Positions 1 through 64,000 of a stretch of 64,000 nt of DNA are shown here, piece by piece; positions within the stretch are counted from its first letter, which is position 1, and each line of letters opens with the position of its first letter. The stretch is from Escherichia coli (GTDB lineage: Bacteria > Pseudomonadota > Gammaproteobacteria > Enterobacterales > Enterobacteriaceae). The notes under the pieces were generated by a model that worked only from the letters and a program-made list of their open reading frames with translations, had not been told where the DNA came from and ran no database searches. Location: NCBI RefSeq assembly GCF_030013595.1, contig NZ_CP122768.1. The stretch is one strand, 5' to 3'. The position numbers and the translations under genes are program-made.

Positions 1-314
1 GTAAAAGGCTTCCAGTCAGCACCAAATCGGTACCGGCCATTACTCTGATTATCCAGTGAATCAACCACTGCTTTGCTCAACAATGCGTTGCCTTCCGTCA
101 GACTGCGCATCGTGTGGTTTGACTCCTTCCAGCCAAACATTTGCTGGAATACCGGAGAAGCAAGGAATGAGCCCGGTTTCCCACAATCAGCCCCCATTTG
201 TTGCGCGAGATGTTCACGCAGCTGCGGGTTGGTTACGCCCATGATACTGAGCGTTGCTTCAGTTGAACGAGACAACGATTGTTCAATAAGTGACGAAAAA
301 TAGCGTGTAGTCAT
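1..314 (-). CDS. Uncharacterised protein, 5' part only (continues past window start); third gene of the 3-gene operon
   Basis: Hand translation of minus strand from ATG at 314..312 gives MTTRYFSSLIEQSLSRSTEATLSIMGVTNPQLREHLAQQMG... open to the window edge; AGGA-type RBS about 8 bp upstream; starts 12 bp after the stop of the upstream gene (327). Not in the ORF track because it is truncated by the window edge. Confidence 0.6.
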   Translation of the reverse strand, partial: MTTRYFSSLIEQSLSRSTEATLSIMGVTNPQLREHLAQQMGADCGKPGSFLASPVFQQMFGWKESNHTMRSLTEGNALLSKAVVDSLDNQSNGRYRFGADWKPF

Positions 315-326
315 CCTTATTCCTTT

Positions 327-1544
327 TTATTTTTTAGCAACATAACGCAACAGGCTGCACTGAAAGATGGTCTTAAACCAGCGGGAATCGAAGTCCCTGA
401 CTTGCCTCAGGAAAAATACGGCACCGGGTTTACGGTCAAATACAGCTTCAAAAGAAGTATTTCCGCTTGCCACAGCTGCAGCGAAGACGGGTAACCAGGC
501 CACGGAATAGCGGTGATTTGCGTCAGGATTAATACCAATCACTGGATTTTTTTGTGACATCATCCATTTATACAGACGCTTGCAGCCATATTCAGGCCAG
601 CGAGCTTCACTGTGCTCACGTAAAAGCTCCTGATACCACCCGTGGACACAAGATTCAGGAATAGACGGAGGGAGATATCCGTTACTTAACCATTTCTCAA
701 TTTCATCGGCATATGTCGGGAACACGAGCCCCAGCCGTTGAAACATATTAGTAACCAGTAATTTCTGGGTTTCCTCCGGTGCACCTTTTTGGCTCAGGAA
801 CAATTTGAAACGCTCAGATGCAGCTTTGATCTCAAAGATGGGGAAAAACTCCCATAGAATAGGGAACTCATTCTCAATACGACTCAGGTACTCTGCTGAC
901 ATTTCAAATTTGAAGAGCGACATCGCCAATGCCTGCGGATGCTGCACTAGTGCACGCCATACTTCAAAGGTTGCCAGCGGTAAATAACCAAATTGATCGT
1001 ACAGGCTACGCATAAATTGCCAGCCGGAATGGGCAGGATCGTTAGCCATCTGTCCGAGAACCAGTGTGATGGTATTAACTTCTGCCTGTGGATTAAAAAG
1101 CTGGGTCGCTTTCTGCAATGAGCGGATGTTGCTTTCTTCTACCGGTAACGAAGATTCGCCACGAATGAAGCAGGGGCGAAAAGCCATCTCCTCACCCGGT
1201 TTAGGAACAACCAACCATGGCCCATTTTTGTTAACGATTGAGCTCAACTCATATTCACCGACAGGCACTCCCTCGCTCATTCTTGATGCTAAGGGGATGG
1301 ATTTCCTCTCGGGTTCACTTAACAGCATGATAACGGGGGAAGGAATCTGCCCAGCACGATGGTTCACTGACTGGCTGAGTAATAGTTCTTTTTCATAATC
1401 ATAGCGCAGGCTGTATTTATAGCGACGAATTTGCCAGGCCATGACCACACCTGCCCCCGTAATACGCATCTCAACAACCTGATCAATACCTGCCTCAAGT
1501 GAAATCAGGTTCTCAATATGTTCGCGCAGACTATAGAGATTCAA
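327..1544 (-). CDS. Uncharacterised 405-aa protein; middle gene of the 3-gene operon
   Basis: Long uninterrupted ORF in the track; 18-bp gap to the upstream gene, 12 bp to the downstream gene; no motif I recognise (no Walker A, no obvious nuclease motif). Confidence 0.7.
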   Translation of the reverse strand: MNLYSLREHIENLISLEAGIDQVVEMRITGAGVVMAWQIRRYKYSLRYDYEKELLLSQSVNHRAGQIPSPVIMLLSEPERKSIPLASRMSEGVPVGEYELSSIVNKNGPWLVVPKPGEEMAFRPCFIRGESSLPVEESNIRSLQKATQLFNPQAEVNTITLVLGQMANDPAHSGWQFMRSLYDQFGYLPLATFEVWRALVQHPQALAMSLFKFEMSAEYLSRIENEFPILWEFFPIFEIKAASERFKLFLSQKGAPEETQKLLVTNMFQRLGLVFPTYADEIEKWLSNGYLPPSIPESCVHGWYQELLREHSEARWPEYGCKRLYKWMMSQKNPVIGINPDANHRYSVAWLPVFAAAVASGNTSFEAVFDRKPGAVFFLRQVRDFDSRWFKTIFQCSLLRYVAKK

Positions 1545-1562
1545 TTCAACAGGACGATCGCT

Positions 1563-3617
1563 CTACGCCGTATAACACCATTCATGCCATGCCTGTAATC
1601 CACTAACGGAGCGCAAATACAACTGCAATGTATATTTTGTCGGCTCACCATTTCTGGAGAACAGAAACGCTCTGGAACCCAGCAGATCATGCAGCGTAAT
1701 GTTTTTATCCAGAGGACGTCCGTTTACATCAAGAGCGAGACAGCCTTTAGCGGGAAAAGGTAACTCAATGTCGATGGGGTCAGCCGCCAAATTAGGCAGA
1801 ACTTGTAATGTAATAAATGCCGGAGGTACCCCTTCCGCTTTAAGTTGTATCTCTGTTCGCCCCTCAGTACGCTTACGTGTAGCCTCCAATGTTTTATCTT
1901 TAAGTTTTGCTACACAAGGATGCTGTGTGGTGATTAAGATAGTGCCTTCATTTGCGTGCATTCCACCTTTTATCTCAATACTGAAATCAGCAGGCAAGAT
2001 ACCGATTTTGCGACGCAAGAGCGTTTCATTGTTACTATTACGGATAGAAAGATATTGAGCCCCCAGCATCTCTTGTATATGACATTGCTCAATTGAAATT
2101 CCGCTCAGGTAACGCGTTACATCAATGCTTTGAATATCCGGTAGTGTAGAAATGACTTTTGGTACACCAATAAATGTTTCATCTGGATGACAAACCCAGC
2201 TTGCACGCTTTCCATTTAGAGCAAACCTTCCGATGCTGATTTGTTCTCTTCCGGTGCGAATCCGATAAGTTTCATTTGCTGTAACTGTAACGTCCTGACA
2301 TCCCTTCACAGGTAGTGCTTTTAGTCCTAATACGTTTACTGCGCTCGATTGGCCATCAAAACCAGCAACATTGCTATTATCCCGAGGGAGTACAATCAGA
2401 ACATCGCTGCTTCGCACACTGCAAGAAGCCTGTCCCTGTAACAGCCATTGATCTGCATCAACGATGAAGGTTAACGGCACCTCACCAATGGCAATTTCAC
2501 TGTCATCAAGTTTAATGCTCCCAACAATCATCCCTCCAGCACGAGCCACTAATGACAAACCAGCCGATGGATTTTGCCTGACAAATCTCACTTCGCTTTT
2601 ACGTAATCGAACTGTTGCCTGTCTGTTTTCCAGGGAAGCATAGGCTGGCCCAAGGCCAGAGACTTCCTCACCATCTTCACAAATGGCAAGTTCAAAGCGC
2701 GTAGTTGACGGCTCGCTTGTTACAGGAAAGGAAACTTCGTCCGGAAGAGATACTATCACCCTAAGCTCATCTGGATGCTTTTCTGACCAATAGAATTGGC
2801 AACGCGTACTCTTATTTTTTTGTAGTCGAGGCTTAGCCTCTACAGAGGCTGCGCATAGCAGTCCATTCAAAAAATGCGTTCCTGTTTCATCATCTAACGG
2901 TATTGGAAACTCGCTTCGCCAGGTAGGGTGAACCTTCTCAAGCTGTTGTACTGGTTCTTTGTGATTTATTAGGTTGTGAGTAAGTACTAAGGAATTGAGG
3001 TTATCAGCCATATGACTGATAAGTTCTACAGAGGTATCTTCGCTAAAAACAGTTGGCAGCGCTGATTTTTCTATGACAGCTCTTGCCAGCGAAAGGGCAG
3101 AAAAACCTGACTGCTTTGCTTGCTCATATTGTCCAAGGATCCTGGAGAAAACAGCCAGAAAGCGACTGTCTGATTCTTTGAGTAGCCGGAAAGGTAAACC
3201 ACCTTCACTGAATAATGTTCCGAGAAAATTGCGTCGTTCAGATTCATAAAATCGAATTGGGCGCAGCCAGTAATCTTCCATCCCTTTCGGTACGATAGTA
3301 CCAAGCTCTGTGGCGGTGAATGAAATCCCTATTTTTTTATATATAGGGTCCCACGTCCATCCGCATTGCCGTTCATAATCCCTGCGGTACCACTCAGAGC
3401 AAAAAAGAACAAAACAGGCAGCAAAGTCCCTATTACATATATTAGATTGTGATTGACCGACCGCACGGAGTAGCTGCGTTAATTGGGTATATTCATCATT
3501 GGTTGCATGATATTCATAAAGAGGACGGCCATCCGGTTGTCTCAACCCTCTAAGATTCACAAAGTTACTTAGCCAGGAAGTACATTTTACCCATGAAATG
3601 TATTCTGATTGACCCAA
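1563..3617 (-). CDS. Uncharacterised 684-aa protein; first gene of the 3-gene operon, positionally equivalent to K-12 yjiT
   Basis: Long ORF next to yjiS with an AT-rich promoter region upstream (3618..4115); GC content visibly lower than neighbouring core genes; no recognisable catalytic motif. Confidence 0.7.
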   Translation of the reverse strand: MGQSEYISWVKCTSWLSNFVNLRGLRQPDGRPLYEYHATNDEYTQLTQLLRAVGQSQSNICNRDFAACFVLFCSEWYRRDYERQCGWTWDPIYKKIGISFTATELGTIVPKGMEDYWLRPIRFYESERRNFLGTLFSEGGLPFRLLKESDSRFLAVFSRILGQYEQAKQSGFSALSLARAVIEKSALPTVFSEDTSVELISHMADNLNSLVLTHNLINHKEPVQQLEKVHPTWRSEFPIPLDDETGTHFLNGLLCAASVEAKPRLQKNKSTRCQFYWSEKHPDELRVIVSLPDEVSFPVTSEPSTTRFELAICEDGEEVSGLGPAYASLENRQATVRLRKSEVRFVRQNPSAGLSLVARAGGMIVGSIKLDDSEIAIGEVPLTFIVDADQWLLQGQASCSVRSSDVLIVLPRDNSNVAGFDGQSSAVNVLGLKALPVKGCQDVTVTANETYRIRTGREQISIGRFALNGKRASWVCHPDETFIGVPKVISTLPDIQSIDVTRYLSGISIEQCHIQEMLGAQYLSIRNSNNETLLRRKIGILPADFSIEIKGGMHANEGTILITTQHPCVAKLKDKTLEATRKRTEGRTEIQLKAEGVPPAFITLQVLPNLAADPIDIELPFPAKGCLALDVNGRPLDKNITLHDLLGSRAFLFSRNGEPTKYTLQLYLRSVSGLQAWHEWCYTA

Positions 3618-4115
3618 AGCAAGCTCCTTAGAGATAAAAGATACAAAAACAAAACCCTACAATACTTCTAATTTGAAAGAAAACTTTTCAAAATATCGTA
3701 TAATTAATCAGGCGGCAACAACTAATTTTTCAGGTCGGTACTATAAATTAATTTTAGATAAAAATGATATCAACTATCTATTAATCACAACTCATTTATC
3801 ACCTGGTTTTATAATTTCAAATGAAAATAAATCTCAAACAATCAAAAAGTATGCAGTAGCTAACATTTAACTTTCCAGGATATAAAACAATTAGAGAAAC
3901 TGCACAATAGCGAATAATGAGAGTTGTAAAGTCAGTCAAAAAACACAAGTAATCAGTGTGCGTTTTTTGACCGTTATCGACATGAGTTTAAAGAGTTTAG
4001 TGAAGAAGATATTCCTGTACACTCCATACCTATTGATGAATTGTCTCGGGAAAATTTTTATAACTTAATTTAAAAACATAAAAACGTTTTATTATATATA
4101 AATCTATAACCCCCA

Positions 4116-4280
4116 TCACTCCACATCCTCCCTGCGTAACCCGATATCCTTCAACCGCTCATCACTCATCTGCTGTAACACCCGCCGGGCCTGCATTTGC
4201 CGCCGCCAACGCCTCACTGCCTGCCAGAGTTGCACAAGTCCAATAAACGGTGCTTTAGCTTTGTTTTCGTGAAATTCCAT
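4116..4280 (-). CDS. yjiS: DUF1127 small protein YjiS
   Basis: Hand translation of minus strand: MEFHENKAKAPFIGLVQLWQAVRRWRRQMQARRVLQQMSDERLKDIGLRREDVE (54 aa), typical DUF1127 sequence; divergent from yjiR as in K-12. Below the 60-aa cutoff of the ORF track. Confidence 0.8.
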   Translation of the reverse strand: MEFHENKAKAPFIGLVQLWQAVRRWRRQMQARRVLQQMSDERLKDIGLRREDVE

Positions 4281-4456
4281 CTGCTGCCTCCTCATCTTTC
4301 AGAGGCTTCATCATCCGCCTTCTGGCAGTTCACAATACAGATGCAAATATTAGTTTTATTTAACATACAGACAGGTTAAAACAGCATCTGCATCCGGTTT
4401 TTTAGCCTCATCTGTACCGGTTTTTCTCTCTGTATGGTCCAAATAAGGAATACAGC

Positions 4457-5869
4457 ATGACGCGTTATCAACATCTGGCAACTCTGCTTGCCGAGCGGAT
4501 TGAGCAAGGGCTGTATCGTCACGGGGAGAAATTGCCGTCGGTGCGCAGCTTAAGTCAGGAGCACGGCGTCAGCATCAGCACCGTGCAGCAGGCGTATCAG
4601 ACGCTGGAGACGATGAAGCTCATCACTCCGCAGCCGCGTTCGGGGTATTTTGTCGCACAACGTAAAGCCCAGCCGCCAGTGCCGCCGATGACGCGTCCGG
4701 TGCAGCGCCCGGTGGAAATTACCCAGTGGGATCAGGTGCTGGATATGCTGGAGGCGCATAGCGACAGTTCCATTGTTCCGTTAAGCAAAAGCACGCCGGA
4801 TGTCGAAACGCCCAGCCTGAAACCGCTCTGGCGGGAGCTAAGCCGGGTAGTGCAGCATAATCTGCAAACCGTTCTCGGTTATGACTTGTTAGCCGGTCAG
4901 CGGGTATTGCGCGAGCAGATTGCCCGCCTGATGCTCGACAGCGGCTCGGTAGTCACCGCCGATGACATCATCATTACCAGCGGCTGCCATAACTCGATGT
5001 CGCTGGCGTTAATGGCGGTGTGTAAACCGGGCGATATTGTCGCGGTCGAATCACCCTGTTATTACGGTTCGATGCAGATGCTGCGCGGCATGGGCGTGAA
5101 AGTGATTGAAATCCCAACCGATCCAGAAACTGGCATCAGCGTTGAAGCGCTGGAACTGGCGCTGGAACAGTGGCCGATTAAAGGCATCATTCTGGTGCCA
5201 AACTGTAATAATCCGCTGGGATTTATTATGCCGGACGCGCGCAAACGGGCCGTTCTCTCTCTCGCTCAGCGTCATGATATTGTGATTTTTGAAGATGATG
5301 TCTATGGCGAACTGGCAACGGAGTATCCGCGCCCGCGGACCATTCATTCCTGGGATATCGACGGGCGAGTGCTGTTGTGCAGCTCGTTCAGTAAAAGTAT
5401 TGCACCTGGCCTGCGTGTGGGCTGGGTCGCGCCGGGACGTTATCACGATAAACTGATGCATATGAAATACGCCATCAGCAGCTTTAATGTACCGTCCACG
5501 CAAATGGCGGCGGCAACGTTTGTGCTGGAAGGTCACTATCATCGCCATATCCGGCGGATGCGGCAGACTTATCAGCGCAATTTGGCGCTTTATACCTGCT
5601 GGATACGGGAATATTTTCCCTGCGAAATCTGTATTACGCGCCCGAAAGGCGGATTTTTACTGTGGATAGAATTGCCTGAACAGGTCGATATGGTCTGCGT
5701 CGCGCGGCAGCTGTGCCGCATGAAAATCCAGGTGGCGGCAGGCTCGATTTTCTCAGCTTCCGGCAAATACCGTAATTGTCTGCGCATCAACTGCGCTTTG
5801 CCGCTCAGCGAAACCTATCGCGAAGCACTGAAGCAAATTGGCGAGGCAGTGTATCGGGCAATGGAATGA
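4457..5869 (+). CDS. yjiR: MocR/GntR-family transcriptional regulator with aminotransferase-like domain
   Basis: 470-aa ORF; N-terminal GntR winged-helix (SVRSLSQEHGVSISTVQQAYQTLE) plus fold-type-I PLP domain. Confidence 0.9.
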   Translation: MTRYQHLATLLAERIEQGLYRHGEKLPSVRSLSQEHGVSISTVQQAYQTLETMKLITPQPRSGYFVAQRKAQPPVPPMTRPVQRPVEITQWDQVLDMLEAHSDSSIVPLSKSTPDVETPSLKPLWRELSRVVQHNLQTVLGYDLLAGQRVLREQIARLMLDSGSVVTADDIIITSGCHNSMSLALMAVCKPGDIVAVESPCYYGSMQMLRGMGVKVIEIPTDPETGISVEALELALEQWPIKGIILVPNCNNPLGFIMPDARKRAVLSLAQRHDIVIFEDDVYGELATEYPRPRTIHSWDIDGRVLLCSSFSKSIAPGLRVGWVAPGRYHDKLMHMKYAISSFNVPSTQMAAATFVLEGHYHRHIRRMRQTYQRNLALYTCWIREYFPCEICITRPKGGFLLWIELPEQVDMVCVARQLCRMKIQVAAGSIFSASGKYRNCLRINCALPLSETYREALKQIGEAVYRAME

Positions 5870-6111
5870 ATTCGAAATAGTGGCGAAGCGCCTGATTTAC
5901 TCTCACGAATCGCCTGTAACTCGTTTTATCTTTATAGCGACATCGCCACGTTCTGGCATGGCTCAGGCAAAGTGTGCTTCGTTCATGCCGGATGCGGCGT
6001 CAACGCCTTACCAGGTCTACAAAATCTTTAAAGTTCAATATATTGAATGGGTTATGTAGACTTGATAAGCGTAGCGCACCAGGCAGCTTTGCGTTTGTCA
6101 TAAGTCTCTGA

Positions 6112-7032
6112 TTAGTACTCGAGCCATGAATCGTGCTCACGGTCAGGCAGGGGCTGCACTAATGCCTGTATTTGCTCTGCCGAAAGTCCGGTAATCTTTT
6201 GTATCCATTCAGGATCTACCCCATTCTGCAAAAACAATCGAAGAATGCGCTGTTCCCCTTTTATACATCCATCATTATGAATTCGCTCTGCAATTGTCAT
6301 TATTCGCTCCCTGTGGTGTGGCATTCGCCTGGTAAGTTCGCTGATAAACTTCTTAAAACGCGCTTCATCGCCAGTCAGTAAAATGTAATTTAACAGCGCG
6401 GTTATCTGGCTGTCATTAGCGCACCCTGTAACCAATAATACTGCCAGTTGATCAATAAGCCCCATTAGATCGCGCTGGCGAATATGCTTTTGGATCAACT
6501 CCAACAGGGCGACTCTGCGGTGCTGCACAATCTCGTCGTCTGGCACGACAGTGACATCCACCAGCGGGAACGCTGCAGTATAAAGCTTCCGTGCAGTAGT
6601 CGGGTCGGCAAATTCGTCCAGCCAGCACAAAGACCAGGGATAAGGACTACGGCTACCGTGATAAAACAGCATCGGGATGACCAGCGGTAGCGGCCGGCGT
6701 TTATCATGCTCGATATGGCGCTGCATCACCGCCATGGAATATCGCATCAGGCGAAAGGCCATATGGATATCCTCGCGGCTCTGATGTTCAATCACTACGT
6801 AAATATAACCATCACCTTCACGGGTCTTTACCGACCACAGAATATCGGAGTGTAGCGCCCGCAATTTTTCATCGACGAAGCTGGCGGATTCCAGTTTTAA
6901 GCTGTCGAGATCGCACAGTTCACGTAAATCTTTGGGTAAGTGGATCTCCATAAAATCCCGCGCGGTGTCAGGGTGCGTGAGAAAGGACTTAAATAATGCG
7001 TCATGCGGCGTGCTGGTCGTGAAGTTTGTCAT
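6112..7032 (-). CDS. rpnD: Rpn-family recombination-promoting nuclease (YhgA-like, PD-(D/E)xK transposase_31)
   Basis: 306-aa ORF with the family N-terminus [11 protein letters not shown]; position between yjiR and mdtM matches K-12 yjiP/yjiQ (rpnD). Intact here. Confidence 0.75.
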
Positions 7033-7498
7033 GGCGATCCGTCACCTGTTGATAAGATGGCCCGACTTTAGCGACTAACAAAACCATTCTCACCCGGCAA
7101 TTTCTCGTTCCCCGAGGCACTTTCCAGGCTATTTTTATTCTTCTGCAAACGATACATTTTTCCGGAAACAGGCTCGCATTTTACATTTCCTGTACCCGGC
7201 AGATATTTCCCTTTCCACCGCACTCTTTTGATTAACCGCAAATTTTAATTACACTTAAGGTGTATATTTTCTATGCAACCCATCAATTCAAGAGGTGTAA
7301 TGTGCTGATGACTATTTGTAATCGTTATACATTCTGACCTGGAGTCAGAAGGTATTTCTCTGTCTGTGTGTTCACAGGCAGTGTGGTTGATTACATGAAA
7401 TTCAGTACATTTGTCCTTCTCGCCTGCCTTTAGTCATTACCGACGGTATTGAATTTCGTTTTCTCCATTGGGGTTCTCCGGACAAGGAGTTGTTTGTT

Positions 7499-8731
7499 AT
7501 GCCACGTTTTTTTGCTCGCCATGCCGCCACGCTGTTTTTCCCGATGGCGTTGATTTTGTATGACTTTGCCGCGTACCTGTCGACGGATCGGATCCAGCCA
7601 GGGATCATTAATGTGGTCCGTGATTTTAATGCCGATGTCAGTCTGGCCCCTGCTGCCGTCAGTCTCTATCTTGCTGGCGGTATGGCGTTACAGTGGCTGC
7701 TGGGGCCGCTTTCCGACAGAATTGGCCGCAGGCCGGTGCTGATTACCGGGGCGTTAATTTTTACCCTTGCCTGCGCCGCGACAATGTTCACCACGTCAAT
7801 GACACAATTTCTTATCGCGCGTGCAATTCAGGGCACCAGTATCTGTTTTATTGCCACCGTTGGTTATGTCACGGTGCAGGAGGCGTTCGGACAGACAAAA
7901 GGGATCAAGTTGATGGCGATTATCACCTCCATCGTACTGATTGCGCCGATTATCGGCCCGCTTTCCGGCGCAGCTCTGATGCACTTTGTGCACTGGAAAG
8001 TCCTTTTTGCCATCATTGCGGTTATGGGTTTTATCTCATTTGTTGGCTTACTGCTGGCGATGCCAGAGACGGTGAAGCACGGCGCGGTTCCATTTAGCGC
8101 CAAAAGCGTCTTGCGCGATTTTCGTAATGTCTTTTGCAATCGGCTGTTCCTCTTTGGCGCAGCAACCATCTCTTTAAGCTATATCCCAATGATGAGCTGG
8201 GTGGCTGTCTCGCCGGTGATCCTGATTGACGCAGGCGGCTTAACGACCTCGCAGTTCGCCTGGACACAGGTTCCGGTGTTCGGCGCGGTGATTGTCGCGA
8301 ATGCCATCGTGGCGCGTTTCGTTAAAGATCCGACCGAACCGCGGTTTATGTGGCGTGCCGTACCCCTTCAACTGGTCGGCCTCGCGCTGTTGATTATCGG
8401 CAATCTGCTGTCGCCGCACGTCTGGCTGTGGTCGGTGCTGGGCACCAGTCTGTATGCTTTCGGGATTGGTTTGATTTTCCCGACCTTATTCCGCTTTACG
8501 CTGTTTTCCAATAACTTACCGAAAGGGACCGTCTCCGCATCGCTGAATATGGTGATCCTGATGGTGATGTCTGTCTCGGTCGAAATCGGCCGCTGGCTGT
8601 GGTTTAACGGCGGTCGCTTGCAGTTTCATCTGTTAGCCGTTGTGGCAGGCGTTATCGTCGTTTTCACCCTGGCCGGATTGCTTAATCGCGTGCGCCAACA
8701 TCAGGCTGCCGAGCTGGCGGAGGAGCGGTGA
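7499..8731 (+). CDS. mdtM: MFS multidrug efflux transporter MdtM
   Basis: 410-aa hydrophobic ORF (start chosen at MPRFF...); MFS signature and synteny. Confidence 0.9.
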
Positions 8732-8771
8732 TTTTTGCGCGATCCTGCCGCCAGGCTCTATTCTTAACGTT

Positions 8772-10052
8772 ATGAATAAACTCATTGAACTCAGACGCGC
8801 CAAAATGTTGGCGCTCTCTTTACTGCTTATCGCCGCTGCTACCTTTGTCGTTACGCTGTTTTTGCCGCCCAATTTTTGGGTGAGCGGCGTGAAGGCGATT
8901 GCTGAAGCGGCGATGGTCGGCGCGCTGGCGGACTGGTTTGCGGTGGTGGCGCTGTTTCGCCGCGTGCCGATTCCGATCATTTCTCGTCATACGGCGATTA
9001 TCCCGCGTAATAAAGACCGGATTGGCGAAAATCTCGGTCAGTTCGTGCAGGAAAAATTTCTCGATACCCAATCGCTGGTGGCATTGATTCGACGTCACGA
9101 ACCGGCGTTGTTGATTGGCAACTGGTTTAGTCAGCCAGAAAACGCCCGCCGCGTTGGTCAGCATCTGTTGCAGATCATGAGCGGTTTTCTTGAACTGACC
9201 GATGATGCGCGTATTCAGCGCCTGCTTAAGCGCGCGGTCCACCGGGCGATTGATAAGGTTGATCTTTCTGGCACCAGTGCGTTGATGCTGGAGAGTATGA
9301 CCAAAAACGATCGTCATCTGGTGCTGCTGGATACGCTGATCGCACAGTTGATCGCCCTTCTCCAGCGCGATAAATCGCGCAAGTTTATCGCCCAGCAAAT
9401 TGTTCGCTGGCTGGAGAGCGAGCATCCACTGAAAGCCAAAATTTTGCCCACTGAATGGCTGGGCGAACATAGCGCGGAGTTGGTTTCTGACGCGGTGAAT
9501 TCTTTGCTTGATGATATCAGCAGCGATCGTGCGCATCAGATCCGCCATGCGTTTGATCGCGCCACCTTTGCCCTGATCGACAAGTTGAAAAACGATCCTG
9601 AAATGGCAGCGCGAGCCGATGCCGTAAAAAGCTATCTGAAAGAAGACGAAGCTTTTAACCGCTATCTCAGTGAATTGTGGGGAGATTTACGGGAATGGCT
9701 GAAAGCGGATATCAACAGTGAAGATTCTCGAGTGAAAGAACGTATCGCGCGGGCGGGTCAATGGTTTGGCGAAACGTTAATTGCCGATGATGCCTTGCGG
9801 GCGTCGTTAAATGGTCATCTGGAACAAGCCGCGCACCGCGTCGCGCCTGAGTTTTCCGCATTCCTGACGCGACATATCAGCGATACGGTAAAAAGCTGGG
9901 ATGCGCAGGATATGTCGCGGCAAATCGAGTTAAATATCGGCAAAGATCTGCAGTTTATCCGTGTCAACGGTACGCTGGTTGGCGGTTGTATTGGGCTAAT
10001 TTTGTATTTGCTTTCGCAGCTCCCGGCCTTGTTCCCCCTCGGCAATTTTTAG
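8772..10052 (+). CDS. yjiN: DUF445 inner-membrane protein YjiN
   Basis: ORF in track; start chosen at MNKLIELRR after the mdtM stop (426 aa); synteny. Confidence 0.85.
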
Positions 10053-10167
10053 AAATCCATGAAAAACTAAGTGGCTAACCGCGAGAGAGATCAAATAAAC
10101 CACACTAAAAGAATGGTAATAATGTGGCCTCTTTTCATTATCTCCCGTGGTACGGGGAAGGAAAATC

Positions 10168-11319
10168 ATGTCACTTGTCACCGATCTACCCGCCATTTTC
10201 GATCAGTTCTCTGAAGCTCGCCAGAAAGGCTTTCTCACCGTCATGGATCTCAAGGAGCGCGGCATTCCGCTGGTTGGCACCTACTGCACCTTTATGCCGC
10301 AAGAGATTCCGATGGCAGCCGGTGCAGTTGTGGTTTCGCTCTGTTCCACCTCTGATGAAACCATTGAAGAAGCCGAGAAAGATCTGCCGCGCAACCTCTG
10401 CCCGCTGATTAAAAGCAGCTACGGCTTCGGCAAAACCGATAAATGCCCCTACTTCTACTTTTCTGATCTGGTGGTCGGTGAAACCACCTGCGACGGCAAA
10501 AAGAAAATGTATGAATACATGGCGGAGTTTAAGCCTGTTCATGTGATGCAGTTACCGAACAGCGTTAAGGACGATGCCTCGCGTGCATTGTGGAAAGCCG
10601 AGATGCTGCGCTTGCAAAAAACGGTAGAAGAACGTTTTGGGCACGAAATTAGCGAAGATGCTCTGCGCGATGCCATTGCGCTGAAAAACCGCGAACGTCG
10701 CGCACTGGCTAATTTTTATCATCTTGGGCAGTTAAATCCTCCGGCGCTTAGCGGCAGCGACATTCTGAAAGTGGTTTACGGCGCAACCTTCCGGTTCGAT
10801 AAAGAGGCGTTGATCAATGAACTGGATGCAATGACCGCCCGCGTTCGTCAGCAGTGGGAAGAAGGCCAGCGACTGGACCCGCGTCCGCGCATTTTAATCA
10901 CCGGCTGCCCGATTGGCGGCGCAGCAGAAAAAGTGGTGCGCGCGATTGAAGAGAATGGCGGCTGGGTTGTCGGTTATGAAAACTGCACCGGGGCGAAAGC
11001 GACCGAGCAATGCGTGGCAGAAACGGGCGATGTCTACGACGCGCTGGCGGATAAATATCTGGCGATTGGCTGCTCCTGTGTTTCGCCGAACGATCAGCGC
11101 CTGCAAATGCTCAGCCAGATGGTTGAAGAATATCAGGTCGATGGCGTAGTTGATGTGATTTTGCAGGCGTGCCATACCTACGCGGTGGAATCGCTGGCGA
11201 TTAAACGTCATGTGCGTCATCAGCACAACATTCCTTATATCGCTATTGAAACAGACTACTCCACCTCAGATATCGGGCAGCTCAGCACCCGTGTCGCGGC
11301 CTTTATTGAGATGCTGTAA
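10168..11319 (+). CDS. yjiM: 2-hydroxyacyl-CoA dehydratase-like protein (HgdB/BcrB family)
   Basis: ORF in track, start at MSLVTDLPAIF; Cys-rich dehydratase-like sequence; synteny with yjiL. Confidence 0.85.
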   Translation: MSLVTDLPAIFDQFSEARQKGFLTVMDLKERGIPLVGTYCTFMPQEIPMAAGAVVVSLCSTSDETIEEAEKDLPRNLCPLIKSSYGFGKTDKCPYFYFSDLVVGETTCDGKKKMYEYMAEFKPVHVMQLPNSVKDDASRALWKAEMLRLQKTVEERFGHEISEDALRDAIALKNRERRALANFYHLGQLNPPALSGSDILKVVYGATFRFDKEALINELDAMTARVRQQWEEGQRLDPRPRILITGCPIGGAAEKVVRAIEENGGWVVGYENCTGAKATEQCVAETGDVYDALADKYLAIGCSCVSPNDQRLQMLSQMVEEYQVDGVVDVILQACHTYAVESLAIKRHVRHQHNIPYIAIETDYSTSDIGQLSTRVAAFIEML

Positions 11320-11322
11320 GGA

Positions 11323-12092
<770 letters not shown>

Positions 12093-12096
<4 letters not shown>

Positions 12097-23376: not shown

Positions 23377-24072
23377 ATGGGGATTGTTATGACACAACAA
23401 GGGGATGCTGTAGCCGGGGAGCTGGCGACAGAAAAAGTGGGCATTAAAGGGTATCTGGCTTTTTTTCTCACCATAATCTTTTTTTCCGGTGTTTTTTCCG
23501 GGACAGACAGTTGGTGGCGCGTTTTTGATTTTTCCGTGCTGAACGGATCGTTTGGGCAACTGCCTGGTGCGAACGGAGCCACCACCTCGTTTCGCGGCGC
23601 GGGTGGCGCGGGGGCTAAAGATGGCTTTCTCTTTGCGCTGGAGCTGGCACCGTCAGTCATTCTCTCTTTGGGGATTATTTCAATTACCGATGGTCTTGGC
23701 GGATTACGCGCCGCGCAGCAGTTAATGACGCCAGTGCTAAAACCGTTGTTGGGCATTCCAGGGATCTGCTCGCTGGCGCTGATCGCTAACCTGCAAAACA
23801 CCGATGCCGCCGCCGGTATGACCAAAGAGCTGGCGCAGGAAGGTGAAATTACCGAACGCGATAAAGTGATTTTCGCCGCATATCAAACCAGCGGTAGCGC
23901 CATTATCACCAACTACTTCTCTTCCGGCGTCGCGGTGTTTGCCTTTCTGGGCACGTCCGTAATCGTACCTTTAGCAGTCATCCTGGTGTTTAAATTTGTC
24001 GGAGCCAACATTTTGCGCGTCTGGCTTAACTTCGAAGAACGTCGCAACCCAACGCAAGGAGCGCAAGCATGA
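23377..24072 (+). CDS. yjiH: Nucleoside-recognition-domain membrane protein YjiH
   Basis: 231-aa hydrophobic ORF, 4-bp overlap with yjiG; synteny. Confidence 0.85.
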   Translation: MGIVMTQQGDAVAGELATEKVGIKGYLAFFLTIIFFSGVFSGTDSWWRVFDFSVLNGSFGQLPGANGATTSFRGAGGAGAKDGFLFALELAPSVILSLGIISITDGLGGLRAAQQLMTPVLKPLLGIPGICSLALIANLQNTDAAAGMTKELAQEGEITERDKVIFAAYQTSGSAIITNYFSSGVAVFAFLGTSVIVPLAVILVFKFVGANILRVWLNFEERRNPTQGAQA

Positions 24073-24530
24073 CAACTCAGGTCCGCAAAAACGTCATGGA
24101 TATGTTTATCGATGGCGCGCGCCGTGGCTTTACTATCGCCACCACCAACCTGCTGCCAAACGTGGTGATGGCGTTTGTCATCATTCAGGCGCTGAAAATT
24201 ACCGGCCTGCTCGACTGGGTGGGGCATATCTGTGAACCGGTAATGGCGCTGTGGGGATTGCCAGGTGAAGCGGCAACCGTCCTTTTAGCCGCATTAATGA
24301 GTATGGGCGGCGCAGTCGGTGTTGCCGCCAGTCTGGCAACCGCTGGCGCATTAACCGGTCACGATGTCACCGTTTTACTGCCCGCGATGTATTTAATGGG
24401 CAACCCGGTGCAAAATGTCGGTCGCTGCCTGGGGACAGCCGAAGTGAATGCCAAATATTACCCGCATATCATTACGGTCTGCGTGATTAACGCATTGCTG
24501 TCGATCTGGGTTATGCAGCTTATTGTTTAA
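24069..24530 (+). CDS. yjiG: Membrane protein YjiG (SpmB-like)
   Basis: 153-aa hydrophobic ORF coupled to yjiH. Confidence 0.85.
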   Translation: MTTQVRKNVMDMFIDGARRGFTIATTNLLPNVVMAFVIIQALKITGLLDWVGHICEPVMALWGLPGEAATVLLAALMSMGGAVGVAASLATAGALTGHDVTVLLPAMYLMGNPVQNVGRCLGTAEVNAKYYPHIITVCVINALLSIWVMQLIV

Positions 24531-24542
24531 CAAGGAGTTACC

Positions 24543-25715
24543 ATGATTGATTATACCGCAGCCGGTTTTACCCTGCTGCAGGGAGCGCATTTGTATGCGC
24601 CGGAAGATCGGGGAGTTTGCGATGTCCTCGTCGCTAACGGCAAAATTATCGCCGTTGCCAGTAATATCCCTTCTGACATTGTACCGGACTGCACGGTTGT
24701 CGATCTCAGCGGGCAGATCCTCTGCCCAGGTTTTATTGATCAACACGTCCATTTGATTGGCGGTGGCGGTGAAGCAGGTCCCACGACGCGCACGCCGGAA
24801 GTGGCGTTAAGTCGTCTGACGGAAGCGGGCGTCACGTCAGTGGTTGGTCTGCTCGGCACTGACTCTATCTCTCGTCACCCGGAATCCCTGCTCGCCAAGA
24901 CCCGTGCGCTCAATGAAGAAGGCATCAGCGCCTGGATGCTGACCGGCGCTTATCATGTCCCTTCCCGCACCATTACAGGTTCCGTGGAAAAAGACGTGGC
25001 GATTATCGATCGCGTGATTGGTGTGAAATGCGCCATCTCTGATCACCGTTCTGCCGCACCTGACGTTTATCACCTGGCTAATATGGCGGCGGAATCCCGC
25101 GTTGGCGGTTTGCTCGGCGGCAAACCTGGCGTCACCGTGTTCCACATGGGCGACAGCAAAAAGGCGTTACAGCCTGTCTATGACCTGCTGGAAAACTGCG
25201 ATGTGCCGATCAGCAAGCTGCTGCCGACCCACGTTAACCGCAACGTTCCGTTGTTTGAGCAGGCGCTGGAGTTTGCACACAAAGGCGGCACTATCGACAT
25301 CACCAGCAGCATTGACGAACCGGTCGCCCCTGCCGAAGGTATTGCCCGCGCCGTTCAGGCCGGTATTCCGCTGGCACGCGTCACCCTCAGCTCCGACGGC
25401 AACGGTAGCCAGCCGTTCTTCGATGACGAAGGGAATTTAACCCATATCGGTGTTGCAGGTTTTGAAACGTTGCTGGAAACCGTGCAGGTGCTGGTCAAAG
25501 ACTATGATTTCAGTATCAGCGATGCCCTGCGCCCGCTCACCAGTAGCGTAGCCGGTTTCCTTAACCTGACCGGGAAAGGCGAAATTCTGCCTGGCAATGA
25601 CGCAGACTTACTGGTCATGACGCCAGAATTGCGCATTGAGCAGGTATACGCTCGCGGCAAACTGATGGTCAAAGACGGCAAAGCCTGCGTGAAAGGAACG
25701 TTTGAAACGGCATAA
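24543..25715 (+). CDS. iadA: Isoaspartyl dipeptidase
   Basis: 390-aa ORF with amidohydrolase-type metal-binding motif (HVHLIGGGGE); synteny. Confidence 0.9.
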   Translation: MIDYTAAGFTLLQGAHLYAPEDRGVCDVLVANGKIIAVASNIPSDIVPDCTVVDLSGQILCPGFIDQHVHLIGGGGEAGPTTRTPEVALSRLTEAGVTSVVGLLGTDSISRHPESLLAKTRALNEEGISAWMLTGAYHVPSRTITGSVEKDVAIIDRVIGVKCAISDHRSAAPDVYHLANMAAESRVGGLLGGKPGVTVFHMGDSKKALQPVYDLLENCDVPISKLLPTHVNRNVPLFEQALEFAHKGGTIDITSSIDEPVAPAEGIARAVQAGIPLARVTLSSDGNGSQPFFDDEGNLTHIGVAGFETLLETVQVLVKDYDFSISDALRPLTSSVAGFLNLTGKGEILPGNDADLLVMTPELRIEQVYARGKLMVKDGKACVKGTFETA

Positions 25716-25779
25716 ACGGTTGTCAGCCGCCCGAATGGACGTAGAATGCCCGCAAGGGCGGCTGACAGAGTAAAACGTA

Positions 25780-26691
25780 ATGGATGACTGTGGTGCGGTT
25801 TTGCATAATATTGAAACTAAATGGCTTTATGATTTTCTGACCCTGGAAAAATGCCGCAATTTTTCCCAGGCGGCAGTTAGTCGCAACGTCTCGCAACCGG
25901 CATTCAGCCGCCGCATCCGTGCACTGGAACAGGCGATTGGCGTTGAATTGTTTAACCGCCAGGTGACGCCGCTGCAACTCTCGGAACAAGGGAAAATCTT
26001 TCATTCGCAGATCCGCCATCTGTTGCAACAGTTAGAAAGCAACCTGGCAGAGCTGCGTGGCGGCAGCGATTACGCGCAACGTAAAATCAAGATAGCCGCT
26101 GCACACTCTCTTTCCCTCGGTCTGTTACCGTCCATTATCAGCCAGATGCCGCCGCTCTTTACCTAGGCGATTGAAGCCATTGATGTTGATGAAGCGGTCG
26201 ATAAACTGCGTGAAGGGCAAAGTGACTGTATTTTTTCCTTTCACGACGAAGATTTGCTGGAAGCGCCGTTTGACCACATTCGCTTATTTGAATCTCAATT
26301 GTTCCCCGTCTGCGCCAGTGACGAACACGGAGAAGCACTGTTTACCCTCGCGCAGCCACACTTTCCGTTACTGAATTACAGCCGCAACTCCTACATGGGG
26401 CGATTGATTAATCGCACCCTGACGCGCCACAGCGAGTTAAGTTTCAGCACCTTTTTTGTCTCTTCGATGAGCGAGCTATTAAAGCAGGTTGCCCTCGACG
26501 GCTGTGGGATTGCCTGGCTGCCGGAATACGCCATCCAACAAGAAATTCGCAGCGGGCAGCTCGTTGTACTGAATCGGGAAGAACTGGTGATCCCGATTCA
26601 GGCCTACGCATACAGGATGAACACCCGTATGAATCCCGTTGCCGAACGCTTCTGGCGTGAACTGCGCGAACTGGAGATTGTGCTTAGCTGA
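25780..26691 (+). pseudogene. hypT: LysR-type regulator HypT (YjiE) interrupted by an in-frame TAG
   Basis: Two track ORFs (25780..26166 and 26254..26691) lie in the same frame, separated only by TAG at 26164..26166; I checked the codons on either side by hand and found no other stop. N-terminal HTH and C-terminal LysR substrate domain are otherwise intact. Confidence 0.8.
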
Positions 26692-27076
26692 CATTCTCCA
26701 GCGTCGCACTACGCCAACCGCCATTATCCCAGACCAGATCAAACGTTAGCGGTTCATCGTCGTGGTACAGCATTATCTCAAGGCTGATCGCCAGCGTGTG
26801 GCAGTACGCTTCTTTCAAATTGACCTGCAACGCCGCAATCCGTGGCTCATGAAATAACAGTGCAGAACGCAGCTGACGGCAATACCAGCTCTGAAGATGT
26901 TTGTCGCTCTGGTTATGCACTTGCCACTCGGGCATGCCTGAAACAAGTAATGACGGTAATGCCGAATGAGGAGAATTAAAAAGAGTGAGGAGATCGCTGC
27001 ATACCGATTTACGCAGCGATGACGTTTTATTGCCTGAAATTTCAGGTAAAACAGCCTGAAGTGATTGGCGCATCAT
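26684..27076 (-). CDS. iraD: Anti-adaptor protein IraD (RpoS stabiliser)
   Basis: [23 protein letters not shown]... (130 aa from the second Met); synteny next to hypT. Confidence 0.85.
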
Positions 27077-27747
27077 TTTGCGCACTCCTGACGTTTAGCA
27101 ACATATGCGGCTTGCCCTGAACACCGGGCACCACTGTATTGATGCTCATTTTCCATAGCCATTCCCTTTTGTTCATTACATCCATGTCAGTCTGAGACAG
27201 GCCTGAATCCTGTCAGCAAAGTATAAAACCTTACTTGCCTATGAATATCTACTGACTTTTCAGGAAAAAAGTCATGATTTGATAAAAATCATCAAACTCA
27301 AAAAAAAACCGCTACTATATTCTGAATATTCCGAATAGTTACGTAGATGAAAATACTTGTCACCGCCGCCACTTAATTTCGGTGGGGAATTATTTATTTC
27401 CGCATAATCATTCATGCATTATTTGAAACAATTAGTTTGTAAATAATATAAATTGATAACATATCAAATACATCAAAAATACCATTCACAGGCATTATTA
27501 ATATAGACATCAATATAGCAACATCAAATTCCAATTAGTAATAAGATATGCTTTTAAATTGCATGCAAATAATTTTAAATGAGCGTTTTTTGATACTTTA
27601 GAGTGTTTCCCACCCTTTAATATCACTGTGTAGAGTTGATATCACTACAACAGAAACATGCATGTCATTTGTTTACTTCTCTTTTTACTACAGAAAAATT
27701 TATCTATTTTTCTAAGCATCAGTGAAATACTCATAAAGGTAACTATT

Positions 27748-28578
27748 ATGTCTATGCCATTAAGCAATGCCCTTCAGAGTCAAATTATTACAGATAATCA
27801 CTTCCTTCATCATCCAAAAGTCGACAATAAGTTAACACGTGAATATGAATATGCACGCATGGATACGGAAAATATCTATCTTCTGCCTCTTGCTCGTGGC
27901 AATAACCATAATTACGATGGAAAAAGCGTTGTCGAAATTAGAAAACTTAATATTAGCAAACAGTCCTGGCCATTTAATTATGTGACAGAAACATGCAGAG
28001 AATTCAATGGTATTACAACAACAGGACGTATGCTCTATCGAAACTTGAAAATCACCTCAGCTTTAGACGAAATATATGGTGGTATATGTAAAAAGGCGCA
28101 TGCTGCCACAGAGTTAGCGGAAGGATTACAACTAAATTTATTTATGAAGAGCCCCTCCGATCCTGTAGAGGACTATACTGTGCATGAAATAACATTAGGC
28201 CCTGGCTGCAATGTTCCTGGTTATGCCGGAACCACGATAGGATATATTTCAACACTTCCAGTTTCTCAGGCAAAAAGATGGACAAATGAGCAGCCAAGGA
28301 TTGATATCTATATTGATCAGATAATGACGGTAACAGGGGTAGCAAATTCTTCCGGATTCGCCGTTGCCGCATTACTTAATGCTAATATTGATATGGGAAA
28401 TGACCCAATAATCGGTATAGAAGCCTATCCCGGTACCGCGGAGATCCATGCAAAAATGGGGTATAAAGTTATCCCCGGTGATGAAAATGCGCCACTTAAA
28501 CGTATGACTCTGCAACCGTCATCTCTTCCAGAACTGTTTGAATTAAAAAATGGTGAATGGAATTATATTGGTAAATAA
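27748..28578 (+). CDS. yjiC: Uncharacterised protein YjiC
   Basis: ORF in track; start chosen at MSMPLSNAL (276 aa); AT-rich; synteny between iraD and uxuR. Confidence 0.7.
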   Translation: MSMPLSNALQSQIITDNHFLHHPKVDNKLTREYEYARMDTENIYLLPLARGNNHNYDGKSVVEIRKLNISKQSWPFNYVTETCREFNGITTTGRMLYRNLKITSALDEIYGGICKKAHAATELAEGLQLNLFMKSPSDPVEDYTVHEITLGPGCNVPGYAGTTIGYISTLPVSQAKRWTNEQPRIDIYIDQIMTVTGVANSSGFAVAALLNANIDMGNDPIIGIEAYPGTAEIHAKMGYKVIPGDENAPLKRMTLQPSSLPELFELKNGEWNYIGK

Positions 28579-28718
28579 CCACTGAGAAGAATGAGTACTA
28601 ATATTCAGGTTATACAGATAGTTAAACAATACCCTGCAATTTACAAAGTAATACTCATTGCAACTTCTTAATTTAAGAAAGCGCAAGGAACGTTTACCCT
28701 TGCGCTTATCATAATCAG

Positions 28719-29492
28719 TCAGGCGTCGACTTTATCCAACGGCCATGAATCAAACAGATAGCCGTCAAAATAAATATCGTCAACGTTCGAGAATTCCAGC
28801 AGACGTTGCTTAACGTTTTCCAGATGCTGCCACATTGCCAGCTTCGCCGCACGGGCATCTTTTTTGATTAACGCGGCGAGGATCTGTTTGTGATCGCCCA
28901 ACCACTCTTTGCGATACAGGCTGTCATCCAGATGGCTGTGCAACTGGATCCACATCGGATTGTTTTCCCGCCACTGCCAGGACTGACGGAATAGCTCCAC
29001 CAGCATGCTGTTATGCGTCGCTTCGGCAATGGCGAGATGGAACTGCATGTCACCACTTTCGCTGCTGCCCGGCGCGCTGGAAGCAAGCTCACGCTCTTCC
29101 AGTTGCAATGCCTGACGCATTTTGACGATATCTTCGCGGGTAGCCTGCAGGGCGGCAAATTCCGCGATGTTACTTTCCAGTAACTGACGCGCCTGTAACA
29201 GCTCAAAAGGACCGGCATCATTGCAGACGTTGGCATCCGGACTGTCTGTGTTCTGGCTGTCTGAGCTATCAAGAACATAAATACCGGCACCCCGGCGCAC
29301 TTCCACCAGCCCTTTGATCTCCAGCATGATCAGCGCTTCACGTACCACCGTCCGCGTGACATCAAGCATTTCTGCAATTTCACGCTCCGGCGGCAGCCGT
29401 TCGCCAGGATTGTACGGCGTCTTTATGATCAGATCGCGGATCATCGCCCCGACTTCCTGGTAAGGTCTTTGCGCAGAGGTGGCAGATTTCAT
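28719..29492 (-). CDS. uxuR: GntR/FadR-family repressor UxuR
   Basis: 257-aa ORF with GntR HTH and FCD domain; synteny with uxuAB. Confidence 0.9.
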   Translation of the reverse strand: MKSATSAQRPYQEVGAMIRDLIIKTPYNPGERLPPEREIAEMLDVTRTVVREALIMLEIKGLVEVRRGAGIYVLDSSDSQNTDSPDANVCNDAGPFELLQARQLLESNIAEFAALQATREDIVKMRQALQLEERELASSAPGSSESGDMQFHLAIAEATHNSMLVELFRQSWQWRENNPMWIQLHSHLDDSLYRKEWLGDHKQILAALIKKDARAAKLAMWQHLENVKQRLLEFSNVDDIYFDGYLFDSWPLDKVDA

Positions 29493-29705
29493 GGTGTTGT
29501 GTCCGTTAGGTGCGGTTAATCAAATTTTGCCGGATGCGGCGTGAATGCCTTATCCGGCCTACAACGGGCAATTTTACGGCACCCGTTAATCTCAAACTAT
29601 ACCATTAGCACTGGAAGTTGGCACGTACAGGTGGGCAAAAAAACGAAAACTGGTCAACCAAATATGCGTTTGATTGACCAGTAAGTCTGTAGGGTAATCA
29701 GTTAG

Positions 29706-31166
29706 TTACAGCGCAGCCACACACTCGCGCGCACCGCGTTCGCACAGCTGCTGATATGCCGCCGTCACCGCGCCAACAAAGTCGGCATTCTGCGGCAGAT
29801 CATCGGCAAAGATACCGCTCAGGCCCAGCAGCGCTTTCACGCGGTCTGCGCCCTGATACTGCGCGTTGATCTTCTGGAACTCCGCCAGCATCGGGTCGAC
29901 CACGTCAATAGCTTTACCCTGCTCATCCACGCCCTGGGTGTAACGCATCCAGCCAGCCACGCCCAGCGCCAGGTGACGCCAGCTACCGCCGTTTTGCAGG
30001 TGCAGACGCACCGGATCCAGCAGACGCTGCGGTAACTTCTGGCTGCCGTCCATTGCAATCTGCCAGGTACGGTGACGCAGAGACGGGTTGCTGAAACGCT
30101 CGATCAGCAGCGTCGCATAGGCGTTCAGGTCTGTACCTTCCGGCATCGACAGCGTTGGCGCTTGTTCCTGCATCATCAGGGCGAAGGCCGCTTTGCGATA
30201 ATCCGGGTTAGTCATGGTGTCGGCAATGGTTTCATAGCCGCCGAGGTAACCGAGGTACGCCAGGAAAGAGTGGCTGCCGTTAAGCATGCGCAGTTTCATC
30301 ATTTCGAACGGCACAACGTCTGCAACGAACTGTGCGCCCACTTTATCCCAGTCCGGACGACCATTAACGAAGTTATCTTCAATCACCCACTGACGGAACG
30401 GTTCGCAGGCAATGGCGCACGGGTCGTAAACACCCAGCTGGTCAGCAATTTCCTGTAAGGTTTCTGGCGTCGCCGCCGGAACGATGCGGTCAACCATGGT
30501 GCACGGGAAGGTGACGTTCTCTTCAATCCATGCCGCCAGCTGTGGATCACGCGCCTGAGCCAGCCCCAGTACCGCGACCTTCGCCACATGACCGTTTTCA
30601 CGCACGTTATCGCAGGACATCACCGTAAATGCTTTCAGCCCTTTTTCACGACGCAGACGCAAGGCTTCGACGATGTAACCAATCGCGGACTTCGGCGCAG
30701 TCGGGTTTTCCAGATCGTGCTTGATCAGCGGGTTATTGAGATCCAGCTGACCGCTTGCCGCATCGGCGCAATAACCTTTCTCTGTGACCGTCAGGGAGAC
30801 AATCGCCGTCTGCGGACGCGCCATCGCGTTGAGAATACCTTCACAACCGTCGATTTCCGGATGCAGGGCTTCTTTCATCGAACCGATAATTTTCAGCTCG
30901 GTGCTTTCTGCGCCTTTTTCCGCCACGGTGTACAGCAGTTGCTGTTTTTTCAGGTTTTCGATCAGCACGCGGTCGTTACCTGGCATCAGGTTAACTTCGC
31001 AGATACCCCAGTCGCTGTCGGTGCTTTCCAGCAGATGATGGGTATACAGCGCCTGGTGCGCGCGGTGAAACGCCCCGCAACCGAGATGCACAATGCGTGA
31101 TTCCAGACGAGAATGATCCCATGACGGGCGGGCAACCGGCAGATTGCTGTCAACAATAGTAGTCAT
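29706..31166 (-). CDS. uxuB: D-mannonate oxidoreductase
   Basis: 486-aa ORF, mannitol-dehydrogenase family with Rossmann motif HLGCGAFHRAH. Confidence 0.9.
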   Translation of the reverse strand: MTTIVDSNLPVARPSWDHSRLESRIVHLGCGAFHRAHQALYTHHLLESTDSDWGICEVNLMPGNDRVLIENLKKQQLLYTVAEKGAESTELKIIGSMKEALHPEIDGCEGILNAMARPQTAIVSLTVTEKGYCADAASGQLDLNNPLIKHDLENPTAPKSAIGYIVEALRLRREKGLKAFTVMSCDNVRENGHVAKVAVLGLAQARDPQLAAWIEENVTFPCTMVDRIVPAATPETLQEIADQLGVYDPCAIACEPFRQWVIEDNFVNGRPDWDKVGAQFVADVVPFEMMKLRMLNGSHSFLAYLGYLGGYETIADTMTNPDYRKAAFALMMQEQAPTLSMPEGTDLNAYATLLIERFSNPSLRHRTWQIAMDGSQKLPQRLLDPVRLHLQNGGSWRHLALGVAGWMRYTQGVDEQGKAIDVVDPMLAEFQKINAQYQGADRVKALLGLSGIFADDLPQNADFVGAVTAAYQQLCERGARECVAAL

Positions 31167-31246
31167 CGTAAACTCCAGAATCCGTCTTCAGAGAGTGACG
31201 GCAAGGAAGAAGGAACCGGCACGGCGCGCAGCCATGCCGGAGGATA

Positions 31247-32431
31247 TTAACGGCTAAAGAAAGCGCGCTGGATCGCCAGTTCGACACCGCGAACTTCGGC
31301 CAGGCCTTTCAGACGACCAATTGCGGAGTAACCTGGGTTGGTTTTCTTCTTCAGGTCGTCCAGCATCTGATGACCGTGGTCCGGACGCATCGGGATCAGG
31401 TCTTCTTTGCCTTCCGCTTTACGACGGTGTTCTTCTTCAACAATCGCTTTCACCACTTCGTACATATCAACGTCACCGTTCAGGTGCGCCGCTTCGTGGA
31501 AGGTTTTCGGGTTATCTTCACGCATGGTGGAGCGCAGATGGGTGAAGTAAATGCGCGGACCAAACTGCTTGATCATATCAACCAGATCGTTGTCAGCACG
31601 CACGCCGTAGGAACCGGTGCACATGGTGAAACCGTTCGCCATGCTGTTTACGGTATCAACCATCCACTGCATATCTTCAATGGTGGAAACAATGCGCGGC
31701 AGGCCGAGGATCGGGCGCGGCGGATCGTCCGGGTGAACAGCCATACGCACGCCGACTTCTTCGGCAACCGGAATAATCGCTTTCAGGAAGACAGCGAAGT
31801 TTTCGCGCAGTTTGGCTTTGTCGATATCTTTGTACAGCTCCAGGTGCTTACGGAACTGGTCGAGGGTATACCCTTCTTCCGCGCCCGGCAGACCGGCAAT
31901 GATGTTACGGGTCAGACGCGCTTTGTCTTCGTCGCTCATAGTGGCGAAGCGTTCAGCGGCCTGAGCAATTTCTTCTTCGGTGTAATCCGCTTCCGCGCCT
32001 GGACGCTTGAGGATATGCATTTCGAATGCAGCGAATTCGATCTGGTCGAAGCGCAGAGCTTTGGAGCCGTCTGGCAGCACGTATTCGAGGTCAGTACGGG
32101 TCCAGTCGAGCACCGGCATGAAGTTGTAGCACACGGTGCGAATGCCGCACTGCGCCAGGTTGCGCAGAGTCTGCTGATAGTTAGCGATCCACTGTTCATA
32201 GTTGCCAGTGTGGGTTTTGATATCTTCGTGAATTGGCACGCTTTCTACGACAGACCATACCAGGCCTGCGTCTTCAACGATCGCCTTGCGTTTGAGGATC
32301 TCTTCTACGGACCATACTTCGCCGTTCGGGATATGGTGCAGCGCGGTAACCACGCCAGTTGCGCCCGCCTGACGGACATCAGCTAAAGAAACCGGATCGT
32401 TTGGGCCGTACCAGCGCCAGGTCTGTTCCAT
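31247..32431 (-). CDS. uxuA: D-mannonate dehydratase
   Basis: ORF with start chosen at [14 protein letters not shown] (394 aa); UxuA family. Confidence 0.9.
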
Positions 32432-32770
32432 GATTTTTCCTCTTTCACATAGTGGGTTCCACAGCAAAGAGACGTGGAGCCCCGGAGTTGTTTAGGTATC
32501 CGGATGAACAACCAGACCGCAGCCGTGGCGTTGCATCGGATGAGATGGCGTATAAGTTCTACCTTTTGGTAAGACATGTCAACCCGAAATCTAAAATTGG
32601 TTAACCACATCACAAGAATTTCACTCTCCTGGTTGTTGCTGCAAATTGCAGCAAAGGGTAATCGATGGTTATTGATCAGAGGATGTGACATTCATCGCAA
32701 CAATGGTTGACCAATTTACATAACATGTCGCCCAAAATAACAACGGTTCAACCAGGTAAGGTAAAACGTT

Positions 32771-34114
32771 ATGCATGTGCTTAACATTCTCTGGGTGGTA
32801 TTCGGCATTGGTCTGATGCTGGTACTGAATTTGAAGTTCAAAATCAATTCAATGGTGGCTTTGTTGGTGGCGGCGCTGTCCGTCGGGATGCTGGCGGGCA
32901 TGGATTTGATGTCGCTGCTGCACACCATGAAAGCGGGCTTCGGCAACACGCTGGGGGAACTGGCTATCATCGTGGTGTTCGGTGCGGTCATCGGTAAATT
33001 GATGGTCGACTCCGGCGCGGCGCACCAGATAGCGCATACGCTGCTGGCGCGTCTCGGTCTGCGCTATGTACAGCTGTCGGTGATTATCATCGGCCTGATT
33101 TTCGGTCTGGCGATGTTTTATTAAGTGGCCTTTATCATGTTAGCGCCGCTGGTTATTGTTATTGCCGCCGAAGCTAAAATTCCGTTCCTGAAACTGGCGA
33201 TCCCGGCAGTAGCAGCTGCCACTACCGCACATTCACTGTTCCCACCGCAGCCGGGTCCGGTGGCGCTGGTGAATGCTTATGGCGCGGATATGGGGATGGT
33301 TTATATCTATGGCGTACTGGTGACGATCCCAAGTGTCATCTGCGCAGGTCTGATCCTGCCGAAGTTCCTCGGCAATCTTGAGCGCCCAACGCCATCATTC
33401 CTGAAAGCAGATCAACCGGTAGATATGAATAATCTGCCCTCTTTCGGCGTTTCGATTCTGGTGCCGCTGATCCCGGCGATCATTATGATCTCTACCACCA
33501 TCGCCAATATCTGGCTGGTAAAAGATACCCCTGCCTGGGAAGTGGTTAACTTTATCGGTTCCTCGCCGATTGCAATGTTTATTGCGATGGTGGTTGCATT
33601 CGTACTCTTCGGCACCGCGCGCGGGCACGATATGCAGTGGGTGATGAACGCTTTTGAAAGCGCGGTGAAGAGTATTGCAATGGTGATTCTGATCATCGGT
33701 GCGGGTGGCGTGCTGAAGCAGACCATCATCGACACCGGCATTGGCGACACCATCGGCATGTTGATGTCCCACGGCAATATCTCGCCCTACATCATGGCAT
33801 GGCTGATCACCGTACTGATTCGTCTGGCGACGGGTCAGGGTGTCGTTTCGGCGATGACCGCTGCCGGGATTATCAGTGCAGCAATCCTTGATCCAGCAAC
33901 TGGTCAGCTGGTTGGCGTGAATCCGGCGCTGCTGGTACTGGCGACGGCTGCGGGTTCCAACACCCTCACCCACATTAACGATGCATCTTTCTGGTTGTTC
34001 AAAGGTTACTTTGACCTGTCAGTAAAAGATACGTTGAAAACCTGGGGTCTGCTGGAGCTGGTCAACTCCGTGGTTGGGCTGATTATTGTGCTGATTATTA
34101 GCATGGTAGCGTAA
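32771..34114 (+). pseudogene. gntP: GntP-family gluconate/fructuronate permease interrupted by an in-frame TAA
   Basis: Track ORFs 32771..33124 and 33125..34114 are in one frame; the only break is TAA at 33122..33124 (...[15 protein letters not shown]...). Combined length 447 codons, as expected for GntP. Confidence 0.8.
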
Positions 34115-34169
34115 AAGAACACCTGAGCCTGCCATTGGCAGGCTCTGACTGATGACAAAGTCTAAAAAT

Positions 34170-34335
34170 GTGCCCGGCCAGTCCCCTCGCCCCTCCGGGG
34201 AGAGGGTTAGGGTGAGGGGAACAGACCAGCAAAGTGCGCTTTGTTTATGCCAGATGCGACGCTGACGCGTCTTATCTGGCCTACAAAGGGCTAACGTGCA
34301 GGTTTTGTAGGTCTGATAGCGTAGCGCCTCAGGTA
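34170..34335. repeat. Cluster of REP/BIME palindromic elements
   Basis: Convergent gntP-fimH intergenic region contains CCCCTCGCCCCTCCGGGGAGAGGG and TGCCAGATGCGACGCTGACGCGTCTTATCTGGCCTACA REP-type palindromes. Confidence 0.6.
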
Positions 34336-34363
34336 CCAGCATTAGCAATGCGCTGTAATTTTT

Positions 34364-35266
34364 TTATTGATAAACAAAAGTCACGCCAATAATCGATTGC
34401 ACATTCCCTGCAGTCACCTGCCCTCCGGTACGTGCGTAATTTGCCGTTAATCCCAGACTTACCGCCGAAGTCCCTACTGCTCCTAACGATACCGTGTTAT
34501 TCGCTGGAATAATCGTACCGTTGCGCGTCAACTGTACGCCGACGCCCTGCGCTGGTGAAAACGACGCGGTATTGGTGAAAATCGAGTTGCCCGCATCTGC
34601 GGTTGTGCCGGAGAGGTAATACCCCAGGTTTTGGCTTTTCGCACAATAAACGGTAAGAGGAATTGGCACTGAACCAGGGTAGTCCGGCAGAGTAACGGTG
34701 ACATCACGAGCAGAAACATCACAGCCGCCAGTAGGCACCACCACATCATTATTGGCGTAAATATTCCACACAAACTGGAAATCATCGCTGTTATAGTTGT
34801 TGGTCTGTCGCAAAATTAGCACGGCAATTAATGAGCCAGCTTTAATCGCCACCCCGCCAGCACTGCTCACAGGCGTCAAATAAAGCGCCACCGGCCACGG
34901 CTTATCCGTTCTCGAATTATAAACAACCCGCGGCGTTTCGCTGGTGGTAGGAAATGGATAGCTACTGCCACTATATTTTACGGTCCCGGAAAAATTAGAT
35001 AACACGCCGCCATAAGCCGAGCCTCGTTGCAGTGTGACATAGTCTGTAATGGTTTCCGGGTAATCGTTATGGCAAAAGATTTGCGTCGAAAGATCTACGA
35101 CCAGGTTTTGCCCCACATTCACGGCGGGCGCAAGGTTTACATAAACATTGGCGCTGCCACCGCCAATAGGGATAGCGGTACCATTGGCGGTTTTACAGGC
35201 GAATGACCAGGCATTTACCGACCAGCCCATCAGCAGTACAGCAAACAGGGTAATAACTCGTTTCAT
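34364..35266 (-). CDS. fimH: Type 1 fimbrial tip adhesin FimH
   Basis: ORF MKRVITLFAVLLMGWSVNAWSFACKTANGTAIPIGGG... is near-identical to the FimH lectin-domain sequence as I recall it. Confidence 0.95.
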   Translation of the reverse strand: MKRVITLFAVLLMGWSVNAWSFACKTANGTAIPIGGGSANVYVNLAPAVNVGQNLVVDLSTQIFCHNDYPETITDYVTLQRGSAYGGVLSNFSGTVKYSGSSYPFPTTSETPRVVYNSRTDKPWPVALYLTPVSSAGGVAIKAGSLIAVLILRQTNNYNSDDFQFVWNIYANNDVVVPTGGCDVSARDVTVTLPDYPGSVPIPLTVYCAKSQNLGYYLSGTTADAGNSIFTNTASFSPAQGVGVQLTRNGTIIPANNTVSLGAVGTSAVSLGLTANYARTGGQVTAGNVQSIIGVTFVYQ

Positions 35267-35285
35267 TACAATCATCTCTTCGGGT

Positions 35286-35789
35286 TCAGCTGTAGGTATA
35301 GGTGATGCTAATCACTGCCTGAATGGTTCCCTGAGTGGCTCCGCCATTTACCGTCAATGCTCTGACCTGTAACGGGAAGTGCGCTGATTGTGAGGAATCA
35401 TCCACCTGAACTGTTTTGGTTGCGCCACTATTCAATGTGTTGCCACTGTCATCCTGTCGCTCTAACTGGATGTTTTGCGCGGTCCCCTGGTTTTTATAAT
35501 ATCCGGTACTGTCGGCTGCCCCGCTGAAGCTGGCGGTGACCCTCGACGTTCCCACCGGACAATTAGTCAACTCAAGCGCAACATCATGCCAGGCCGATGC
35601 CGCCCCGGCAGACATCAGACTGAAAGAATAAAGATCGCCGAGATCTACCGTGGCATTGGTGGTGGAAACCGTGCACGGTTTGGCGACGACCTTACCGTTC
35701 ACCGTGATGGTGACATCGGCTGCCTGTATCGTCGCACTTGCGAGCGCCAACATTGCCGCCAATAAATACCCACGTTTGCGCCATTTCAT
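35286..35789 (-). CDS. fimG: Type 1 fimbrial minor subunit FimG
   Basis: 167-aa pilin-like ORF in conserved fim order. Confidence 0.9.
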   Translation of the reverse strand: MKWRKRGYLLAAMLALASATIQAADVTITVNGKVVAKPCTVSTTNATVDLGDLYSFSLMSAGAASAWHDVALELTNCPVGTSRVTASFSGAADSTGYYKNQGTAQNIQLERQDDSGNTLNSGATKTVQVDDSSQSAHFPLQVRALTVNGGATQGTIQAVISITYTYS

Positions 35790-35801
35790 GAGCATCTCCA
35801 G

Positions 35802-36332
35802 TTACTGATATTCAAGAGTGAAGGTAGCCGTGGCATTGATATGCCCCGCAGTGACAGGCACCTGTGTCGCCATTAGCCGGGCGTAAAAATTCAGCGTATT
35901 TGGTTTACCCGGCGTCAGGGTCGTCCACGAAAGCGCGGACGATGGGGCATTAAGGGGTATCTGATTTTGTTGCTCATTCAGAAGCTGTATTCCCAGTCCC
36001 GCAGCCGCTGACACCGTATTTTCAAGTGCAAGCAGGTTGGCATTGTGGCTATCTGCAACACCGGTAAACCCAACTTTTACGGCAGAAACGGCATTACCAC
36101 AGGGTGACAGCAAAATACGAAATGGAACGACAGGAGTCGTCGCGCCAATGTTGTTAAATTGCTTCGCCGCGTTTTCCATCAGATCAACAGTAAAATTGGT
36201 TGATTCAGCGGCCACACTACAGCCGTTATCTCTGACATAGCCGCGGATAGTAATCGTGCTATCCGCAGCCAAAGCGTGACTCACCGCCAGCCACAAAAAA
36301 GCGCACAGAAGATAAAAAGGTTTGTTTCTCAT
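35802..36332 (-). CDS. fimF: Type 1 fimbrial minor subunit FimF
   Basis: 176-aa pilin-like ORF in conserved fim order. Confidence 0.9.
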
Positions 36333-36341
36333 CACGCCCCC

Positions 36342-38978
36342 TTAACGACATTCAGCTGATAGCTGGGTTAATAACTGCTGCTGACTCTCTGGTGGCAGTT
36401 GATAATTGGCGACACAATGAGCATTTTCCTCTTCTCCCCATTTCACCTGAACTTTTCCCGCTAGAGGCATTCCGCTGAGGTAAACCTGACCATTATCCGC
36501 AACAATGCCGCTACTCTGGCTACTCTCTGATGTCACCATCGCCCCAAACGGCAGCGGCTTATTATTGTGGGTTAGCGTCATGAGCAGTTTTATCCCAACG
36601 CGCGCTTTAAACTCTGCTCGCACGATCGCTCCACGAGTGGGAACAACGTTAGCGACCGCGTTATCTAAATCGACGTTATCAGCCAGGGTATTGGTATCCA
36701 GCGCCACTCTGTTTTCCCGATATTCAGTGGCATAAGGCAGCACGGCATAACCGCGCCAGTCGGTACGCACCCCCGTCTGGTTTTCGACTTTTGCATCTTT
36801 TGCGCCAGGCGCTTTAACAAGCACCACCGTATCGTTTAACGGCTGCCCCAGCGTTACGCCATTGGCATGAGCCAGTACCCCACCGCTGACTCCATAATAG
36901 AGCTGCTTAATATCATCGCTATGGCTGTAACCGATGTTGGCATTGCCGTAACCACCGCGATAATTCAGCGTGGCGTAGCCTGTGCTTCCGCTATTACCAT
37001 CGCCTCCCCCGGCATAGCCGGTTTGCACGCTATAGCTGAGGTTGTTGTCTTCCAGCAACGTACCGTATACACCGGCCAGATTGGTCATCCGACCGTTGAG
37101 ATCGTGTGACATGCTGTAGCTGGCACTGGCATGTCGCCACTGAGATTTACTGTCAGAACGCAGCCAGTGGCTGAAAGGAATATTGACGTTAAGCGCTAAC
37201 ATCTGATCCCGTCCTTTTTGCCAGGCGTTTTTCGTCAGGCTATAGCTGAGCGTCCAGTTGATATCTTCGAATGCAGTATTTAAACCAGCCTGGAATTGCT
37301 CATCGACATTACTCGTTCCCCAATAAGTTTGATGGCTACCACTCAAATACAGTGTTGATGTGCGCCCGAGTTGCTGAGTAACGGTGAGTTGTAATTTCCC
37401 GCGTTTGTTATAAGCGAGATTGTAATAGTCGGTGAATTTCGGCTTAACCTGAATAACACCATCCTGTGTTTCGATGTTGTAGCCATTCATTCGACTGTAT
37501 GTTGTATCAGCGAAATTAAAATACCCACTGGTCGAATAACGGTAACCCACTAACTGAATATTCGTGCCTGATTCATTGAGCGATTTGTTATAGAGAAAAC
37601 GCACCGATTGTCCGTCATGCTGACTGTCATCGGGAAGTGTGGAATTAGCCTGCGTCATATCCACAGACAGAGCGCCCAGTGCCCCCATGTTTTTCCCGAT
37701 ACCGAAATTAAAAGCACGATAACGATCCGCCAGTTGCGTTCCACCATATATTGTCCAGCCAGCCGGAAGGCCGTGGAGTAATGTACTCTGGAAAAAGCGA
37801 GGTTTTTCCTGCTGCGCATTTCCACTACGGTATTCTCCTGCCGTAATGGAATAACGAGTATGTCCTTCCCGTTGCAAAAGCGGGACTGACGAATAGGGTA
37901 CGGTAAAGATCTGCGTGCTGCCGTCAGCCTCTTTAATCGTTACCTGCAAGTCACCACTATTACCTGCGGCATAGATATCGTTGATGGTAAAAGGCCCCGG
38001 TGGCACCGTACTATTATAAATGTCATACCCATTTTGTTTAATAGTGACCTGTGCAGTACCACGAGCAATACCGTGGATCACCGGGGCAAATCCTCTTTGG
38101 CTATCGGGTAACATATTGTCATCTGAGGCCAATTGTGCGCCGCGAAAGTTAATACCATCGAAAATATCGCCCTGGGTATAACCATCACCCAGCGTCAGCC
38201 GGGAACGTAACGGAATTATGTCTCGCTCAAGCCAGGTATTGATATGCTGCCATTTATTTTTGCTACCTGATGAACTGTCGTTACTGTTATAACTCCAGGT
38301 GGTATTGTCGCGTAAACGCCACGCACCAATATTTAGCCCACTCTGTAGGTTTAAATATGCATAATGGCTGTTACTACCAATCCGATTCTGTACACTATTT
38401 CCGCTGAAATTATAATTGAGCAAGCCGGCATTAATACCGGGATCCCACAACTCAGGAGGAATATATCCACGCGCGCGATTACTCATAAATGCCTGAGGGA
38501 TCGTCAGGTTGAGTCGCTGCTGACCAACATCTAAATGCGCAGTAGCGTCATGGATCATTGAGGTTAATGGCACGCAGGCATCATCCGCCAGCAGATTCAT
38601 ACCGGAGACAGAAGCCGTATTCAGCCCCATACTGGCAAGTTGCGCGCGTGTCAGGCAGGGAACAATCCCTTGTTCACTGTCGCCCGTGTTAAATGTGACA
38701 TCACGCGTTGCCATATAACCATTATTCAAATAGATATCGACGCGATACGTCCCTGGCGGTAATTCTTGCCCATTTTCAAAACGCGATAAATCGGCCACAG
38801 CCTGGGGATCATCCGCTAAAAAGCGCGGATTAAAATAGAGTTCGGCAGATGACAAAGGTGCCTGTGCGGCAAAAGCACAGGCGACAAAGAGCCGGACAAA
38901 AAGACCAGCCAAACGATGCTTACGAACATGCAAGCATTGTGTGTTTCGCTGGTAAAGTCTTAAATTCAGATATGACAT
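36342..38978 (-). CDS. fimD: Fimbrial outer-membrane usher FimD
   Basis: 878-aa usher-family ORF. Confidence 0.95.
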   Translation of the reverse strand: MSYLNLRLYQRNTQCLHVRKHRLAGLFVRLFVACAFAAQAPLSSAELYFNPRFLADDPQAVADLSRFENGQELPPGTYRVDIYLNNGYMATRDVTFNTGDSEQGIVPCLTRAQLASMGLNTASVSGMNLLADDACVPLTSMIHDATAHLDVGQQRLNLTIPQAFMSNRARGYIPPELWDPGINAGLLNYNFSGNSVQNRIGSNSHYAYLNLQSGLNIGAWRLRDNTTWSYNSNDSSSGSKNKWQHINTWLERDIIPLRSRLTLGDGYTQGDIFDGINFRGAQLASDDNMLPDSQRGFAPVIHGIARGTAQVTIKQNGYDIYNSTVPPGPFTINDIYAAGNSGDLQVTIKEADGSTQIFTVPYSSVPLLQREGHTRYSITAGEYRSGNAQQEKPRFFQSTLLHGLPAGWTIYGGTQLADRYRAFNFGIGKNMGALGALSVDMTQANSTLPDDSQHDGQSVRFLYNKSLNESGTNIQLVGYRYSTSGYFNFADTTYSRMNGYNIETQDGVIQVKPKFTDYYNLAYNKRGKLQLTVTQQLGRTSTLYLSGSHQTYWGTSNVDEQFQAGLNTAFEDINWTLSYSLTKNAWQKGRDQMLALNVNIPFSHWLRSDSKSQWRHASASYSMSHDLNGRMTNLAGVYGTLLEDNNLSYSVQTGYAGGGDGNSGSTGYATLNYRGGYGNANIGYSHSDDIKQLYYGVSGGVLAHANGVTLGQPLNDTVVLVKAPGAKDAKVENQTGVRTDWRGYAVLPYATEYRENRVALDTNTLADNVDLDNAVANVVPTRGAIVRAEFKARVGIKLLMTLTHNNKPLPFGAMVTSESSQSSGIVADNGQVYLSGMPLAGKVQVKWGEEENAHCVANYQLPPESQQQLLTQLSAECR

Positions 38979-39044
38979 TATTCCTCCGGTTTAAAATCAC
39001 CCGGCAGTCAATTCTTTTTATTCAGGCGAAAAATTCCCCCTGCG

Positions 39045-39770
39045 TTATTCCATTACGCCTGTCATTTTGGGGGTAAGTGCGCCATAATCATTTATTGTTC
39101 GGTAAGTAATATTGCTTCCTGCATCAGAAGGCAATTTAACCGTGCTTTCGCCCATTGGAGGCACCAATGCATTTTCAAGAACCCGGGTTCCGGCATTCAA
39201 CTCTGTTACCGTCAGGTAATAGGGTGTCGGGTTAATCAGCGTCAGAGAATTCGCGCTACGACGAAATCTTAATTTTTCTGCGGCCTGATCGGGTGGCAAC
39301 GCTAATTTAGCCGGGCGATAGTACAGTTTAATGCGGCTGATAATTGCGAGCTGTAGCGTATTCTCAGTCAATTTTGATTTATCCATTGACGGAATCGCTT
39401 TAACGTTCATCCAGAATAAACTTTCCCGATCCTGTGGCAATTGGTTATTTGTTGCATCAAGAATACGCAAGGTATTCTCTTTTTTTCCCTTCATCGCAAA
39501 CAGAGGAGGCGTCACGATAAAACGACCATCCTTTACACCATCGGCATTTTCCACCCATGATTGAATTAAATAGGTGCTATTTTCATCATTATTTGTCACG
39601 GCAAGTTGCACTTGTTTTTGCCCTGCCGGATAAATTACGCGAGTCGCACCTAAGGCCACTCCCGCTTCAGCGCGTCCGGCAACCATCATTGCCATGAACA
39701 TCAGGATACCTGCCAGCAAGCAGAATGTTATTTCCTGCGATTTCCTTACATTGACGTTTTTATTACTCAC
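39045..39770 (-). CDS. fimC: Periplasmic fimbrial chaperone FimC
   Basis: 241-aa PapD-like chaperone ORF. Confidence 0.95.
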   Translation of the reverse strand: MSNKNVNVRKSQEITFCLLAGILMFMAMMVAGRAEAGVALGATRVIYPAGQKQVQLAVTNNDENSTYLIQSWVENADGVKDGRFIVTPPLFAMKGKKENTLRILDATNNQLPQDRESLFWMNVKAIPSMDKSKLTENTLQLAIISRIKLYYRPAKLALPPDQAAEKLRFRRSANSLTLINPTPYYLTVTELNAGTRVLENALVPPMGESTVKLPSDAGSNITYRTINDYGALTPKMTGVME

Positions 39771-39806
39771 TGTCCTGTTCCTGTTATCACATTATCTGCT
39801 GAACAA

Positions 39807-40346
39807 TTACTGATAGGTTAAAGAGAACCAGGCCTGGGCATTGGCGATGCCGCCAGTAACCCGACGCCCGGTAGCACGATATTTGGCGATGAAATGTAGC
39901 GAAGTAGAGCCTGAGTAAAGCCGTTTCCAGTTTGCTGGAGGACGATTAATCGGTACGAGGTTTCCTTCATCATCAAATAACGCTACGCCAATATTTGTGG
40001 CTATCCCTGGCCCCTCTCCCACGGAAAGCACATCCGGATTTTTACCATCCGCGACACCGTGAAACGCCACACCCACACGTTCACTCACCACCGTGCTACA
40101 TTCCCGTAAATGAATAACAAAAGGCACCGGTGCGCTATCTTCCCCTACCGCATGAAACCGGTTACTGCTGATTTGCCCCATATTGACCGTCATTTGTTTA
40201 TCACCAGCTTCAACTCGGCAAGTTTCCGCAATAATGACGCCCTGAAATTGCATATTTCCGCCGGGCAGCGTGGTATTCCATTTATTTCCGGCCAGAGCAA
40301 ACATTGGCAGCAACGACGCTAATAGAAATAATCTCTTCCTTTTCAT
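39807..40346 (-). CDS. fimI: Fimbrial protein FimI
   Basis: Pilin-like ORF; start chosen at [12 protein letters not shown] (179 aa) although the frame is open further upstream to 40478. Confidence 0.85.
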
Positions 40347-40410
40347 CGTTATTTTTATCGCACAAGGGTGGGCATCCCTGCCCGTAATGACGTCCCTGAA
40401 CCTGGGTAGG

Positions 40411-40959
40411 TTATTGATACTGAACCTTGAAGGTCGCATCCGCATTAGCTGCGCCAGGGGTTGCGGCACCGGTTGCAAAATAACGCGCCTGGAACGGAAT
40501 GGTGTTGGTTCCGTTATTCAGGGTTGTTTCTGAACTAAATGTCGCACCGTCCAGCGCCAGCGCAGCACCCGTTCTGTCCAGGATCTGCACACCAACGTTT
40601 GTTGCGCTACCCGCAGCTGAACTCTGCAGAGCCAGTACATCAGTATGCGTAGCATCAATTGCCGTACCTAAGAAGGCAACAGCGGCTTTTGTGGCAACAG
40701 TGGTATCGCAATCATTCAGCTGAATGTTAAAACCAACGGCAGAGCTGGTTGCTCCAGCCTGCTTCAGGCTAGCGGTACGAACCTGGCCCAACTGAACGGT
40801 TTGATCAACAGAGCCTGCATCAACTGCGCAAGCGGCGTTAACAACTTCCCCTTTAAAGTGAACGGTCCCACCATTTACCGTCGTAGTATCGGCCAGAGCC
40901 GCTGCGGAACTGAGGGACAGAGCCGACAGAACAACGATTGCCAGAGTTTTAATTTTCAT
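40411..40959 (-). CDS. fimA: Type 1 fimbrial major subunit FimA
   Basis: [26 protein letters not shown]... (182 aa from this Met). Confidence 0.95.
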
Positions 40960-41078
40960 GCTGCTTTCCTTTAAAAAAACTATTTCTAAATCGACATGGG
41001 CAGTCGTTCTGTACACTTTGTTTTGTCAACGAGTTTGACTGCCAACACTGCACAGTTTTCCCCCAAAAGATGAAACAT

Positions 41079-41392
41079 TTGGGGCCATTTTGACTCATAG
41101 AGGAAAGCATCGCGCACAAACTTTTTCAGTTTATTTGTTGGCTTAATATTCTATTGTTATCTTTATTTATAGATTTTTATATTGCATGATGTGGTTTTTG
41201 GAGAGAAGAATGAGGAAGATGCGTCGAGCCACAGAAACGTTAGCTTTACATATAGCGGAGGTGATGTGAAATTAATTTGCAAGAGAAATAATTTACATAT
41301 CAAACAGTTAGATGCTTTTTGTCGTTTTTTAATATTTTTATGCTTGAGAAAAAATACGTAACTTATTTATGATATGGACAGTTTGGCCCCAA
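41079..41392. promoter_or_regulatory. fimS: fimS invertible phase-variation switch (314 bp between 9-bp inverted repeats)
   Basis: TTGGGGCCA at 41079..41087 and its reverse complement TGGCCCCAA at 41384..41392, located between fimA and fimE; spacing of exactly 314 bp matches the described fim switch. Confidence 0.9.
41344..41373 (+). promoter_or_regulatory. Sigma70-like promoter inside fimS (TTGAGA-18 bp-TATGAT), reading toward fimE
   Basis: Hexamers read directly from sequence at 41344..41349 and 41368..41373; predicted start about 41380, immediately before the fimE-proximal inverted repeat. Confidence 0.5.
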
Positions 41393-41438
41393 TTGTCTTG
41401 TATTTATTTGTTTTTGCCTTTGCTATCAATAAGTTAAA

Positions 41439-42035
41439 TTAAACCTCTTCTCTTTTTAATTTTTCGTTTATGAGATTATTTCTTTCCCATAATCCGGCAA
41501 AACGAGCAGCATTACTGGCGGTATAACGCACTGTATGGCGAATATTTCGATGCCCGAGATAATCCTGAATTAAACGGGTATCTGCACCACGCTCCGCCAG
41601 TTCATAACCGCAAGCATGCCTTAACATATGAGGATGAGTCTGCGTTACGGTTCCAGCTTCAATGCCGGCATCGCGAATAATGCGATAGGCCTGCTGGCGA
41701 GAAAGCCGACTCCCGCGGCGAGAAATAAATATAGCGTCGGTCCGGTCAGCGCCTTTCCAGTTAGCACGTTCCTGGGTCCAGCGTTCCACGGCTTCACGCT
41801 CATCAAAACGTAACGGGTGAACGGTAGAAAATCCGTTCTTCAGTCGGCGAATATTTATTCGACCTTCATTAAGGTCAAGATCCTGATAATGCAGATCAAG
41901 CAGTTCACTAATACGCATCCCATGCCGATATGCCAACAGAATAAGACAATAATCTCTGGCTCCCGTTGCCCCGTAACAAACCGCCTGCATCATGGCCTGA
42001 ACTTCTTTACCGGTAAGATAACGACGTTTACTCAC
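41439..42035 (-). CDS. fimE: Tyrosine recombinase FimE (fim switch ON-to-OFF)
   Basis: 198-aa integrase-family ORF with the R..H..R..Y catalytic region (HPHMLRHACGYELA...LGHRNIRHTVRYT). Confidence 0.95.
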   Translation of the reverse strand: MSKRRYLTGKEVQAMMQAVCYGATGARDYCLILLAYRHGMRISELLDLHYQDLDLNEGRINIRRLKNGFSTVHPLRFDEREAVERWTQERANWKGADRTDAIFISRRGSRLSRQQAYRIIRDAGIEAGTVTQTHPHMLRHACGYELAERGADTRLIQDYLGHRNIRHTVRYTASNAARFAGLWERNNLINEKLKREEV

Positions 42036-42512
42036 AATAGTAGTACTCCTGACTGAGATATATTTGAATGAATACCTATAGGAAACCTCAATCGGTCAAA
42101 ATTAGCCCAATAGATAAAAAGATAACCACACACGAAGTGATGTGGCTATCAGTCAATTACATTAAATATCATACAAAAATAAAATATCACCGATGTGACA
42201 ACATCTATTTTCATTGATTTGATTCAATATAACAATAGATTGCAGAAGATTAACTTCCAGTTGCTTAAAAAATAAAGAAAAAAGTGTGGAAACAGGAGAA
42301 TTTAAGTGATGTGTAAATTTATGAATGATTTTGTTTATTTATTTTGAAGAACATAAACCATTGGATTTTGTATGGGTATGGTTAACTTAATGTTTATTAT
42401 GATAATTAAGAATCACACTTACAATAACATCAATTAATAAATGGTTAATCATTTTTGATATATCGTAAGAATAATGTAGTTTTTAACACCATCCCTGGTA
42501 TCTCGACTATCT

Positions 42513-43115
42513 CTATAAAACAGCGTGACGCTGTCGTCCTCTGGCTCTATCCCAGATGCCGTAAAAACGCCCTGCATTGCTGGCGGTATACCAGACAGTA
42601 TGACGAATATTGCGATGCCCAAGATAATCCTGGATAAGTCGCGTATCTATTCCCATATTCGCCAAAGCAAAACCACACGAATGGCGTAACATGTGCGGAT
42701 GAATCTCCAGTGACAACCCGGCATTACCACCAGAAGTCGAGATAATATGGTAAAACTGTTGCCGAGAAAGCGGATTCCCCTTACGTGATAAAAATACCCA
42801 CTCGCTCTCAGCATGCGGATACGAAGTACGGATACTCAACCAGTTTTTTAAAGCCTGAACTTCTTTGTTCAATAGCGGGTGCGTTGTTGAAAAGCCTTTT
42901 TTTAATCGATGGATATATATACACTTTGCCTTAAGATCAATATCCGAAATCCTCAATCGACAAATTTCACTCGCCCGGAAACCATGAATAAAACAAAGCA
43001 AAGTCAGACAATAATTACGTGCTGCATGAGGCCCGGTATTTGCTGCTTTAAGGAGTGACTCGATTTCACTATGGGTAAGGAAGTTCCTTTTTTTGTTATC
43101 AGCCTTATTCTTCAT
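42513..43115 (-). CDS. fimB: Tyrosine recombinase FimB (fim switch, both directions)
   Basis: 200-aa paralogue of FimE (HPHMLRHSCGFALA...LGHRNIRHTVWYT). Confidence 0.95.
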   Translation of the reverse strand: MKNKADNKKRNFLTHSEIESLLKAANTGPHAARNYCLTLLCFIHGFRASEICRLRISDIDLKAKCIYIHRLKKGFSTTHPLLNKEVQALKNWLSIRTSYPHAESEWVFLSRKGNPLSRQQFYHIISTSGGNAGLSLEIHPHMLRHSCGFALANMGIDTRLIQDYLGHRNIRHTVWYTASNAGRFYGIWDRARGRQRHAVL

Positions 43116-44127
43116 CGTTTTCCCTTATAATTACAGACGCGCACTAGCTGTGCTGGGTTAGCAATAAACCAACAATTTAATCCTGATTATGTTTATAAAA
43201 GCGAACGTTTGCTTAATAACTAACGTAAGTGAACCAGTTCTTCTGAGCGAACTTAAATGGAGTAGCGATAGTTACTTATAATAACTTTGCCATACAAACG
43301 CCATGCTCTTGCATGCTATGTACCTTTATATATTTATCAATCTGATACGAATCTAATAATAACCCTCATCATTAATGCAACTAATCTTATCTATATATCA
43401 TGTGATATGTTCTGTAACAAGTAAAATCAACATAAAAAATTCAGCAAAATTTAATATTCGTTCAACTAGCCGTCTCACATATGACATTATTAGTCAACTG
43501 CATTTGCCACAAAATGGCTATTTCATGGAACGCAGTAATTTCTTAGTGGCTATTATCAAGCTAATTCTTAGGTCCCTAGCGATTATTCCTGGCTGGTTCG
43601 TCAGTTTAGGTCATGAGATTGTTACATTCCTTTTTATCCTGGAGATATGGGGGAACGCAGGCGACGCTTTTTCATCTACATCCGTTGGTAAATATGGCTT
43701 TGGTCACTACGACTTAAACCCTCCTCAATCACAGCTACTCGCCGGGCGATACGGCAAACAAGCTAATTGAAACATCATCCTGAAAACACCAGCATCAACA
43801 AGCCTCTCCAGATCGACATCAGGAGTGACCAGTTACAAGCCACAAACCAAGAAACATATTTCATGATGAGAATTATGCTCAGCCTGATGGCGGGTAAACA
43901 CTTATTTTCACCAAGCTCACTGAGTTAGCTTGCAAAGCTTTCTTTGTTTAGATTCTAAATAAATTATTTATAAAACAGATAATTAAAAGAAAATCTTTAG
44001 TTTTTGAAGACCACCGCAAGTGTTCGTCTGGCTTCACATGGCATCTGCCTCTTAGAAAAAGATCGACATATTTTGTGACACGAATTGCAAATCTGGTTTT
44101 GTTGTATGGATTGCGTGATTTTTGATC

Positions 44128-44147
44128 TGGTATAACAGGTATAAAGG
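44128..44147. promoter_or_regulatory. Candidate NanR operator (tandem GGTATA repeats) upstream of nanC
   Basis: GGTATAACAGGTATAAAGGT lies about 420 bp upstream of nanC; NanR is known to bind repeated GGTATA hexamers. Confidence 0.55.
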
Positions 44148-44566
44148 TGCACCACGATAGTCAATGAGACTGGGCATCTCGTAATCTATGGCAAACATCA
44201 CTTCAGTTCTTTCACATCGGGTGATGAAAATGCACTTCAGTCTGAAAGGAATATGAAAATGAGATCAACAGACACTCTATTTTATGACTCTGGGTAAAAT
44301 GGATTGAGTAAGTGATATAGCTTACGAACATTCAAATCAATTAAACATCAGAAGAGATTTTATACTCAGGTATTTAATCTGGTTCTCTGTTTATTTAAAT
44401 AATGTGGAAAGAGAATTTTCACAGGAGACCTTATACAAAAAATATAAAATAAGCTACCCGTTGCCAAAGACACTATAAGCCTGGCAAAAAATATTACACA
44501 ACATAAATGCTAATTGTTTATGCGGGCTTTGTATTGCTTTCTGTATCCTACAAATGAGTGAAATTT

Positions 44567-45283
44567 ATGAAAAAGGCTAAAATACTTTCTGGCGTATTAT
44601 TACTGTGCTTTTCGTCACCATTAATTTCTCAGGCTGCGACACTGGACGTACGTGGTGGATATCGTAGCGGAAGCCATGCCTATGAGACTCGACTCAAAGT
44701 CAGTGAGGGATGGCAAAATGGATGGTGGGCAAGCATGGAAAGTAATACCTGGAATACCATTCATGATAATAAAAAGGAAAATGCCGCACTCAATGATGTT
44801 CAGGTTGAAGTTAATTACGCGATTAAACTTGATGATCAATGGACGGTGCGCCCGGGAATGTTAACGCATTTTAGCAGCAACGGCACACGCTACGGACCCT
44901 ACGTAAAACTGTCCTGGGACGCGACAAAAGATCTTAATTTTGGCATTCGCTATCGTTACGACTGGAAAGCTTACCGACAACAAGACTTATCCGGTGATAT
45001 GTCTCGTGATAACGTTCATCGTTGGGATGGATATGTCACTTACCATATTAATAGTGATTTCACCTTCGCATGGCAAACGACGCTATACAGCAAACAGAAC
45101 GATTATCGCTATGCAAACCATAAGAAATGGGCGACGGAAAATGCATTTGTTCTACAATACCATATGACGCCCGATATTACGCCATACATAGAATATGACT
45201 ACCTTGACCGTCAGGGTGTTTACAACGGCAGAGATAATTTATCGGAAAACAGTTATCGCATTGGTGTGTCATTTAAACTGTAG
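44567..45283 (+). CDS. nanC: KdgM-family outer-membrane sialic acid channel NanC
   Basis: ORF with start chosen at MKKAKILSGVLLLCFSSPLISQA (238 aa), aromatic C-terminus typical of beta-barrels. Confidence 0.9.
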   Translation: MKKAKILSGVLLLCFSSPLISQAATLDVRGGYRSGSHAYETRLKVSEGWQNGWWASMESNTWNTIHDNKKENAALNDVQVEVNYAIKLDDQWTVRPGMLTHFSSNGTRYGPYVKLSWDATKDLNFGIRYRYDWKAYRQQDLSGDMSRDNVHRWDGYVTYHINSDFTFAWQTTLYSKQNDYRYANHKKWATENAFVLQYHMTPDITPYIEYDYLDRQGVYNGRDNLSENSYRIGVSFKL

Positions 45284-45302
45284 TAGACAGGAGACAGTCA
45301 CA

Positions 45303-46409
45303 ATGAATAAAACAATAACGGCGCTTGCTATCATGATGGCTTCATTTGCCGCAAACGCGTCTGTATTACCGGAAACTCCTGTGCCATTTAAAAGTGGTAC
45401 CGGAGCAATTGATAACGACACTGTCTACATTGGTTTAGGTAGCGCAGGTACGGCATGGTACAAGCTGGATACACAGGCCAAAGATAAAAGATGGACAGCG
45501 TTAGCTGCATTCCCTAGCGGACCGAGAGATCAAGCAACCTCTGCATTTATTGATGGCAATCTGTATGTGTTTGGCGGCATTGGCAAAAACAGCGAGGGCT
45601 TGACTCAGGTATTTAATGACGTACACAAATACAACCCCAAAACCAATAGCTGGGTTAAATTGATGTCGCACGCGCCGATGGGCATGGCGGGCCATGTGAC
45701 TTTTGTACACAACGGCAAGGCTTATGTTACTGGCGGTGTTAACCAGAATATCTTCAATGGCTATTTTGAAGATCTCAACGAGGCTGGAAAAGATTCAACC
45801 GCTATAGATAAAATCAACGCCCACTATTTTGACAAAAAAGCAGAAGATTATTTCTTCAATAAGTTTCTGTTGTCTTTTGATCCCTCAACACAGCAATGGA
45901 GTTACGCTGGCGAATCTCCCTGGTACGGAACGGCTGGTGCGGCGGTTGTGAATAAAGGTGATAAAACCTGGCTTATTAATGGCGAAGCCAAACCAGGATT
46001 GCGAACGGATGCCGTATTTGAACTTGATTTCACCGGTAATAATTTAAAATGGAATAAGCTTGATCCCGTCTCATCACCAGATGGCGTCGCTGGCGGTTTT
46101 GCGGGGATAAGCAATGATTCTCTTATATTTGCCGGAGGGGCCGGATTCAAAGGTTCACGAGAAAATTACCAGAACGGTAAGAACTATGCGCATGAAGGTC
46201 TGAAAAAATCATATAGCGCTGATATTCATCTTTGGCATAACGGGAAATGGGATAAATCGGGTGAATTATCGCAAGGTCGGGCCTACGGAGTATCATTGCC
46301 CTGGAATAATAGTCTATTGATTATTGGCGGTGAAACTGCAGGCGGCAAAGCGGTGACGGATTCAGTTTTGATCTCTGTGAAGGATAATAAAGTCACAGTA
46401 CAAAACTAA
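45303..46409 (+). CDS. nanM: N-acetylneuraminate mutarotase NanM (Kelch-repeat beta-propeller)
   Basis: ORF in track, start chosen at MNKTITALAIMMASFAANA (368 aa); synteny after nanC. Confidence 0.9.
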   Translation: MNKTITALAIMMASFAANASVLPETPVPFKSGTGAIDNDTVYIGLGSAGTAWYKLDTQAKDKRWTALAAFPSGPRDQATSAFIDGNLYVFGGIGKNSEGLTQVFNDVHKYNPKTNSWVKLMSHAPMGMAGHVTFVHNGKAYVTGGVNQNIFNGYFEDLNEAGKDSTAIDKINAHYFDKKAEDYFFNKFLLSFDPSTQQWSYAGESPWYGTAGAAVVNKGDKTWLINGEAKPGLRTDAVFELDFTGNNLKWNKLDPVSSPDGVAGGFAGISNDSLIFAGGAGFKGSRENYQNGKNYAHEGLKKSYSADIHLWHNGKWDKSGELSQGRAYGVSLPWNNSLLIIGGETAGGKAVTDSVLISVKDNKVTVQN

Positions 46410-46473
46410 TGCTTCAGGGCCCCAGTAAAGGGGCCCTGCTATCAATTTATCATTTCAATTACGCGAAAATTAT

Positions 46474-47454
46474 ATGAACGCAATAATATCGCCCGATTAT
46501 TACTATGTTCTTACCGTTGCTGGTCAGTCTAATGCCATGGCGTATGGCGAAGGACTGCCATTACCGGACGGGGAAGATGCGCTTCATCCCAGAATTAAAC
46601 AATTAGCGAGATTTGCGCATACGCATCCCGGAGGCCCGTCATGTCACTTTAACGACATTATTCCACTGACTCACTGCCCACACGATGTTCAGGATATGCA
46701 GGGTTATCACCATCCTCTGGCAACGAATCATCAAACACAGTACGGCACCGTTGGCCAGGCACTGCATATAGCACGGAAATTACTGCCCTTCATTCCTGAT
46801 AATGCAGGGATTCTCATCGTTCCGTGTTGCCGTGGCGGATCGGCTTTTACCGCGGGCAGCGAAGGGACATATTCAGAACGGCACGGAGCCAGCCATGATG
46901 CTTGTCGTTGGGGAACGGATACTCCGCTATACCAGGATTTAGTCAGCAGAACGCGAGTCGCACTGGCAAAAAATCCGCATAACAAATTCCTCGGCGTATG
47001 CTGGATGCAAGGCGAATTTGACTTAATGACCAGTGACTACGCGTCACACCCTCAATACTTTAATCATATGGTTGAAGCCTTTCGTAGGGATCTAAAACAA
47101 TACCATTCTCAGCTTAATAATATTACTGACGCACCGTGGTTTTGCGGCGATACCACCTGGTACTGGAAAGAAAATTTCCCTCATGCGTATGAAGCGATTT
47201 ATGGCAATTATCAAAATAATGTTTTAGCCAATATTATTTTCGTCGACTTCCAGCAACAAGGTGAAAGAGGACTGACGAACGCGCCTGATGAAGATCCGGA
47301 CGATTTAAGCACGGGATATTACGGTTCAGCGTACCGGTCACCGGAGAACTGGACGACGGCACTGCGAAGCAGTCATTTCAGCGCGGCAGCCCGTCGGGGG
47401 ATTATTTCTGACAGGTTTGTAGAAGCAATTTTGCGGTTTTGGCGCGAAAGGTGA
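46474..47454 (+). CDS. nanS: 9-O-acetyl-N-acetylneuraminate esterase NanS
   Basis: 326-aa ORF; synteny in the nanCMS operon. Confidence 0.85.
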   Translation: MNAIISPDYYYVLTVAGQSNAMAYGEGLPLPDGEDALHPRIKQLARFAHTHPGGPSCHFNDIIPLTHCPHDVQDMQGYHHPLATNHQTQYGTVGQALHIARKLLPFIPDNAGILIVPCCRGGSAFTAGSEGTYSERHGASHDACRWGTDTPLYQDLVSRTRVALAKNPHNKFLGVCWMQGEFDLMTSDYASHPQYFNHMVEAFRRDLKQYHSQLNNITDAPWFCGDTTWYWKENFPHAYEAIYGNYQNNVLANIIFVDFQQQGERGLTNAPDEDPDDLSTGYYGSAYRSPENWTTALRSSHFSAAARRGIISDRFVEAILRFWRER

Positions 47455-47608
47455 GCGTTCATTAATTTGATTTATTTGCATCCATTAGCGCTTTTAACTG
47501 CTCCGGCGAAAACGGTGGTTTGCGTCGGTGCAACATCGCATGGCAATTGGGGTACACAGGCAGCAAAAAAACAAATGAGATCAAGGTAATATATCTTCAC
47601 TTGCAGGC

Positions 47609-48538
47609 TTGAACAGCAGAAAATTTGCGAGCATGATCGCAATTATTTCACTGCCAGGGATATCAATGGCTTCCAGTAAATCGCTACAGCAGGCAATTGC
47701 CAATATAAAAATCTGGCACAAGGGTGAACAGCGCGCGCCGCATAAGCCATTGTTATTGCTATACGTATTAGCGGGATACCTGAATGGACATCCGCGCCTT
47801 TTCGATTATGGATCGGAAATCTACGAACCTCTGCACAGTTTACTGGAACGTTTTGGGCCACAGCGTTCACAGTACCGACCTGATATGCCGTTCTGGCGAT
47901 TACAAGGCGACGGATTCTGGCAATTACACAATGCCGAGCTTTGCTCAACAGCAGGGAGCAGCCGACAACCACCAGTGAAGGAACTGATTGAATACCACGT
48001 TGCAGGCGGTTTCGATGAACAGCACTACGCCCTGGTAACTGGCAATAAAAAACTCATCAATACTCTGGCGCAACAGATACTCGAAGCGCACTTCACCGAG
48101 AGTATTCAGGAAGAAATTGCTGACGAGCTGGGTTTTGATCTCCAGCAAATCCGTAAACAGCGCGACCCGTTATTTCGCAAAAATGTATTACGCGCTTATA
48201 AATACCAGTGCGCGATATGTGGCTTTAATATGCGCCACGACGACGCCACCGTCGCGCTTGAAGCGGCGCATATAAAATGGAAACAGCACGGCGGTCCTTG
48301 TGAAATTCCTAATGGCCTAGCGCTTTGCGCAATTCACCATAAAGCCTTTGATAAAGGATCGATTGGCCTGGACGAAAATATGCGGGTACTGGTATCAGAT
48401 GCGGTAAACGGCGGAGGGATCGTTGAGAGATTATTCTGGGATTTTGACGGGAAAACTATTGCGTTGCCGCAGGTGCGTAAAAATTACCCTTATGAGGTGT
48501 TTGTTGAGTGGCATCGGAAAGAGGTTTTTAGGGGGTGA
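47609..48538 (+). CDS. HNH-endonuclease domain protein with uncharacterised N-terminal domain (possible type IV restriction-like enzyme)
   Basis: C-terminal HNH signature CAICGF...EAAHIKWKQHGGPCEIPNGLALCAIHHKAFD; N-terminal ~200 residues unassigned. Confidence 0.65.
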   Translation: MNSRKFASMIAIISLPGISMASSKSLQQAIANIKIWHKGEQRAPHKPLLLLYVLAGYLNGHPRLFDYGSEIYEPLHSLLERFGPQRSQYRPDMPFWRLQGDGFWQLHNAELCSTAGSSRQPPVKELIEYHVAGGFDEQHYALVTGNKKLINTLAQQILEAHFTESIQEEIADELGFDLQQIRKQRDPLFRKNVLRAYKYQCAICGFNMRHDDATVALEAAHIKWKQHGGPCEIPNGLALCAIHHKAFDKGSIGLDENMRVLVSDAVNGGGIVERLFWDFDGKTIALPQVRKNYPYEVFVEWHRKEVFRG

Positions 48539-49094
48539 GGTTGATAACTATCGCAGTATGTTCAATATTGCTGACATAATCAGTGCAGGATCTTGCCGCT
48601 AGTTTACAACTCGCCTTCGATAGCGGCGCAAAACGAGTTCTGTTGCCGATATCCTGGGCTATGGATATTTCAACAGTTCCGGCAGAGTTGTTTACCAAGT
48701 TTCAGGTAAGTTTTTACTCATAACCGGTTGATGCGGTTTATAAGGCGCTGGATGTGAATTAACACATTCCTCAGTTTATTTACAAAAGGATTATTCCCAT
48801 TTGATATAATATAAGTGCCAATTTACTTTTTCAATGGAATATATCTCGGCTAAATAACAATAAAACTTATCGCTAATGGATTAAATAAACAATTTTCTAA
48901 TTTATTTCACCACCTTTGATATAGAAATTGATGGTGTTGTCGCTGCCATTGCTTATGGTGATGATAAAATCCACGTTTCTGGATCGGTGCGTAGAAAATC
49001 ATCACTACCTTGATATTTTGATGCGATATGATCATACCGTTCCGTAGTACCAATTTCAACTTCAGGCTAAACCCCAACATTAAAAAATTTAGAG

Positions 49095-49136
49095 TTATTC
49101 ACTGATTATATTATCATTAATATAATCAGTGAATAA
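49095..49136. repeat. Perfect 19-bp inverted repeat with 4-bp spacer
   Basis: TTATTCACTGATTATATTA-TCAT-TAATATAATCAGTGAATAA, checked base by base; lies 116 bp downstream of the 651-aa gene. Confidence 0.8.
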
Positions 49137-49251
49137 CATGGACTATATAATAAATTGCTCTAATCATTTCCCTTACGAATATATGGGCCAAAAGCCCAAG
49201 AATCATAATAAGGGTGATGGACTAATTTTTCATTAAATCGAACACTATAAG

Positions 49252-51207
49252 TTAATTTTTTATATTTTTACGTACAGCATTAATACTGGGCAAAGAGGAA
49301 AGATAATCTATAAACTTATCGATAGTGATTTCCCCTTCGCAACACTCAAACCCATCAATGATATTTTTCGCCATTTTTCCATTTTCATTTGTTTGATATA
49401 TCACTCCAGGTATTCGTTGAAAAAAACTAGATAATGCATATTTGTCCGCTACATATGTATCATCCACATGATATTTCCCACCGAGCATAGTTGTAGTAAC
49501 AATAAGCTTATACACACCTTTGGGTTGCCATGTTGATGGTAGTTCGAATTCTTTAATGATCACATCAAGATGATTAAGATAATGTTCAGAAATTCGATTT
49601 ATTTGTTGAAAATAAGAACGCATAAATTTATTATTATGATCATGTATTAATGAGCTATCTCCAACGATGTTACACACTTGCTGATAGTACTTACCATAAT
49701 ATATTGGTTGACCATTTGATTTTAGTTCTGTAAAAATCAAACAATCATCCAAGAGAATCACGCAATCGCACTGATAATTAGCATGAGCATCAATTGGAGA
49801 AGCTTTAATCCCCGCATCACGAACTTGTTTTATAAATTGTTGTTCATGAAATCGCCCTTTACTTGCTTGAGAAATTTTTTTGGAACCAAATAATGACATT
49901 AGAGAGCGAGTCACTGAGCTATTTGCTATTAATGCAGGCATTAAGAATAAACCGTCCATACAGGGAATAAATGGGCAATCATTAAGATCATGTGATTTTG
50001 AATTGAAGGTAAAATAATCTATCAGTTTTTTTGCTGCATCTGCTGCAATCCCCTTACGTTGAAAGAATGATAACCAACTCTCACGGCTTTTTATGATCAG
50101 CCAGCGCTCCAACTGTAGGGGTATAGGCTTTGTCGATGAAAATCTTTTGCTCATTTCTTCTTTAGATAACTCGACTAAACATTGATAAGCGTGCACCCAA
50201 TTAAATAATGATATATTCCCATATTCTTCATGAAGGTCATCAGGAGACATATTTTCTAACTCGCTTAGATGAAATGAGCTAAAAACGCCATCAGAATTTA
50301 AGTAAGATGGCATATGATCCTTTACCCAACTATTTAGATGAAAATGTTTGTTACTAAATTCATGAACTTCGCTATATAGATGTGACGCTCTCATCATTAG
50401 TCTATTTCTTGCAATCTCATAATCTCGGTATAAACAAAAACTATCAACCTCAAGAGAGTAAATGTTATTATCCAATTTTGTAAATACTGCACTACTTAGT
50501 CTGAAAAAATCTCTTACTCTGCTTAATGAGTCAAAAACATTCCACTCATTAAGGTACCCTCCCATTGAAAGCAAGGTTTGTTTATTCACACAAGAAGTTA
50601 GTTTCAATGGCCCATGAGTCCGTAAATAAGAAAATATTCTTCCGGTGTAATTGGCTACCTCATCAAATGCCCTATCGATAACTCGAAAATATTCGATATC
50701 AGGTTCAGCATGAATATTAATATTTTCAGAAACGATAAATAATGGAAAAATCCTCTTCATTTTTTTAGGATCATTGACCACAACCAAGGATGATAATGAT
50801 GATAAAAACATCTCACAAAACATGATGAGATTAAGTATTAATGCATGTGATTTTTTTGTATTTTTACGCCAAATACCAGCACATTTTGTAGCCGCAAAGA
50901 AAGAATTATTTATATCATGCATAATTTTACATTGACTCTCGAACTCAGAGATTAGTTCAATGTTATCAGGAAATGAGTTTCCTAGCTCATTAATACATTT
51001 TTTGAATGTATTGTTATACTCAACTTCAGTCTGAACTGAAAATCTATTATAATAGATGGAAGATATTCTTAGCACATCCAAGGCGATATCTATACTAATA
51101 TCATCTCTTTTTATGTACTCACAAAAAAAAGAACAAAACTGTTTCGGGTCGTTAGCAAGATTACTAATTCTAGTGGTATCATAAACTTTTTCCATTTTTC
51201 CATACAT
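49252..51207 (-). CDS. Uncharacterised low-GC 651-aa protein at the leuX islet
   Basis: Long ORF in strongly AT-rich DNA immediately 3' of tRNA-Leu (leuX); possible PD-(D/E)xK-like motif (CDCVILLDDCLIFTELK) near residue 480; otherwise no recognisable domain. Confidence 0.7.
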   Translation of the reverse strand: MYGKMEKVYDTTRISNLANDPKQFCSFFCEYIKRDDISIDIALDVLRISSIYYNRFSVQTEVEYNNTFKKCINELGNSFPDNIELISEFESQCKIMHDINNSFFAATKCAGIWRKNTKKSHALILNLIMFCEMFLSSLSSLVVVNDPKKMKRIFPLFIVSENINIHAEPDIEYFRVIDRAFDEVANYTGRIFSYLRTHGPLKLTSCVNKQTLLSMGGYLNEWNVFDSLSRVRDFFRLSSAVFTKLDNNIYSLEVDSFCLYRDYEIARNRLMMRASHLYSEVHEFSNKHFHLNSWVKDHMPSYLNSDGVFSSFHLSELENMSPDDLHEEYGNISLFNWVHAYQCLVELSKEEMSKRFSSTKPIPLQLERWLIIKSRESWLSFFQRKGIAADAAKKLIDYFTFNSKSHDLNDCPFIPCMDGLFLMPALIANSSVTRSLMSLFGSKKISQASKGRFHEQQFIKQVRDAGIKASPIDAHANYQCDCVILLDDCLIFTELKSNGQPIYYGKYYQQVCNIVGDSSLIHDHNNKFMRSYFQQINRISEHYLNHLDVIIKEFELPSTWQPKGVYKLIVTTTMLGGKYHVDDTYVADKYALSSFFQRIPGVIYQTNENGKMAKNIIDGFECCEGEITIDKFIDYLSSLPSINAVRKNIKN

Positions 51208-51883
51208 CCTATTGTCTAAATTACTATAAAACTAGCCACTTAACTAATAATTATAAATTTCATCTTTTACACCTTGCATTTTTATAACCAATGAAATCTA
51301 CAACAAGCAACTGATGGATAATCCGATATTGGTCGCATTTAATGGCATGGTAGCAAAGTTTTCATCACATACCTCCTTTGCACCAGAATAAACGCCAGAG
51401 ATCTGAAATTGCGAGTACACTACAGAAATTGTACTGCCGGTCCCATCAGCATAAAACCATAGTTACACAGGTAATCATCATTATTCGCCAAGATAATAAA
51501 TATTATTCGGTAGAATAGCGTTCTCAGGTGGTCAGTAAAATTGTCTTCAACAAGATGTCTGCGCATCTCGTCTGCTAGCCCTACATAACTGCTCTCGACC
51601 GAAACTATTTATTGAATGTTCACCAAGGTGGCGTGGAGACAAAATGACGTCTTTTGATATTAGCTACCTGAGCCACATGGTCAAAACGTTCAAGTAGCAT
51701 ACCGAAACCACCCTGCCCACGTAATGTGGACGATGCAGCTTCCAGCCAGAGCAAACTTGGGACCATCGACTACAAAATGAAGAATACTGAACTGCTTTTC
51801 TGGCAGGCCTATATACTGCACGGATATGGGTGATTTCAGACACAAAAAAAGCCGCTCTTGAGCGACTCGATTTGCATACGGTG

Positions 51884-51968
51884 TGGTGCCGAAGGCCGGA
51901 CTCGAACCGGCACGTATTTCTACGGTTGATTTTGAATCAACTGCGTCTACCGATTTCGCCACTTCGGC
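51884..51968 (-). tRNA. leuX: tRNA-Leu (anticodon CAA), leuX
   Basis: Reverse complement of 51884..51968 is GCCGAAGTGGCGAAATCGGTAGACGCAGTTGATTCAAAATCAACCGTAGAAATACGTGCCGGTTCGAGTCCGGCCTTCGGCACCA, with wild-type CAA anticodon and encoded CCA end. Confidence 0.95.
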
Positions 51969-52163
51969 ACTGAAGAGGTATGCGGAAAACGTTGTGGATT
52001 ATACCTGTCGCACGCCACCATGCAAGCGCCAGCTTGCTCGCACCTCGCTAAGTGCTGAAATTTTCAGCATTGCATACAGCGATGTGTAACCTTTGTCACA
52101 CTCCAGGCACCCCGCCCTGCCATGCTCTACACTTCCCAGACAACACCAGAGAAGGACCAAAAA

Positions 52164-53183
52164 ATGTCGATGATAAAAAGCTATGCCGCAAAAGAAGCTG
52201 GCGGCGAACTGGAACTTTATGAGTATGATCCCGGTGAATTGAAGCCACAATATGTTGAAGTGCAGGTGGATTACTGCGGGATCTGCCATTCCGATCTGTC
52301 GATGATCGACAACGAATGGGGATTTTCACAATATCCGCTGGTTGCCGGGCATGAGGTGATTGGGCGCGTGGTGGCACTAGGGAGCGCCGCGCAGGATAAA
52401 GGTTTGCAGGTCGGTCAGCGTGTCGGGATTGGCTGGACGGCGCGTAGCTGTGGTCACTGCGACGCCTGTATTAGCGGTAATCAGATCAACTGCGAGCAAG
52501 GTGCGGTGCCGACGATTATGAATCGCGGTGGCTTTGCCGAGAAGTTGCGTGCGGACTGGCAATGGGTGATTCCACTGCCAGAAAATATTGATATCGAGTC
52601 CGCCGGGCCGCTGTTGTGCGGCGGTATCACGGTCTTTAAACCACTGTTGATGCACCATATCACTGCTACCAGCCGCGTTGGGGTAATTGGTATTGGCGGG
52701 CTGGGGCATATCGCTATAAAACTTCTGCACGCAATGGGATGCGAGGTGACAGCCTTTAGTTCAAATCCGGCGAAAGAGCAGGAAGTACTGGCGATGGGTG
52801 CCGATAAAGTGGTGAATAGCCGCGATCCGCAGGCACTGAAAACACTTGCGGGGCAGTTCGATCTCATTATCAACACCGTCAACGTCAGCCTCGACTGGCA
52901 GCCCTATTTTGAGGCGCTGACCTATGGCGGTAATTTCCATACGGTCGGTGCGGTTCTCACGCCGTTGCCGGTTCCGGCCTTTACGCTGATTGCGGGCGAT
53001 CGCAGTGTCTCTGGTTCTGCTACCGGCACGCCTTATGAGTTGCGTAAGCTGATGCGCTTTGCCGCCCGCAGCAAGGTTGCGCCGACCACCGAACTGTTCC
53101 CGATGTCGAAAATAAACGACGCCATCCAGCATGTGCGCAACGGTAAGGCGCGTTACCGCGTGGTTCTGAAAGCCGATTTTTGA
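52164..53183 (+). CDS. ahr: Zn-dependent NADPH aldehyde reductase Ahr (YjgB)
   Basis: ORF with start chosen at [14 protein letters not shown] (339 aa); MDR family Zn-ligand motif GHEVIG and CGICHSD. Confidence 0.9.
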
Positions 53184-53312
53184 TCCCTTTGCCGGGTGCC
53201 TGTCGCCCGGCACTTAACTCTCTTTGGAAGGCGTCTCGCAATCTGCTGAATTTAGCGGTGAAGAGTGCGCAGCCGTTGCCTATACTCCAGGCAGGAAACT
53301 GGAGGAAATCTC

Positions 53313-54815
53313 ATGAGCGAACCCCTGTTAATTGCCCGCACGTCGGATACAGAACTGTTTTTATTGCCGGGAATGGCGAATCGTCACGGGCTGATTACTG
53401 GCGCAACGGGGACGGGTAAAACCGTTACGCTGCAAAAACTGGCAGAGTCATTGTCGGAAATCGGTGTTCCGGTGTTTATGGCCGATGTGAAAGGTGATTT
53501 AACGGGAGTTGCGGAGGGAGGTACATCTTCGGAAAAACTGCTCGCAAGGCTTAAAAATATCGGCGTAAATGACTGGCAACCTCATGCTAATCCGGTGGTG
53601 GTGTGGGATATCTTTGGCGAGAAAGGCCACCCGGTGCGGGCGACGGTTTCGGATCTGGGGCCGCTGTTGCTGGCGCGACTGTTGAATCTCAACGATGTGC
53701 AATCTGGCGTGCTGAATATTATCTTTCGTATTGCTGATGATCAGGGGCTGTTACTGCTCGACTTTAAAGATTTGCGGGCGATTACCCAGTACATCGGCGA
53801 TAACGCCAAATCCTTCCAGAATCAGTACGGTAATATCAGTAGCGCATCGGTTGGTGCCATCCAGCGCGGGCTGTTATCGCTGGAACAGCAAGGCGCAACA
53901 CACTTTTTTGGTGAGCCGATGCTGGATATCAAAGACTGGATGCGCACCGATGCCAACGGTAAAGGCGTTATCAATATCCTCAGCGCCGAGAAGCTTTATC
54001 AGATGCCGAAACTGTACGCCGCCAGTCTGCTGTGGATGCTTTCAGAGTTGTATGAACAATTGCCGGAAGCGGGCGATCTGGAGAAACCAAAACTGGTGTT
54101 TTTCTTCGACGAGGCACATCTGCTGTTTAACGATGCACCGCAGGTACTGCTGGATAAGATTGAGCAGGTAATAAGGCTTATTCGCTCAAAAGGCGTGGGC
54201 GTCTGGTTCGTTTCGCAAAACCCGTCAGATATTCCGGATAATGTGCTCGGCCAGCTCGGTAATCGCGTTCAACACGCTTTACGGGCTTTTACGCCCAAAG
54301 ATCAGAAAGCAGTAAAAGCTGCGGCGCAAACCATGCGGGCCAATCCAGCGTTTGATACCGAAAAGGCAATCCAGGAACTGGGGACCGGCGAGGCGTTGAT
54401 CTCGTTTCTCGATGCGAAAGGAAGTCCTTCAGTGGTGGAGCGGGCGATGGTGATCGCACCTTGTTCGCGAATGGGGCCGGTGACGGAAGATGAGCGTAAC
54501 GGCCTGATTAATCACTCCCCTGTGTATGGCAAGTATGAAGATGACGTGGACCGCGAGTCCGCCTATGAGATGTTGCAAAAAGGCTTTCAGGCCAGTATCG
54601 AGCAGCAAAATAATCCTCCCGCGAAAGGGAAAGAGGTGGCGGTGGATGACGGTATTCTTGGTGGATTGAAGGATATTTTGTTTGGCACTACCGGACCACG
54701 CGGCGGGAAGAAAGATGGAGTGGTGCAAACAATGGCGAAAAGCGCCGCCCGCCAGGTGACGAATCAGATTGTGCGTGGGATGTTGGGGAGTTTGCTGGGG
54801 GGGAGAAAAAGGTAA
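53313..54815 (+). CDS. yjgR: DUF853 P-loop NTPase YjgR
   Basis: ORF with start chosen at [11 protein letters not shown] (500 aa); Walker A GATGTGKT. Confidence 0.9.
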
Positions 54816-54975
54816 GTCAGGTGCGATTTGTCTTTGCCTGATGCGACGCTGGCGCGCTTTATCATGCCTACACTACTGCAATATATTGAATTTTCATGAT
54901 TTTTCAGGCATGAACGAAGCACACTTTGCTAACAATAATAAAGGGAGCTTTCGCTCCCTTTATTCGTTCATCAGG

Positions 54976-56058
54976 TTACGATTTTCTCATTAACAGCCAC
55001 AGGCTGATTAAGAAGAAGCTGGCGCTTGGCAACAGTGCGCCGATAATCGGCGGGATGCCGTAAACCAACGTCAGCGGGCCGAAGATCTGGTCCAGTACGT
55101 AGAAGACAAAACCGAAGCTGATACCGGTGACCACACGCACGCCCATCGGTACGCTACGCAGTGGGCCAAAGATAAACGACAGCGCCATCAGCATCATCAC
55201 CGCCACGGATAGAGGCTGGAAGATTTTGCTCCACATGTTGAGCTGATAACGTCCGGCATCCTGACCGCTCGACTTTAGATACTTCACATAGTTGTGCAAA
55301 CCACTGATGGAGAGTGCATCCGGGTCCAGTGCCACCACGCCCAGTTTGTCTGGCGTGAGGTTGGTTTTCCAGGTGCCGCTCACCGTCTGCGAACCGGTGA
55401 TCTGTTTCGGATTGGTCAGATCAGATTCATCAACCTGCGACAGACGCCAGACTTTATGTTCCGGGTCAAACTTCGCGGTAGCGGCATAGCGTACGGATTG
55501 CAGACGACGATTCTCGTTAAAGGCATAAATACTGATGCCACCTAACTCTTCGTCACCTTTAACCCGCTCAATGTAGACGAAGTTGTTGCCATCTTTCGCC
55601 CATAAGCCTTGCTGAGTAGAGAGCAACGAGCCGCCGTACATCGCCTGCGCACGGTAGTTACGCGCCATCTGTTCGCCCTGCGGCGCGACCCATTCGCCAA
55701 TCGCCATCGTCAGCAAGACCAGCGGAATGGCGGTTTTCATCACCGACAGCGCTACCTGCATACGGGTAAAACCAGAAGCCTGCATCACCACCAGTTCGCT
55801 GCGCTGCGCCAGCATCCCAAGACCAAGCAACGCCCCAAGCAGAGCCGCCATCGGGAAGAAGATTTGCACATCTTTCGGCACGCTCAGCAAGGTATACATT
55901 CCTGCGCCTAACGCGTCGTAACTCCCCTGCCCGGCTTTTTTCAGCTGATCGACAAACTTGATAATGCCCGACAGCGACACCAGCATGAACAGCGTCATCA
56001 TGATGGTGGTGAAAATAGTTTTACCGATATAGCGGTCAAGTACGCCAAAAGGTTGCAT
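54976..56058 (-). CDS. lptG: LPS export ABC permease LptG
   Basis: 360-aa membrane ORF overlapping the lptF stop; synteny. Confidence 0.95.
   Translation of the reverse strand: MQPFGVLDRYIGKTIFTTIMMTLFMLVSLSGIIKFVDQLKKAGQGSYDALGAGMYTLLSVPKDVQIFFPMAALLGALLGLGMLAQRSELVVMQASGFTRMQVALSVMKTAIPLVLLTMAIGEWVAPQGEQMARNYRAQAMYGGSLLSTQQGLWAKDGNNFVYIERVKGDEELGGISIYAFNENRRLQSVRYAATAKFDPEHKVWRLSQVDESDLTNPKQITGSQTVSGTWKTNLTPDKLGVVALDPDALSISGLHNYVKYLKSSGQDAGRYQLNMWSKIFQPLSVAVMMLMALSFIFGPLRSVPMGVRVVTGISFGFVFYVLDQIFGPLTLVYGIPPIIGALLPSASFFLISLWLLMRKS

Positions 56059-64000: not shown

Follow-up and report, generated by a model that had tools for sequence, protein, structure and literature searches.

Organisation of the leuX-pepA region

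The window analysed here is a 64,000-nucleotide stretch of Escherichia coli DNA in which the interval from leuX to yjgR occupies positions 51969-53312. A sequence-only reading had given these coordinates, which begin with the first base past leuX and end with the last one ahead of the yjgR ATG. The left landmark is leuX, encoding tRNA-Leu(CAA) (51884-51968, minus strand; ARAGORN), which is 100% identical to the K-12 gene and is a known integration hot spot. It is followed on the plus strand by ahr (yjgB; 52164-53183), an intact gene for a 339-aa NADPH-dependent aldehyde reductase. The product contains the Pfam domains ADH_N and ADH_zinc_N of zinc-type medium-chain dehydrogenases and is 98.2% identical to its K-12 counterpart over 339 aa (97.4% at the nucleotide level); together with the position next to leuX and the conserved synteny, these features identify it as Ahr/YjgB. 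A spacer of 129 bp (53184-53312, plus strand), previously estimated at about 130 bp, separates ahr from the right landmark, yjgR (53313-54815, plus strand). This gene is also intact, is 94.5% identical to K-12 yjgR at the nucleotide level, and encodes a 500-aa HerA-like P-loop ATPase (DUF853) with a HerA_C domain (Pfam, 840 bits). The genes lptG, lptF and pepA are found 3' of yjgR.

On its other side leuX is separated from nanM/nanC/fimB by a short islet without an integrase and not by KpLE2. The islet (47300-51883, 38% GC) directly adjoins leuX, at the place where K-12 has the KpLE2 prophage remnant. It encodes an HNH_2 'phosphorothioated DNA-binding restriction endonuclease' (47609-48538) and, on the minus strand, a 651-aa ORF (49252-51207) that gave no Pfam match. 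The same islet is present in APEC O1 and in well over 60 other complete genomes.

The nearest complete genome is that of strain HCP5S3_I2 (NZ_CM149870.1), with 99.9% identity over 12.6 kb; its PGAP annotation has identical gene names, including ahr, and the identical 129-bp gap. The two sequences differ elsewhere. An intact 656-aa ORF of the window (12669-14639, plus strand) corresponds in NZ_CM149870.1 to a 'type III effector' / pentapeptide-repeat gene split by IS1, and the ORF layout of the first ~4 kb of the window differs from that of the yjiT/yjiS/IS3 region of NZ_CM149870.1. These differences indicate that the window comes from a close relative of the NZ_CM149870.1 assembly and not from the same assembly. 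The particular ahr-yjgR sequence of the window is rare, being matched at an identity of at least 99% in only 3 of 5,433 records.

Structure of the ahr-yjgR junction

The breakpoints were located by aligning the window to the left and right ends of the K-12 interval. The left break lies directly after the ahr TGA at 53183, and homology to K-12 resumes at 53274, 39 bp before the yjgR ATG. The intervening 90 bp (53184-53273, plus strand) are specific to the idn-less allele, and K-12 has at the same position a 5,087-bp segment that carries the idn genes. No match to the 90-bp segment was found by blastn in the whole K-12 locus, and in global alignment it scored no better than shuffled sequences, with z = -0.9 for the K-12 idnR-yjgR spacer and z of -0.9 to -0.5 for idn-positive spacer sequence in general. 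Since these 90 bp have no counterpart in K-12, the alignment argues that the difference between the window and K-12 is a replacement, 90 bp exchanged for 5,087 bp, rather than a clean deletion. As many as 90 of the 129 bp of the spacer are not derivable from the ends of the K-12 sequence, unlike the scar of a recent deletion. The possibility that the segment is a remnant of idnK or idnR was rejected on the same two comparisons, blastn giving no match and global alignment remaining at the level of shuffles.

Just 3' of the ahr stop, the 90-bp segment contains a sequence able to form a hairpin, UGCCGGGUG-CCUGU-CGCCCGGCA (53191-53213, plus strand), with a 9-bp stem followed by a U-rich stretch. 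A scan for terminators gave a match at 53194-53215, and the predicted RNA fold has an energy of -19 kcal/mol (z = -2.1). In alignments read by eye, a hairpin-capable palindrome occurs at the same place in Escherichia albertii and also in Citrobacter werkmanii, where the stem sequence differs. The hairpin is probably the intrinsic terminator of ahr.

The rest of the spacer is a 39-bp core, CGTTGCCTATACTCCAGGCAGGAAACTGGAGGAAATCTC (53274-53312, plus strand), that is common to all alleles of the locus and forms the right border of the variable slot; 38 of its 39 bases are the same in K-12. It contains a -10-like hexamer, TATACT (53281-53286), and a GGAGG ribosome-binding site. A scan of the spacer with the sigma-70 consensus returned no full match, and the role of TATACT as a promoter element of yjgR is suggested by its conservation. 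The motif GTTGCCTATACTCC upstream of yjgR is kept in E. coli, E. albertii, both Citrobacter loci, Enterobacter cloacae and Leclercia, the exception being Enterobacter sp. Ag1, and defines where the slot ends on the right, regardless of what lies upstream. The window therefore shows each element of the idn-less junction, namely the ahr stop, a spacer of ~129 bp with the specific 90 bp, the 39-bp core, and yjgR.

Absence of the idn cluster

In the K-12-type chromosome (O16:H48), 5,126 bp separate the ahr stop from the yjgR start. This interval contains idnK, on the opposite strand, followed by idnD, idnO, idnT and idnR, all five being metabolic or regulatory genes. The GntII L-idonate system to which they belong was reportedly first described by Bausch et al. 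in 1998. Its pathway for L-idonate and 5-ketogluconate, encoded by idnK-idnDOTR, is outlined in the relevant passages of PMC6054384 and PMC8545132.

A tblastn search of the whole 64 kb window with the K-12 Idn proteins returned paralogue-level matches only and no idn gene; IdnT matched the gntP pseudogene (40%) and IdnD matched Ahr (33%). Consequently idnD, idnO, idnT, idnR and the divergent idnK are all absent from the window, and the comparison of the loci together with tblastn bears out the earlier observation that idn is missing between ahr and yjgR here and present in K-12. On the basis of the published pathway, the subsidiary GntII route should be closed to the strain, which would then not use L-idonate or 5-ketogluconate, a niche carbon source, by this route; the prediction may be useful to annotators. 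Its use of gluconate would rest on GntI (gntT/gntU/gntK), the genes of which lie outside the window.

The window also contains a gluconate permease gene, gntP (32771-34114, plus strand), which has an in-frame stop at codon 118 (...MFY*VAF...); in the nearest genome, PGAP labels the gene an 'internal stop' pseudogene. As idnT is absent too, two gluconate-family permeases are missing in the strain.

Relocation of the genes within the genome was addressed with a chimeric query that joined 2.5 kb of the rare leuX-adjacent islet to K-12 idnD, for which 60 matches were listed. On the nearest chromosomes, NZ_CM149870.1 and NZ_CM149862.1 (99.9% identical), this query matched once only, at the islet, and idnD was not found. 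Across all genomes, a query with idn matched 5,042 places in 5,026 genomes, so that a second copy is a great rarity. The borders of the K-12 idn segment showed neither direct nor inverted repeats.

Distribution of the two junction types in E. coli

Among 5,426 complete E. coli genomes, 3,212 (59%) have a contiguous match across the ahr-yjgR junction and 2,039 (38%) have a full idn cluster, counted as a match to at least 80% of the K-12 idn interval; ~175 have neither. Strains with the idn-less junction include O157:H7, O111:H8, ATCC 8739 and ETEC1703, and the loci of O157:H7, ATCC 8739, ETEC1703 and others are annotated as ahr followed by yjgR with a 129-bp gap. The idn genes are present in K-12, BL21 derivatives and APEC O1. 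Most complete E. coli genomes have the idn-less junction, and K-12 represents the minority state.

These counts change the meaning that had been attached to the junction. It does mark the strain as non-K-12, as had been stated, but this is nearly uninformative when 59% of complete genomes share it, and its presentation as a notable departure from a K-12 norm does not hold, the idn-less state being the commoner of the two. At the ahr-yjgR locus, K-12 is a minority reference.

Variation in the presence of idn has been reported before. In the relevant passages of PMC8545132, idnODRKT occurs in 83% of the pks-positive genomes and in ~31% of the pks-negative ones, and is missing from one entire ST95 clade. 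According to the corresponding parts of other reports, idnK is absent in the H30 and H22 groups of ST131 and present in H41 (PMC5369007), and L-idonate genes are enriched in HUS-associated STEC (PMC4216125).

Among the individual loci compared, those of strains 67-1 and 2013C-4974 both have a frameshifted ahr and a yjgR that is annotated as longer (1,638-1,683 bp) and overlapping lptG. In 2013C-4974, idnD and idnO are annotated as pseudogenes.

The ahr-yjgR slot in other Enterobacteriaceae

Outgroup loci were taken from a genome scan with YjgR. The matches listed were mostly from distant Betaproteobacteria and included six Enterobacteriaceae loci and two Yersinia loci; this sample is without Salmonella, E. 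fergusonii and Klebsiella. In the two Yersinia loci examined, ahr was not found upstream.

According to tblastn with the K-12 proteins, ahr is directly followed by yjgR in E. albertii and C. werkmanii. The spacers in these species (132-139 bp) are homologous to that of the window, and the allele-specific 90 bp are conserved in both (z = 10-15 relative to shuffles). Citrobacter sp. FP75 has the arrangement ahr-idnK-idnDOTR-yjgR, as in K-12 and with the same borders. Its idn genes are 78-83% identical to those of K-12 at the nucleotide level, and its flanking genes 83.6% (ahr), 82.2% (yjgR) and 84.9% (lptG). The two idn-positive spacers, those of K-12 and FP75, show mutual homology (z = 9.1) and no homology to the idn-less spacers.

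A third content of the slot occurs in E. cloacae, Enterobacter sp. Ag1 and Leclercia, where ~1.9 kb lie between ahr and yjgR. In E. cloacae this region contains a minus-strand gene for a Dak1/Dak2 dihydroxyacetone kinase (8217-9863 of locus L006), and the GTTGCCTATACTCC core again forms the end of the slot in both E. cloacae and Leclercia. Judged from the gene content of these loci, the slot has at least three alternative contents across genera.

Each of the empty and idn alleles is found in both Escherichia and Citrobacter with divergence at the level of genera, which indicates that both alleles are old. That the 90 bp are common to E. albertii and C. werkmanii likewise points to an old allele and not to a deletion of K-12 material. 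The homology of the spacers indicates a single origin for each of the two alleles.

Flank diversity and probable recombination

Diversity was compared across thirteen E. coli loci, of which seven lack idn and six carry it, the window included. Within E. coli, nucleotide diversity in ahr and yjgR is 3.6-4.7% (about 4-5%), versus 0.6-1.8% in lptF and lptG of the same strains. Diversity of ahr and yjgR between the idn-positive and idn-less groups equals that within the groups, and the only fixed difference falls within the final 20 bp of ahr. K-12 yjgR is 97.9% identical to that of the idn-less O157:H7 and only 94-95% identical to those of other idn-positive strains. The leuX-adjacent islet of the window likewise occurs in genomes of either state; 29 of those that carry it, APEC O1 among them, have idn. 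The notion of two ancient linked haplotypes was rejected because strains with and without idn do not group separately in the trees of ahr and yjgR.

A search for signs of a mobile-element origin of idn at its K-12 borders revealed no direct or inverted repeats, integrase, transposase or IS. The sole hint of a foreign origin is the lower GC content of the idn segment, 47.3% versus 54-56% for ahr, yjgR, lptG and lptF. Given mosaic flanks whose sequences are unlinked to idn state, and borders that lack mobile signatures, the mechanism favoured by the evidence is that alleles are exchanged through homologous recombination in the flanking genes.

The idn genes of E. coli differ by at most 1.1% at the DNA level, with dS of 0.00-0.08, versus dS of 0.08-0.25 for ahr and yjgR in the same strain pairs. 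Such a low dS in idn is not predicted by simple co-transfer with the flanks; an idn haplotype that spread recently within older, scrambled flanks would fit it.

Origin of the idn-less allele

Taken together, the data make it very probable that the ahr stop and the 39-bp yjgR core enclose a small variable slot whose alleles are switched by recombination in the flanks, and that the allele present in the window is the common, idn-less one. In this allele the slot is filled by the 90 bp, comprising the probable ahr terminator hairpin and sequence upstream of yjgR. In the alternative allele, present in K-12 and ~38% of E. coli, the 90 bp are replaced by the 5,087-bp segment of lower GC content that encodes IdnK, IdnD, IdnO, IdnT and IdnR. 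Both alleles appear to be old, occurring as they do in Escherichia and Citrobacter, and strains most likely switch between them through homologous recombination in the flanking core genes, within the leuX hot region.

The order in which the two states arose was approached through the spacers themselves. Between the right half of the 90 bp and the region upstream of E. cloacae yjgR there is a weak but significant similarity (z = 3.2-3.7; 1-7 of 2,000 shuffles were as good), and the same comparison with the idn-positive spacer gave z of about 0. This similarity and the low GC content of idn lend modest support to the empty spacer as the ancestral type, so that the empty spacer probably represents the ancestral-type architecture and idn an ancient insertion, although this polarity is weakly supported.

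The reverse polarity, in which idn was present in the common ancestor of Escherichia and Citrobacter and the 90-bp allele arose once by replacement and then spread across species by recombination, is a possible history that we consider rather unlikely. It would account for the same idn borders in K-12 and FP75 and for a divergence of idn equal to that of the flanks, and Salmonella also carries idn genes, genomic location aside (PMC6054384). It accords poorly with the weak homology of the right half of the 90 bp to the yjgR upstream region of Enterobacter, which is idn-less there, with the GC content of idn below that of the flanks, and with the idn-less state of E. albertii, C. werkmanii and most E. 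coli.

We also propose, tentatively, that the slot may be a long-lived polymorphism that crosses genera. Its three contents (the empty 90 bp, idnK-idnDOTR and Dak1/Dak2) would all end at the yjgR core, and the empty and idn alleles would have persisted, or been exchanged again, in Escherichia and Citrobacter since before these genera split. The idn of E. coli would then be a young haplotype (dS 0-0.08) set in older flanks (dS up to 0.25).

A recent deletion of idn in the lineage of the strain, from a K-12-like ancestor, is very unlikely. The site is occupied in K-12 and empty in the window, and idn does decay in some lineages, as illustrated by the idnD and idnO pseudogenes of 2013C-4974 and by those of idnT and idnO in Salmonella Pullorum (PMC6054384). 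However, a deletion cannot create the 90 bp at 53184-53273, which are missing in K-12 and kept in E. albertii and C. werkmanii; the identical junction is found in 59% of complete E. coli genomes of many backgrounds, and the K-12 idn borders are without short repeats that could mediate such an event.

That the junction is an assembly collapse, or that the idn genes lie elsewhere in the genome, is the least credible explanation and extremely improbable: although only 64 kb of the genome are in view, the same junction is present in 3,212 complete genomes and two other species, K-12 idn has no flanking repeats, the two nearest chromosomes match the chimeric query at the islet only and without idnD, and idn was matched at 5,042 places in 5,026 genomes. 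Of the two challenges that had been foreseen for the absence of idn, its relocation and a collapsed assembly, neither finds support. The feature is neither a deletion scar nor an artefact.

For the interpretation of such loci, 'absent relative to K-12' is therefore not equivalent to 'deleted', the empty allele having a conserved sequence of its own and probably representing the older architecture.

Comparison with known systems

In K-12, the GntII system occupies the ahr-yjgR interval, and the flanks of this interval in the window are the same orthologous genes. The window differs from K-12 in having none of the five GntII genes and in carrying the alternative, empty allele.

The presence or absence of idn is already known as accessory-gene variation, and in this respect the finding is real but ordinary. 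The counts obtained here, 38% with idn and 59% with the empty junction, agree with the published polymorphism as described in the relevant parts of those accounts. In the same parts, idn is treated without a description of the sequence at the junction or of the 90 bp specific to the idn-less allele, and without mention that Citrobacter has both alleles.

The slot is also unlike an insertion site of the tRNA/integrase type, since its borders are without integrase, att repeats or insertion sequence. Its setting is nevertheless that of a described recombination region, in which a low-diversity idn beside hypervariable flanks is a small population-genetic curiosity. A region of phylogenetic incongruence of ~200 kb is centred on leuX (Touchon et al. 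2009, PMC2617782). The slot lies 0.2-1.4 kb from leuX within this leuX-fim hot region, and the mosaic structure of ahr and yjgR, unlinked to idn state, matches the behaviour published for it (PMC2617782).
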